NCBI GenBank assembly: GCA_963795125.1
Contig: CAWCGQ010000004.1
Coordinates: 701,842-765,841 of the forward strand
Direction: 5' to 3'
Source of the DNA: an uncultured Acidimicrobiia bacterium
Lineage (GTDB): Bacteria; Acidobacteriota; Vicinamibacteria; Vicinamibacterales; UBA2999
DNA length: 64,000 nucleotides
Shown: positions 1 to 64,000 of the stretch, piece after piece
Layout: each line of letters begins with the position of its first letter
How positions within the stretch are numbered: the first letter of the stretch is position 1
Made by a program: the position numbers and the translations under genes
The notes under the pieces: model-generated
The model's database searches: none
What the model saw: only the letters and a program-made list of their open reading frames with translations
What the model was told of the DNA's origin: nothing

Positions 1-341
1 GGATCCTTGCTGGTGGTCCGGATGCTCGCATTCGGCCGCGCCAGCTGCACGCGCGGTACGAACCGGCATTGCTCGTTGCTGATCGTCAGGTGCGTCGGAC
101 GCTTGTCCTGCGCGGCCACCGGTTTCACTCCGGTCAGCATCACGACCGCACCCGCCAGCCGCCCCCGCGCATCGACGACGATCGCCTCGTCGGGCAACTC
201 GTTGCCGCACGTCTTCTGATCAATCGTCACGCGCAGCGGCGCAGCGCCCTTGACCTTGGTCGTGATCGTGCCGACGACGGACTGGGCGCTTGCCGACGAT
301 GCGGTCAGCAGCAGGCAGAGCATCAATCCGCGACCACTCAT
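1..341 (-). CDS. Secreted cupredoxin-like / carboxypeptidase-regulatory-like protein, truncated by the window edge
   Basis: Manual translation from ATG at 341: MSGRGLMLCLLLTASSASAQ signal peptide, then QKTCG and NEQCRFVPRVQ motifs; frame stays open to position 1 (absent from the ORF track). Confidence 0.6.
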   Translation of the reverse strand, partial: MSGRGLMLCLLLTASSASAQSVVGTITTKVKGAAPLRVTIDQKTCGNELPDEAIVVDARGRLAGAVVMLTGVKPVAAQDKRPTHLTISNEQCRFVPRVQLARPNASIRTTSKD

Positions 342-409
342 TGGCCGAAATCTACCATTCATTGGACTCTCACGCGTCGCGGGTCGATTGCCAGTTACGC
401 TAGGGCATC

Positions 410-2590
410 ATGGTCAGGCGTTCGCTGCTGCCTTTTGTCTCCTGTCTTCTGGCTTGCGCCGCCCTCGGCCTGCTGCCTTCCTCCGTGCGTGCCCAGACCG
501 GCACCACGCTCGGCGGCAGGATCACCCAGACCGAAAACGGCCAGCCGCTCTCGGGCGCGCTGGTGGTGATCGACGAGCTGCGGCGCGAGGCGCGCGCCGC
601 TGAAGATGGCACCTACGTCTTCGATAGTGTCCCGGCGGGGCAATATCACGTCGGCGTTCGCGCCGAAGGCTACAGCACGCGGCGCACCGAGGTCACCGTC
701 GGCGCCACCCCGGTCGAGCTCAACATCTCGATCGATTTCGACCTGCACTTCGCCGAGGTGCTGTCGGTGAGCCCGACGGCACGCCCGCAGTTCGAATCGT
801 ATCAGCCGACCACCGTACTCGACGGCCAGGAACTGACCAAGAATCTCGAGTCGACGCTGGGCGCGACGTTGTCGGAATCGCCGGGCGTGGCGATGCGCGC
901 GTTCGGCAATTCCTCGGCCCGGCCGGTGATCCGCGGCCTCGATGGCGATCGCATCAGCGTGCTCGAAGACGGTCAACGCATGGGCGATCTGTCGAGTCAG
1001 TCGGGCGACCACTCCGTGCAGACCAACCCGGCGGCGGCGCGAAAGATTGAAGTGGTGCGCGGTCCGGCCACCCTGTTGTACGGCGCCAATGCGATCGGGG
1101 GCCTCGTCAACGTCATCACCGACTCGATCCCGTCGGTGAAAACACAGGGTGCCTCCGGCAACTTCACCTTCAATGCCGGCAGCAACGGCGGCGCGGCCGG
1201 CGGCGCCGGGGATATTCACGTCGGCAACGGCAAGTTCGCGCTGCACTTCGGCGGCGCCGGCAACCGCTCCGGCAATTACGACACCCCCGAGGGCGAGGTG
1301 GGCAACTCGCAGTCGCGAACCGCCCTGGGGCAGGTCGGCGCGTCGTGGACCGGCGACAGGTCGTACGCCGGCGCCAGCTACGGTTACGACGAATCCGAAT
1401 ACGGCATTCCCATCGTCGAACAGGGCGCCATCCGGCTGACGCCCGAACGTCACGCGTTCAGCGCCCGCGCCGGTGGCCGCAATCTCGATGGCTGGCTGCA
1501 GTCGTATCGCACGACGCTGGGGGTGCGCGCTTATCAGCACTCGGAGCTCGAGGGCGACGAAGTGGGCACGACGTTTCACAACGACACCGTGGAGGGCGAG
1601 GTGCTGTTGTCGCACAAGCGCACCGGCCGCCTGGTCGGCAGCTTTGGCGGGTGGTTCCTGAACCGTGCCTTCGAAGCCGTCGGCGCCGAAGCGCTGTCGC
1701 CGCCGGTCGATCAGCGGGCCGCGGCGGCGTTCCTCTACGAGGAAGTGGAATCGCCGCATGCGACGCTGCAGTTTGGCGGCCGCGTCGATCATTCCCGGTT
1801 CGAGCCCGTGGTGGGCCGCGAGCGCACCTTCAACGAGTGGTCGGGCTCGGTCGGCCTGCTGCTCAAGCCGGTGGCGGCCAGGGACAACGTCGTGGTCGCG
1901 CTCAACCTGGCGCGCGCTTCGCGGCATCCGTCGCTCGAGGAGCTCTACTACCTCGGCCCGCATCCGGGCAACTTGTCATTCGAGATCGGCAACGCCGAGC
2001 TCGCCGCGGAACATGCGCTCGGCTTCGACGTGGCGGTGCGGGCACGTGGCGATCGCTTCGAGGGCGAGGTGTCGCTGTTCCGCAACGACATTGCCAATTA
2101 CATCTTCCGCCAGCCGACCGGCGACATCGAGGACGACTTTCCGGTGGTCCGCAACATCGGCGCCGATAGCGTCCTCACCGGCGTCGAGGCGCACGGCGAC
2201 GTCAAGCTGACCCCGGAGTTCACCGCTGAACTGACCTACGACATGGTGCGAGGCACGCTCAAGGACTCCGGCGATCCGTTGCCGCGCATTCCGCCGCAGC
2301 GGCTGCTGGTCGGGCTGACCTATCAGAAGAACGCCTTCCAAATCGGCGGCAGCGCGCAGATCGTGTCGCACCAGACGCGCGTGTTTGGCGAGGAAGTCCC
2401 AACCGACGGCTACACGACCGCGAAATTCTTCACCACCTATTCATTCGAGAAGGCCGGTGTGCTCCACACCGTGACCGCGCGCCTCGACAATGCCACCGAC
2501 CGGCTGTATCGCAATCATCTCAACTACCTGAAGGAACTGCTGCCGGAAACCGGACGGAGCTTCAAGGTGGTCTACGCGTTCGGTTTTTGA
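410..2590 (+). CDS. TonB-dependent outer membrane receptor (ZnuD-like) with N-terminal carboxypeptidase-regulatory-like domain
   Basis: 726 aa; signal peptide; plug motifs RPVIRGLDGDR and IEVVRGPATLLYG; C-terminal aromatic residue (F). Confidence 0.9.
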   Translation: MVRRSLLPFVSCLLACAALGLLPSSVRAQTGTTLGGRITQTENGQPLSGALVVIDELRREARAAEDGTYVFDSVPAGQYHVGVRAEGYSTRRTEVTVGATPVELNISIDFDLHFAEVLSVSPTARPQFESYQPTTVLDGQELTKNLESTLGATLSESPGVAMRAFGNSSARPVIRGLDGDRISVLEDGQRMGDLSSQSGDHSVQTNPAAARKIEVVRGPATLLYGANAIGGLVNVITDSIPSVKTQGASGNFTFNAGSNGGAAGGAGDIHVGNGKFALHFGGAGNRSGNYDTPEGEVGNSQSRTALGQVGASWTGDRSYAGASYGYDESEYGIPIVEQGAIRLTPERHAFSARAGGRNLDGWLQSYRTTLGVRAYQHSELEGDEVGTTFHNDTVEGEVLLSHKRTGRLVGSFGGWFLNRAFEAVGAEALSPPVDQRAAAAFLYEEVESPHATLQFGGRVDHSRFEPVVGRERTFNEWSGSVGLLLKPVAARDNVVVALNLARASRHPSLEELYYLGPHPGNLSFEIGNAELAAEHALGFDVAVRARGDRFEGEVSLFRNDIANYIFRQPTGDIEDDFPVVRNIGADSVLTGVEAHGDVKLTPEFTAELTYDMVRGTLKDSGDPLPRIPPQRLLVGLTYQKNAFQIGGSAQIVSHQTRVFGEEVPTDGYTTAKFFTTYSFEKAGVLHTVTARLDNATDRLYRNHLNYLKELLPETGRSFKVVYAFGF

Positions 2591-3852
2591 GACTCGGCGC
2601 GTTTCACGAACTCAACCAGGCGGCCGGCGACGTGCGCGGCGCGCTCCTGCTGCACCCAGTGGCCGGCGCCGTCGACCAGTTCCACGCCCTCGAACTTCGT
2701 GCAGCCGCGCTTCATCGCATCGAGGCTGCCGGCGCGCTGATACACGCCCCAGTCGCTCTTGCCTGATATGAAAAGCGACGGCACGTCGATGGTGCGGCCC
2801 GCGAACAGCCGCAGCTCGGCCGACAGCCGCGGCACGCGGCCGACGCGGTAGGACTGCAACCCGCCCTGGAATCCCGTGCGGCCGTACTCGGCGCTGTAGA
2901 CCCTGAGCTCCTCGTCGGTGAGCCAGGTGTTGCGGGCGATCGCGGCGGCCGTCGGCATTTCTCCGGCGACGCTTTCCGCCATGCCCTTGTCCAGATCCAT
3001 CACGTAGTAGCGCGGCAGCTTCGCCTGCTCGGACGCGTCGTTGGACGCCAGGGGAAACGGCGTGTTCGCCGGCCAGTCGGCGCTTTTCATGTGGTAGTAG
3101 GCGCGCAGAAAATTGTGAATGCCTTGCGCGGCATGCCACATGTTCTCGTTGGCTTCGCGAGTCGTGTAATAGGTCTGATAGTGCTTGCGGGCCGGTGAGA
3201 GCCGCGCCAGTTCTTCGTCAGGGCCGGCAGCCGGCCCGTCGCGCCGTAGCTCGCCGGGACTGTTGCGAGCGGAGGCGGGCTCGTTCGCCGTATTGAACGG
3301 CAGCGGTGCCGGCCCGCCGAACGGCGCGCTCATCATCACCACCGAGCGGAACACGTCCGGCCGCGTCAGCGCGCACCAGCCCGCGACCGGCGATCCGAAG
3401 TCGTGGCCGGCGACCATGGCGACCGAGCGATGACCGAGCGCGTTAATGAGCGCCATCATGTCGCGCACGCGATTGAGCGTCGAAAATGGTGCGAGGTCGT
3501 CATCGAAGCCGACCTCGGTCCCGCCGCTACGGCCGTAGCCGCGCTGGTCGGGCGCGATGACGTGCAACCCAGCCTTCGCGAGCGGCAGCATCACGTGACG
3601 CCAGCTGTAGGCCAACTCCGGAAACCCATGAATCAGCAGCACGGCGGGGCGGCCCGCGCTTTCGAATCCGGCTTCGAGGGCATGCATCGTGATGCCGTTG
3701 ACGCCCGTCACCAGCCGCGAGCGAATGCCGGCCGGGATAGTGGTGGCGCCGTAGGCGACGTCCGGGTTCGCACGCGGCTGGGCGAAGGCCAGCGGTGCGA
3801 GCGGTGCGGCGGCGAGCGACCGCAGAACCTGGCGACGGGTGAGCTGGGTCAT
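2572..3852 (-). CDS. Alpha/beta hydrolase (epoxide hydrolase-like) with Tat-like leader
   Basis: HGFPELAYSW, GHDFG nucleophile motif, GAGHWVQQE; N-terminal TRRQVL; start taken at ATG 3852. Confidence 0.88.
   Translation of the reverse strand: MTQLTRRQVLRSLAAAPLAPLAFAQPRANPDVAYGATTIPAGIRSRLVTGVNGITMHALEAGFESAGRPAVLLIHGFPELAYSWRHVMLPLAKAGLHVIAPDQRGYGRSGGTEVGFDDDLAPFSTLNRVRDMMALINALGHRSVAMVAGHDFGSPVAGWCALTRPDVFRSVVMMSAPFGGPAPLPFNTANEPASARNSPGELRRDGPAAGPDEELARLSPARKHYQTYYTTREANENMWHAAQGIHNFLRAYYHMKSADWPANTPFPLASNDASEQAKLPRYYVMDLDKGMAESVAGEMPTAAAIARNTWLTDEELRVYSAEYGRTGFQGGLQSYRVGRVPRLSAELRLFAGRTIDVPSLFISGKSDWGVYQRAGSLDAMKRGCTKFEGVELVDGAGHWVQQERAAHVAGRLVEFVKRAESQKPNA
3242..3277. repeat. REP-like palindrome inside the hydrolase CDS
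   Basis: CGCC-GTA-GCTCGC-(10 nt)-GCGAGC-GGA-GGCG; reads in frame on the minus strand as PASARNSPGELRR. Confidence 0.5.
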
Positions 3853-3903
3853 GGATGTAGAGCCTACTCCGGGACGGCTGCGGTTTTGCACGCCTCCGCC
3901 TCC

Positions 3904-6306
3904 ATGGCCAAAGCAAAGAAGCGCAGCTCATCCAAGACTCCCCAAAAAACCAAGGCCGAGGCAAAGCCCACGGTGGGCGGACCGGCGCGGCCGTCGGTTG
4001 ATATCGACGCGAGCGATCGTCTCGAATCGAAGGTGGCGGCGACCGGCGACCTCGCTCGGAAGATGCCGTTCAACCGGTTGAAGCCGGCCGAGTTCGACGG
4101 CGACGCCCTCGCCCCCCCGGCGGGCACACCCTTCGAGCCGGCCGATCCGCTCGCGACCGCCAGCACCGCCAGCGAGCATGTCAGTTCCGACAAAGTAGGA
4201 AGCGGCGATCCACCTGTTGGCATCAACGCGACCATTCATCCGCTGGACCACCATCGCGCCGACTCAGCGGGACAGGGGTTGACGACCAATCAGGGCATCC
4301 CGATTGCCGACAACCAGAACTCGTTGAAGGCCGGGCTGCGGGGCCCGACGTTGTGGGAGGACTTCATCCTCCGCGAGAAGATCACCCACTTCGATCACGA
4401 ACGGATTCCCGAACGGATCGTCCATGCCCGCGGCTCGGCGGCGCATGGCTTCTTCGAGTGCTACAAGCCGCTCGACAAGCTGACGCGGGCATCGATTTTT
4501 GCCGAGGCCGGGAAGCGCACGCCCGTGTTCGTGCGCTTTTCCACCGTGCTCGGCGAGCGCGGCTCGACCGACACCGCCCGCGACGTGCGTGGCTTTGCGG
4601 TGAAGTTCTATACCGACGACGGCAACTGGGACCTGGTCGGCAACAACATGCCGGTGTTCTTCATCCAGGACGCGATGAAGTTCCCCGACCTGGTGCACGC
4701 CGCCAAGCCCGAGCCGCATTTCGCGATGCCGCAGGCCGGCACCGCGCACGACACGTTCTGGGACTTCGCCTCGCTGATGCCCGAGATCACCCACATGCTG
4801 ATGTGGGCAATGTCCGACCGCGCCATCCCGCGCAGCTATCGCACCATGCAGGGCTTCGGCGTGCATTCGTATCGGCTGGTCAACGCCAGGGGCGAGTCGG
4901 TGTTCGTGAAATTTCACTGGAACCCGACGGCCGGCACGCACTCGCTGGTGTGGGACGAAGCGGTGAAGATCTCGGGCGCCGATCCCGACTTCCATCGCCG
5001 CGACCTGTGGGAGTCGATCGAAGCGGGGGTGTTTCCGGAATACGAACTGGGCGTGCAGATCATTACCGAAGAGCAGGCGGAGCAGTTCTCGTTCGACGTC
5101 CTCGATGCCACCAAGCTGGTTCCCGAGGAACTGATCCCGGTGCGGCCGATCGGCCGCATGGTGCTCAACCGCAATCCCGACAACTTCTTCGCGGAAACCG
5201 AGCAGGTCGCGTTCTGCACCGCGCAGATCGTGCCCGGCATCGACTTCTCGAACGATCCGCTGCTGGCGGGGCGCATCCATTCCTACGTCGACACGCAGAT
5301 CTCCCGGCTCGGCGGCCCGAACTTCCACCAGATTCCCATCAACTCGCCGATCGCGCAGGTGCACAACAACACCCGCGACGGTCTGCACCAGCACACCGTG
5401 CACCGGGGTCGCGTGTCGTACGAGCCGAACTCGCTCGGCGGCGGCTGTCCGTTCCAGACCGGGAAGATGGGCTTCACCACGTTCCAGGAGCCGATGGTCC
5501 GCGACGACCACAAGGTACGCGGCAAGCCGGAACGTTTTGCCGATCACTACACGCAGGCGACGTTGTTCTTCAACAGCCAGACGCCGGTGGAGCAGCAGCA
5601 CATCATCAACGCCTTTCGCTTCGAGTTGACCAAGGTGCAGACACCGGCAATTCGCGAGCGCATGGTCGCCGGACTGATGAACGTCGACATGGGGCTCGCC
5701 CGCGCCGTCGCCGAGGGTCTTGGCATCACCACCTTGCCGGCGCCGCTGCCGAAGGTGCTGCAAAGGAAGGTCAAGCCGGAAGTGGCGCAGTCGAAGGCGC
5801 TGTCGCTGTTCGCGCGGCCCGGTGACGGCTCCATCCGCGGCCGCCGCGTCGCGATCATCGTGGCGGATGGCGTCGGCGGCGAGGTCGAGGCGACGGCCCA
5901 ACGCCTGGCCTCCGAGGGGGCGGTGCCGATTTTCGTCGGGCCGCGCCTGGGCCGGGTCAAGTCCGATCGCGGCAAGGCGATCGAGATTGGCGCATCGCTC
6001 GAGGTGGCGCCGTCGGTGGTGTTCGATGCGTTGATGCTGCCGGACGGAGAGGCCGCGGCGGGCACGCTGGCCGCCAACGGGCGGGTCCTCGAGTTCATCA
6101 AGGACACCTATCGTCACTGCAAGCCGATCCTGGCGGTCGGCGCCGCGACGCAGATCCTCGAAGCCGCGGGGGTTCCGCTCACGCTGTCGTCAGGCAAGCC
6201 GGACCCCGGTCTTGTGGTCGGCGACGGCGACCTGGCCGCCGCGTTCATCAAGGCGATCGCGAAGCATCGTCACTACGAGCGCGAGTCGGAGCCGCCCATG
6301 GTCTGA
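3904..6306 (+). CDS. katE: Large-subunit catalase HPII with C-terminal DJ-1/PfpI-like domain
   Basis: [42 protein letters not shown]; start taken at ATG 3904 (MAKAKK). Confidence 0.95.
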
Positions 6307-6353
6307 CCAGGCCCGGGCGGCCCGACGATGCCACTCTCAGATAAACTGATCGG

Positions 6354-7742
6354 ATGCATCGCGCCTTCCCGGTCCTGGTCTTCCTGGCATTGCTCGCCGC
6401 CTCGCCCTCGGCACAGGGACGCGGTCCCGCGGCGCCATTGGCGCCGTGGCTCGAGCCGTATCGCGCCAACGCCGACAGGATCATTGCCGCCGCCCAGGCC
6501 GATCAGTTCGGGTGGGATCGTCTGGCGGAGCTCACCGACACCTACGGCCAGCGCATCAGCGGCTCGGACAATTTGAATCGCGCGATCGCCTGGGCGCAGG
6601 AGGCGATGAAGAAGGACGGCCTCGAAAACGTGCACGCCGAGCGCGTGATGGTGCCGCGGTGGGTCCGCGGCAGCGAGAGCCTCGAAATCGTCAACCCGCC
6701 GCATCACATCGTGCCGATGCTCGGTCTCGGCGGCAGCGTCGCGACGCCGCCGGCCGGCATCGAAGCCGACGTCATGGTGGTCGCAAGCGGTGATGAGTTG
6801 ACCAGGCGGGCGGCGGAGGCGAAGGGCAGGATCGTGCTCTTCAACGTGCCGTATACCAACTACGGCGAGACCGTCGCGTATCGATCCGGCGGCGCGTCGA
6901 TGGCGGCGCGGGTCGGCGCGGTGGCCTCGCTCGTGCGCTCGGTGGGCCCGATGGGCCTGCGCACCCCCCATACCGGCGGCATGACCTACGTGGCGGAGGT
7001 GCCGAGAATTCCGACGGCGGCGATTCCCGCCGAGGACGCCAATCGCATCCAGCGTCTGGTCAGCCGTGGCGTCACGGTACGCCTCCGCCTGAAGATGGAA
7101 GCGAAGTTCGATCCCGACGTCGAGTCATTCAACGTCGTCGGCGAGGTGCGCGGCAGCGAGAAGCCGGACGAGATTGTGCTGGTCGGCTGTCACTTCGATT
7201 CGTGGGATCCGGGCACCGGCGCATCGGACGACGCCGTGGGATGCATCGTGACGTGGGAGGCCGCGCGCCTGATGAAGAAGCTGAACATTCGTCCGAAGCG
7301 GACGGTGCGGGTGGTGCTGTTCACGAACGAGGAGAACGGCATGCGCGGCGGCAACGGCTATCGCGATCAGCACGCGTCCGAGGCGGCCAATCACGTGTTG
7401 GCGGTGGAGTCCGATTCCGGCGTGTTCGCGCCGGCGCGACTGGGCTTCACCGGTTCCGACGCCGCCAAAAAGACGATGGGCGAGATCGTCACGTTGCTGG
7501 CTCCGCTTGGTCTGCAGGAGATCTCGGGCAGTGGCGGCGGCGCCGACATCGGCCCGATTGCGGCGCTCGGCAAGGTGCCGATGCTGGCGTATTCCGGCGA
7601 CGCGGCGAAGTACTTCACGATCCACCACACGCCGGCCGACACGGTGGATCGCATCGAGCCGCAGGAAGTGTCGAAAGCCGCCGCCGCGCTCGCGGCGGTA
7701 ATTTACGTCGTGGCCGACATGCCCACGACCTTGCCGAAATAG
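6354..7742 (+). CDS. M28 family secreted peptidase (carboxypeptidase Q-like)
   Basis: GCHFDSWD, GASDDAVG, NEENG, HHTPADT; signal peptide. Confidence 0.9.
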   Translation: MHRAFPVLVFLALLAASPSAQGRGPAAPLAPWLEPYRANADRIIAAAQADQFGWDRLAELTDTYGQRISGSDNLNRAIAWAQEAMKKDGLENVHAERVMVPRWVRGSESLEIVNPPHHIVPMLGLGGSVATPPAGIEADVMVVASGDELTRRAAEAKGRIVLFNVPYTNYGETVAYRSGGASMAARVGAVASLVRSVGPMGLRTPHTGGMTYVAEVPRIPTAAIPAEDANRIQRLVSRGVTVRLRLKMEAKFDPDVESFNVVGEVRGSEKPDEIVLVGCHFDSWDPGTGASDDAVGCIVTWEAARLMKKLNIRPKRTVRVVLFTNEENGMRGGNGYRDQHASEAANHVLAVESDSGVFAPARLGFTGSDAAKKTMGEIVTLLAPLGLQEISGSGGGADIGPIAALGKVPMLAYSGDAAKYFTIHHTPADTVDRIEPQEVSKAAAALAAVIYVVADMPTTLPK

Positions 7743-7744
7743 CA

Positions 7745-7769
7745 ATGTAACGGGGTCTGGCACCTTAAC
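7745..7769. repeat. 25-bp dispersed intergenic repeat, copy 1
   Basis: ATGTAACGGGGTCTGGCACCTTAAC, identical to 28628-28652; both follow a stop codon. Confidence 0.75.
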
Positions 7770-7780
7770 GTGGCGTTCTA

Positions 7781-8188
7781 ATGACATTACTTCGTACCTC
7801 TCTGATCGTCCTGTTGCTGAATCTGACAGTTCATGCACAGGCTAAGGACCCGTCGGCGTCGGAGGCCTCAGCGGCGCGCGTTCCGGGAGGCGTCGCCGTT
7901 TACGCGACCCTCAGCAATCCGACGATGTATGACGCCTACGTGCAGTCGGGGACGTCGGATGCCGGGAAGGTTGAATTGCGGGAAAGCGACCCCTCGACCG
8001 CGCTCGGGGCAGGCAAGCCGGCGAGCAACATTACGATTCCTTCATTTGGATCGGTCGAGATGAAAGCGGGCGGGCCGTTCGTGCTGGTGTCGGACTTGAA
8101 GGCTCAGCCCAAGTCGGGCGACACCATCAACGTCACGCTGCAGACCGAGGGCGGCGTCGCGATTGCGATCGCCGCCATTCTCAAGTAG
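7781..8188 (+). CDS. PCu(A)C copper-chaperone-like secreted protein lacking the usual His/Met ligands
   Basis: AVYATLSN...VEL...ITIP..GSVEMKAGG.....L..QPKSGDTINVTL matches the PCuAC layout. Confidence 0.6.
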   Translation: MTLLRTSLIVLLLNLTVHAQAKDPSASEASAARVPGGVAVYATLSNPTMYDAYVQSGTSDAGKVELRESDPSTALGAGKPASNITIPSFGSVEMKAGGPFVLVSDLKAQPKSGDTINVTLQTEGGVAIAIAAILK

Positions 8189-8339
8189 CCGGCGCCCTCC
8201 CTCTGGCGGCGAACCCGCCCGCACCTGCTCCCTCCCGGGGAGATCCGCCGCAATTTCAAGCGGCGGCGGACGCCGAGAATGCCATGTGCGATACTGGCAA
8301 CCAATCCGGTCGGCCAGTCGTCTTTGCTAGAGGGAAATC

Positions 8340-10412
8340 ATGCGCACACACCTCGTTGCCTTCGTTGTGATCGCGATGCTGAGCCCGGTTGCTCTTCGCG
8401 GCCAGGCCGCCAAGCGCGCCATCACCCTGGACGATCACTCGCGGATCATCGCCGTCGGCGATCCGCAGCGATCGCCCGACGGGGTGTGGGTGGCCTACAC
8501 CGTGACGACGATCGATGCGGAGAAGGATCGCCGCAACACCGACATCTGGATGGTGAAGTGGGACGGCAGCGAGCAGCTGCAGCTGACGTCGTCGCCCGAC
8601 GGCGAATCGTCTCCGCGCTGGAGTCCCGACAACAAGTACCTGGCGTTTGTCGCCTCGCGCGGCACCGACGAGGAAAAGAAGAGGGGCGGCCAGATCTGGC
8701 TGCTGAACCGCGCCGGCGGCGAGGCGCAGCGGGTCAGCGATTTCAAGGGCGGCGTGTCCGACATCCAGTGGTCGCCCGACAGCACGCGCCTCGCCTTCAC
8801 CGCCGAGGATCAGGATCCCGCCGATGAGCCCGAGAAGATGGACGGCTGGAAGCGCAAGACCGCGCCGCCGATCGTGATCGATCGCTACCACTTCAAGGAG
8901 GATCGCACCGGCTACCTGAAGGATCTCTACCGGCATATCGGGGTCTTCGACGTGGCGGCGAAGACGGCCAGGGTCATCACCAAGGGCAATACCGACGATG
9001 TCAGCCCGTCGTGGTCGCCGGACGGCAAGTCGATCGCGTTTTTGAGCAAGCGCGGCCACGCCGATCCCGATCGCACCTCCAACGAAGATCTCTGGATCGT
9101 CGAGGCGCGCGAAGGCGCGGAGCCCCGCCAGCTCACCAGCACCGCCGAAGGCGAAAGCGGCCGGCCCACCTGGAGTCCCGACGGCAGCCGCATTGCGGTG
9201 CTGCTGAGCGACAACGATCAGAACACCGCCTACGGCATGAACAAGCTGGTGGTGGTGCCGTCGAATCCGCCGCTGCAGAACGGACCGACGCGGCAGCCGA
9301 CCATCTACATGCCGGCGCTCGACCGCGCGGTGTCGAACGCGACGTGGTCGGCCGACGGCCAGCACATCTCGTTCCTGCTGCAGGACGATCGCACCAATCA
9401 CGTCGCCACCGTGCCGGCGGAGAACCCCAGCGGCACCCTCCAGCGCAAGTCGGCGGGCCGTCGCGTGATCTCGGGGCTCAGTCCCGGCAAGGACGGGAAC
9501 TTCGCGGTCCTGGCCACCTCCCCGACGCAGTTCACCGAGGTCTACGCGCTCGAGGGCTCGAACCTCCGCCAGCTCACCAAACACAACGACCCGCTCGCCG
9601 GCGAGCTGCAGCTGGCAACCACCGAGGATTTCCAGTCGAAGAGCAAGGACGGCACCGACGTGCATGGATTGATCGTCAAGCCGGCCGGCTACAAGGCCGG
9701 CACCAGCTATCCGACGCTGCTGATCATTCACGGCGGACCGAACGGACAGGATCAACACGCGTTCTCGTTCGATCGCGAGTTGCTGGCGGCGCAGGGCTAC
9801 GTGGTGCTGGCGATCAACTACCGCGGCAGCGCGGGACGCGGCAACGCCTGGCAGAAGGCGATCCACGGTGACTGGGGCAATCTCGAGGTGGTCGATCTGC
9901 TGGGCGCCGTCGACGAGGCGGTGAAACAGGGCGTCGCCGATCCCAATCGCCTCGGCATCGGCGGCTGGAGCTACGGCGGCATTTCCACCAACTACACGAT
10001 TGCCACCGACACCCGCTTCAAGGCGGCGATCAGCGGCGCCGGTAGCTCGATGCAGTTCACGATGTACGGGATGGATCAGTACATCATCCAGTACGACCAG
10101 GAGATGGGCCCGCCCTGGAAGGCGAAGGACAAGTGGATGAAGGTGTCGTATCCGTTCTTCAACGCCGACCGGATCAAGACGCCGACGCTGTTCATGGGCG
10201 GCGAGAAGGACTTCAATGTGCCGATCGCCGGCGGCGAGCAGATGTACCAGGCGCTCAGGAGCCTCGGCGTGGATACGCAGCTGGTGATCTACCCCGGCCA
10301 GTTCCACGGCCTGACCATCCCGAGCTACGAGCGCGACCGGCTGCAGCGCTACGTCAACTGGTTCAACAAGTATCTGCAGCCGGCGACCACGGCGACCGCG
10401 TCACGACCATAG
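8340..10412 (+). CDS. S9 family peptidase (acylaminoacyl/dipeptidyl peptidase-like) with PD40 propeller
   Basis: WSPD repeats, IHGGP, GWSYGG catalytic Ser, YPGQFHG. Confidence 0.92.
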   Translation: MRTHLVAFVVIAMLSPVALRGQAAKRAITLDDHSRIIAVGDPQRSPDGVWVAYTVTTIDAEKDRRNTDIWMVKWDGSEQLQLTSSPDGESSPRWSPDNKYLAFVASRGTDEEKKRGGQIWLLNRAGGEAQRVSDFKGGVSDIQWSPDSTRLAFTAEDQDPADEPEKMDGWKRKTAPPIVIDRYHFKEDRTGYLKDLYRHIGVFDVAAKTARVITKGNTDDVSPSWSPDGKSIAFLSKRGHADPDRTSNEDLWIVEAREGAEPRQLTSTAEGESGRPTWSPDGSRIAVLLSDNDQNTAYGMNKLVVVPSNPPLQNGPTRQPTIYMPALDRAVSNATWSADGQHISFLLQDDRTNHVATVPAENPSGTLQRKSAGRRVISGLSPGKDGNFAVLATSPTQFTEVYALEGSNLRQLTKHNDPLAGELQLATTEDFQSKSKDGTDVHGLIVKPAGYKAGTSYPTLLIIHGGPNGQDQHAFSFDRELLAAQGYVVLAINYRGSAGRGNAWQKAIHGDWGNLEVVDLLGAVDEAVKQGVADPNRLGIGGWSYGGISTNYTIATDTRFKAAISGAGSSMQFTMYGMDQYIIQYDQEMGPPWKAKDKWMKVSYPFFNADRIKTPTLFMGGEKDFNVPIAGGEQMYQALRSLGVDTQLVIYPGQFHGLTIPSYERDRLQRYVNWFNKYLQPATTATASRP

Positions 10413-10443
10413 GCAACCCCCGCGCCCTCACCGAGGCCCACGA

Positions 10444-12099
10444 ATGCGTCTTGCGATCGCGTTACTGCTCACTGCCGCGACCACCGGTGTGATGGCACAA
10501 CCCCCCGACCTGCGCACGCGCGCGGAAATGACCGGCTACGAAGAGACCAGCAGCTACGCCGACGTCACCCGCATTCTCGACGGCCTGGCGGCCAGCCCGC
10601 TCGTGCACACCGAAAGTTTCGGCAAGACCGAGGAGGGCCGCGAGCTTCCGCTGGTCGTGATCTCGGATCCCAAGGTGACGACCCCGGCCATGGCGCGCAA
10701 GCTTGGCCGTCCGATCGTGTTCGTGCAGGCGAACATCCACGCCGGTGAAGTCGAGGGCAAGGAGGCGGTGCTGATGCTCGCACGGCGCCTGGCGTCGGGC
10801 GATCTGGCGTCGCTCACCAGGCAGCTGGTGATCCTGATCGCGCCCGACTACAACGCCGACGGCAACGAGAAGGTCAGCCCGATGAACCGCAGCGCGCAGA
10901 ACGGCCCGGTGGCCGGCGTCGGCACGCGCGAGAACAGCAAGGGCCTCGATCTCAACCGCGACTACATGAAGCTCGACTCCGCGGAGGCGCGCTCGCTGGT
11001 CGGGTTGATCAACAAGTGGGACCCGCACGTGCTGGTCGACCTTCACACCACCAACGGCTCGTATCACGCCAACCACCTGACCTATTCGCCGATCCTCAAT
11101 CCCAACGCCGATCCCCGGCTGATCGAGTTCACCCGGCAGAAGATGCTGGCGCCGATCCGCGAGGCGATGTTGAAGACCCACCACTGGCGCACCTATTACT
11201 ACGGCAACTTTGCGCCCGCGGACGGCGGCGGCCGCGAGAATGCGCGCGTCGACCCCGCCCATCCCGGCAACATCACCTGGCGCACGTTCGATCATCGCCC
11301 GCGCTTCGGCAACAACTACGCCGGCCTGCGCAATCGCATCGCGATCCTGTCGGAGGCCTACAGCTATCTCGACTTCAAGGGCCGGGTCGAAGTGACCGAG
11401 GACTTCGTCGAGGAGATCTGCAGGTCGGTGGCGGCCAACGCCAAATCGATCATGACGCTGACCGCGCAGGCGGATCGCCTGTTCACCGCGCCGGCGGTCG
11501 CGAAGCCGATCGAGCTCGGGGTCGAGTTTTCGATCAGCGCCGCCGACGAACCGGTGCACATCGCGGTCGGCGACGTCACCAAGGTGCTCAACCCGCGCTC
11601 GGGCCGCGAGATGCTGGCGATGACCGAGATGGCCACGCTGGTGCCGATGCGCGAGTACGGCACCTTCACCGCCACCCGGTCGCTGCCGCTGCCGAAGGGC
11701 TGGCTGATTCCGAAGACGCTCGTCGACGCTCCCAGGCTGGCCGCGGCGATCGAGCGGCTGCGCTGGCACGGCATCAGGATCCAGGCGGTGACCGCGGACG
11801 CACAGGTCAGCGTCGAGCGGTTCTCGATTGCCGAGTTCACCAAGCAGCCGCGGGTGTTCCAGGGCCACCAGGAGGCGCGCGTCACGGGCGCCTTCGCCAA
11901 GGCGCAGCTCACCGTCAATGCCGGCTCGCTGTTCATTCCCGCCAACCAGCCGCTCGCCAGGCTGGCGTTCTATCTGATCGAGCCCGAAAGCGACGATGGG
12001 CTGGTGACGTGGAACGTGATCGACGAAGGCTTGGCGGTGGGGCAGACCTACCCGATCTACCGGGTCACCAACACCACGGCGCTGCGCCTGGAGCAGTGA
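10444..12099 (+). CDS. M14 family zinc carboxypeptidase
   Basis: IHAGEVEG, NADG, DLNRD, VDLHTT. Confidence 0.88.
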   Translation: MRLAIALLLTAATTGVMAQPPDLRTRAEMTGYEETSSYADVTRILDGLAASPLVHTESFGKTEEGRELPLVVISDPKVTTPAMARKLGRPIVFVQANIHAGEVEGKEAVLMLARRLASGDLASLTRQLVILIAPDYNADGNEKVSPMNRSAQNGPVAGVGTRENSKGLDLNRDYMKLDSAEARSLVGLINKWDPHVLVDLHTTNGSYHANHLTYSPILNPNADPRLIEFTRQKMLAPIREAMLKTHHWRTYYYGNFAPADGGGRENARVDPAHPGNITWRTFDHRPRFGNNYAGLRNRIAILSEAYSYLDFKGRVEVTEDFVEEICRSVAANAKSIMTLTAQADRLFTAPAVAKPIELGVEFSISAADEPVHIAVGDVTKVLNPRSGREMLAMTEMATLVPMREYGTFTATRSLPLPKGWLIPKTLVDAPRLAAAIERLRWHGIRIQAVTADAQVSVERFSIAEFTKQPRVFQGHQEARVTGAFAKAQLTVNAGSLFIPANQPLARLAFYLIEPESDDGLVTWNVIDEGLAVGQTYPIYRVTNTTALRLEQ

Positions 12100-12876
12100 T
12101 TACGGCACGGTGATCTGATACAGCGTCGGCCACTTCTTGCCGGTGATGAAAATCCGCCGCGTCGCCTTGTCGTACGCGATCCCGTTCAGCTCGTCGGCCG
12201 GCGGCATGCGCTGGCTGCGCGGGTAGAGCGTCGACAGATCGATCCACGCGTTGACCTCGCCGGTCTTCGGCGAAATGCGCGCGATCCGATCCGTCAGCCA
12301 CACGTTCGCCCAGATCTCGCCTTCAATCCATTCGAGCTCATTCAGATTGGCGATCGGCTTGCCGGCGTCGAGCACGCGCAGCTTCCTGCCCGGCTTGAAG
12401 GTCTTGGGATCGAGAAACGTCAGCGTGTCGCTGCCGTCGCTCATCACCAGCTGCGAGGCGCCGTCGTAGGCGATGCCCCAGCCTTCGGAGGTGTAGGGGA
12501 AGGTGCGTGTCTGCTTGAAGGTGTTGCGGTCGTAGACGAAGCCGAGCTGGTGCTGCCAGGTCAGCTGCAGCAGCTCGTCGCCCACCATCGCCAGGCCTTC
12601 GGCGAAGTACTGCGCGGGCACGTCAAGGCGCTGCAGCGTTCGGCCGGTGGCCAGGTCGACACGTCGCAGTGTCGATTCACCCTGGAGCCCGGTGCTCTCG
12701 TAGAGTTCGCCGTTGCCGGCAAACACCAGGCCCTGGGTGAACGACGAGGTGTCGTGCGGAAACATCGCGACTACTTTGTAGGTCTGCACGGGCGCCGGCC
12801 TTCTCTGGGCAATGGTTGTCGCCGGGCCGCACGCAAGCACCAGCGCCGACGCGACCGCGACCAGCAGGCGCGTCAC
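12100..12876 (-). CDS. Glutaminyl-peptide cyclotransferase
   Basis: FTQGL, YESTG, FAEGL, QLTWQ, EGWG, LNELE, LNGIAYD; GTG start at 12876 overlaps the upstream stop. Confidence 0.92.
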   Translation of the reverse strand: MTRLLVAVASALVLACGPATTIAQRRPAPVQTYKVVAMFPHDTSSFTQGLVFAGNGELYESTGLQGESTLRRVDLATGRTLQRLDVPAQYFAEGLAMVGDELLQLTWQHQLGFVYDRNTFKQTRTFPYTSEGWGIAYDGASQLVMSDGSDTLTFLDPKTFKPGRKLRVLDAGKPIANLNELEWIEGEIWANVWLTDRIARISPKTGEVNAWIDLSTLYPRSQRMPPADELNGIAYDKATRRIFITGKKWPTLYQITVP

Positions 12877-14201
12877 GGTTGAATCAGGTAGAAGGCTTCC
12901 TGCCGGCCGTCGATCCAGTCCCATTTTCCTCCGGGCATGATCGCCGCGTCTTCCTCGAGGGCGAAGCGCACCGGTTGATTGCCCCACTCGGGGACGTTGT
13001 GCGTGACGTTGAGCTCGATCGAGTGCCACGTGTTCGGGCGGAACACGTAGTCGCCGCGCACCGGCACGCCCTGCTGATAGTCGGTCATGCCGATCGGCGG
13101 ACCCGCCGCGTGACCGTGATAGCCGACGGGATGACAGTAGATCGACGGCACCAGCCCCTCCTTCTTCGCCTGCGCCAGCGCATCGGCCAGCGCCTGGTTT
13201 CCCGTCCGCTCCAGCCGCGCATGCTGCATGGTCAGATCCTGCAGCCGATTGGCCGCCTTGAGCCCCGCCTTCAGGCCCGCCGGCGCGTCGGTTTCGCCCG
13301 GCTTCAACACGTAGGCGTTGTGCTGGGTGTCGGTCGAAAAGCCCAGGTAGACGATGCCGAAGTCGGTGTGGAGCATGTCGCCCGGCAGGATGACGCCGCG
13401 CGGATTGGCCTTCTCGCCCTGCCGCCAGATCGTGACCGACGGATGGAACCACTTGCCGAGGCCCATTTCGACGACCCGCTGGCGCATCCACCACACCACG
13501 TCTTCGTTGGTGGTCTTGCCGGGGGTGATGACCTTGTTCGAAAACGCTTCGCGGATCACCAGGTGCGCGACCTTCATCGCGTGGCGATAGGCCTCGAGCT
13601 CTTCCGGGAGCTTGACCTCGAGCCAGCCGACCGCGAGCATTTCCGCCGACTTGATCTTGGCGGTGTGCGCCGGGCCGAGCGCCTCGACCAGTCGACGCTT
13701 TTCATTGGCGGTGATGCCGTCGGCGTGGTTCCACGCGTCCGACTCGTTGATGCCGATCACTTTCGGATTCTTGTCGTCGACCAGCTTGCGCAGGCCTTCG
13801 TGCTGGCCGTCGTTCGGCGTCGGCACCATGGTGTAGATGCCGTCGTAGTCGAAGCGGCCGATCGAATAGCGCTCCACCGGCTTGCCGCCGCCGGGATTGT
13901 AGAACACCAGGATGGTGCGCCGCCGCGACGCGAAATAGGTGGACGGCGCCATCGACGCGAACACCGGGTCCTCGTTGTACTCGCGGCTCGGGATGATCCA
14001 CATGTCGATCCCCTCGCGCGTCATGATCGGCCCGAGCAGCGTGTCGAAGCGCCGCTTGATCCACGGCGTGACGAGCGCGTTCTGCTCGCGGTGCGTGAGC
14101 ACGCGCGCGGTGGGGTCGGGATACTGGATGGACTGGGCGTCGCCGGCAAAGGTGGCGACGACGAGCAGTCCTGAAAGGGCGAGAGTGAATCTGCGGTTCA
14201 T
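12873..14201 (-). CDS. M24 family (Xaa-Pro) aminopeptidase
   Basis: DFGI...TDTQ, HPVGYHGH, HSIE, LEED metal ligands; signal peptide. Confidence 0.85.
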   Translation of the reverse strand: MNRRFTLALSGLLVVATFAGDAQSIQYPDPTARVLTHREQNALVTPWIKRRFDTLLGPIMTREGIDMWIIPSREYNEDPVFASMAPSTYFASRRRTILVFYNPGGGKPVERYSIGRFDYDGIYTMVPTPNDGQHEGLRKLVDDKNPKVIGINESDAWNHADGITANEKRRLVEALGPAHTAKIKSAEMLAVGWLEVKLPEELEAYRHAMKVAHLVIREAFSNKVITPGKTTNEDVVWWMRQRVVEMGLGKWFHPSVTIWRQGEKANPRGVILPGDMLHTDFGIVYLGFSTDTQHNAYVLKPGETDAPAGLKAGLKAANRLQDLTMQHARLERTGNQALADALAQAKKEGLVPSIYCHPVGYHGHAAGPPIGMTDYQQGVPVRGDYVFRPNTWHSIELNVTHNVPEWGNQPVRFALEEDAAIMPGGKWDWIDGRQEAFYLIQP

Positions 14202-14211
14202 CCAGCCGATT

Positions 14212-16541
14212 CTATCCGAGCACGAAGCCCGCCTTCACAAACGGCATCATCCGGATGCGCTGGCCGGTCAGCGCGGCAATGGCGTTGGCGACCGCCGGGG
14301 CGATGGGCGGCAGCGGCGGTTCGCCGAAACCGGTGGGGCGCAGCGTGCTGGCGATGAAATGGGTGTCGATCGACCGCGGCGCCTCGCGCATGCGGATCAG
14401 GCGGTAGTCGCCGAAGTTGCGCGACGTCGCCCTGCCCCGGGCGATCGGCACCTCGCCGTAGAAGGCGGCGCCGAGGCCGTCGATGATGCCGCCCTGCATC
14501 TGTGCTTCGAGCATCGACAGGTTCACCGGCTGTCCCACGTCGCCCACCGAGGTCACCTTGTGCACAATCACGCGCGTCTGGCCGCTCGCTGCCGGCGGCG
14601 ACCGACACTTCCACCACGTGCGCGCAGTACGAGCCCGAAGGTGTGATGCATCGCCAGCCCGCGCGCCCGCCCGTCCGCTACCGGCCTGCCGAACCCGCCG
14701 CGCTCGACCGCGTCGAGCAGCACCCGTCGCATGCGCGCCGGATCGTAGGGGCTTGGATCGTCCGCGCCTTTCGGCACGTCCGCGGTCTCGCCGAGAATCT
14801 CGAGCCGCAGATCGACGGGGCTCCGCTTGACGCGTGCGGCCAGCTCGTCGATGGTCGTTTCGATCGTGAAGGCGTTGACCACGTGCGCGGGGGCGCGCCA
14901 GGCGCCGGTGGGCACGCCGGTCAGCGGCGCGCCGTAGCGCAGGCGCGCATTGGCAATGCGCGTCGGCTGCAGATCCGCGTCGAGTTGATCCAGGCGCTGC
15001 ACCACTCCGACGTAGCTGCCGTAGGTTTCCGTGGAGTGCTCACCTCGAGGATCCTTGCGATACACATTGCGCGAGCAACTCGCGATGCAGTGGTCCCAGG
15101 CCACGATTTTTCCCTGCGCATCGGTCCCGGCGCGCAGGCGCTGCATCGCCGCCGGCCGGTAGTAGTCGTGCTGCAGATCGCCTTCGCGGCTGTCGATCAC
15201 CATCACCGGGCCGCCAATCGCCTTCGCCACCACCGCGGCCTCCGCGGCGTAGTCGGACATCAACCGCCGGCCGAATCCGCCGCCGATGCGCGTCGACTGC
15301 ACGTGCACCTTGTCGACGGCGACACCGGTCGCCCGTGCCACCATCGATCGCGCGCTCATCGGCATCTGAATCGGGCCGCGCACCCACATCTCGCCTGTCG
15401 AGGGGCGATAGTCGGCGGTGCAGTTGTGCGGCTCGAGTGTCGCGTGCGACACAAACGCAAACGCATAGGTGTTGTCGACGACGGTCGTCGCCGACCTGAG
15501 GGCGTCCTCGACGCGGCCGGAGTTGTGCAGCGTGGCTGGCGGCGCGGCAAGCAGCGTCCGGAATTGATCGGCGATGGTGGCGTCGCTTTCAGCGGCATAC
15601 GGGCCCTCGTCCCACTGGACGATCAGCGCCTCGCGGCCCTTGAACGCCGCCCAGGTGGAGTCGGCCACGACGGCGACGCCCGGCATCAGCAATGTCGGAT
15701 TATCGAGGCCCGCAATCTCGACGATGTCGCGGACGCCGGCGACCTGGCGTGCCTTGGTAGCGTCAATGTTCACCGGGCGGCCGTTGAAGACGGGGCACTT
15801 GGCGATGGCGGCGAACTTCATGTCCGGCAGTCGCACGTCGATCCCGAACAGCGGCTGGCCGGTGACAATGCGAAGGTTGTCGGAGCCGCTGACGCGCGTC
15901 CCGATCAGCCGGTAGCTCGCCGGCTCTTTGAGCGCGACGCTGCCAGGCACCGTGAGCGTCGCCGCCTTCGCCGCCAGCGATCCATAGCGGGCTTCGCGCC
16001 GGCTGGCCGGGTGACGCACGGCGTGCGCGGTGGTCTCGCATTCGCTGGCCGGAACGTTCCACTCCGCCGCCGCGGCGGCGATCAATAGCGCCCGCGCGGT
16101 GGCGCCGATGCGGCGCATGTTGTCCCAGTCGGATCGAATCGCGTCGCTGCCGCCGACGCCCTGGCCGCCGTACCGGCGATCCAGCGGCGCATCGTCGATG
16201 CGGACCCTGGTCCAGTCGGCGTCGAGTTCCTCCGCGACAATCAGCGGCAGCGACGTCCTGGTGCCTTCGCCCATCTCCGGCTGCGCCGACCAGATGAGCA
16301 CGCGATCGTCGGGATCGATCTGGATGTAGTCGGACGGGGAAGCCGGCGGGCGGCGCGGATGCGCTGTCTGAGCGCCGACCGCATCGGTCCGCATCGCCAC
16401 CAGCAGTCCGCCCGTGGCCGCAAGGCTCACGGTGATGAAGGCTCGCCGGGATGGCTCGGGCCGGTGGCGCGGCACCTCATCCACCGGACTCTCGACAATC
16501 CCATTCTTCGCGTCGCGAAGCACATCGCGTCGCGACCTCAT
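14212..16541 (-). CDS. iorB: Xanthine dehydrogenase family molybdopterin subunit (isoquinoline 1-oxidoreductase beta-like); two frameshifts near 14585 and 14634
   Basis: Tat-like SRRAF, EMGEG, VAEELD, GGGFGR, WRAP, GGIIDG and GFGEP split across frames. Confidence 0.8.
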
Positions 16542-17005
16542 CGCGAGTTCCTCATCGTCGCCGCCTTCTTGACCGCTTCTTTGATCCGGACGTAGGTTCC
16601 GCAGCGGCAGATGTTGCCGTTCATCGCCGCGGAGATCTCCTCGTCCGATGGATGGGTGGTGCGGGCGAGCAGCGCCGCGCAGCTCATGATTTGCCCTGCC
16701 TGGCAGTAGCCGCACTGCGGCACGTCGATCTCCATCCACGCCAGCTGCGCGGGATGATCGCCATTGGCCGACAGACCCTCGATGGTAGTGATCCGCCTCC
16801 CGGCCAGCTGGCCGATCGGCGTCAAGCAGGAGCGCGTCGCCACCCCGTCCAGGTGCACGGTGCAGGCGCCGCAGAACCCGCCTCCGCAGCCGAACTTGGT
16901 GCCGGCAAGATTGAGGTGGTCGCGCAGCGCCCAGAGCAGCGGGGTGTCCGGATCGAGGTCCAGTCGCACGCCGCGGTTGTTCACGGAAAGGTCAATCATC
17001 GCCAT
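16538..17005 (-). CDS. iorA: 2Fe-2S subunit (isoquinoline 1-oxidoreductase alpha-like)
   Basis: [33 protein letters not shown]. Confidence 0.88.
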
Positions 17006-17208
17006 GCCGTTTTATACGACCGGGCCGTCCGCTCAGTCGCCGATGAGCACCCGATGTTGTTCCGAGGTTCTTGTTGAACTTGGGCGCAGCCCCCGTATGC
17101 AACATCCGTTTGGACCAGGCAGGGACCAATGCAGTGATGAACGGGGTCTGACCCGAAATCACCCACGGACCGGGCTCCGCTCGTTGAGGGGCACCTATAC
17201 TGGGAATC

Positions 17209-19323
17209 GTGAAGCGGCTCGAGGTAGGCGGGTGGACGGTCGATCCGTCGCTCAATCGAATGACCCGCGGCGGTGACACGGTGCGGCTCGAGCCGAAGGT
17301 GATGCAGGTGCTCGAGGCGCTTGCGGACACTCCCGGCGAGGTCGTCACGCGCGATCAGTTGGTGGCGCGCGTATGGCCCGGCGTGTTTGTCACAGACGAT
17401 GTGCTGCATCGCGCCATTCGCGAGCTGCGGCGCGCGTTCGGCGACGAGACGGCGAAGCCGGCCTACGTCGAGACCATTCGCAAGCGCGGCTATCGACTGA
17501 TTGCGCCGGTGCGTCCCGCAAGCGGCTTCGAAGCACCCCCGCTACCAGCACCCACCGCCACCGCCGCCACTTCCCGGCCCGGTCGCGTCATCGTCGCGGC
17601 CTCGATCGCGGTGGCCGCCGCGCTCGGCGCCGTTGTGTTCGCGCTCGCGTCCCGCGCCACGCCGGCCGACGCCCCTCCCTCATCGGTCCGCTTCGTGGCG
17701 ATGACCTCCGGCCCCTTCAACGAAACCGATCCGGCGATCAGTCCCGACGGCTCGCGCCTGGCGTTTTCCGTGCGACACGCGCCCGGCGATGCCGGCAACG
17801 CCGATCTCTACCTTACCGAAGGCGCCGGCTCCGCACCGACGCAGCTGACCGCGCATCCCGCCGACGATCGCTATCCCGCGTGGTCGTCGGATGCATCAAC
17901 GCTGGCCTTCATCCGGATCGACGGCCGCAGCTGCGACATCATGCTGATAACCCTCGCCGATCGGCGCGAGCGCCGGCTCACCGCATGCGGCAACTTCGAG
18001 GAGCCGCGCGTCAGCTGGTCGGCCGACGGTGAGTGGCTGGTCGAGTCCTTCGCGCCCGGTCCCGATCCGATCCGCGGCTGGCAGATCGCGCGGGTCTTTG
18101 CCGCGACCGGCGTTCGCGAAACGCTGACGCTGCCCTCGCCGGGCACGCTTGGCGATTACTCGCCCGCGGTCTCGCCCGACGGCACGCGCATCGCCTTCGT
18201 GCGCGGCATCAACGGCGCCACCGCCGACATCCACATCGTCTCGATGAGCGGCGGCACGCCGACGCGGATCACCTGGGATAACCAGGACCTGGTCGGCATC
18301 GACTGGAGCGCCGACGGCAATTCCGTCATGTATGCGACCGATCGCGCCGGCGGCTACACCATCTGGCGCGTCAACGCCGATGGCACCGCGCCGCAACTGG
18401 TGGTCGGCGGCGCGGCGAAACTGAAGCATCCGTCGGTGTCGCGCTCGAGCGGCCGGCTCACTTACGAAAGCTGGTCGTACGAGATCAACCTCTGGGACGC
18501 GCCGATTGTCGATCGTCTCGATCTCGAAGGCGATCTCACGCCGACCTTGCGCCCGGCGGTGCGGACGTCCGATCAGTGGAACCACTCGCCGGACCTGTCT
18601 CCGGATGAGCAGCGGCTGGCGTTCATCTCGACCAGGTCGGGCGGCGCCGAAGTGTGGGTGTCGGATCGCGACGGCGCCAACGCGCGCCAGTTGACGCGCT
18701 TCGGGCGGGCGTCCATGCGGGCGCCCCGCTGGTCGCCCGACGGCAAGGCCATCCTGATCAGCGCCGCCGTGAACGGCCAGCCCGATCTCTACTCGATCGA
18801 CACCACTACCGGCACTGAGACGCGACTGACCAACGATCCAGACGATGAAGTGGCGCCGTCGTGGTCGTTTGACGGCGCCGCGGTGATGTTTGGCGCCCGC
18901 CGCTCTGGTACCTGGCAGGTGATGCGATTGAGCGTCATCGATCGCACGCGCCTGCAGCTGTCGACGGATGGCGGCTACGCGGCGCAGCCGTCACCGGACG
19001 GCCAATCGATCCTGTTCACCCGGCTCGAGCAGCCGGGGGTCTGGACGATGCCCGCCGACGGCGGGGCGGCGACCTTGCTGGTCCCGGCGGTGAGAGCCGC
19101 GGAGAACGTCAACTGGCGCGTGATGCCCGACGGCATCTATTACATCGGCTCGACCGCGGATCAGCCGGTGGTCCGGCGCGCGCCACCGAGCGGCGGACCC
19201 GGCGTTGATGTAGCGTGGCTGGGGAACTATTCGTGGCCGGGCTTTGCGGTCAGCCGCGATGGCCGCGTCATCTACGCGCGCTGGGATCGCCGCGAGAGCA
19301 ACATCATGGCGATGGATCCTTAA
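17209..19323 (+). CDS. CadC-like winged-helix regulator fused through a TM helix to TolB/PD40 propellers
   Basis: LEPKVMQVL...YVETIRKRGYRL, hydrophobic segment, many SPDG repeats. Confidence 0.88.
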   Translation: MKRLEVGGWTVDPSLNRMTRGGDTVRLEPKVMQVLEALADTPGEVVTRDQLVARVWPGVFVTDDVLHRAIRELRRAFGDETAKPAYVETIRKRGYRLIAPVRPASGFEAPPLPAPTATAATSRPGRVIVAASIAVAAALGAVVFALASRATPADAPPSSVRFVAMTSGPFNETDPAISPDGSRLAFSVRHAPGDAGNADLYLTEGAGSAPTQLTAHPADDRYPAWSSDASTLAFIRIDGRSCDIMLITLADRRERRLTACGNFEEPRVSWSADGEWLVESFAPGPDPIRGWQIARVFAATGVRETLTLPSPGTLGDYSPAVSPDGTRIAFVRGINGATADIHIVSMSGGTPTRITWDNQDLVGIDWSADGNSVMYATDRAGGYTIWRVNADGTAPQLVVGGAAKLKHPSVSRSSGRLTYESWSYEINLWDAPIVDRLDLEGDLTPTLRPAVRTSDQWNHSPDLSPDEQRLAFISTRSGGAEVWVSDRDGANARQLTRFGRASMRAPRWSPDGKAILISAAVNGQPDLYSIDTTTGTETRLTNDPDDEVAPSWSFDGAAVMFGARRSGTWQVMRLSVIDRTRLQLSTDGGYAAQPSPDGQSILFTRLEQPGVWTMPADGGAATLLVPAVRAAENVNWRVMPDGIYYIGSTADQPVVRRAPPSGGPGVDVAWLGNYSWPGFAVSRDGRVIYARWDRRESNIMAMDP

Positions 19324-20078
19324 CGGGTCAGCTGCTCCTGCAAGGCATCGCGATACAGACGGCTCAGCCCCAGCTGGGTGCCATTCCACAACACCACCTG
19401 GTAGTCTCCGCCACCGGAGATCAGCAATTCCTTCACGCGTCTCACGTTGACGATGCGCGAGCGATGGATACGAAAGAATCGCTGCGCGCCGATCCGCTCG
19501 ATCAGGCCGTTCATCGTCTCGCGCAGCAGGTGCGTCTGGTCGCCGGCGTGGACGCGGACGTAATTGCCTTCGGCTTCGACCCAGTCGATCGAGTCGACAT
19601 CCACGAACGACACCCGGCCGCCCGCCTTCACCAGCAGCCGCTCGCCGGCCTTCTCGGGCGATCGTCCGGTCCGCAGCAGTTCCGAGAGTCGTTCGGCCAT
19701 CTGACCATGCCTTTCCCATTCCAGGTGACGGCGCGCCCGCGCCAGCGCCGACTGAAACCGCTGCCGCCCGAACGGCTTCAATAGGTAGTCAATCGCCTGC
19801 ACCTCGAACGCGCGCACCGCGTATTCGTCGTAGGCAGTCACGAACACCGTCGGCGGCATCCGGTCGACACCGATCGTTTCGATCACTTTGAACCCGTCCA
19901 TCCCCGGCATCTGCAGATCGAGGAACACCAGATCGGGCGAGGCCTCGCGGATGCGCTCGACGGCTTCCGGCCCCGATGACGCGGTGCCCGCCAGCTCGAC
20001 GTCGTCTTCCACGGCGAGCAGCGATACCAGCCGCTCGCGCGCCATCGGCTGATCGTCGGCTACCATCACGCGCAGCAT
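19320..20078 (-). CDS. LytTR family response regulator
   Basis: REC domain (FLDLQMP, FVTAY, YLLKPF) plus FFRIHRS. Confidence 0.93.
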   Translation of the reverse strand: MLRVMVADDQPMARERLVSLLAVEDDVELAGTASSGPEAVERIREASPDLVFLDLQMPGMDGFKVIETIGVDRMPPTVFVTAYDEYAVRAFEVQAIDYLLKPFGRQRFQSALARARRHLEWERHGQMAERLSELLRTGRSPEKAGERLLVKAGGRVSFVDVDSIDWVEAEGNYVRVHAGDQTHLLRETMNGLIERIGAQRFFRIHRSRIVNVRRVKELLISGGGDYQVVLWNGTQLGLSRLYRDALQEQLTR

Positions 20079-21247
20079 CAGGCCACCGCCTCGGCAGGTG
20101 ATCGATCGAGTGACGCCGGCGCGAGTCCGGCCGCCCTGGTGTGCGTCGAGCGCCGCAGCGGCACGTAGACCTCTACCAGCACGCCGCCGCCGGGATTGCC
20201 GCGCACGGTCAGCGCTGCGGCCTCACCGTACAGCCGGTCGAGCCGCGACCTGGTGTTGGCCAGGCCCACGCCCTCCCGCCGTTGCCAATTCTCCGGCAAC
20301 CCCGCGCCATCGTCGCGGACGCGCAGCGACAACGAGTCGCCGTCGGCCTGCGCCTCGATCGAGAGCGTGCCGTCGCGCACCGTCGGCTCGAGCCCGTGGC
20401 GAATCGCGTTCTCGACCAGCGGCTGCAGGATCAAGGTCGGCACCAGCACATCCATGGCCGCAGCGTCGATGCGGTACTCGATCCGCAACCGGCTGCCGAA
20501 GTGCACCTGCTCGATGTCGAGATACGCCCGCACGTACTCGAGCTCTTCGGCGAGCTCCACCTCCTGCACGCCGACCTTGCGCAGGGTGATCCGCAGCAGA
20601 TCGCTGAGCCGCTCGATCATCATGTCGGCCTTGTCCGGATCGCGATGCACGAGCGTCGAGATGGCATGCAGCGTGTTGAAGAGGAAGTGCGGATGCAGCT
20701 GCTGCTGCAGCGCCTGCAGCTGCGATTCCATCAGTCGGGTTTCAAGCCGCGCGGCGCGCACCTCTCGCGCGCGTGCCTGCTGCGCGTAGTCGACCGCGTG
20801 CTGGAGCCCGATGATTGCCCAGTAGACCGGCAGCTCCTGATCGAGCGTGCGGAAGAAAGCGTCGACCACCGTGGTCGACCACACCGGTTCGCCGCCGCGC
20901 ACGCCTTGCAGATAGAAGCGCCAGGTGGCGACCCCGACGAGATGCAGCGCGGTGATGACGAGCGAGGCCGGCACGTGCACGGCGAGCGCCGTCCTCCAGC
21001 CGACGCGATCGAACCGGAAGCGGCGGCCCAGCCAGAAGATCACCGGCGCGAGCAGCGCGTAGCCCACCCACACCACCAGATTGACGAGGACGAGATACGG
21101 AAAAATCGCGGTGGTGTCCGGCTTCAGTGTCCATCGCGACAGTCCGTAAATTGCCGTGAAGCCCACCGACACCGACGCCGCAAACACCGCGTAGCCGGCG
21201 CAGATCGCGACCAGGAGCAGCCAGAGGGCGCGCGGCTCGCGCAACAT
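20078..21247 (-). CDS. LytS-type sensor histidine kinase
   Basis: TM helices, LHPHFLFNTLH, LQPLVENAIRHG, DDGAG. Confidence 0.92.
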   Translation of the reverse strand: MLREPRALWLLLVAICAGYAVFAASVSVGFTAIYGLSRWTLKPDTTAIFPYLVLVNLVVWVGYALLAPVIFWLGRRFRFDRVGWRTALAVHVPASLVITALHLVGVATWRFYLQGVRGGEPVWSTTVVDAFFRTLDQELPVYWAIIGLQHAVDYAQQARAREVRAARLETRLMESQLQALQQQLHPHFLFNTLHAISTLVHRDPDKADMMIERLSDLLRITLRKVGVQEVELAEELEYVRAYLDIEQVHFGSRLRIEYRIDAAAMDVLVPTLILQPLVENAIRHGLEPTVRDGTLSIEAQADGDSLSLRVRDDGAGLPENWQRREGVGLANTRSRLDRLYGEAAALTVRGNPGGGVLVEVYVPLRRSTHTRAAGLAPASLDRSPAEAVA

Positions 21248-21339
21248 GGATGGCACTATCGATGACAACCGTAGACAGGTCAAGCCGCATTCCGGCGCTC
21301 GTCACGGCCAGGTGCGTTCTGTCCCGGTTGATCCGTTGG

Positions 21340-21526
21340 AAACGTGCTGGATCGTGACGTTTGGAGAGCGACGGCTTTAGCCGTCGCTCGATCGTGACTT
21401 CAGCCGTCGCTGACCAGCAGCGGGGGCTAAAGCCCCCGCTCTCCAAACGTGCTGGATCGTGACGTTTGGAGAGCGACGGCTTTAGCCGTCGCTCGATCGT
21501 GACTTCAGCCGTCGCTGACCAGCAGC
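21340..21526. repeat. REP cluster upstream of RAYT (three REPs; 105-bp direct repeat)
   Basis: TTGGAGAGCGACGGCTTTAGCCGTCGCT at 21361 and 21466; inverted variant AGCGGGGGCTAAAGCCCCCGCTCTCCAAA at about 21419-21447. Confidence 0.9.
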
Positions 21527-21558
21527 CAGTTCGGAGCTCTTCTTGCAGCGATTCGCGT

Positions 21559-22062
21559 ATGGCGAATCATCCGCACCGGCTTCCGAGATCTCACTACGTC
21601 GGTCGTCGAACGCACTTCCTCAGCGCTTGCACGCACTGTCGACACTCGCTGTTCCGCGAGCCAGCGACCTGCGAACTCGTGGTCACGCAATTACTGCGCA
21701 CATCCCGCAAGCACAGGTTTGCAATAATCGCGTACGTGCTGATGCCGGACCACATCCATGTCCTGCTAAAAGGCGGCTCGAACGATTCAGACTTTCTGAA
21801 ATGGCTCGACCTGTTCAGGCAGCTGTCGGCCTTCTGGGAGAAACGGCGATCGCGCTGCGTCCTCTGGCAGGAGGGATATTGGGACTACACCTTGCGAGAC
21901 GACGAGTCGGTCCCGGGCATCGCGTCGTACATCGTCTGGAATCCGGTCGCAGCTGGCCTGGTTGCGCGACCCGAACTCTACGCGTATACCGGATCCGAGA
22001 CGTCGACGGTCTTGGACCTGGCAGCGGCTCCGTCGCATAAGCCGCGTGTCGGAGACGTATAG
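21559..22062 (+). mobile_element. rayT: REP-associated tyrosine transposase (RAYT, IS200-like Y1 HUH nuclease)
   Basis: YVLMPDHIH (HUH), WQEGYWDYTLR, YIVWNPVAAGLV; flanked by REPs on both sides. Confidence 0.88.
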
Positions 22063-22070
22063 CGGCAGGA

Positions 22071-22127
22071 GAGAGCGACGGCTAAAGCCGTCGCTCTCCA
22101 AACCCCAAGCGAAGCGTCGCTCCAAAC
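22071..22127. repeat. REP downstream of RAYT (inverted orientation) plus a degenerate half copy
   Basis: GAGAGCGACGGCTAAAGCCGTCGCTCTCCAAAC followed by GCGTCGCTCCAAAC. Confidence 0.88.
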
Positions 22128-22142
22128 GAAGCGTCGCCGCGC

Positions 22143-25100
22143 CTATCCCTTTGTCGACAGCGTCTTCACCATCTGCTGGTAGTACGCGATCCGGCTGAGC
22201 TGATCCTTTGTCGGCGCGCCGGTCCAGCGCCCGATCGCGCCATACAAGCCGCTGATGCGCGACAGCAACTCGCGCGACTGGCGCTTCAAATCGACCACGT
22301 CTGCGCCGGTGCCCGGCAGCTTCTGAATGCGATCGTTGACCGGGGCGAACTCGCGCGCGAGGGCCGCCGTCTGCTGCAGCGCGTCCATCCACTGCTTCCG
22401 CTCCGCGGCCGAAATGTCGATGCGTGGATCCTCACGCACTTCCACCTTCTGCTCGAGCGTGCGCCCGCCCGCCGCCAGCCGCACCAGGTAAGTGCCAGGC
22501 GCCACCAGCGGACCCGGCGTCGTCGATCCTCCCGCCGGCGCATCGTCGCCGCCGCCAAACCCGCCGCGGATCGGCAGATCGGCCTCGCGCAAGTTCCACA
22601 CGATCCGGTTGATGCCGCGATTGCCGGTGCCGCGTAGCGTGTTCACCAGCTGGCCGCTCGCGGTATGCACCGTTACGGCCGGCGCGACGCCCGGCGAGCC
22701 GATCCAGTAGTCCACCAACGCTCCGTTGGCCGGGTTCTCGCCACGGAACCACATGTCGCCGGTGTGCGCCTTCACGTTGGTCTGCCGAATCTGATACGCC
22801 GGCGCAATCGTGAACAGATGCGAGGGTGATGCAATCACCTGCGGCGTCAGTTCCTGGAGCGCGTTGATCTTGTCGAGGATCCAGATGCCGCGGCCATGAG
22901 TGCCAAGCACCAGGTCGTTGTCGCGCGGGTGAATCACCAGATCGTTGTGCGGCAGCGTCGGCATGTTGTTCTTGAGCTCAATCCAGTTGGTGCCGCCGTT
23001 CGGCGAGAAGAACAGGCCGATCTCCGTTCCCGCGAACAGCAGGTTCGGATTCTTGACGTCCTCGCGAATGGTTCGGACGACGCGGCCGGACGGCATGTCG
23101 CCGGCAATCGAGGCGAACGTCTTGCCGCCGTCGCTCGACTTGTAGATCCAGTTGCCGAGGTCGTTGCTGCGATGGTTGTCCATGGCCACATACACGGTGT
23201 TGGCCTGGTGACGCGAAGCTTCGATGCCGCCGAACCACGACGACTTCGGCGCCCCCGGCAGTCGATCCTGCAGGTCGGTCCACGTCCTGCCTTCGTCCAC
23301 CGACATCCGCAACCGGCCATCGTCGGAGCCGACGTAGATGAGCCCCTTCTGCAGCGGCGAAGGCGCAATGGCGACCAGGCCCGGATAGAAGGGCACACCG
23401 TCATCGACCGAAAGCGTGTTCTCGTCCGGCAGCTTGCCCATCACCGGCAGCTTCGCCCGATCGACCCCGGTGGTCATGTCGCCAAGATCCTCCCAGCTGT
23501 TGCCGCGATCGCGCGAGCGGAACAGGTGCTTGCCGCCGGCGTAGATGGTGGCGGGGTCAAACGGCGACAGCGCGACCGGCGCGTCCCAGTTGGCGTAGTG
23601 CCACTCGTTGCCCAGCACCTGCGCCGGCACGTCCTTGCCCCAGGTGTTCCAGTTGCGGCGGTCGCCGATTGCGCCCTGCGGATCGCCGGGGCGAATGTCC
23701 TGGCTGGCAAAGGTGCGGGTGTCGCCGCGCTGCAGGCCGAGGAACTGGCTGGCCGAAATCACGTGGCGCGCATTGGTCGGATCCGGCACCGAGAAGAAGC
23801 CGTCGCCGCCGCACAGCCGCGACCAGTGCTCGTTGAGGATGCCGTTAGTGGTCCAGACCGCGCTCGGGCCTTTCCAGCAGCCGTTGTCCTGCAAGCCGCC
23901 GTAGATGTTGTACGGCCGCTCGTTGTCCACCGCGACGCGGTAGTACCTGCGAGACCGCGAGGTTCTGCACGTAGAGGAACTTCAACCCGCGATCGAACGA
24001 GATGCCGATGCCGCCGTCGTCCAGCTTGATGACGTGGCGCGAATCCTTCGGATTGATCCACACGAAACGATCGTCGCCGTGCGTCGTCGTGTTCGGTGAG
24101 GTGAACGACTCGCCGCCGTTGTCGGAGTAGGAGTACTGGTTGAGCATGTAGACGCGGCGATCGTCCTGCGGATCGATCGTCGGCTGGCTCGCATACATCG
24201 GCCGCGGGTTCCAGTTCGACATGAACCGCCACGTCTTGCCGGCGTCGTTGCTGCGATAGAGGCCGCCGCGCCGCTCGGTGTAGGCGGTCGAGGCGTTGTA
24301 GCGGAAACCCTGCTCGATGCTGGCGATCACGACGCGCGGGTCCTTGCGATACACCGCGATGCCAATCCGTCCGTACTCGCCTTCCGGCAGGCCGTTTCCG
24401 GTCAGCCTGGTCCACGTTGCCCCGGCGTCGATGCTCTTCCACAGCCCGCTGCCGGGCCCGCCGCCGTTGAAGCCGAACGCGGTTCGACGACGCTGGTAGG
24501 ACGCGGCATACAACACATTCGGATCGAGTGAATCCATCACGACATCGGTGACGCCGGTGTCGTCGTCCACGTGCAGCGTGCGCTGCCAGGTCTTGCCGCC
24601 ATCCATCGTGCGATAGAGCCCACGGTCGCCGCCGGGGCCCCACACCGATCCCTGCGCCGCCACGTAGACGATTGCCGGGTTCGACGGGTGAGTGACGATG
24701 CGCCCGATGTGCATCGAGGTCTTGAGCCCGACGTTGGTCCAGGTGTTCGCGCCGTCGGTGCTCTTGTAGATGCCGTCGCCCCAGCCGACACTCTGTCGAT
24801 TGGCGCGCTCGCCGGTGCCGACCCAGATGATGTTGGGGTCGGGCTGATAGATCGCGACATCGCCGATCGAGTGCACCGCTTCGCGCTCGAACACCGGCGC
24901 CCACGTGATGCCGTTGTCGGTGGTGCGGAACATCCCGCCGGTCGCCGAGGCGACATACATCGTGAAGGGATTGGACTCGACCACATCCATGTCGACGAAG
25001 CGTCCCGACATTGTCGCCGGCCCGATGCCGCGCAACCGCAACCCCGCAAGGTCCGACGTCTGGAGAGTCGACTGGAGATTTGGCGTCTGGACAGCGACGG

Positions 25101-25185
25101 CTTTAGCCGTCGCTGGATCAATTTGCGAAACGGCTGCGATCGCAACCGCAATGACAAGCAGAGACAGAAATTGGCGTCGTACCAT
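22143..25185 (-). CDS. Large secreted BNR/Asp-box (VPS10/sialidase-like) propeller protein; frameshift near 23947
   Basis: Repeated SxDGGxTW boxes, GGLQDNG, GTHGRG; two ORFs join if one G is removed. Confidence 0.85.
25088..25114. repeat. RAYT-type REP copy inside the BNR protein CDS
   Basis: TGGACAGCGACGGCTTTAGCCGTCGCT; 26 of 27 bases match the REP at 21362. Confidence 0.85.
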
Positions 25186-25223
25186 GACGCAGATCCTACT
25201 ACCGACTGCAGTAGTATGCGGGG

Positions 25224-25631
25224 ATGGCAGACCAACACCAGACCCTGCAGGGCACGAGCGTAATGCCGAGCCTGACCGTCAACAATGTTCAAGAAAGCCT
25301 GGCGTTCTTCTCCGCGCTCGGCTTCGAAGTGGAAGACCGCTGGGAGGATAACGGCGTGCTGCTCGGCGCGATGCTCAAGGGCGGTACTGCCCGGCTCGGC
25401 CTCTCCCAGGACGATGGCAAGAAGGGCATGAACCGCGTCAAGGGCGTCGGCGTGCGCATTTACATCGAGGCGAACGGCGACATCGACGCCGTCGCGGCCC
25501 GGGCGAAGGCGGCGGGCATCACGCTGACGAAGGAGCCGGCGGATACCGAGTGGGGCACGCGCGCGTTCGACGTGACCGAGCCGAGCGGCTTCGTCCTGAC
25601 GATCGCGTCGCCGTCGGCGCCGAAGGCGTAG
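25224..25631 (+). CDS. VOC/glyoxalase family protein
   Basis: PSLTVNNVQESLAFF...EPADTEWGTRAFDVTEPSG. Confidence 0.85.
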   Translation: MADQHQTLQGTSVMPSLTVNNVQESLAFFSALGFEVEDRWEDNGVLLGAMLKGGTARLGLSQDDGKKGMNRVKGVGVRIYIEANGDIDAVAARAKAAGITLTKEPADTEWGTRAFDVTEPSGFVLTIASPSAPKA

Positions 25632-25641
25632 GGATCTTCGG

Positions 25642-26017
25642 CTAGGTCCAGATGATCGGGACGCCGTACGGCTCCAGCGCCGGATCGTGCGTCACGATCG
25701 TCGCGCCCTCGACACGCGCCTGAGCGATTAGCAAACGGTCGAACGGATCGCCGTGGTGTCGCGGGAGGCGCTCCAGTTCCTCCGCATGCCGCATCGTGAT
25801 GTGAAGCTCGGTGAAGTCGTCGGCCGCGAGCATCACTCTGAACGACTCGCGAAGCTGCAAACGACCTTGCGCTACCTTGATGGCGACCTCCACGGCCGGT
25901 CGCGGCGCTGACCCAGACGACGTCTGCCGTGGTAATGGCGCGCCGCGCTTCCCGACCCAGGCGCTCGTCCTCGCGCTGCCACCAGATTGCGGCATGCGTG
26001 TCGAGCAGCAGCTTCAT
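25642..26017 (-). CDS. vapC: PIN-domain (VapC family) toxin; frameshift near 25900
   Basis: MKLLLDTHA and HGDPFDRLLIAQA...IVTHD in two frames. Confidence 0.85.
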
Positions 26018-26250
26018 TCGATTGTGCTGTTGTCGAAAGCGTCGATGACATCGGGCATCGGCGCGTCAAAATCGTCCGACATCCAGATCTTGTCCTTGAA
26101 TCGCCCCGGCTTGCGGCGAGCGCGCTCGCGGATTGGAACGAGCTTCGCCATCGGCTTGCCGTTCTTCGCGATGATGATCTCCGCGCCCGCCGCCGCCTGA
26201 TCGACCAGCGCGGACAGCTGCGTCTTCGCTTCGTACAAGTTCAACGTCAT
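26014..26250 (-). CDS. Phd/YefM family antitoxin
   Basis: NLYEAKTQLSALVD...IIIAKNGKPMAKLVP; 4-bp overlap with the toxin gene. Confidence 0.9.
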   Translation of the reverse strand: MTLNLYEAKTQLSALVDQAAAGAEIIIAKNGKPMAKLVPIRERARRKPGRFKDKIWMSDDFDAPMPDVIDAFDNSTIE

Positions 26251-26349
26251 GACGACGACGCTAGCATCGTCATCTTCAGTTGGTCAAGTTGGTCAAGGGC
26301 CGGCGCGGCGTCCGGTGCCGCCGATGGATCGGTAAATCGCGACCGCTCG

Positions 26350-27286
26350 CTATTTGTAGAGGTCGCCGGCCAGGTACTTCAATCCGGTATCGACGGCCAC
26401 CGTGGCGACAACCTTGCCCGGTCCGAGTTCGCGCGCGAGCGCGAGGGCGGCCACCAGGTTCACGCCGCTCGATGTTCCGGCAAAGACGCCTTCCTCCTTT
26501 GCGAGCCGGCGCGCCATCGCCCGGCCGCTCTTCTCATCGATCACCCGCACCTCGTCGTACATGTCCCTGCTCAGATGCGGCGGCCAGAAACCGGCGGCGG
26601 TTCCCTCCACGCGATGCGGCCCACCCTTGCCGGTGGTCAGGAACGGCGAGGTGGAGGGCTCGAGCGCGACGATCCGCGCCTGGCTGCCGGCGGACTTGAG
26701 TGCGCGTGACACGCCGACGAGCATGCCCGCCGATCCGACGGCGCCGACGAACGCATCCACGTGACCGATCTGCTCAACCAGCTCGTGGCCGATGTTGGCG
26801 TAGCCGTCGAGCGCGTCGGGGTTGTTGAACTGATCGGTCCAGAAGGTGTTCGGATCCTTCACCAGCTCCGCGATACGCGCCTTGAACGTGTCGAACAGCG
26901 CCGGCGTCACCTTGCCGCCGTCGCTTTGCGACGATCTCGAGCTCGGCGCCGAACGCGCGCATGGTGTCGAGCTTCTCCCTGGCGAAGGCGTCGGACGACA
27001 GCGGATGGAACTCGTATCCCTTGATCGCGCACACCATGGCGAGCGATGAGCCGGTGCTGCCGCCGGTGTATTCGACGACGCGCATCCCCTTGCGGAGCGT
27101 GCCGCGCTTTTCCGCGCCGGCAATCATCGCCAGCGCCATGCGGTCCTTGTAGGAGCCGGTCGGGTTGAAGTATTCGAGCTTGACCACCACGTCGGCCGAG
27201 TTCGGCGGCACCACGCGGTGCAGGCGCATCAGCGGCGTGTGGCCGATGGCGTCGAGAACGGAATCCACGGGAGCTGGAGAAGGCAT
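26350..27286 (-). CDS. PLP-dependent cysteine synthase family protein; frameshift near 26930
   Basis: IGHTPL, KLEYFNPTGSYKDR, DQFNNP, GVFAGTSSG, DTGLKYL. Confidence 0.85.
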
Positions 27287-27316
27287 AGTGGGCCCATAGG
27301 TACAATCCGCGCCGTT

Positions 27317-28627
27317 ATGAAGCAGTTCCTTCGTTCACTGGCGCTTGTCACCCTGGCGACCGGAGCGGTGTGGGCCGGGCAGGCGCGCCTCGCTCCCGCC
27401 TCACCAGGCGCCGCGGTGGCTCCTGCCAGCGTCGGCATCTCCAACGAGCGACTGCAGCGTTTGCACGTCGGCATGCAAGGCTCGGTCGATCGTCGCGAAG
27501 CCGCCGGCGTGGTCACGCTGGTGGCGCGTGAGGGCAAGGTGGTCGACCTGCACGCGGTCGGCTTTCAGGACGTCGAGCAGAAGGTCCCGATGCGGACCGA
27601 CTCGATCTTCCGCATTGCCTCCATGACCAAGCCGATCACGAGCGTCGCGATCATGATGCTCTACGAGGAGGGCAAGCTGCTCCTGACCGATCCGGTGTCG
27701 AAGTTCATTCCCGCGTTCAAGAGCGCGCGCGTGCTCGAGGGCACGGATGCGGCCGCGGCGCCGGTCGCGGCGCGTCGTGCCATCAACGTGCGCGATCTGC
27801 TCACGCATCGCAGTGGCATCACCTACGGCTTTCTGAGCGGCGGGCCGGTCGGCGCCGGCTATCGCAAGAACGGCGTCACCGACGGGCTGACCTCGACGAC
27901 GATGACGCTCCAGGAGGGGATCGACAAGCTGGCCGCCGAGCCGCTGGTGAGCCAGCCGGGCGCGGCCTTCAACTACAGCCTGTCCACCGACGTGCTTGGC
28001 CGCGTGGTGGAGGTGGCATCGGGTCAGCCGCTCAACGTGTTCCTGCGCGAGCGCATCTTCATGCCGCTCAGGATGGTCGACACCGATTTCGTCGTGCCCG
28101 AGTCCAAGTGGTCGCGGTTCGCGACGGTGTACTCGCCGGACGGCAAGGGCGGCATCAGGCCGATGACCGATCCGGAAGCGTTCGGCAACACCCACATGTC
28201 GCCGCTTGCGTACTACAAGACCGGCAAGACCTATTTCTCCGGCGGCGCCGGCCTGGTCTCGACGGCCGGCGACTACGGCCGCTTCGCCAACATGCTCGTG
28301 AACGGCGGCGCGCTCGACGGCGTTCGGCTGCTCGGTCCGAAGTCGATCGAGCTGATGACGACCAGTCACAGCGCCGATCTTCCGCATCCGCTCCCGCTCG
28401 TCGGCGCCGGCAAGTCCTGGGGCCTGGGCTTCCAGGTCGTCACCGATCTCGGCGCGACGCAGACGATGGGGTCGCCGGGCATGTACGGCTGGACCGGGAT
28501 CTACGGCACGGTCTTCTGGGTGGATCCGAAGGAGAAGCTGGTTTCGATCATGATGGTGCAGCGCTACCCGGGTCCGGGTGTCGGGCCGGCGTTTTTGCCG
28601 CTCGTGTATCAGGCCCTCGTCAGGTAG
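27317..28627 (+). CDS. Serine hydrolase, beta-lactamase family
   Basis: FRIASMTK (SxxK), LLTHRSG, FNYS; signal peptide from ATG 27317. Confidence 0.9.
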   Translation: MKQFLRSLALVTLATGAVWAGQARLAPASPGAAVAPASVGISNERLQRLHVGMQGSVDRREAAGVVTLVAREGKVVDLHAVGFQDVEQKVPMRTDSIFRIASMTKPITSVAIMMLYEEGKLLLTDPVSKFIPAFKSARVLEGTDAAAAPVAARRAINVRDLLTHRSGITYGFLSGGPVGAGYRKNGVTDGLTSTTMTLQEGIDKLAAEPLVSQPGAAFNYSLSTDVLGRVVEVASGQPLNVFLRERIFMPLRMVDTDFVVPESKWSRFATVYSPDGKGGIRPMTDPEAFGNTHMSPLAYYKTGKTYFSGGAGLVSTAGDYGRFANMLVNGGALDGVRLLGPKSIELMTTSHSADLPHPLPLVGAGKSWGLGFQVVTDLGATQTMGSPGMYGWTGIYGTVFWVDPKEKLVSIMMVQRYPGPGVGPAFLPLVYQALVR

Positions 28628-28652
28628 ATGTAACGGGGTCTGGCACCTTAAC
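28628..28652. repeat. 25-bp dispersed intergenic repeat, copy 2
   Basis: Identical to 7745-7769. Confidence 0.75.
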
Positions 28653-28712
28653 ACCCGATTTTGCTGCATTTCCTGCGTACTCAGAGACGCAGTCGTAGGG
28701 TAGCGTGGAGAA

Positions 28713-29588
28713 GTGTCGCTCGCGGTGGTCCGCAACTCGCGCTCCGGGTCCGCCATCGATCCCGGCAGGCTGGAGCAGGCGTTACGACGTGCCGGCGTCG
28801 AGGCCGACATTCTCGATATCCCGGACGAGCCGGCGTTCGATCGGTGGATCGACGGCATCGCCGCTCGTTATGAGGTGATTGCCGCCGCCGGCGGCGATGG
28901 CACCGTGTCGTCGGTCGCGGCCGGCGTGGCCCGCGCCAGCAGGACGCTGGCGGTCATTCCTTCGGGCACGCTGAATCATTTCGCGCGGGATCTGGGTATT
29001 CCCACCGAGCTCGATGAGGCCGTTGCGCTGCTGCGCACGGGTGGTCCTCGACCGGTGGACGTGGGCTTCGTCAACGATCAGTTTTTCCTCAACAACGTCA
29101 GCCTCGGCAGTTATCCGCGGATGGTCTACGAGCGAGAAGCGCTCGAAGCGCGCGGCCGTTCTCACCGCCTGGCGTCGATTGTCGCGGTCGGCAAGACCTG
29201 GTGGCGCCTGCGGAGCCTGAGCGCGTCGATTACCGTCGGCGGCCGCGAACTGGTCCGGCGTTCTCCGTTCATCGTGGTTGGCAACGGCCACTACGTGTTG
29301 TCTGGATTCGCGTTGGGCCGGCGCGACAACATTTCCGATCGCCAGCTGTCGTTGTATGTGGCGCCACGCCTCGGCAGGCTCGGAGCGATGTCGATACCGC
29401 TGCGTGCTCTGGTCGGATCGCTCGAGCGCTACGAACAGTTCGAGTCGCTCTCGGGCCCGTCGTTTACCATCGCGCTGAAGCGCCGCCGCGTGTTCGCCGG
29501 CATCGACGGCGAAGTTCGCGAGCTCGAATCGCCGCTCAATTTCGTCGTCAAGCCGGGCGCGCTGAAGGTGCTGGCGCCGACGCCATGA
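28713..29588 (+). CDS. Diacylglycerol/lipid kinase family protein
   Basis: AGGDGT, IPSGTLNHFARDLG, IDGE. Confidence 0.9.
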   Translation: MSLAVVRNSRSGSAIDPGRLEQALRRAGVEADILDIPDEPAFDRWIDGIAARYEVIAAAGGDGTVSSVAAGVARASRTLAVIPSGTLNHFARDLGIPTELDEAVALLRTGGPRPVDVGFVNDQFFLNNVSLGSYPRMVYEREALEARGRSHRLASIVAVGKTWWRLRSLSASITVGGRELVRRSPFIVVGNGHYVLSGFALGRRDNISDRQLSLYVAPRLGRLGAMSIPLRALVGSLERYEQFESLSGPSFTIALKRRRVFAGIDGEVRELESPLNFVVKPGALKVLAPTP

Positions 29589-30412
29589 GAACGCTGGTGC
29601 ATCTGTCGGATCTGCATTTTGGCCGCATCGACCCAACGCTGGTCGAACCGCTCCGGCGCGCGGTGGTCGAGTTGAAGCCCGATCTCGTGGCAATTTCCGG
29701 CGACTTCACCCAGCGGGCCCGCCGCTCGCAGTTCGCGGCGGCGCGCGCGTTTGTCGATTCGCTCGACGCGAGGACGCTGGTCGTGCCCGGCAATCACGAC
29801 GTGCCCCTCTACGACGTGGTCGAGCGCTTCGCGGCGCCGCTGCGGCGCTATCGCCAATTCATCTCCGCCAATCTCGAGCCCGAGTACATCGACGAGGAGA
29901 TGATCGTCCTCGGCGTGAACACCGCGCGTGCGGTGGTGTTTCCGCTGGGCGAAGGCCGCATCAACGAGCGGCAGGTCGAGCACGTGGTGCGGCGGCTGGC
30001 CAGCGTCCCGGCGCCGCTGCTGCGCGTGATCGTCACGCATCATCCCTTCGATCTGCCGCCGGGTGTTCACGGTCGACGGCTGCTCGGCCGCAGCGCCATG
30101 GCCATGGCGCGCCTCGCCGAGGCCAACGCCGATCTGTTTCTGTCGGGCCACCTGCACATCAGCCACGTGTCGCATGCGGTGGATCGCTACGAAGTGGCGG
30201 GACACTCGGCGCTGATCGTCCAGGCCGGCACCGTCTCGACGCGCGGCCGCGGAGAGCAGCCCTCCTTCAACGTGCTGCGAATGCAACGCCCGGAGATCGA
30301 GTTGTCGCGCCATTCGTGGGATGAGGCCAACCGGACTTTCACCTCGTTCAGGATCGGCCGCTACACCCACAGCGCCCGCGGCTGGACCGCCGCCTTGCCC
30401 AAAGGGGACTGA
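29585..30412 (+). CDS. Metallophosphoesterase (Icc/CpdA-like)
   Basis: HLSDLHFG, SGDFT, PGNHD, THHP, SGHLH; ATGA overlap with the kinase gene. Confidence 0.9.
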   Translation: MRTLVHLSDLHFGRIDPTLVEPLRRAVVELKPDLVAISGDFTQRARRSQFAAARAFVDSLDARTLVVPGNHDVPLYDVVERFAAPLRRYRQFISANLEPEYIDEEMIVLGVNTARAVVFPLGEGRINERQVEHVVRRLASVPAPLLRVIVTHHPFDLPPGVHGRRLLGRSAMAMARLAEANADLFLSGHLHISHVSHAVDRYEVAGHSALIVQAGTVSTRGRGEQPSFNVLRMQRPEIELSRHSWDEANRTFTSFRIGRYTHSARGWTAALPKGD

Positions 30413-30502
30413 CTGCGGAGCGGTCATCTGTCCGCGGCGAGTTTGTCGAGCCCTGCTGGATGTGATCGACGAACTCCCGGAACCACTGCAGAACGTTGCC
30501 AG

Positions 30503-30538
30503 TGGAACCCCTGGAACCTTTGGTACTCCTGGAACCCT
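30503..30538. repeat. Degenerate 9-bp tandem repeat (TGGAACCYY) x4
   Basis: tggaacccc tggaacctt tggtactcc tggaaccct. Confidence 0.7.
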
Positions 30539-30560
30539 CCGCTTTCGCTATCATCCTCGC

Positions 30561-32324
30561 GTGCAGCTCACGACCCTCGACTGGGTCATCGTCATCGTCT
30601 CGCTCGCCCTCTCGTTCGCCCCGGCCATTTACCTGATGCGCCGCGCCGGGTCGAACACCACCGAATTCTTTACCTCCGGCCGCGCCGCCCCCTGGTGGCT
30701 CATCGGCGGCTCGATGGTGGCGACGACCTTCTCCACCGACACGCCGAACCTCGTCACCAACCTGGTCCGCGAAGGCGGCGTCGCCAGCAACTGGGTGTGG
30801 TGGGCGTTCCTGCTCACCGGCATGAGCACGGTGTTCTTCTACGCGCGGATGTGGCGGCGGTCGGGCGTCCTCACCGACCTGGAGTTCTACGAGATTCGCT
30901 ATTCAGGCAAGCCGGCGGCGATGGTGCGCGCGTTTCGCGCCGTGTATCTCGGCCTGTTCTTCAACATCGTGATCATGGCGACGGTGAACCTGGCCGCGGC
31001 CAAGATTGCCAACGTGCTGCTCGGATGGCCGATGTGGCAGACCCTCGCGGTGTGCGCGGTGATCAACATCTCCTTTGCCTCGATCGCCGGCCTGTGGGGC
31101 GTGCTCGTCACCGACGCGTTCCAGTTCGCCATCGCCATGACCGCGTCGATCGCCGCGGCGTATTACGCGCTGCAACGGCCGGAGGTCGGCGGCTTGTCGG
31201 GATTAGTCGCGCAGATCCCGCCGTCGACGCTGCAGCTGCTGCCCGATTTCAACGACTGGTCGCTCGCGCTCTCGGTCTTCATCCTGCCGCTGACCATCGC
31301 GTGGTGGTCGGTGTGGTATCCCGGCTCGGAGCCCGGCGGCGGCAGCTACATCGCGCAGCGCATCCTGGCCGCGAAGAGCGAGCGCGATGCGCTCGGCGGC
31401 ACGCTGTTCTTCAACGTCGCCCACTACGCGATCCGTCCCTGGCCGTGGATCATCGTCGCGCTGGCATCGCTGCTCGTCTTCCCCGAGCTCTCCGATATTG
31501 CGCGCGCATTTCCGTATCTCGATCCGAAGCTGATCGGCCACGACACTGCGTATTCGGCGATGCTCACGTTTCTCCCGCCCGGCATCCTCGGTGTGATGGT
31601 GGCAGGGCTGCTGGCGAGCTACGTATCGACCATCTCCTCGCATCTCAACTGGGGCACGTCGTACCTCGTGCACGATCTGTATCGCCGCTTCATTCACGCC
31701 GATGCGACGGAACGTCACTACGTGCTCGTCGGGCGGCTGGTCACCGGCCTCTTGATGCTGCTCGCCGCCGGCATGACCTTCCTGCTCGAGTCGGCCCGCA
31801 CCAGTTTCGAGCTGCTGCTGTCGATCGGCGCGGGCTCGGGATTGCTGTACCTGATGCGATGGTATTGGTGGCGCATCAACGCCTGGAGCGAAATTGCCGC
31901 CATGCTGGTCTCGTTCGCGGTGTCGGTCGGCTTCTTCGTCGCCGGAAAGATGGGCAGCGCCACGGCTCCCAACACGGTGCTGCTCGTCACCGTGTTTGCG
32001 ACCACCGTCGCGTGGATCGCCGTCACCCTCGCCACCCGTCCCGAGAACGAAGCCACGCTCGTTCGGTTCTATCAACTGGTGCGGCCGGCCGGCCCCGGCT
32101 GGGGCGCGATTCCCTTGAAGGCCGGTGTCGGCCCATCGCCAGACAGCATTTCGATGCAGCTGCTTGGCTGGGTCCTCGGCTGCATGTTCATTTACGCGAC
32201 GCTCTTCGGCGCCGGCAGCGCGATTTATGGAAATACCCCACAGGCGCTGGTCTTTCTCGTGGTCTGGGTCCTCAGCGGAGCGGGACTGATCCGAATTGTG
32301 GCCACCAACTTCAGCGCTCGATAG
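30561..32324 (+). CDS. Sodium:solute symporter family protein
   Basis: PWWLIGGSMVATTF, YIAQRILAAK, many TM helices; GTG start at 30561. Confidence 0.9.
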   Translation: MQLTTLDWVIVIVSLALSFAPAIYLMRRAGSNTTEFFTSGRAAPWWLIGGSMVATTFSTDTPNLVTNLVREGGVASNWVWWAFLLTGMSTVFFYARMWRRSGVLTDLEFYEIRYSGKPAAMVRAFRAVYLGLFFNIVIMATVNLAAAKIANVLLGWPMWQTLAVCAVINISFASIAGLWGVLVTDAFQFAIAMTASIAAAYYALQRPEVGGLSGLVAQIPPSTLQLLPDFNDWSLALSVFILPLTIAWWSVWYPGSEPGGGSYIAQRILAAKSERDALGGTLFFNVAHYAIRPWPWIIVALASLLVFPELSDIARAFPYLDPKLIGHDTAYSAMLTFLPPGILGVMVAGLLASYVSTISSHLNWGTSYLVHDLYRRFIHADATERHYVLVGRLVTGLLMLLAAGMTFLLESARTSFELLLSIGAGSGLLYLMRWYWWRINAWSEIAAMLVSFAVSVGFFVAGKMGSATAPNTVLLVTVFATTVAWIAVTLATRPENEATLVRFYQLVRPAGPGWGAIPLKAGVGPSPDSISMQLLGWVLGCMFIYATLFGAGSAIYGNTPQALVFLVVWVLSGAGLIRIVATNFSAR

Positions 32325-32381
32325 CTGATGGGCTTTGGACCCATAATGGTTCTAGCCCAGCCATTGCCTCCGGAGGTTCCT

Positions 32382-32945
32382 GTGAAGAAGTTCGCGCTCA
32401 CGCTCGCTATTGGTTTGCTCGCTGCCGCCACCGCATCCGCGCAAACGCACACCTACAAGGTGCTGGCGACCAGCAAGACCTCGACGATGCAGAAGGAAAT
32501 GCAGGAGGCGGGCGACGCCGGCTTCCGCTTTGTTGCCGTGATGGGCGGCGAAACCGGAGTGGGCGGCAAAGAGGTGGTCGTGCTGATGGAAAAGGTCAGC
32601 GGCGATTCGAACGTGTACGGATATCGCCTGCTGGCCACCAACAAGACTTCCACGCTGCAGAAGGAGTTGCAGGAAGCCGCCGACGGCGGGTTCCGCGTGG
32701 TCGGGCAAACGGTGTTCGAGAGCGTCTTCGGCGGCAAGGAGACGGCGGCCATCGTCGAGAAGGCCGGCGCGGCGACCGCCGAACGCTTTGAATACAAGCT
32801 CGTGGCGACCACGAAAACCTCGACGATGGAGAAGGAACTGAAGGAGCTGGCCGACGCCGGCTACCAGGCCACCGGTCTTACGGTTGGCAAGACCGCGCTC
32901 GGCGGCAGCGAGCTGGTCGTCATTACTCGGCGGAAGGCGAAGTGA
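32382..32945 (+). CDS. Secreted hypothetical protein with three ~50-aa internal repeats (DUF4177-like)
   Basis: YKVLATSKTSTMQKE, YRLLATNKTSTLQKE, YKLVATTKTSTMEKE; GGAGG RBS before the GTG start. Confidence 0.75.
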   Translation: MKKFALTLAIGLLAAATASAQTHTYKVLATSKTSTMQKEMQEAGDAGFRFVAVMGGETGVGGKEVVVLMEKVSGDSNVYGYRLLATNKTSTLQKELQEAADGGFRVVGQTVFESVFGGKETAAIVEKAGAATAERFEYKLVATTKTSTMEKELKELADAGYQATGLTVGKTALGGSELVVITRRKAK

Positions 32946-33016
32946 CGTTCCGGGCATTCGCGTTTCGGCGCGAATGCCCAGATGTCGGCGAATGTGCCAG
33001 ACTTACGTCACACCTC

Positions 33017-33388
33017 ATGACAGCCAGAGACTTCCGGCGCATTGCGCTCGGCATGGAAGGCGCCGTGGAAGCCTCACACATGAACCACCCAGACTTCCGC
33101 GTCAACGGGAAGATCTTCGCCACGATTCACCCCGACAACGCGCAGGGCATGGTCAAGCTCACGCCCGAGCAGCAGGAGCGGTTTATCCGCGAGCAGCCGG
33201 GGACGTTTCATCCCGCCGCCGGCGCCTGGGGCCGGCAGGGCAACACCATGGTGACCTTCGAGCAGGCCAACGACGATGCCGTGGGTGAGGCGATGACGCT
33301 GGCGTGGCAGAACCTTGCGCGCGCGGCGAAGAACGAAAGCGGTATTCGACGCGCACGAGCCGCCCGAATCGGACGCACTCGAAGGTAG
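33017..33388 (+). CDS. MmcQ/YjbR family protein
   Basis: HMNHPDFRVNGKIFAT...GAWGRQG...AMTLAW. Confidence 0.8.
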   Translation: MTARDFRRIALGMEGAVEASHMNHPDFRVNGKIFATIHPDNAQGMVKLTPEQQERFIREQPGTFHPAAGAWGRQGNTMVTFEQANDDAVGEAMTLAWQNLARAAKNESGIRRARAARIGRTRR

Positions 33389-33500
33389 TTAGACCCACTC
33401 GCTCGCGCGAGTGGAGCAAATCCCGCTCCACTTCACGGCACTGCGCGGCGATCCGTGACACAATCAGTGCATTCCACAACAAGAAAGTAAGGACCCAAAA

Positions 33501-34424
33501 ATGAGCGCTATTCGTGTCGGCAACTACGTCACTCACTCGATGAGGCCGGCGTGGGGCGTCGGCAAGGTCTTCGGCCAGAGCCAGCAGCACATCCTGGTCG
33601 GGTTTGTCGGCCTTCCCGAAGACGAACGATTCAAGCGCATGGAAATGCGTCCCGGTCTACTCGAGCGGTCCGACGTCAAGAACGACGCGGAGCTCGATTC
33701 ATGGAAAGTCGAATGCGATTCGACCTGCCACCCCGTGCTGGCGACGGTAAGGGCCAAGCGCACCGCCAAGGCGGCGCTCTGGACCCGCGAACAGGGCATG
33801 GAGAAGTTCCTCAACAAGTACAACGGCGGCTTTCCGGATGCGTGGTACCGATCGTCGCATCGCGATCCGCGCTTGAAGCAGCACCAGCTGTGGAACGAGC
33901 TGCTCGGCGGCGGCAAGCTGCGCGAGTTCGCCACGGACAATCCGCACATTGCGGCGCAGCACATCCTCAAGGTGATGGATCTGCCCGACAAGCCGCTGCT
34001 CCACGCCAAGAACGAACTGCCGCGGCTGCGCGATGCGTTCATGCGCACCGAGCGGATGCCCGCGTTTCTGATCGCGCTCGCGGACCTGCTCGACGCCGAA
34101 CGCCCCACCGCGGCTCTGTACGACGCGTATCTCACGGCGTTCGCGGCGCTCGCGCCGGCCGGCCAGAAATCGCCGATGTCGTGGCCGATCGTCACCTCGC
34201 TGCCGTACATCGCGAAGCCCCAGGCCCACGTGTTCCTCAAGCCCGCCTCGATGCGTAACGCCGCGGCCGGCCTCGGTGTGGACTTGAAGTTCAAGTCGAC
34301 GCCGAACTGGGCCACCTACGACCGGACGCTGACGTTCGGCAGGGGCCTGCTCGAGTTCATCGAACCGAGAAGCGGCGCCGACATGATCGACGTGCAGGCG
34401 TTCATCGGCGCGCTGGTCGAGTAG
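33501..34424 (+). CDS. DUF3553-like hypothetical protein, paralog 1
   Basis: N-terminal H..RPAWGVGKV; C-terminal WPIVT.LP, FLKP, PNWATY, DMIDVQAF, all shared with 37308-38210. Confidence 0.7.
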   Translation: MSAIRVGNYVTHSMRPAWGVGKVFGQSQQHILVGFVGLPEDERFKRMEMRPGLLERSDVKNDAELDSWKVECDSTCHPVLATVRAKRTAKAALWTREQGMEKFLNKYNGGFPDAWYRSSHRDPRLKQHQLWNELLGGGKLREFATDNPHIAAQHILKVMDLPDKPLLHAKNELPRLRDAFMRTERMPAFLIALADLLDAERPTAALYDAYLTAFAALAPAGQKSPMSWPIVTSLPYIAKPQAHVFLKPASMRNAAAGLGVDLKFKSTPNWATYDRTLTFGRGLLEFIEPRSGADMIDVQAFIGALVE

Positions 34425-34569
34425 GGCTCACCGCACACCTTACAAAGTCTTAACGTTGTTAAGACTGCGAACGGGTGTAGAAATCGGGCATGACAATGCG
34501 CAGCGCCTGGCGGGCGATCGCGTTCAGTCGTGCTGATCTCGGGAACCGGCGTGTCAGCCGGTTCCGGTC

Positions 34570-35869
34570 GTGCAGACCGGGCCGCCGCCGGAAATCAGGC
34601 AGCTGGTCGATGCCGTCGTCCAGGCCGTCAACGGCGGCAGCGCGGAAGCCTGGGAGGCGTTTGCCCAGGCGCGCTATGCGCCGGAGCTGCTGAAGAAGCA
34701 GACCGCCGCCGAGCGGGCGGAGGAATATCGCCGGCTCGTTGATGCCTTCGGCAGCGTCTCGCTCGGCCGGGTGCAGCGCAAGGGTCCGGACGCTCCCCTC
34801 GAATTGAACGTGAAGGGCGCCAAAAGCGCCGGTGTCATTGCCGTCGATATCGACGGCGTCCTGCCCCCGCACATCCTCAACCTGACGTTCACGGCCGGCG
34901 GCGGATCGCCGGCAGCGGGCGGGGTTGCTGCGCCGCCGATCGATCGCACGCTTGCCAGCGCGGAGATCGAGCAGCGGCTCGATGGCTACTTCACCAAGCT
35001 CGCCGCAGACGAGGTGTTTTCCGGCGTGGCGCTGGTGGCGCGCGAGGGCGTGCCGGTGTTCTTCAAGGCGTTTGGCCTGGCCGACCGCGAGAAGAACATC
35101 CCCAATACCATTCGCACGCGCTTCAACATCGGCTCGATCAACAAGATCTTCACGCAGCTGGCGATCCGGCAGCTGATTAGCGCCGGCAAGCTGTCACCCA
35201 CCGACACGCTCGGCAAGTTCTACCCGGACTACCCGCAGGCGGCGAGCCGCGGCGCCACGGTGGAGCAGTTGCTGACGCATCGGGGCGGGCTGGCGGACAT
35301 CTTCGGTCCGGAGTTCGGCAGCACGCCGAAGGATCGCTTCGCCTCGAATGCCGAGTACTTTCGTTTCATCGGCAGCCTGCCGCCGGCCTTCGCGCCTGGC
35401 GAACGCAATCAGTACCTGCAACGGCTGCTACATCGCCCTCGGCGCCATCGTCGAGCGCGTCTCCGGAATGCCGTACGAGAAGTACGTGGCGGAGAACGTC
35501 TTCAGCCGCGCCGAGATGACCAGCACCGGCTATCCGCGCAGCGATCGCCCCGAGGCCGACATCGCGCTTGGCTACACCCGCCGCGGCGGCGACACCGCGC
35601 TCAGAAACAACATCGCCATGCACGGCGTCACCGGCAGCGCCGCCGGTGGCGGCTACTCCACCGCGCTCGATCTGCTGACCTATGCGAAGGCTGTTCGCGC
35701 CGGCCGCTTTCCCGGCGTCGAGCCGGGAATTGGCGCCGCTGGCGGCGCGCCTGGTATCAACGCGGTGCTCGAAACACGCGGGGAGTGGGTGGTGATCGTG
35801 CTGACCAATTTCGATCCGCCCACCGGCGAGCGGATCGGGATTGCCATCGCGGACGCGCTGGAGCGCTAA
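34570..35869 (+). CDS. Serine hydrolase, beta-lactamase family; frameshift near 35416
   Basis: FNIGSINK, LLTHRGG, Y-C-N motif across the frameshift, AAGGGYST. Confidence 0.82.
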
Positions 35870-35873
35870 CGAA

Positions 35874-37152
35874 TCAGAGGATCGAGGTGCTCTTGCCGCC
35901 GAGCACCGCGACCACCCGGTCGATGTCGTCGTGGGTGTTGAACACCGACACCGCGAGGCGGATGCGATTCTCGTTGCCGATCACCGTCGCCGCCACGTGC
36001 GCCGCCTGCAGCATCTTCGTCGTCGAGGCCGCGTCCTTCAGTTCGAACGCGACGATCGGCGTGTCGGTGCCCATCGGCGTGAGCGCCTTGTAGCCAAGCG
36101 GCGGCAGTTCCTTCTGCAACCGGTCGGTCAGCTCCTTCGCGTGCGCGGCGGATGTTGGTGAGGCCGCACTTCACGACGTAGTCGATGCCGGCGTTCACGG
36201 CCGCCGCCATCACCACCGGGATGCCGCCGGTTTCATACCGCGCCGCGCCGGGCAGGGGTTCCCAGGTGAGCTGTGCGCGGTTGAAGTTCGTCACCTGCCG
36301 ATGCCCGAACCTGGTCGTCGGCAGCACCGTGCCCTGCAGATCCTCGCGGACGTAGAGGAAGCCGATGCCGCGTTCGCCCATCAGCCACTTGTAGGTGCCG
36401 GTCGAGGCGAAGTCGATGCCGAGCGCCTTGACGTCGATTGGCATCGCGCCGACGCCCTGGATGATGTCGGCGAACACATGCGCGCCGCGCGCATGCGCAA
36501 TCGCGCTCACCGCCTTCGCATCGTGCATGAACCCGTTGACGTTCGACACCAGCGCCATCGACACCAGCCGGGTGTTCTTGTCGATCGCCTTGGCCATGTC
36601 TTCCGGATCGATCGCCCAGTTCTTGTGCTTGACGATGCGCAGCTCGACGCCTTGCTTTTGCAGCTCCTTGTACATGTAGAGCGAGGAGGTGAAGTGCAGC
36701 TCGTCGATGACGATGTTGCTGCCCTTTTTCTTCGCCAGGTCGAGCCCCAAGACGACGATGTTTTCGCCGTCGGAGGTGTTGGCGGTGTAGGCAATTTCTT
36801 TGGCGGTGGCGTTGATCAGCGCGCCGAACTTCTTCTTGAGCTCTTCCTGTTTGGCCGCGCCAAAATCCGAGCGTCCCTCGCCGGCGCCGTAGAGCCGGTA
36901 GTCGATGACGTTCTTCATGGCCTCGGCCGCGAAGGTGCCCACCGGGTGCATCGACGCCGAATTCAGGTACGTCTCGGTCGAGACCGAAGGGAAGTGGAGG
37001 CGCACCGAGGGAGGGAACACTCCCGCCCGCGCCGGGTTCTGCAGCAGTCCCGTGGGGTCGGCCTTCTTCAGCTCCGCGGCTTCCGCGAACGTGGGCAGGT
37101 GGACGGCCGTCGCCAGCGCACCGGTGGTGGTGAGGAACTCGCGTCGATTCAT
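35874..37152 (-). CDS. Class V aminotransferase / cysteine desulfurase-like protein with Tat leader; frameshift near 36148
   Basis: MNRREFL, YLNSAS, DIIQGVG, TYKWLMG, RYETG, IRLAVSVFN. Confidence 0.85.
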
Positions 37153-37180
37153 TTCGGCCTCGTTACCGCATTCTACGCGG

Positions 37181-37304
37181 TTCCAGGGGTTCCAGTTCGG
37201 GTTCCAAAGGCAACGTTCGAGCGGAGTTCCAAGGTTCTGAACCCTGGAACCACAGAAGAACGACGCCTTTGGAACAGTTGGAACCCTTGGAACCCTTGGA
37301 ACCC
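37181..37304. repeat. Intergenic GGAAC/GTTCC short-repeat cluster in both orientations
   Basis: GTTCCA run at 37180-37232, then tggaacagt tggaaccct tggaaccct tggaaccc; same family as 30503-30538. Confidence 0.65.
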
Positions 37305-37307
37305 GCG

Positions 37308-38210
37308 TCAGTCGAGCTCCCTCGTCACCCACATGAACTGCTGCACGTCGATCATGTCCTTCGCCCCGAGCGGCGCCAGGCGCGCCAGCAGGGCGTTGCT
37401 CATGCGCAGGAACAGGTCGTAGGTTTCCCAGTTCGGGGTGGTGTCGTACTTCAGGTTCAGGCCCATGCGCGCGGCGATCACGTCGGTGTTGGTCGGCTTG
37501 AGCGGCAGGAAGCGTTTCGGGTCGGCCAGAAACGGCAGCAGCGTGACGATCGGCCAGGTGTGTACCTTGCCGCCGTCGGCCGGCAGCTTGCTCACCGCTT
37601 CGGCCATGGCCTTGAATGTCTGCTGGCCCGGGCCGGCGATGAAGGCCAGCGTGCTGGCGAGCACCAGGGTCGAGGCCTCGTCGGCTTTCACGAACGCCTT
37701 GTGCACCGCCTTCACTTCGAACGGCGACAGGATGTTGGTGGCGCGGAAGATGCCGTCGAACGCGCCGGCGATCTCGGCGTGCTTGGCTTGCTCGACCATC
37801 GCGGCGCCGCGGCCGTCGCCGAAGTTGGCCTGGAACACGTCCGCCGCCGCGCGCTTGTTGCGCAGGTCGTTATCCAGGAACTTCTCATCATCAAATTTGG
37901 CCGGGTAGGTGGCTTCGAACCACTGCACCGCGGCGTCGAGATCGTTCTGCAGGTCCTTGACCTTGCGCTTCGAGATCTTCTTGGGCTTGCCGGGACCGGT
38001 TTCGATGCCGTCGAGTTCCGGGTCGCTCTGCACGCTCGACTTGGTGATCTGGGTGGCGTCTTCGCGCAGCTTGCGCTGCGGGCCCTGGGGCGAACTGGCC
38101 AGCGACGGGAAGTGGATGATCGCGTAGGGCGAGATGATCTCGATGACCTTGCCGCGCTGCCACACTGGATGATCGACAAGGATGCCTACGTCATTGGGCG
38201 TTAAAAGCAT
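37308..38210 (-). CDS. DUF3553-like hypothetical protein, paralog 2
   Basis: HPVWQRGKV; WPIVTLLPF, LKP, PNWETY, DMIDVQQF. Confidence 0.7.
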   Translation of the reverse strand: MLLTPNDVGILVDHPVWQRGKVIEIISPYAIIHFPSLASSPQGPQRKLREDATQITKSSVQSDPELDGIETGPGKPKKISKRKVKDLQNDLDAAVQWFEATYPAKFDDEKFLDNDLRNKRAAADVFQANFGDGRGAAMVEQAKHAEIAGAFDGIFRATNILSPFEVKAVHKAFVKADEASTLVLASTLAFIAGPGQQTFKAMAEAVSKLPADGGKVHTWPIVTLLPFLADPKRFLPLKPTNTDVIAARMGLNLKYDTTPNWETYDLFLRMSNALLARLAPLGAKDMIDVQQFMWVTRELD

Positions 38211-38270
38211 CCGCACATTCTACGCTGTCGGGGCACAATAGCTGCATTCGGAACTGGCGAGGGAGACGAC

Positions 38271-38714
38271 ATGGCAAAGCGGAAAGCGGCGAAGAAACGG
38301 GCGGGCGGCGGCGAATCGGGCGGTTCGAGTGTGGAGCCCATGGTGATGGCGCTCGCCGAGCAGCTGGGATCGTTTCTGGGACGAGTCCAGAAGAAGGCCG
38401 ACGGCTGGCTGGAAAACGACGGCCTGCGGCAGCAGTTGAGCGGGATCCGCGACGGCGCCGCCGACCTGTTGAAGCAGGTGAACGCGTCGGCCGCCTCGGT
38501 CAGGAAATCGGTTGCCGCGCCCGCGCCGGCGAAGAAGGCGAAGGCAAAGCCGGCGGGTCGAGCGTCGAAGGGCCGCAGCGGCGGCGTGGTGGATGCCCCG
38601 GGCAAGCGGCATCGCAAACCGCCACCGCAGGAACTGTTCGATCCGCGTCTTGGCGAGCCGATGGGGAAGCAGATGGGTCAGAAGAATTTGAAGCGCCGGC
38701 CGCACCACGGCTGA
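38271..38714 (+). CDS. Small basic Lys/Ala-rich hypothetical protein
   Basis: GGGAG RBS; codon usage like neighbouring genes; 147 aa. Confidence 0.65.
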   Translation: MAKRKAAKKRAGGGESGGSSVEPMVMALAEQLGSFLGRVQKKADGWLENDGLRQQLSGIRDGAADLLKQVNASAASVRKSVAAPAPAKKAKAKPAGRASKGRSGGVVDAPGKRHRKPPPQELFDPRLGEPMGKQMGQKNLKRRPHHG

Positions 38715-38730
38715 GCGGTACGCGCTCGCT

Positions 38731-40504
38731 CGGCGCGGGGATCGCGACCAGACACTCGTTGCGCCGCGCCTCGCCGGCGCATGGATGCGACCGGCCGCTC
38801 ATCGTCGCCTCGGCGGCTCGCGCGGCGCGGGCTCGCAACGAGTCGCTCTCGCCGTTTTCGGCTCAGCTCGCCGGGAAAATGTCGCCCCGGCCTGTCAACC
38901 GATCGTTCGCCGGCGCTCCATTTTCCGGTGAAAACTCCGCGTCGGCTCGTTCAACGAAATCGGCGAGAGCGACTCGTTGCGCCGCGCCTCGCTCGCGCCA
39001 GAGTGCGGCAGGCCGGTCATCGTCGGCCTGGAGCGAGCGCGGAGGCTGATGATGATCGGGCTGTCGCGCTCACGGCGCTGTCGAGGCGCGGGGATCGCAA
39101 CGAGTCGCTCTCGCCGTTTTCGGCTCAGCTCGCCGGGAAAATGTCGCCCCGGCCCGTCAACCGATCGTTCGCCGGCGCTCCATTTTCCGGTGAAAACTCC
39201 GCGTCGGCTCGTTCAACGAAATCGGCGAGCGCGACTCGTTGCGCCGCGCCTCGCCCGCGCCAGAGTGCGGCAGGCCGGTCATCGTCGGCCGGAGCGCGAG
39301 CGAAAGCCGGCGGGAGGAGGCCCGATGGCCACCAGGGTGGCCGAGCGCCGAAGGAAAAGCGGGCCGACGGTCGGGTTTCTTGCCGCAACCTCGCTGTGCG
39401 CCGCAGCAGCGTCAGTCAGGCGCGAACAGCGAGTTGGTAGCCGTCTGGAGCGAGCGCGGAGGCTGATGATGAGCGGGCTGTCGCGCTCACGCCGCTGTCG
39501 AGGCGCGGGGATCGCAACGAGTCGCTCTCGCCGTTTTCGGCTCAGCTCGCCGGGAAAATGTCGCCCCGGCCCGTCAACCGATCGTTCGCCGGCGCTCCAT
39601 TTTCCGGTGAAAACTCCGCGTCGGCTCGTTCAACGAAATCGTCGAGAGCGACTCGTTGCGCCGCGCCTCGCCCGCGCCAGAGTGCGGCAGGCCGGTCATC
39701 GTCGGCCGGAGCGCGAGCGAAAGCCGGCGGGAGGAGGCCCGATGGCCACCAGGGTGGCCGAGCGCCGAAGGAAAAGCGGGCCGACGGTCGGGTTTCTTGC
39801 CGCAACCTCGCTGTGAGCCGCAGCAGCGTCAGTCAGGCGCGAACAGCGAGTTGGTAGCCGTCTGGAGCGAGCGCGGAGGCTGATGATGAGCGGGCTGTCG
39901 CGCTCACGCCGCTGTCGAGGCGCGGGGATCGCAACGAGTCGCTCTCGCCGTTTTCGGCTCAGCTCGCCGGGAAAATGTCGCCCCGGCCCGTCAACCGATC
40001 GTTCGCCGGAGCTCCATTTTCCGGTGAAAACTCCGCGTCGGCTCGTTCAACGAAATCGTCGAGCGCGACTCGTTGCGCCGCGCCTCGCCCGCGCCAGAGT
40101 GCGGCAGGCCGGTCATCGTCGGCCGGAGCGCGAGCGAAAGCCGGCGGGAGGAGGCCCGATGGCCACCAGGGTGGCCGAGCGCCGAAGGAAAAGCGGGCCG
40201 ACGGTCGGGTTTCTTGCCGCAACCTCGCTGTGAGCCGCAGCAGCGTCAGTCAGGCGCGAACAGCGAGTTGGTAGCCGTCTGGAGCGAGCGCGGAGGCTGA
40301 TGATGAGCGGGCTGTCGCGCTCACGGCGCTGTCGAGGCGCGGGGATCGCAACGAGTCGCTCTCGCCGTTTTCGGCTCAGCTCGCCGGGAAAATGTCGCCC
40401 CGGCCCGTCAATCGATCGTTCGCCGGCGCTCCATTTTCCGGTGAAAACTCCGCGTCGGCTCGTTCAACGAAATCGGCGAGAGCGACTCGTTGCGCCGCGC
40501 CTCG
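38731..40504. repeat. Non-coding tandem array: five hairpin cores spaced 262, 417, 417 and 417 bp, plus a collapsed core at 38731
   Basis: GCAACGAGTCGC at 38835, 39097, 39514, 39931 and 40348; each core bounded by the inverted repeat CGCAACGAGTCGCTCTCGCCG / CGGCGAGAGCGACTCGTTGCG (0-2 substitutions per copy). Confidence 0.95.
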
Positions 40505-40675
40505 CCGCGGGCGCCCCTTACGCGGGCTGGGTCTGGCTCGACGTCATGAGCTGCGAGTAACTGAGCTCCGCCGTTGCCGAGTATCGCTGGCGCAGTCACA
40601 CGTTCCTAGTGGCCGCTCAACGAGCCAGCCACTGCGCCCCTCGCCTGGAACCACCCTGGCGCATAAGATGACCTC

Positions 40676-41886
40676 ATGAAGCTGATGCCGCTTGCGCTTG
40701 CCCTGCTGTCGCCGCTCGTCGCTGCGGCGCAGACGCCTCGCTCGATCCGCGACATCGCATCCGGCAGCCACTTCACCCTCGTCGTCAAGGCCGACGGCAC
40801 CGTCGTCGGCTGGGGACGCGATGCGGATGGGCAGGCCGCGCGGCCGGTGTCCGCCAATCGCGTCGTCGCCGCTCCCGTCACGATCGACCTGCCAGGCAAG
40901 GCGCTGCAGGTCGCCATGGGCGATACGACTCAATACGCGCTGCTCGAAGACGGCAGCGTCGTGGCCTGGGGCACGAACGACGAGGGACAGTTGGGCAACG
41001 GGCCGATGGGCGCGAGCGGAGAACCGGGCCGCTATCCAAAGCCGTCGATCACGCCGGTGCGCGTGACGGGTCTCGCCAACATCATCCAGATCGAAGCCGG
41101 CGCGAAGCACGCGGTGGCGCTGCGCAAGGACGGCACGGTGTGGGCCTGGGGCACGCGAGACGACGGGGCGATTGGCGATGGCGAGCCGAAGACACTGCGG
41201 CCGGTGATGGCGATTGGCGCAACGCAGGTGACGGGCCTGCAGGGCATCACGCGGATCGCCGCCAGCGGCCGCCACAACCTGGCGCTCAGGTCGGACGGCA
41301 AGGTGATGGCGTGGGGACTGAACCGCGACGGTCAACTCGGCAACGGCACGCGCGACAACGGATGGACGCCGGCGGAGGTGAGCGGCCTCGATCGCATCGT
41401 CGGCATTGCCGCGGGGCTGGCCGGCTTTGCCGGCAACTGCTTTTCAGGCGCGGTGCGAGACGACGGCACGGTGTGGACGTGGGGATCGGGCGTGGCGGGC
41501 GTGATGGGGAACGGCATGCGAGAACCCGTCGCCCGATGACCCCGGCGGCCGCAACCTGCTGCCGCTGCAGGTGCCGGGCCTGGCCAACGTGAAGACGCTG
41601 AGCTTCGGCATCGGCCACGCCGCGGCGCTGCTCGGCGACGGCACGCTCCGGATGTGGGGCCACGACGGATTCGGACAGATCGGCGTCGGCACGTCGAGCG
41701 ACTACTTACCCGAAGCCCGTGCCGGTCAAAGGGATCACCAACGTGTCGGCTGTCTACCTGGGCAGCATGCGCTCGTTCGCGGTGCGAACGGACGGCACGT
41801 TGTGGATCTGGGGCTTCGGGTCGACCGGCGGGCAGGGGATCCTGGGGAGGAATCTCCGCGTGCCGACCCTGATGGAGTTGCCGTAA
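40676..41886 (+). CDS. Secreted RCC1/BLIP-II repeat protein; frameshifts near 41530 and 41710
   Basis: Repeated H..AL..DG.V.AWG.N..GQLG. Confidence 0.85.
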
Positions 41887-41902
41887 CGCGGACGACGAAG
41901 AT

Positions 41903-43457
41903 TCACCACCGGAAGGCAGTATTGGCGGCGGCCCCGGCGAGTCGCGCGGTCAGGGCACTGGCAACCTGGTGATCGAGATACGGAATATCCACTCGATGCG
42001 AGAACTCGCCGGCGCCGGCCGTATCCACCCGCACGCGCGCCATCGCCGCGCGGCGATCGAACGGGGTCTGATGCAACGCCACTGCCTGGATCTTGTTGAC
42101 GCGCGCGATCGTGATCCGCTGCGAGATCCACCCGCTGCGCATCATCACCACCTCGTCACCCTCGGCCCACCGGAGATGCGCCACATACAGCCGTGTTTTG
42201 ATCACGCCCCATAGCAGCATCACGATCAGCACGCCGATGGCGCCCCAGCCAATCAGCAGCGCCGCAATCGCGGTGGCCAGCGCCGTGAAGATCAGCCACG
42301 GCTTGATCGCGCGCGCAAAGGCGCGCGGATGCACCGGGTGCCACTCTACCGCGCTCAAGTCGAAGCCAGGCACGACCTGCTGCAACAGTTGCGGCAGGGC
42401 GTCCTGCCGAATCAACGGCGCGAGCCATTCTCGAACGTTCGCGGCTTGTTGGGTGCCCGCCCCGCCGGCGGTGGCGACCCGCACCGTTGCGCGCTTCAAC
42501 CACCGGTGGAACGGCCCGGCGTCGATGGTGATCGCCTGCACGCGCCGCATCGGCACCGTGGCCGCCACTTTCGTGAACAGGCCGTACTCGCTGCGCAGAT
42601 CCTCGCCGACGCGGGTCAGGCGAAAATCATACAGACGAACCAGCGCCCAGACCATCGACACCACACGCACCAACACGACAAGGGCCGCAACCATCGCTGC
42701 AGCGATTCCAATGCCCGCGATCGGCAGCGGCCCACCGTCAAGAACCGCCCTGATCAGCTCGCGAACAGTCCCACGGTCGACGTTCGCCCCGACGGCAAAG
42801 GCACCGTCCGAGAGACGGTTGAACACACCCGTCTCCCAGCCGAGTCCGAACGCCGTGCCGATCAGGACCATCCCCTTGTTCTCGAGGAACCCGAACAGCA
42901 GGACCTCGCGGAAAGGAAGATGCAAGAGGACGGGGTGGGTAGGGTGCGGGAGGGCGGCGGTGCCGGGGTGCGACAGGTGCCGGCACGGCTCGCGATCGGT
43001 CGCCGAACACCCTTTCGCGCAGTTCGTGCAGCGCCGACAAGGGAAGAACGCTCAGGCGCGCTTCCTCTTCCTTGCCGCCCCCGGTTTCGACGCGCACTTC
43101 GACCACGCCGAGCAGGCGGTGAACGATGTTCTGGATCGCATCGACGTTCTGAATCCGCGAGAACGGGACGTGACGCTCGCGACGGAAAATCAGGCCCGAG
43201 CGGATCACCAACTCGTGGTCGTCGTAGCGAAGCCGGAACGTCAGGTAGCGAATGACGGAGGCAATCGCGGCGGGAACAAACAGCACCAGCAGCCACGCTT
43301 CCCACCCCGACGGGATGCCGCGGGTCGCGCCCCACGGGCCGCCGGAGGACTGCGACGCGCCGACGATCACCAGCACCGCCGGCACGGCGAAGTTCTTGGC
43401 ATGCTTCACCAGGTCAAACAGCAGGGTCGCCGGATGCAGCCGCTGTTCAGACGGCAT
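41903..43457 (-). CDS. YdbT-like membrane protein with bacterial PH domains; frameshift near 42930-42960
   Basis: RLHPATL, ELVIRSGLIFR..RHVPFSRIQ, VETGGG, VDTAGA. Confidence 0.8.
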
Positions 43458-43962
43458 CGCCTGTCCCCGATGGCAGCAGGTGCTCACGAATACGCAACGC
43501 GCGGCCGTGCTCGAGCCCACCGAGCTCGACCTTCGCGTGGTCGGTGCCCGCGGTGTAGATCACCAGCGTGCCAAGCCCATAGCGGCGCTCGATCGGCCCC
43601 TGCGACACATCGATGTGCTGCACGCGCGACCGCGGCACGTTGATGACGACGCGCCAGTAGACGCCCTTTCGGATCTCGATGCCCTGCTCGTCAACCCGAT
43701 ATGAAGTGTGCTGATACGCGCGCGCGGGCCAGCGATAGGCGTGCCACGCGCCGAACAGCGCCAGCACCAGCCAGAGGCCCGGCAACACGACGCGCAACAC
43801 GCCAGGCATGTCGTCGCTGACCAGCAAGGCGAAACTGACGCCGATGAGGGAGCCGGCAGCGATACCGGCGATGACGATGCCGCCGGCGATCCGCTCGAGC
43901 GGGATGACTTGCGGATCGAGGCGGTGGTCGAGGCCGTCGGCGAAGACACTCGGATCGGTCAC
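43447..43962 (-). CDS. YdbS-like membrane protein with a bacterial PH domain
   Basis: VPRSRVQHIDVSQGPIERRYGLGTLVIYTAG. Confidence 0.85.
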   Translation of the reverse strand: MTDPSVFADGLDHRLDPQVIPLERIAGGIVIAGIAAGSLIGVSFALLVSDDMPGVLRVVLPGLWLVLALFGAWHAYRWPARAYQHTSYRVDEQGIEIRKGVYWRVVINVPRSRVQHIDVSQGPIERRYGLGTLVIYTAGTDHAKVELGGLEHGRALRIREHLLPSGTGDAV

Positions 43963-44078
43963 GGTGTTGATTCTAGATGAATGTCACGTTCATCGATCCC
44001 GCCGCTCATCGACGTGATGGATCTCGAAGCCGTGGCCCTAAGGCCTTCGTTTGCCGCAGTCGAGTCCGGGAAGTGAGC

Positions 44079-44595
<517 letters not shown>

Positions 44596-44607
44596 TTAGA
44601 CGATGGT

Positions 44608-45148
44608 GGCTCAAGGCCTCGGCAGTTCTTGCCGGGCTTCCAAGCACTTCGCGATGCAGAATCTGCGATCGTTCGAGGCCGCAGGGTGTGGGTGCATATA
44701 GCTCGGCGCGGTAATCGCAACGAGTATCTCTCGCCGTTTTCGGCTCATCTCGCCGGGAAAATGTCGCTCGGCTCGTCAACGGATCGTTCGCCTGCGCTCC
44801 ATTTTCCGGGTCACAGCTGCGCGTCGGCTCGTTCAACGAAAACGTCGAGAGACACTCGTTGCACCGCGCCTCGGTTCAGGTCATCTTGCTCGCGCGCCTG
44901 TCTTTGCGGCCACGGCGGCGCTCAAGCACTCGCCGAGTCGTGGCGCCTGGTGATCCCTTTCGGGGTCGCCGGTCAGTTCTGCGATCTTCTCGATCAGGAG
45001 CCTGGTTCGGAGTTCGAGGCTGTCGATGTCGTTCGGGCCTTCCATTTGCGACGACGGTAGCATCGTCGATGGCGACGGCGACCGACCAAAGATCGCGTCG
45101 ATTGCAGATAGGTCAGTTGACTCGCAATCAGCCGTTTGCCGCCCGCCG
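44608..45148. repeat. Duplicated block A1, containing a diverged hairpin core at 44705-44873
   Basis: Colinear and highly similar to 46123-46585, with about 80 extra bp near 44885-44965. Confidence 0.9.
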
Positions 45149-45167
45149 ACCAGGAAGCGCGGGAGGG

Positions 45168-45340
45168 TTTGCCAACGTGAAGATTCGCGCCGGCGACGCG
45201 GTGTTCCTGCGCACAGGGCGCCGGCCGCAGCGCGCCGAGAAGGGGCCGTGGAACGTGGCGAGGAGCTCGGCCGGCTTCCACGCCTCGGTGATGCCGTGGC
45301 TGAAGCAGCGCGACGTGGCGCTGCTTGCAACGACGCTGTC
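45168..45340 (+). pseudogene. Internal fragment of a cyclase (kynurenine formamidase-like) gene
   Basis: VKIRAGDAVFLRTG...KGPWNVARSSAGFHASVMPWLKQRDVALL with no matching start or end. Confidence 0.55.
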
Positions 45341-45399
45341 GACGACCTGCAGCCCTCCTTGGGCGGGACGGGCTTTCCGTTGAATCCGCTCGCGACGTT

Positions 45400-45708
45400 C
45401 TAACTGCGCCCGGCCTCGCGCGCGGCCCATTCCCGGGCCATCGCGAGCATCGCGTCTTTTACTTCAGGCCAGTCGTGCAGTGTGGACGGGTCGAAGTCGG
45501 CGTCGTTGGGCCAGACGAGGGTATGAAACTCCTCGTCGAGTCGAACCGCGTTGAACATGCGCAGGTCCCTCAGCGGACCGAACAATTGCCCCTCGAGCAT
45601 CCCTGAAAAGTCGATTCGGCGCGTCAGTCCATCCTCGAACGAGACCTCGAGTTCATACGGGCCAACGATGGAAAACGCGGTGACGCGATGCAGTGGGCGG
45701 TGTTCCAT
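45400..45708 (-). CDS. DUF2442 family protein (putative antitoxin)
   Basis: LEVSFEDG..RRIDF...G.LFGPL...F..V......TLVWPNDADFDP.TLH. Confidence 0.82.
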   Translation of the reverse strand: MEHRPLHRVTAFSIVGPYELEVSFEDGLTRRIDFSGMLEGQLFGPLRDLRMFNAVRLDEEFHTLVWPNDADFDPSTLHDWPEVKDAMLAMAREWAAREAGRS

Positions 45709-45711
45709 GAT

Positions 45712-45981
45712 TCACATCAGCGGGTCAATCTTGAACGATGGTTGCCCGGATTTCAACAGTTCCCAGTTCGTCACGAGTTCATGCTGATGGATCGTCGCCC
45801 ACGCTTCGACGAGTCGGCGTTGTGGCGCCGGCAGTTCCCCGGCGAGGGCCGCCAGCGTGTCGATGGCAAACACCGCAGACCACTGCTGGTATTTCGCGTG
45901 GAAGTGCGGTCGATGATGTTGAATGTCGCGCTCCGAGAACATGCGGATGACGATTCCATAGAAACGAGAGATCTCGGGCAT
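45712..45981 (-). CDS. DUF4160 family protein (putative toxin)
   Basis: MPEISRFYGIVIRMF...HHRPHFHA.Y...LVEAWA.IHQ.EL..NW...KIDPL. Confidence 0.85.
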   Translation of the reverse strand: MPEISRFYGIVIRMFSERDIQHHRPHFHAKYQQWSAVFAIDTLAALAGELPAPQRRLVEAWATIHQHELVTNWELLKSGQPSFKIDPLM

Positions 45982-46122
45982 GACCCCGAGGTTGCGAAGC
46001 GGATGCCGAAGGCAATCTTCACGATTCCCGAATGAATCGTGACGCGGCACACGGCAGGGTGGCAGATTCTGCTGAGGCCGCCGCACGGTGGTCGCGCAAG
46101 AGTTGCGGCCGACGATTCACCA

Positions 46123-46585
46123 GGCTCAAGGCCTCGGCAATTCTTGCCGGGCTTCCAAGCACTTCGCGATGCAGAATCGGCGATCGTTCCAGCCGCAGGG
46201 GTGTGGGTGCATATAGCTCGGCGCGGTAATCGCAACGAGTATCTCTCGCCGTTTTCGGCTCATCTCGCCGGGAAAATGTCGCTCGGCTCGTCAACGGATC
46301 GTTCGCCTGCGCTCCATTTTCCGGGTCACAGCTGCGCGTCGGCTCGTTCAACGAAAACGTCGAGAGACACTCGTTGCACCGCGCCTCGGTTCAGGTCATT
46401 CATCGCCGGTCAGCTCGACGATCCTTTTGATCAGGAGCCTGGTTCGGAAGTCGAGGCTATCGATGTCGTTCGGGCCTTCCATTTGCGACGAAGGTAGCAT
46501 CGTCGATGGCGACTGCGATCGACCAAAGATCGCGTCGATTGCGGATAGGTCAGTTGACTCGTGATCAGCCGTTAGCCGCCCACCG
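46123..46585. repeat. Duplicated block A2, containing a diverged hairpin core at 46220-46388
   Basis: Second copy of 44608-45148. Confidence 0.9.
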
Positions 46586-46861
46586 TTTAGCCATCGCGGC
46601 GAACTCCGCTTCAACGTTGGGCCAGTCATGCAACGTGGCCGGGTCGAAGTCTGCGCCGTTTGGCCACACCAGCGTATAACCTTCGTCGTCGACCCTCACG
46701 CCGTTGAAGACAGCGAGTTCCTTCAGGGGCCCGAACAGTTTCCCTTCGAGAACCCTCGTGAATTTGATGCGACGCGTCAGACCATCATCGAAGGTGACGT
46801 CGAGCTCGAAGGGGCCGACGATTGAGAACGCCGTCACGCGGTACATCGGATGGTGGTGCAT
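46565..46861 (-). CDS. DUF2442 family protein, second copy
   Basis: Paralog of 45400-45708 (RVTAFSIVGP, TLVWPNGADFDPATLHDWP). Confidence 0.82.
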   Translation of the reverse strand: MHHHPMYRVTAFSIVGPFELDVTFDDGLTRRIKFTRVLEGKLFGPLKELAVFNGVRVDDEGYTLVWPNGADFDPATLHDWPNVEAEFAAMAKRWAANG

Positions 46862-46871
46862 TAGCGGCCCC

Positions 46872-46919
46872 TCACAGCAATGGCCTGATCTTGAAGGATG
46901 GCTGACCGGAATTCAAGAG
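46872..46919 (-). pseudogene. 3' remnant of a second DUF4160 gene
   Basis: Reads LLNSGQPSFKIRPLL*, versus LLKSGQPSFKIDPLM* in the intact copy. Confidence 0.65.
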
Positions 46920-46978
46920 GCGGCGTTGCAGAATCTGCGGCAATCCGTTATCAGGAACGAAGCAAATGGTGCGATCGC

Positions 46979-49900
46979 CTATGCCGTCGCGACCTTTGCC
47001 TGTCGGAAGAAATCAGCCGGCATCGGCCTACGCAATTGCCACACAAATTGGATCGGCCGTTCTTGCTTGTGTGAAACGTAATCGACCGGGCCAAGGAAGG
47101 TGTACGGGACAGTGAGTCCGTCTTGCTTCTTCCGCGACCTCACGAACAGCAGGATGTGACCGCCCAGCTCGCGGTGGTGAATGTAGCGTTGACCGGTTGG
47201 CGACCGTTGCGATGTGGTCGATTGCGACTCCCAGTGGAATTGCAGCGGAGAAATCGCGTAGTCCTTGTAAAGCGTCGACGGCGAGTAGTCGCGTTCAGAC
47301 TTCTCGAGCGTGACGAAGAACAGGTCGGAGTTGGTGGCCTGGTCGCGGTAGGTGCCTTCCCGATGCTGATAGAAATGACCCGGCGTGATGCGTCCGAACG
47401 CCGCAAGGATCTCGACCAGGGAATGGCGCGCGTGAATTTGTAGGGGCGGGTCCGTTGGTCGGCGCCCATGCGCAAGGCGGAAGACCTGCCAGTTCAAGCG
47501 GGTAGGTCACATGGTCGGCGCGTTCCTCCAGCAGACCGAACAACTCAAGCAACTCCTGGACGATTGCCGGATGCGCCTGGATCGCCTGCATGGCCTCCGC
47601 GATGGTCGCTGGTGCTTGACTGCCCCACAGCGTGAAGACGAGGGCTGTGATCAGGCGATCGTCAGCGCTCTCGCCTTTCAGCCACGCTCGATACGCGTCG
47701 AGGCGCACCGGGTCATCGATGTGCAGAAGCCGCTTTAATGCGTCGCCCAGCTCTTGCTCGTTCGGCCCTGCCGGAAGAGTGGGCACGCCGGCTAGGCGAG
47801 CAAGATCGGACCACGAGCCGGACTTGTAGACATCAAGAAGATCGAGCCCGCTCTCTTCGAGAAACTCCTTGAGCCGCGGTGTCCTGCCGCGGAATCGATC
47901 CGAGCTGGCAAGCTCCCGAAGTTCGCGAACCATCGCCGGCCGTTGAGATGGCAGCGCGGTTCGCAGATTCTCGAGGACGATCTCCTTTGCGACTCGGTCC
48001 AACTGCATCGTGGAGCCGGCCGGCAGGAAAGGGAATCCCTGCTCGATCTGTTTGCCCACCTCGATTCGCGATGCGCCGGTAATCGCTCGGTAGCGCAGGT
48101 CGAAGCGGAACTTGCGGTGCGACTGGCCGATGAAGTCCAGCACCGTTACGCAGTCCTTGCCCTCGAATCGGCGCAGGCCGCGACCCAGTTGCTGCATGAA
48201 CACGAGCGCGCTCTCGGTCGGACGCAGGAACAGCAAGGTGTCGACGGCGGGTAGGTCGACGCCCTCGTTGAACAGATCCACGGCAAAGAGCGCGCGCAGG
48301 TGGCCCTTCTGCAGGTCCGCCAAGGCCTTGCGCCGCGTCTCGCTGTCGGTATTTGCCGAAACCGCCTTCGACGGTAAGCCGGCGTCGGTGAAGCGTCGAG
48401 CCATGAACTCCGCGTGCGCAATGCTCACGCAGAATCCCAGCGCTTTCATCGCCGTCACATCGCACAGCTTGTTCTGTAACTGCTGCAGCACCAATCGCAC
48501 GCGCGCATCGTCTCCGGTGTAGAGGCGCTCGAGTTCGCCGACGTCATAGCCCTTCCGCGACCACTCGACGCTGGACAGATCGGTGTTGTCGCTCAGGCCG
48601 AAATACTGAAACGGGCACAGCAGGCCGCGCTCGAGCGCGTCCCAGAGCCGAAGCTCGACTGCAATGTGATTGTCGAAATAGCGAAGGATGTCGGCGCTGT
48701 CGGTGCGCTCTGGTGTCGCGGTCAGTCCGATCAGTTCGCGCGGCTGCAGGTGTTCGAGCAGTCGACGATACGTGGGCGCCGTGGCGTGATGGAACTCGTC
48801 GACGATCACCACCTCGAACGCGTGGGGATCGAGGTTCGCGAGATCGAGATGGTCCAAGCCCTGCACCGAGGCGAACACGTGCCGCCATTCGTCCGGGCGG
48901 TGGCCGTCGACGTAGAGCTCGCCGAAGGCACCATCCTTCAACACCTGCCGGAATGCGCCGAGGCTCTGCCGGAGGATCTCCTGGCGATGTGCGACGAACA
49001 GCAGGCTCGGATCGCCCATTTCGCTGTCGAAGACGCTTAAAGTCGAGCGCCGACACAATCGTCTTTCCTGTGCCGGTAGCAGCGACGACGAGATTGCGAT
49101 GTCGGTTATGACGCGAGCGCTCGACAGCGAGCTTCTCCAGCATTTCGGTCTGGTGAGGCCAGGGCGTGACGTCGAGGAAGTTGAGCGGGAAATCGCCACC
49201 TGAGTCTGAGGGTGGTGCAAGCGCGTTGGTGAGCCGATCGCCATCGCGTGCGGGGTCGTAGTCTTCGTATTCGGGGCTCTGCCAGTAGCTGTCAAAGGTC
49301 GCGTCGAACTTCTCGAGGATGTCGGGCGACGTCACCTGCGAGAGGCGAACATTCCACTCGACGCCGTCGATCATCGCGGACTTCGAGAGGTTGGATGAGC
49401 CAATGTAGGCGGTTGAGTAGCCGGTCAATCGTCGGAACATCCACGCCTTGGCATGGAGGCGCGTGGATTGCGTGTCGTAGGAGACTTTCACCTGCGCGCC
49501 GAGGGCTACCAGCCAGTCAAGCGCCTTCCGTTCGGTGGACCCCGTATAGACCGTCGTGATGACACGTAGAGGACGCCCAGCGCGGCAGTGGTCGCGGATC
49601 TGGTCCTCGAGCACACGGATGCCGTGCCAACGGACGAACGCGCAGAGCAGGTCGATGGAGTCGGCGGATGGAATCTCGTGCTGTAGCGCGTGCGCAAGGC
49701 TCGGCTCGCCGCGCGCGTTCACGAGGAGGTCGGAGTCCGACAGCGGCACAAGCGGCGCGACGATGTCGCGATCCTCCCCGAGTGTGCCGCCAGCTCCTTG
49801 AATCGACCGAAGCTGTTCGACTGGCACTTCGAGCAGGTCGCCAGCCGCACCAAGGCCTTTGATGATTTCGTTGGTGAGTGCGGCCTGAGCCGACTCTCGT

Positions 49901-50103
49901 TGCTCCGCCGGCAGCGAGCGCAGCGCTCGGGCGACGACGCCCGCAATGTGCCGCGCGAGAGTCACGCTCGCTTCGGCGGGGTCTACGGCGCGTTTCCTGA
50001 CCCGCGCCTTGTCGGGTCCGAACTCAAGGAGCTGTGCCTTCAGATCAGCGGTGATGAGGCGCTCGTAGAGACCGAAGGGCAGGTCTTTGTGTCTATCAGC
50101 CAT
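46979..50103 (-). CDS. PLD-nuclease / SF2 helicase / DUF3427-type fusion; frameshifts near 49030 and 47490
   Basis: LHAKAW...YIGSSNLS (HxK), AATGTGKT, DEFHH, GLTATPER, FNEGVD, QQLGRGLR, FHWESQS. Confidence 0.88.
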
Positions 50104-50252
50104 GCCGAAGCGCCGCCAGGTTACTCGAAGGCCCTGGCGTTGTCATTAATACTCAGGGCTCGCCGCCGGAGATTTGACGGGAGCATTCCACTCCGGGAGA
50201 CTCAATTCAGGGCAAGGCGTCAGCACATCGGCGGATACACTACCGATCTCAG

Positions 50253-53200
50253 ATGCGCGTTCTCGACGGCCAACTCGCTCTCTCTCCCTCGGACCTCGCG
50301 AACTTCCTCGCCTGCCGCCACCGCGCGGGCCTCGACCTGGCAGTTGCCAAGAAGCTGCTGACGCGACCGGCACCGACGAACCCATACGCCGCGATCTTGC
50401 AGAAGCACGGCGACGATCACGAGCAGGCGTACGTCCAGTCGCTTCGAGCCCAGGGATCGAGCATTGCGAACGCACGCCCGAGTGATGGGACGCGTCCTGA
50501 TGAATCGACCCGGCTCACGCTGGAAGCGATGAGGGCCGGCGTGGACGTGATTGTTCAGGCGCGATTGCAGTGTGACGACATAGCAGGCTACGCCGACATC
50601 CTCCGCCGTGTTGAAACGCCCAGCGCGCTGGGCGCCTGGTCGTACGAAGCGCACGACACCAAGCTGGCGCGCGAGACCAAGGGGGGCACCATCCTTCAAC
50701 TGTCCGCCTACTCCGACATGCTGGGCGGCATGCAGGGCCGAGTCCCCGAATCCTTCTCGGTCGTCACGCCCGTCGTGGTCGAGGCGTATCGCGTTGCCGA
50801 CTATGCCGCCTACTACCGGATGGTCCGACGGTCGTTGACGGAGGAAGTAGCAAGGGGACACGAGCGTCTCATCTCCGACTACTACCCTGAACCCGTGGAC
50901 GCCTGTCAGGTCTGCGTGTGGGCGGGGAGGTGCGAAGGCCGTCGACGCGCGGATGATCACCTGTCGTACATCGCCAACTCCGGGCGGTCTCATCGCGTCG
51001 AGTTGGTCGCGCAAGGCATGCCGACATTGACCGCCGCGGCGGAGATGGCGGTGCCCGTGACGTTCAAGCCCGCCCGGGGTGCAAGAGAGACCTACGACCG
51101 CATTGGCTGGCCAGGCGCGTGTCCAGCACCAGCAGCGAACCGAGAAGCGACCCATCGTCGAGATGCTGCCGATCGTGGAAGGGGCAGGTTTGCGGCGGCT
51201 GCCCTCGCCCTCAGCCGGCGACCTGTTCTTGGATCTCGAGGGTGCCGCATTCGCTCGAGACGGTGGCCGCGAATATTTGTTCGGCCTCTGGTCGGGAAAT
51301 GAATATCGCGCGTGGTGGGCAGTGGACGATGCGCAAGAGAAGGCGGCGTTCGAAGAAGTGGTCGACCTCATCGAGGAGGTGGCGCAGTCGAGCCCCGGTA
51401 TGCACGTATACCACTTCAATCACTACGAGCCGACCGCCTTCAAAAAGCTCGCCGGCAGGTATGTGACCCGCGTCGAGTCCCTGGACAAGTTGCTTCGTGC
51501 CGAGCGTTTCGTCGACCTCTACCCAATCGTCCGGCAAGCCGTCCGCGCGGGCGTGGAGAGCTACTCCATCAAGCAGATGGAGCAGTACTACGGCTTTACG
51601 CGCCAAGTGGTCCTCGCCAACGTGCGCGAACCGCTCATGGCGGTGGAAATGGCGCTCGAGCATAACGCTGTGGATGCGCTCGCGACAGAGATTCGCGACG
51701 CCGTGCAGGGCTACAACCAAGACGACTGCCGCTCGACCCAGGCTCTTCGTGACTGGCTCGAGAAGCTGCGCACGGAGGCGATTGGCGGCGGAGCAGACGT
51801 GCCGCGCCCAGAGGTGGAAGTCAAAGCGGTACCAGGAGAAGACGGTCGCCCTGCAGAAGCGAGCCGAGGCGGTGCGCGCGCGCATTGTCTCATCCATCTC
51901 GGCCGATGCCGCGGACCCGTCGCACCCGGACCACGCCCAGTGGCTGCTGGCCTATCTCGTGGACTGGCATCGCCGTGAGATCAACGCCGAGTGGTGGGAA
52001 TTTTTCCGGCTCCGTGACCTGCCGGAGGAAGACCTGTTCGACGAGCGCAAGGCCGTCGCCGGACTGAAGTTCGCGGAGTATGTCGGACCGTTCATCGGCA
52101 AGAACGGCAAGCCCACGAGTTCCAGAATCGACCGCTATACCTATCCACCTCAGGACATAGAGATCGGTGAGGGCGACAAGCTCAAGCTGCAGGTCGACGC
52201 GCCGTTCGGCGAGGTGGTGGGCCACGACCGCAGTTTGCGCACACTCGACATCAAGAAGGGTAAGGCTGCCTTCGAGGTTCATCCGGCCGCCGCTTTCGCG
52301 TTCGACGCGTTCGCCACCGACGTGCAACAGGAGGCGGTGATCGCGCTCGGCGAGTCCGAAGACAAGAACATCAGGGAGAGTAGCGCAATGCAGTTGCTCC
52401 TCCGGCGTGCCCCCCGCCTTCGGTCGCAACCGTTCGCGCGACGGGCGAACGAGTCCGAGCAGGACTTTGCCATTCGCATTGTGACCGATCTCGATCGCAC
52501 GACCCTCGCCATTCAGGGACCCCCGGGAGCCGGCAAGACCTACATCGGCGCTCAAATGATCCTGGCGTTGGTTCGCGCCGGCAAGAGAGTTGGTGTCACC
52601 GCCAATAGCCACAAGGTGATCCACAACCTCCTCGCGGATGTTCTGAAGTACAGCAGGCCCGAAGATGGGGTCAAGGTGGCGGCGAAGGGCGACGATGACG
52701 ATGGCGACGCCATTCGAATGGTCGCGGGTAACGAAGCGCCGTTGCAGGAGCTGCTGAGCGGCGACGTCAACGTGCTTGGAGGCACTTCCTGGCTCTGGGC
52801 ACGACCCGAATACGCTGCGGCGGTTGACGTGCTGTTTGTCGATGAGGCCGGGCAAGTCTCGCTGGCGAACGTCCTTGCCGTTTCCCGTGCCGCGAACAGC
52901 ATGGTGCTGCTTGGCGATCCGCAGCAGTTGGCGCAACCCATCAAGGCCAGCCATCCAGATGGAGTCGGTGCATCAGCGCTGGACCACGTGCTGGCGGGCC
53001 ATCAGATCATGCCGCCGGAGCGCGGCATCTTCCTGCCGATCACCTGGCGCATGTCGCCAACGCTGACCGCGTTCACATCGGAACTGTTCTACGAAGGCAA
53101 GCTCACGGCGCGAGAAGGGCTCGGGCGCCAGGTGCTGAGCGGCGTCGAGGCGCTCGCCGGATCGAAGTTGTGGATAATTCCCGTCGATCACGATGGATGC

Positions 53201-53656
53201 CAGAGCGCATCGAATGAAGAGGTTGACGCCGTTATCGCGTTAGTCGAGCGACTGCTGGCGCCAGGTTCGATGTGGGTAGACGAGAAGGGTGAGGCGCGAC
53301 AACTCACCGGCGACGACATCCGCGTCGTCGCGCCGTTCAATGCGCATGTGAACCGGATTGCGGAGAGGATAGGCGCGCTCGTTCAGGTCGGGACGGTCGA
53401 CAAGTTCCAGGGCCAGACGTGCGCCGTGGTCATCTATTCGATGGCGACGTCCCGTCCGGAAGATGCTCCGCGAGGAATGGAGTTTCTCTACAGCCTGAAT
53501 CGGCTCAATGTCGCCACTTCTCGAGCAAGATGCGCCGTGTTTCTCGTCGCGTCGCCGCGACTGCTCGGGCCTGACTGCCGAACGCCAAGACAAATGCGAT
53601 TGGCGAATGCGTTGTGTCGCTACGCGGAAATGGCATCGACGCCGAGCGCTTCATAA
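50253..53656 (+). CDS. TM0106-type RecB-like nuclease / RNase H-like / SF1 (DNA2/NAM7-like) helicase; frameshifts near 51110 and 51835
   Basis: LSPSDL..FLAC.H, YEAHDTKLAR, FLDLEG, YN.DDC, QGPPGAGKT, DEAGQ, TVDKFQGQ, NRLNVATSRA. Confidence 0.88.
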
Positions 53657-53832
53657 AGCCTATTCGACTAAGAAATCCAAGAGCGCCCAGGGGGTCACGG
53701 AGTCGACAGCGCCTGACCTTGAGCGCAAACGACTGGATCGAGCAGCCCGTATCGGGCGAGATCCCGAACGATCTTGCGGTCTGGGATTACCAACGTCTCA
53801 GATGTTGCGTACTTCTTCAGTCTGACGCGTAG

Positions 53833-54758
53833 TTATTCGATTGCCGTCAGCGCCGACTTCGGATGCACCGCGTCCGGATCCTTCACCGCAAACTCCTCCG
53901 GCTTCACCTTGACCCCGTGCCGCGCCGCCCACACGCGCGTGAACTCGGCGCCGAACAGCAGGATCTGACACGAGTAGTAGACCCACAGCAGCAGGATCAT
54001 CATCGACCCCGCCGCGCCGTAGCTCGGCGACGATCGCGCTCTGGCCGAGATACCAGCCGATCACCTGCTGGCCAATCGTGAACAGCACCGCCGTCACCAC
54101 CGCGCCGGTCGTGACGTCGCGCCACCGCAGGCGCACGTCGGGCAGGAAACGGAACAACAACGCGAACAGCCCGGTCGTCACCACGGTGGAGACCAGCGTG
54201 TTGACGATGGTCCACAGCCAGGCGTTGGCGGGCGAGATCGCGAACAGCCACGCGTTGAGCGCGGCGAGCGAGGCCGTCACCGAGAGCGAGACCAGCAACA
54301 GGAAGCCGATCGCCACCACCAGGCCGAACGACCGCAGCCGATCGATCACGAACGCGTAGAGATAGCCGGTCGGCCGCGGCTTCACGCGCCAGATGGTGTT
54401 CAACGCGACCTGCAGCTCGAGAAAGGCGCCGGTGGACGCGATCAGAAATGCGATGCGCGCCGAGCAGCGTGGCGAACGACACCGGACGGACGCCGCGCCG
54501 CCGCCTCGAGCAGGTTCTGCACGGTGAGCGCGCCCTCGCGGCCGACCAGGCGATCGAGCTGGCCGACGATCTCGGCGCGCACCGTCTCGGGACCGAACAC
54601 CATGCCGGCAATCCAGGTCGCCGCCAGCAGGACCGGACCGATCGCAAACAGGGTGTAGAAGGCGAGCGAGGCGCCAAGCCGCGTGCAGTCGTCGTCCCAC
54701 CACGCCCGGGCGGCGCCTCGGAAGGTCCGCAGAACTACGAGCTGCGCGCATCGGCCAT
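53833..54758 (-). CDS. YihY/BrkB family membrane protein; several frameshifts, start uncertain
   Basis: GASLAFYTLFAIGP, LQVALNTIW, LFRFLPDV, spread over several frames. Confidence 0.75.
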
Positions 54759-54842
54759 AGTTGTCGGGTCGCTGGGTTTATTGCCCATCGCTGCACTATT
54801 GAACCCTGGCCGCGGGTCATCGCGCGCTCTACAGTCGTCGCA

Positions 54843-56693
54843 GTGGCCATCACCGACGACACGCTGAGCTCGCTGAAACCCTGGATCACCTTCGCCGGCG
54901 CCGTGCTGGTGATCGCGTCCTGTATTGGGCGCAGGCGGTGCTGGTGCCGATCGCGCTCGCGGTCGCTGCTGTCGTTCGTGCTCGCCCCGCCGGTGACCTG
55001 GCTCGAGCGCTGGATCGGCCGCGTGCCCGCGGTGCTGGTCGTCGTCACGCTGGTGTTCGCGCTGCTCGGCCTCGCCGGCTGGGGCCTGATGCGCCGGGTC
55101 GACAACCTCGCCAACGACCTGCCGACCTATCGCGTCAACATCGCCGAGAAGATCGCCGACATCCGCGGCGCCGGCAAGGGCGGCACGGTCGAGAAACTGC
55201 AGGACACGCTCGAGGAGATCAAGACCGACCTCGGCAAGGAGGACGCGCCGAAGGGACGGGCGCCGCAGCGCGTGTCGATCGACACCGCACCGGAGGGCGT
55301 CATCCCCGGCTTCGCCTGGCTCGGCCCGATCATGGGACCGCTCGGCACCGCCGGCCTGGTGGTGGCGTTCGTGATCTTCATGCTGCTCGAACGCCGCGAT
55401 CTGCGCGACCGGCTGATCGGCCTGATCGGCCACGGCCGATTGACCGTCACCACCAAGGCGTTCGACGAGGCCGGCTCGCGCGTCAGCCGGCAGCTGCTGA
55501 TGCAGACGCTGGTCAACGGCATCTACGGCATCGCCGCCAGCATCGGCCTGTATCTGCTCGACGTGCCGTACTACCTGGTGTGGGGCATGCTCGGCGCGGT
55601 GCTGCGCTACATTCCGTATCTCGGCCCGGTGCTCGGCGCCGGCGCGCCGATCCTCGTCAGCCTCGCCGCGCTGCCGGGCTGGATCGGTCCGCTCTGGGTG
55701 ACCGGCATGTTCATCGTGCTCGAACTCTTCACCAACCTGTATCTCGAAACGGTGCTCTACGCGGGCGCCGCGGGCGTGTCGCAGGTGGCGCTGCTGATCT
55801 CGGTGGCGTTCTGGACCTGGCTGTGGGGACCGCTCGGCCTGCTGATGGCCACGCCGCTCACCGTGTGCCTGGTGGTGCTCGGCAAGCACGTGCCCGGCCT
55901 GACGTTCGTCGGCACGCTGATGTCCGACAACCCGCCGCTCGCCGCCGACTACGGCTACTACCAGCGGCTGCTCGCGCGCGATCCGAGCGAGGCCGCCGAG
56001 CTGATCGAGCAGCACATCAAGAACGAACCGGCGGGCACCGTCTACGACGCGCTGCTGCTGCCGGCGCTCAACTACGCCGAACGCGATCGACTGGAGAACC
56101 GGCTGTCGCCGGAAGAAGAAGGCGCGGTGATCAGCGCGACGCGGGAACTGCTGACCGACGTCGCGGATGCCGATCCGCCGCCTGCAGCCGCGGTCCACCC
56201 AGACGAGCCGACCGAGTCGCCGGCGACGTCGCCGGCCCTCGCGAACCGTTGCGCGTCCTGGGCTACGCCGCCAACGGCGTGGCCGACGAACTGGCGCTGG
56301 CCATGCTCGCGCAGGCGCTGAGCGACCTGCCGATCGTCATCGAGATCACCACCGAGCGACTGCTCGCGTCGGAACTGGTGGCGCTGGTGCGGAAGCAAGA
56401 GCGTGTCGGTGATCTGCCTGGCCGACCTGCCGCCGAGCCCGCCATCGAAATCGCGTTACCTGATGAAGCGACTCCACGCTGCGATGCCCGATCTGCGCAT
56501 CATCGTCGGACGATGGAGCCCGCCGGCGATGGCGGATGAGAGCACGCAGGCGTTGAAGGACGCGGGCGCGACGCTGGTGGCGTCCACGCTCGTGGAGACG
56601 CGAGAGTATCTCGAGGGTTGGTCGAGATCGTGCGAGTGCCGAGCTCCTACGACGAGCAGCGAGCCGCAGCAATCTCCGAGCGCTTCCGCTTGA
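54843..56693 (+). CDS. AI-2E (PerM) family transporter with C-terminal cytoplasmic extension; frameshifts
   Basis: RDLRDRLI, RYIPYLGP, WLWGPLGLLMATPLTVCL, YYQRLLA; 3' end approximate. Confidence 0.8.
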
Positions 56694-57819
56694 ACACGCG
56701 CATCCAGTCGTCGACGGTGACCGGGCGCTTCTTGCCGTCGGCACCGTCGATCTGCTTCGCCGCGCTTGACGACGTTCGACACGGTGAAGAGATCGCGAAT
56801 CTGTCGATCGCTCAGCTTCGCCAGCTGCGTCGGCCAGGAAGCGGCGGCCGGCTTCGCTGATCATCGGATCCTCGAGGCTGCCGGTGAACGATCGCGGCAT
56901 GTCGGCGACGCACTTCTTCGCATCCTTCCAGATCACCGTGCTGTCCCAGTCGGCCAGGTTCATCTTGCTGGAGTTGAGCAGGTGGCCTTGCCGAACGAGC
57001 CGCCGAGGTCCTTGATCACGAGCCACGCTTCCGCGCAGGTCTCGTTGCCCTTCGGCGTCCTTGCGCTTGCGGCCTTCCTGACGCAGACGATTTCCTGCTG
57101 GCCCGGCTTCGAATCCGAATGCTGGATGAACACCGCGAGCAGCTTCAACGCATCGAGCTGCGCGCGCGTGGCGCCGCCGGGCTGTCGTGCCAATCTTGTC
57201 GAGCTCGGGAAACGCCCAGCCCTCGTAGCCGGGCACTTCCACCGCGCTGCCGCTCTCACGCTCGATCACCGCCGGATCGTAGACCTCGGTGTCGGTGTCG
57301 CCGGGATTGCCGCGCTTCCAGTCGTCGCCGCTCGCCCAGAACGGATCGTCCGGACAATTGCGGCAGGTGACCTTGCGTGGGATACATCACGTCGGCCTGG
57401 AAGCCGAGCGCCCACAGCAGGCGGCTGGCCGCCACCTCCGCGTAGACCTCGCCGTTCTTCTCGCCGTACTTCACCTTCACCACATCGTCTTTGCCGAGGT
57501 CGCACTGGAACTTCGGCGTCATGCCGGTGAGCGGCTTGTCGGGAAACACGAACGTGCACGTCACCGCGGCGGGGATGCGCTGCGACGCGGGCAGCACCGG
57601 GCCGCTGATCATGTTCAGCGACGATGTGTTGATCGAGCGCCAGACGTTGGCGCGCTCCATCACCTGCCTGGCGTTCGTCGACGCTCAGCTTCTTGAGCGT
57701 GCGCGGACCCTTCGGCGCCTCGGTGTCGGGATCGGGACCAAAGCGCCCGCTCGCGCACGCCGGTGAGCGATACCGCGAGCAGCTGGCGAGCGCGCGAGAA
57801 TCAGCTCAGCTGGTCGCAT
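56647..57819 (-). CDS. Hypothetical probable lipoprotein with kinase-like motifs; many frameshifts
   Basis: TPKF...KVKYG..NGEVYAEVAASRLLWALGF, HSDSKPGQQ, IKDLGGSFG, ISEAGRRFL. Confidence 0.55.
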
Positions 57820-57852
57820 CGAGGTCATCAGCAAGCCTGCAGGCTTCGTTCG

Positions 57853-58585
57853 CTAGCTCTCCAGTTCCGACTTGAGCGCGCGCATCCGCGCGCCGAGCGC
57901 CATCAGCTCTTCGCGCGCCAGCGCGGCGCGGGCCGCGGGGAACATCACCCGTTCCTCTTCCTTGATGTGATGCGCAATGCTTTCCTTCAACACCTTGAAC
58001 TTCGCGCCCCACTTCTCGTTGTCCTTGCGGACCTTGTGGAGCTCCTTGATCAGGATGTCGGCGACGTGATGCTCCTCGATGCCTTCGAGGACGACGTCGT
58101 GGGCCTCGGCGTGGGGGCGCAGCGCGGGATAGAGGATCTGCTCCTCGATCGCCTCGTGCACGGTCAGCTCGCTGGTCAACGCCTTCAGGATGTCGCCGCG
58201 GCCCTTGATGGCGCGCTCGGTGGTGGCTTCACCATCCTCGAGCAGCTTCTCGAAGCGGCGGTGATCGGTCTTCGAGCAGCTCGATCGGATCGTTCTCGTT
58301 CTTCGACCAGGGCAGACGCTTGGCGATGGTCGCGACCGCGATCGCGGCCATGCCGCGGGCAATGTTGCCGACCGAGGCAAGCGTCGACTGCTTCTTCGCG
58401 GGCACGGCCTTGCGCGTCGCCTTCGCGCGCGCGGCGACCTTGCTCCTTGCGGCCTTGCTCTTCGGCGCGCTTCGGCGCGACGCGCTTCGACGCTTTTGCG
58501 CTTCGGCGCCTGCCGCTTCGCCTTCGTTGGCTTCGCCTTCGTTGCCTCGGTCTTCGTTGCCTTCTTCTGCCGTCTTCTTAGCCAC
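57853..58585 (-). CDS. Hemerythrin/HHE domain protein with Lys/Ala-rich N-terminus; frameshifts
   Basis: DHRRFE, HEAIEEQILYP, EEHH, HHIKEEE..MFP; GGAGG RBS before GTG 58585. Confidence 0.8.
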
Positions 58586-58668
58586 GTCAGCCTCCGTCTC
58601 AGACCGCTCCTGATCGATCTGCAAGAGGCAGGCCAGCTGAGGCGGCAAAGCAGACTAGAATGCGCGGC

Positions 58669-61083
58669 ATGGCCGACTGGACTGCCGCGTTTCGCTACGC
58701 GTTCCGCACGCTGCGCCGCCAACCCACCTTCACGATCGTCTCGATCCTGACGCTGGCGCTCGGCATTGGCGCGAATACCGCCATCTTCAGCGTGATCAAG
58801 ACGGTGGTGCTCAACCCGCTGCCGTACGAATCGCCGGAGAAGATCGCGATTCTGTGGGAGGTGAATCCCGACGGCAACCAGGGCCCGGTGTCGGTGCCGA
58901 CCTTCGAGGACTGGAAGCGCGAGGCGAAGACGCTGGAATCGCTTGCCGCGTATCGGCACGTCGACTTCTCCTTCAAGGGCCAGGGCGATCCGCAGAACGT
59001 GCCCGGGCCTGCGCGCGACGCCGGAGCTGTTCAACGTCCTCAAGAGCAACGCCGCGCTCGGACGCACGTTCACGGCGGATGAGAGCAGTGGTCGGCGCGG
59101 ATCGCGTGGTGGTGCTCAGCCACGGCTTCTGGTCGCGCGCGCTCGGCGCGGATGCGGTCGGTCATCGGACGCACCATCCAGCTCGACTCCGTCCCCTTCA
59201 CCGTCGTCGGCGTGATGTCGCCGGCGTTCGAGTTCCCGACCAGCACCGACGTGGAAGTGTGGACGCCGCTGGCGTTCGATCCGAAGGACATGCACGGGCG
59301 ATCGCGGCGCGCGCGGATCGCTGACGGTGGTCGGACGCATCGCCGGCGACTCCACGCCGCAGCAGGCGCAGGAGGAAGTCAGCGTGATCGCGGCGCGCAT
59401 CGCGAGCGAGTTCAAGGACAGCAACGCCGGATGGACGCGCGCGCGTGGTGGCGGCGCAGGAGCAACTGGTCGGCGCCTCGCGGCCGGCGCTGATGGTGCT
59501 GATGGGCGCGGTGGGATTCCTGCTGCTGATCGTCTGCGCCAACATGGCCAACCTGCTGCTGGCGCGGCTGTCGAGCCGCCGGCGCGAGATGGCGGTGCGC
59601 GGCGCGCTCGGCGCGAGCCGCTGGGAAGTGGCGCGGCCGGTGATCGCCGAGAGCCTGCTGCTGTCGTTCGTCGGCGGCGCGCTCGGCCTGGCCGGCGCGT
59701 TCGTCGGACTGCGCATGCTGGGCACGATGAAAGAAGCGCAGCTGCCGCGGATGGATCAGATCCAGCTCGATGGCGGCGTGCTGCTGTTCACCACGGTGAT
59801 CGCGATCGGCGTGGCGCTCGCCTTCGGCTTGCTGCCGGCGCTGCATGCGTCGAAGCAGGAGCTGCGCGACGTGATGCACGAATCGTCCGGCAGCACCGGC
59901 GGTCCGTACGCGCGTCGCCTGCTGAGCGCGCTGGTCGTCGTCGAAGTCGCCCTCGCGCTGGTGCTGCTGGTCGGCGCGGGCTTGATGACGCGCAGCTTCA
60001 CGCAAGCTGCTGCAGGTCAGCCCGGGCTTCGATTCGACCAACCTCGTCGCCGCGCGGGTGTTGCTGCCGGCCACCAAGTATCAGCGCGCGACGCAGGTGC
60101 GCTTCTACGAGGACGTGATCGAGCGCGTGCGCCGCGAGCCCGGCGTGATCAACGCGTCCGCGGTGTCGGCGATGCCGCTGCACGATGTCGGCGCCGCCGG
60201 CGCGCTGCCGTTCAACGTCGAAGGGCAGCAGCCGCCGCGCACCGAAGATCCGCTGGCCGACGTCCGCATTGTCGCGCCCGGCTACTTCGAGACGATGAAG
60301 ATCAAGCTGCTGGCGGGCCGCTTCCTCGACGAGCGCGACGGCGAGAAGACCGCGCGCACCAGCGTGATCAACGAGACGATGGCGCGGCGATACTTCCCGA
60401 ACGAGAGCCCGCTCGGCCGCATCATCCAGAATCCGCACGGCAAGAGCGAAGTGGTCGGCGTGGTCGGCGACGTCCACAACCAGGGGCTTGCGATCGAGAT
60501 CCGAAGAAGCAGGTCTACCTGCCGCTGAAGCAGAGCCCGACCGCCGGCATGGCGCTGGTGGCGCGCACCGAGCGCGATGCCGCGTCGTTCGGCAACGCCA
60601 TCCAGCGCGCGATCTGGGAGGTCGATCCGGCGCAGCCGATCTACGAGCTGAGCACGATGGATCAGATCCTCGCGCGCGCGGTGTTCCTGCCGCGGCTCAG
60701 CACGACGCTGCTGGCGATGTTCGCGATTGCCGCGCTGCTGCTGGCCGCGCTCGGCATCTACGGCGTGCTGTCGTATTCGGTGTCGCAGCGCACGAAGGAA
60801 ATTGGCCTGCGCATGGCGCTCGGCGCATCGGGCGGCAACACCGTGGCGATGATCGTGCGCAGCAGCGTGGCGATGGTGGCGATCGGCGGCGTGATCGGAC
60901 TGATCGCCGCGACGCTGCTGGCGCGCTCGATGGCCGGCATTCTCTACGGCGTCGGGCCGTTCGATCTGCCGTCGTTCGCGCTGGCGCTCGTGACGCTGAT
61001 GATTGCCGGCGTGGTGGCCAGCCTGCTGCCGGCGCTGCGGACCACGCAGGGTCGATCCGGTGGTGGCGCTGCGCGAACAGTAG
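58669..61083 (+). CDS. ADOP-type duplicated ABC permease (MacB/FtsX domains); several frameshifts
   Basis: TLALGIGANTAIFS, LLIVCANMANLLLAR, GIYGVLSYSVSQRTKEIGLRMALGA, DPVVALR. Confidence 0.88.
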
Positions 61084-61088
61084 CGCGC

Positions 61089-64000
61089 CTAGCGGCGCGC
61101 GGGGGCCACCTGGCCGAGGAGCCGGGTCACTTCGTCGAGGTCGACGGGTTTCACGAGGTGGAAACCAAACCCCCGCTCGCGAGACAGCTGGCGGGCGCTG
61201 TCGCTGCCGTAACCGCTCACCGCGATCAGCAGCTCCGGCGGATGCGGCAGTAAGCGCAGGCGCTCCGCCACCTCGAAGCCATCCATGAACGGCATGCCGA
61301 GGTCGAGCAACCCGGCGTGCGGCGTGAAGGTTTCGGCGAGGCGAATCGCGGCGGGGCCGTCGGTGGCAATCAGCGCCTCGAAGCCGGCGAGGGTCAGCGC
61401 CGTGGCCAGCATTTCGGCCGCATCCCGGTTGTCGTCCACCACCAGCACACGAACGCCGCTGCCCGCGCCAGGCCGCGCCGCCGCGGGTTGCGCCGTCGCC
61501 GCGCGATCCGCAGGCTGCGGCGCCGCCGCCGGGAGCGAGACCACGAATTCGCTGCCGCGGCCGCGGCCGGCGCTGGTCGCCGCGACCTCGCCGCCGTGGA
61601 GTTCGACCAGGTTGCGGACAATCGCGAGCCCCAGGCCGAGGCCGCCCTGGGCGCGATCGACCGCCTCGCGTTCCTGGACGAACAGGCTGAAGATCGTCGG
61701 CAGCATCCTCGGCTCGATGCCAATGCCCGAGTCGCGCACGCGCAGCTCGATACGCTCGCCGTTGCGGACGGCGGTTACCGCGATGGTGCCGCGCGGCTCG
61801 GTGTACTTGGCGGCGTTGTAGAGCAGATTGAAGAGCACCTGCTGCAGCCGCATCGGGTCGCCGTCGAGCGCCAACCCCTCGGGCGCGACCTCCACCGTCA
61901 GCAGGTGTTGCTTCTGCTCGAAGATGGTGCTGGCCGTCTCGATCGCCTTGGCGACGATATCCGAGGCTTCGACGCGCTCGCGCTTCAACTCGATCTTGCC
62001 GCGGGCGATCCGCGACACATCGAGCAGGTCGTCGACCAGGCGAACCACGTGGCGCACTTGTCGCTCGATGATGGCGCGCTCGTTTTCGGCGCCGCGGTCG
62101 CCGCGCAGCGACATCAGCTGCAGCGCGGTGAGGATCGGCGACAGGGGATTACGCAGCTCGTGCGACAGCATCGCCATGAACTCGTCCTTGGCGCGATTGG
62201 CCGCTTCGGCCGACTGGCGGGCGTGGTCGATGTCTTCGAGCAGCCTCAGGAGGCGATCGTTCTGCACCGCCGTTTCGCGGCGCAGCTGGCTCAAATCGAG
62301 CTGCGTGCGGACGCGGGCCACCAGCTCGCGCGCCGAGAACGGCTTGATCACGTAGTCGTCGGCGCCGGCCTCCAGGCCCCCGACGCGCGCGTCCTCACCC
62401 GACCGTGCCGACAGCATGATCACCGGCGTCATCCGCGCGCCCGGACGCCGCCGCACTTCCTGCAGCAGCTGCACGCCGTTCACCTCGGGCATCATCACGT
62501 CGGTGACGATCAGATCGGGCACCTGGCGATCGATCCGCTCGAGCGCGTCGCGGCCGTTGGCGGCAAGTTCCACCGTCCAGCGTCCGGCGAACAGGCGCCG
62601 GAGGTAATCGCGCATGTCGGCGTTGTCGTCGACCACCAGGATGCGCGCCTGCGCCTCCGAAGGGTCGCCGGGCCCGGCCGCTCGATCCGCCACGCGGTCC
62701 GGCAGATCGGCGTCGGCCATCCAGCGCCGCGCCTCCTCGACATACGCCCCGGCGTCCACCGCCCGGCCGCCGCCTTCCGGACTGGCGGCCGCCGATTCCG
62801 CGGCTCGGACCGGCAGCGTTACCGTGAAGGTGGCGCCTCGTCCTTCGTCGCTCGCGACGCGCACATCGCCGCCATGCATCCGCGCCAGTTCGCGTACGAG
62901 CGACAGGCCAATGCCCGATCCCTCGAAGGTGCGCGCCGGCGTGCCGGCGACGCGGTGAAAGCGGTCGAAGATGCGCAACTGATCCGCGGCCGGAATGCCC
63001 GCACCGGTGTCCTGCACGCTCAGTTCGACCGCATCGTCCAGTTCGTGCAGCCGGACCCGCACCGTACCTTGAAGCGTGAACTTGAAGGCGTTGGAGAGCA
63101 GGTTGAGGACGATTTTTTCCCACATCTCCCGGTCAACCATCACCGGACGCGTGAGCGGCAGGCACCGCACCTCGAAGCTCGAGCCCGGCCTGTTCCATCA
63201 AGGACTCGAAGGTCCCGGCGAGCTCGCGCGTCAACGCCGCAAGGTCGGTGGCCTCGAACACCGCGGCGGCGCGGCCGGCCTCGATGCGCGAAAAGTCGAG
63301 CAGGGTGTTCACCAGCCGCAGCAGCCGGGTGGCATTGCGGTAAACCAGTTCGACATCGTTCCCGGCGAGCCGCACGTTCGGCTGCATCAACGCCTGTTCG
63401 AGCGGCGCCAGCATGAGCGTGAGCGGCGTGCGGAACTCATGGCTGACGTTGCTGAAGAAGGCCGTCTTCTGCCGATCGAGCTCGAGCAGCGCCTGGGTGC
63501 GGCCGCGCTCTTCCTCATAGGCGCGCGCATGCGCGATGGCGGTGGCGATCTGGTCGGCGACAAGCGCAAGGAAGTCGCGGTACTTGTCGTCGAGCATCAG
63601 GCGCGGGCTGAGGCCCGCAATTAGAAATCCGTATGGGTGCGGCAGACCGGGGCGCACCACCGGCAGGATCAGGGCCGACTCGACCGGCTCGGGCCACGCC
63701 GCGCCGAGCGTTTCCCCGAACCTGCGCCGCACGTCGGTCACCACCCGCGGCGCCGCGGCCGCCTCGAACAGCGGCCACGCCGAATCGGCGTCGCCCTCGC
63801 GAACGAGGGCGGGGGCGAGTGGTGCCGAAGACGACGAGACGACGACGGCGTGCTGGGCCGTGGCGTCGAGCGAGTAGAGGATCGAGAAGGGCAGGTCGGC
63901 GGGGTTGGCCTGCAGCATGGCGGCGGCGCCCTGCCAGGCCGCGGTCTCGGCCTGCGCCAGCGCGGCCTGTGAAGCCAGCTCGCGCAACAGGCGCAGCCGG
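61089..64000 (-). CDS. Hybrid sensor kinase (GAF-HisKA-HATPase-REC-HisKA-HATPase-REC), 5' end outside the window; frameshift near 63170
   Basis: SHEFRTPL, NLLSNAFKF, VVDDNADMR, SHELRNPL, GLGLGL, VVDDNRD. Confidence 0.9.

Follow-up and report, generated by a model that had tools for sequence, protein, structure and literature searches.

The window, by which we mean the whole 64-kb stretch of DNA that was analysed, carries between two genes of the + strand, one for a 147-aa basic protein of no Pfam family (38271..38714) and one for an RCC1-like repeat protein (40676..41539), a tandem array of non-coding repeats (38722-40507, +) that starts 8 nt past the stop codon of the upstream gene. The contig that hosts the array is 780 kb long and has ordinary genes on both sides of it; the five flanking genes that were scanned encode an aminotransferase, a bPH_2 protein, the RCC1-like protein and two unknowns; another bPH_2 gene follows at a greater distance, and no tRNA is found in 36000-48000. 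Tandem Repeats Finder recovers the array at 39028-40506 (period 417, 3.5 copies, 98% matches), and the five cores of the original prediction are recovered by a repeat search in which they lie in register at spacings of 262, 417, 417 and 417. They also have the terminal inverted repeat ascribed to them, each with 27-nt arms that are 89-96% complementary and stand 94 nt apart. Units of the array are 98% alike and differ by scattered substitutions, as had been noticed, and by one 155-nt deletion. Five ORFs within the array are without a Pfam match at E<=0.1, in agreement with the earlier view that no credible protein is encoded here.

The 417-base unit is a dyad of two folded non-coding modules, A and B, and not a single rod. 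Read along the + strand, the whole array (38722..40507) consists of a degenerate leader, A, a truncated B, and then A, B, A, B, A, B and A. The leader (38731..38832), recognised by reading of the sequence together with the repeat families D2 and D3, is made up of a collapsed A remnant, whose 5' end is fused to its 3' end, followed by a B-like remnant that resembles the 5' strand of the B closing stem. The five copies of A, the rod palindrome that had been taken for the core of the repeat, are at 38833..38993, 39100..39250, 39512..39672, 39934..40084 and, at the array end, 40346..40506, with scores of 68, 65.3, 63.1, 61.4 and 68.6 bits, respectively, against R2, the model of module A. Module B copies 1 to 3, scored against the corresponding model R1, are at 39261..39485 (184.4 bits; C4:741102-741326), 39678..39902 (189.1 bits; C4:741519-741743; the first row of alignment A1) and 40095..40319 (189.1 bits; C4:741936-742160). 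The truncated B (38999..39068; partial R1 match, 42.7 bits; C4:740840-740909) has kept the closing-stem strands alone, and the first unit of the array is short because ~155 nt of the interior of its B are missing. Two solitary copies of A follow downstream on the same strand, one (44718..44875, 72.1 bits) with 89% identity to the array core and no B alongside, the other (46233..46390, 72.1 bits) within a duplicated segment of ~1.5 kb.

Folding and covariation of the two modules

Minimum free energy folding of the unit 39445-39861 on each strand, which had been proposed as a check, gave -234.3 kcal/mol on the + strand (z -4.77), a value matched by none of 100 shuffles, and -205 on the - strand (z -2.59), matched by 1 of 100. 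All of the outer pairings drawn in the original prediction are present in this fold, as is the inner CCGGGAAAATG/CATTTTCCGG pair. What does not hold is their assembly into one rod of ~250 nt: the strands that make up the outer stems, one 3' and one 5', come from the B closing stems of neighbouring units, and in relatives the outer stem closes B itself and not the core hairpin. The stretch of ~155 nt that had been passed over as a spacer must also be seen differently. BLAST comparison of the unit with 61 genomes yielded matches mostly at unit positions ~240-417 plus positions 1-34 of the next unit; on this sequence comparison B is the part conserved in relatives, and the apparent spacer is the best-conserved part of the unit as well as the most RNA-like. 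Genome scans might take account of this, as what seems to be spacer between tandem repeats can prove to be better conserved than the rest of the array.

Module A is a non-coding rod palindrome of 150-190 nt. The model R2 was built from 8 relatives only, with the sequences of the window left out, and recovers all seven A copies of the window (five in the array and two solitary) at 61-72 bits. It has 13 matches in this genome, is represented in 28 of the 37 genomes of the genus and has 60 matches in one of them; copies run to tens in some genomes and occur in both orientations with unrelated flanks. Module A belongs to a dispersed palindromic repeat family of one genus. In this respect the earlier notion of a non-autonomous palindrome amplified head to tail fits A. 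The G-T bias that had been noted for the + strand holds for the modelled pairs of the A copies in the window (five G-T cells and no A-C cell). For the A family at large the counts are 23 G-U and 36 A-C, which is no strand-specific bias, and the pairing is almost entirely Watson-Crick; by this token A looks like a DNA-level palindrome. Exact direct repeats of at least 3 nt abut the R2 ends at 4 of 40 A copies, a weak test in view of the fuzzy ends of the model, and the outward pairing run at the A flanks, measured from the same fuzzy ends, is 2.1 as compared with 2.17 in the control. By eye, some A copies appear to lie inside larger palindromes.

Module B, of ~212 nt, has a long closing stem (P1) with conserved tandem G.A internal loops, a junction and two inner hairpins. 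The closing stem comprises 17 or more pairs, and its ends vary and covary between copies. Across an alignment of 17 copies the internal-loop G and A letters hardly vary or do not vary at all, and the closing stem has several conserved GGA/GA motifs in its internal loops. The MAFFT alignment of the 17 copies has 26 of the 45 predicted pairs changed on both sides. In a larger set of 65 matches (61 distinct rows) 40 of the 45 pairs are changed on both sides, the share of paired cells is 95.7% where slid controls have 31-45%, and the covariation score is 0.489 as against 0.04-0.08 with slid partners; none of 500 shuffles reaches any of five measures. Alignments A2 and A5, being fitted to the models, are biased in favour of the model structures, and related copies are not independent of one another. 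The original prediction had staked itself on covariation among homologues, and for B that is what was found. Wobble pairs in B are strand-specific, with 119 G-U/U-G against 13 A-C/C-A, or 64 against 10 when the rows from this genome are left out. Copies at syntenic loci in different species have kept the fold, with 1-11 compensatory changes against 0-5 broken pairs. The array, the two families and their covariation, the strand-specific wobble of B and the distribution of both modules are established directly.

With these properties module B looks like an undescribed structured RNA. Its wobble bias could equally mark a single-stranded DNA intermediate of one strand, as G-T is the most tolerated mismatch in single-stranded DNA as well. 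Two features of B that invite other interpretations were followed up and set aside. A CUGAUGA-like string suggestive of a hammerhead lies in a covarying B stem, where it covaries with the partner strand, and is not conserved (in relatives it reads CTGACGA, ATGACGA or CGAACGA), and an ORF of 24 codons that follows GGAGG in B copies 2 and 3 has no conserved ATG in relatives (TTG, GGG, AGG and others stand there).

Distribution of the repeats and candidate explanations

The locus is not the sole occurrence of the repeat. Of the 25 R1 matches in this genome, spread over 8 places, 21 lie outside the array at 7 further intergenic places. At least two copies alternate with rod hairpins at seven of the eight places, and 20 of the 21 B copies outside the window belong to six arrays that have rod hairpins between the copies and share the layout of the present array with a different unit make-up. 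The arrays of this genome lie between ordinary genes, a judgement that for the 7 other places is drawn from ORF calls only. One independent metagenome contig carries the order B-A-B, and visual inspection of the flanks of 32 copies revealed an A-to-B order in 9 of them. The number of B copies in the genus ranges from 0 to 25 per genome, with 12 of 37 genomes devoid of a match, and in genomes G003 and G034 the sole R1 matches overlap an opposite-strand copy of A; B was not found in 148 other genomes of the order. This range in number and the confinement to one genus are typical of selfish repeats and not of an essential RNA. Relatives lack the array at the homologous locus; on that comparison, it is specific to this lineage and presumably a recent acquisition at the locus.

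B has the same orientation as the upstream gene at 14, and the opposite orientation at 2, of 25 loci in the genus (9 uncalled), as compared with 3 and 4 of 13 metagenome loci (6 uncalled) and, by eye from ORF calls, 5 and 3 loci in this genome; the orientation bias is seen at the genus loci only, is not reproduced in the metagenome contigs and is not a robust signal. A distant blastn search of a plasmid collection with one unit gave no match, and neither did a search of viral contigs with the A motif; the B motif had a single match there, which has 0 R1 matches and is no B element. None of the sequencing runs listed is of RNA; seven DNA metagenome runs contain only ~5% of the sampled words, and four of the seven yielded short contigs from related organisms that cover the flanking genes, with hardly any coverage of the array. 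No account of repeats of this kind in Vicinamibacter-like bacteria came up in non-exhaustive searches of full texts.

We put at about even the chance that in-place amplification has produced here an (A-B)n cluster of two genus-specific structured non-coding repeat families, a BIME/BOX-like mosaic in which B acts as RNA. From the sequence evidence we infer transcription, an RNA-level role, the route of amplification and any mobility along the following lines. An A-B dyad, the order of which recurs across the genus, would have landed just past the stop codon of the basic-protein gene and been amplified by unequal recombination between units, in one of which the interior of B might have been deleted between short direct repeats. 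The array might be read through from the upstream gene, a possibility that follows from the lack of sigma-70-like promoter sites and intrinsic terminator-like sites in 37800-41200, including the interval between the basic-protein gene and the array, which has no terminator-like site. In the + strand RNA, B would form a closed domain that could serve as a structured transcript end or as a protein-binding element, and A would form hairpins intervening between the B domains. Two partners would be open to the 3' strand of P1 in a head-to-tail array, the 5' strand of the same B and that of the B which follows; pairing with the latter would enclose A and so produce the rod that was originally described. 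A bolder proposal, which we entertain tentatively, is that B represents a new class of structured bacterial RNA with a rod-and-junction fold, which would be made multimeric from arrays with A rods between the copies, would act as a protein-binding, nucleoid- or RNA-organising scaffold or else replicate itself at the RNA level, and would have multiplied to 25 copies in this genome.

It is rather unlikely, in our estimation, that A and B are purely DNA-level selfish repeats of the MITE or REPIN type that are acted upon in trans by an enzyme such as Y1 (HUH) through a single-stranded DNA hairpin, with the arrays as by-products and no role for RNA. The Watson-Crick pairing of A without a G-U excess and its tens of copies in both orientations and unrelated surroundings would fit such repeats, as would the tolerance of single-stranded DNA for G-T, the confinement of both families to the genus in variable copy number and the absence of the array from homologous loci of relatives. 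Both modules have terminal inverted repeats as MITEs do (the 27-nt arms of A and the closing stem of B), but these ends vary and covary between copies instead of staying conserved; for B in particular, variable ends around conserved interior loops are the opposite of what is expected of a terminal repeat bound by a transposase. Compensatory changes at syntenic loci, the scarcity of abutting direct repeats (within the limits of that weak test) and the lack of a consistent replication-strand bias for B (8 mixed loci, weak GC skew) also argue against transposition of this kind.

Candidates for a mobilising enzyme are at hand in Y1_Tnp genes, which are present in 35 of the 37 genus genomes and number three in this genome (C3:1202266, C3:328248 and C4:723466), but none of the three is near an R1 or R2 match, and a gene that is found in nearly all genomes of the genus does not track A or B. 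The claim that no mobility gene is adjacent to the array stands for the flanking genes scanned and has to be corrected for a weak Y1_Tnp-like ORF (29.3 bits) at 21466-22062, 17 kb upstream. Among 221 flanking ORFs of 61 loci we found no recurring transposase-like family and no autonomous partner with the same ends and a transposase, and the clusters that do recur fit synteny, as judged by sequence reading without domain scans. Neither a mobilising enzyme nor an empty-site pair was found for A or B at the loci examined.

It is unlikely also that B is a family of stand-alone genes for trans-acting non-coding RNAs, such as protein scaffolds or sponges, that are expressed from promoters of their own, with the arrays raising dosage as tandem small-RNA genes do and the A rods acting as processing sites or insulators. 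In favour of such genes are the strong covariation of B with its strand-specific wobble, the conserved non-Watson-Crick loop letters, the GGA/GA motifs of the P1 internal loops, the syntenic position of some copies across species and the layout in multiple tandem copies. Against them, the region of the array has neither promoter nor terminator sites of the kinds mentioned above, and by eye no motif is shared upstream of the B copies that lack A. The genus genomes without a B, the two in which the only match overlaps an opposite-strand A, the failure to find B elsewhere in the order and the absence of the array from the homologous locus in relatives likewise count against a gene family of this sort.

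Two further explanations are very improbable. An array of attC-like recombination sites, whether as integron cassettes or as a cluster without an integrase, is suggested by regularly spaced imperfect palindromes that are alike within the genome, form several clusters and fold on one strand, but attC sites have the core RYYYAAC ... GTTRRRY, a length of 57-141 nt and an integrase nearby, whereas here A ends in GTTGCGC, the 3' end of B has no GTT, the units of 150-225 nt have conserved interiors, the would-be cassettes between B copies are hairpins without ORFs, and no integrase is found among the 7 proteins scanned, flanking genes included. The near-identical head-to-tail units and their rod-like folding might suggest an error of assembly or else a circular RNA, viroid-like or with a ribozyme, that has been copied into the genome, but the units differ by substitutions and a deletion, the layout recurs at six other places and in an independent contig, the array is embedded between ordinary genes of a long contig, even a cut-off of E<=10 brings up no ribozyme family, and the CUGAUGA-like string belongs to a covarying stem.

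Relation to known repeats and RNAs

Intergenic palindromes in mosaic clusters have for decades been on record from enterobacteria and pneumococci, and their function and spread are debated. The same kind of layout is met here in a soil lineage, probably acidobacterial, with units that are five to ten times larger. The BOX elements of Streptococcus pneumoniae are also modular non-coding repeats with a tandem inner module; they belong to an unrelated phylum, are unrelated in sequence and have modules much shorter than A and B. Closer in size are bcr1 of the Bacillus cereus group and ERIC of the enterobacteria, which are described as intergenic imperfect palindromes of ~127-155 bp that are co-transcribed with genes, bcr1 having base-pair compensatory changes that keep structure at the RNA level (PMC3184786). 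As an imperfect palindrome, module A is of this kind. The short flanking direct repeats of such elements (5 bp; TA) are not seen here, a weak test with model ends as fuzzy as ours, and bcr1 and ERIC are single hairpins with no reported A/B dyad arrays, whereas B is not a simple hairpin.

Module B is like the curated structured RNAs of Rfam in its covarying helices and conserved loops, and no family is matched: the 4227 models of release 15 have no match in the 64-kb window at the gathering score, and the description of the repeat as non-coding, strongly structured and of no recognised family holds. A known Rfam family, the outcome that had been named as telling against the prediction, was thus not found. 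At E<=10 the array is matched only by models of plant miRNA precursors, a CRISPR repeat model and the like, all of them far below gathering; the best of them, MIR1437 (32.3 bits, gathering 168), is a generic long hairpin. A self-cleaving ribozyme or viroid-like element was rejected for want of any ribozyme model match at E<=10, and a retron ncRNA because the scanned proteins of the window include no match to a reverse transcriptase family and the 8 places lie between unrelated genes. The marks of selection on a single-stranded fold in B (40 of 45 pairs, G-U over A-C at about nine to one, G.A letters kept) are unusually clear, and if B is an RNA in its own right it would be a new family worth adding to Rfam. 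The arrays would also make a clean test case: whether they undergo transcription, processing and protein binding could be learned from a member of the genus that is in culture or well sampled.

BIME and REP clusters, including REP325, are also intergenic and consist of palindromic units repeated head to tail. They differ from A and B, which are multi-helix elements of 150-225 nt without sequence likeness to REPs and with no REP-associated transposase next to them in this genome; strong covariation combined with strand-specific wobble and conserved G.A loops is, to our knowledge, not a described feature of REPs. The REP units themselves are given as 20-40 bp (PMC3733652). BIMEs are reported to affect mRNA stability and to bind IHF, Pol I and gyrase (PMC3184786), and REP325 to be transcribed into an RNA, naRNA4, that binds HU and condenses the nucleoid (PMC4550694). 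Assignment to the REP/REPIN-RAYT system was rejected on the grounds that it calls for palindromes of 20-40 bp, often tagged GTAG or CGTC and arranged as inverted doublets, and for a Y1 transposase gene (RAYT) flanked by its own repeats, where the three Y1_Tnp matches of this genome are away from R1 and R2. Separate elements downstream of B, in the form of small REP-like hairpins with CTAC or CCAC at the end, do occur in the genus.

Two alternating modules in one tandem array

The locus at 38722-40507 (+) is a tandem-amplified dyad of two genus-specific structured non-coding repeat families, referred to here as module A (the rod-like palindrome, or core, of the original prediction) and module B (a structured element of ~212 nt). 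The tandem arrangement and the inverted arms read from the sequence were confirmed: Tandem Repeats Finder reported a single array at 39028-40506 with a period of 417, 3.5 copies and 98% matches, and a repeat search placed five core copies in register at spacings of 262, 417, 417 and 417, each with inverted arms of 27 nt that are 89-96% complementary and are separated by 94 nt. The RNA fold of the unit at 39445-39861 reaches -234.3 kcal/mol on the + strand (z -4.77, with 0 of 100 shuffles as good) and -205 kcal/mol on the - strand (z -2.59, with 1 of 100 as good), and the + strand fold contains all of the pairings originally listed. The array had also been described as lacking a credible protein, and its five internal ORFs indeed have no Pfam match. 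No tRNA was found within 36000-48000, and the family, which had not been recognized, drew no Rfam match at the gathering score across the whole 64-kb window; the matches at E<=10 were generic long hairpins, far under threshold.

The depiction of the unit as one rod of ~250 nt was not borne out. When one unit was compared with 61 genomes (60 relatives and the window's own), the widely matching part was not the core hairpin; the part matched in many genomes of the same genus spans unit positions ~240-417 and continues ~34 bases into the unit that follows. The ends of B are the strings TCATCGTCGGCC and GGCTGATGATGA, which had been interpreted as an outer stem enclosing the core. Where B is solitary, in relatives, these strings close B itself, and the array therefore reads as alternating modules, in the order degenerate leader, A, truncated B, A, B, A, B, A, B, A. 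In the first unit, which is short (spacing 262), B lacks ~155 nt of its interior, lost between two direct repeats of the GGAGCG type. According to the modelled folds, the 3' strand of one B in the head-to-tail array can take the 5' strand of the following B as an alternative partner, a pairing that encloses the core and appears in the minimum-energy fold calculated for one phased unit.

Fold, selection and distribution of module B

The aligned ~212-nt stretches have conserved interior motifs and two ends that pair mutually and covary. For 17 copies aligned with MAFFT, RNAalifold predicted 45 pairs, 26 of which have both sides changed in at least one sequence. The covariance model R1, made from this alignment, yielded 65 matches in the loci searched. 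Among 61 distinct rows, standard pairs occupy 95.7% of the cells versus 31-45% with partners slid by 1-3 columns, 40 of the 45 pairs have two-sided changes, the covariation score reaches 0.489 versus 0.04-0.08, and none of 500 shuffles attains any of five pairing measures, all figures that lean towards structure because the alignment was fitted with R1 and the rows are related; the independent MAFFT alignment agrees in direction. Covariation among homologues, a point raised in the original prediction, is thus present in B, and also in A (see below), in copies that are related within and between genomes, so that tallies of covarying cells run higher than the independent events behind them.

The paired cells of B include 119 of the G-U or U-G type versus 13 of the A-C or C-A type (64 versus 10 without the rows from the window's own genome), an excess which shows that the fold is under selection on a single strand, the + strand in the window. 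Internal loops in the closing stem and the first inner helix set G/A opposite G/A (GGA/GGA and GA/GA), and their G and A letters, which are invariant or nearly so, would be expected to form tandem G.A pairs. Where B copies of different species share their neighbouring genes, the fold is maintained, with 1-11 compensatory versus 0-5 broken pairs; if they are true orthologues, each locus has been selected for the fold, and they could also be independent insertions at a favoured site.

The alternation is also seen elsewhere in the genome and in a second assembly. The window's own genome (5.16 Mb in 4 contigs) has 25 R1 matches. Four belong to the window's array (three full, one partial), and the remaining 21, which are more diverged (63-95 bits), are spread over seven other sites; at six of these, two to four copies follow each other at spacings of about 310-880 bp. 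By eye, the alignment places these other copies in a second subfamily that is very similar across places, and the arrays are flanked by unrelated ordinary genes. In every array, B copies are separated by a long hairpin, which measures 98-287 nt, or 668 nt where additional copies lie in between; some units have nested palindromic blocks there and others do not, and most of these hairpins in the other arrays belong to a rod family unmatched by R2, the covariance model of module A. The B motif was found in 35 metagenome contig stretches, 23 of them with an R1 match, and one metagenome contig carries B-A-B at the spacing seen in the window.

Within the genus, R1 matched 25 of 37 genomes, with 1-10 matches per genome apart from the window's own; since genomes G003 and G034 have only weak matches, which overlap an A on the opposite strand, a count of 23 of 37 is safer. 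Among 151 genomes sampled from the order and searched with strict filters, matches were found only in the three that belong to the genus (own included); none was found in the 10 from other genera of the same family or in the 138 from other families. Nothing was found in a plasmid collection or in viral contigs. On contigs C1 and C3 of the window's own genome (C3:202598-204201, C3:634960-636026, C3:644246-645767, C1:2093465-2094673 and C1:2068634-2069727), B alternates with the non-R2 rod-palindrome family, whose arms start CCCGCCTGGACTGCCGGGCGTGACC and whose arrays have spacers of 159-287 nt.

Module A as a repeat family

Of 32 B copies with inspected flanks, 9 carry, immediately on their 5' side, a hairpin of ~190 nt with a variable closing stem and a conserved interior. 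Eight such hairpins gave 41 predicted pairs, 22 with changes on both sides. As R2 was built solely from eight B-preceding hairpins of relatives and yet matches all five array cores (61-69 bits), the core is a shortened member of the A family; R2 also scores 72 bits for each of two solitary copies, located at 44718-44875 and 46233-46390 (+). Over 72 matches, 95.4% of the cells hold standard pairs versus 33-46% slid, and 37 of the 41 pairs are changed on both sides. Unlike B, A has no wobble bias (G-U 23 versus A-C 36); the copies in the window do contain the + strand G-T mismatches originally noted, with five G-T cells and no A-C.

Matches to R2 occur in 28 of the 37 genomes, a tally that, like that of the Y1 genes below and two rows of the model-fitted alignment A5, includes genome G035, on which alone no claim rests. 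With at most 70 candidates scored per genome, G003 has 60 matches, G001 has 21 and G011 has 18. Module A is found in genomes without B (G001, G006 and G019), and 20 copies in G003 have unrelated flanks. R1 gives weak matches to A (about 27-34 bits) on the opposite strand, and A may be related to the rod of B in inverted and diverged form; the lead is weak, since B matches itself in reverse with similar scores.

In the window, a segment of ~1.5 kb is duplicated at 44563-47500, each copy with a solitary A hairpin and similar flanks. Its small genes lie on the - strand (DUF2442 at 45400-45708 and 46565-46861, DUF4160 at 45712-46086), and there is a DUF3427 match at 46979-47497.

Genomic setting, origin and related repeats

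The array starts 8 nt past the stop codon of a same-strand gene (38271-38714, +) for a basic protein of 147 aa, Lys/Ala/Gly-rich and without a Pfam family, and ends about 170 nt upstream of a same-strand RCC1-like gene. In 9 of 19 loci of relatives, an aminotransferase gene, an unknown 302-aa gene and the basic-protein gene follow in the same order, and in 3 more the last two of them do; neither A nor B was found within about 1.5 kb in any of the 12 order-keeping loci, and only G007 has an A copy, upstream of the basic-protein gene. As the homologous loci of relatives are without the array, its presence at this place is specific to the window's lineage. For one protein of the window, the nearest named match lies on a contig of a Vicinamibacterales MAG (61% identity), and the source organism is probably an acidobacterium. 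No sequencing run recorded as RNA contains the window, and four DNA runs contributed almost no sequence over the array. Homologues of the basic protein occur in 21 of the 37 genus genomes (own included), and at L167, a locus of G016, nine GCAAGCC(G) heptamer repeats follow its stop codon where the window has the array.

We see about an even chance that the array grew in place, is transcribed by read-through and carries B as an RNA domain, all three jointly. Growth would have proceeded through unequal recombination between units, which we infer because the units are 98-99% alike and one has an internal deletion. Read-through from the upstream gene would be possible, since neither a sigma-70-like promoter nor an intrinsic-terminator-like site was found in 37800-41200, and B might be a structured transcript-end or protein-binding element, with A rods between its copies. 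Selfish palindromes acting purely at the level of DNA and moving via single-stranded DNA would account well for A but less well for B, and we consider them rather improbable as the whole explanation. Stand-alone genes for trans-acting RNAs, with which B's structure agrees, are likewise rather improbable, the family being patchy and a promoter missing. By contrast with these two, attC-like sites, an assembly artefact and a viroid-like origin are each very unlikely on their defining features.

Of the 37 genus genomes, 35 carry Y1 transposase-like genes, with 1-13 matches each; the window's own genome has three, none of them found adjoining an A or B match. The array was rightly said to have no adjoining transposase: one of these three, a weak match to Y1_Tnp (IS200-like transposase; 29.3 bits, cut-off 23), is a 198-aa ORF at 21466-22062 (+), 17 kb upstream. 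A same-strand bias of B relative to the nearest upstream gene is not robust, since the data sets differ (14 same strand, 2 opposite and 9 uncalled among 25 genus loci; 3, 4 and 6 among 13 metagenome loci; 5, 3 and 0 in the window's own genome, by our reading of its ORFs). Over eight loci, with weak GC skew, no consistent replication-strand bias was found.

The closest known kinds are BIME/REP clusters, BOX, bcr1 and ERIC repeats, which A and B would resemble in the way they work, although they belong to none of these families and have no sequence likeness to them. REP325, a BIME/REP cluster, is described as two palindromic units repeated six times and transcribed into an RNA that binds HU (PMC4550694); BOX elements are described as modular, tandemly repeated and transcribed, and bcr1 and ERIC repeats as palindromes co-transcribed with genes, the RNA structure of bcr1 being maintained by compensatory changes (PMC3184786). 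In comparison, A and B exceed REP units in size five- to tenfold, and B has a multi-helix fold whose non-canonical loops are conserved. No RAYT association was found for A or B in the window's own genome, and exact direct repeats of at least 3 nt adjoin the R2 ends, which are fuzzy, in 4 of 40 A copies. A non-exhaustive literature search found no description of such repeats in the window's lineage.

Other repeats accompany the two modules in relatives. Small G+C-rich REP-like hairpins ending CTAC or CCAC lie just 3' of B in six or more of the 32 copies with inspected flanks (for example at loci L073, L076, L080, L083, L084 and L098). At L068, L070, L075 and L093, and partly at L071, an inverted copy of 21-48 nt of B's 3' strand, loop letters included, lies upstream of A, so that a long inverted repeat encloses the whole dyad and the 3' strand of B could pair with either of two partners. 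In G003 (L137, L140, L142, L143 and L152), a third palindrome of about 150 nt, with the centre AAAAAGCG...CGCTTTTT, lies directly 3' of some A copies and is another sign of the mosaic clustering of repeats in this genus.
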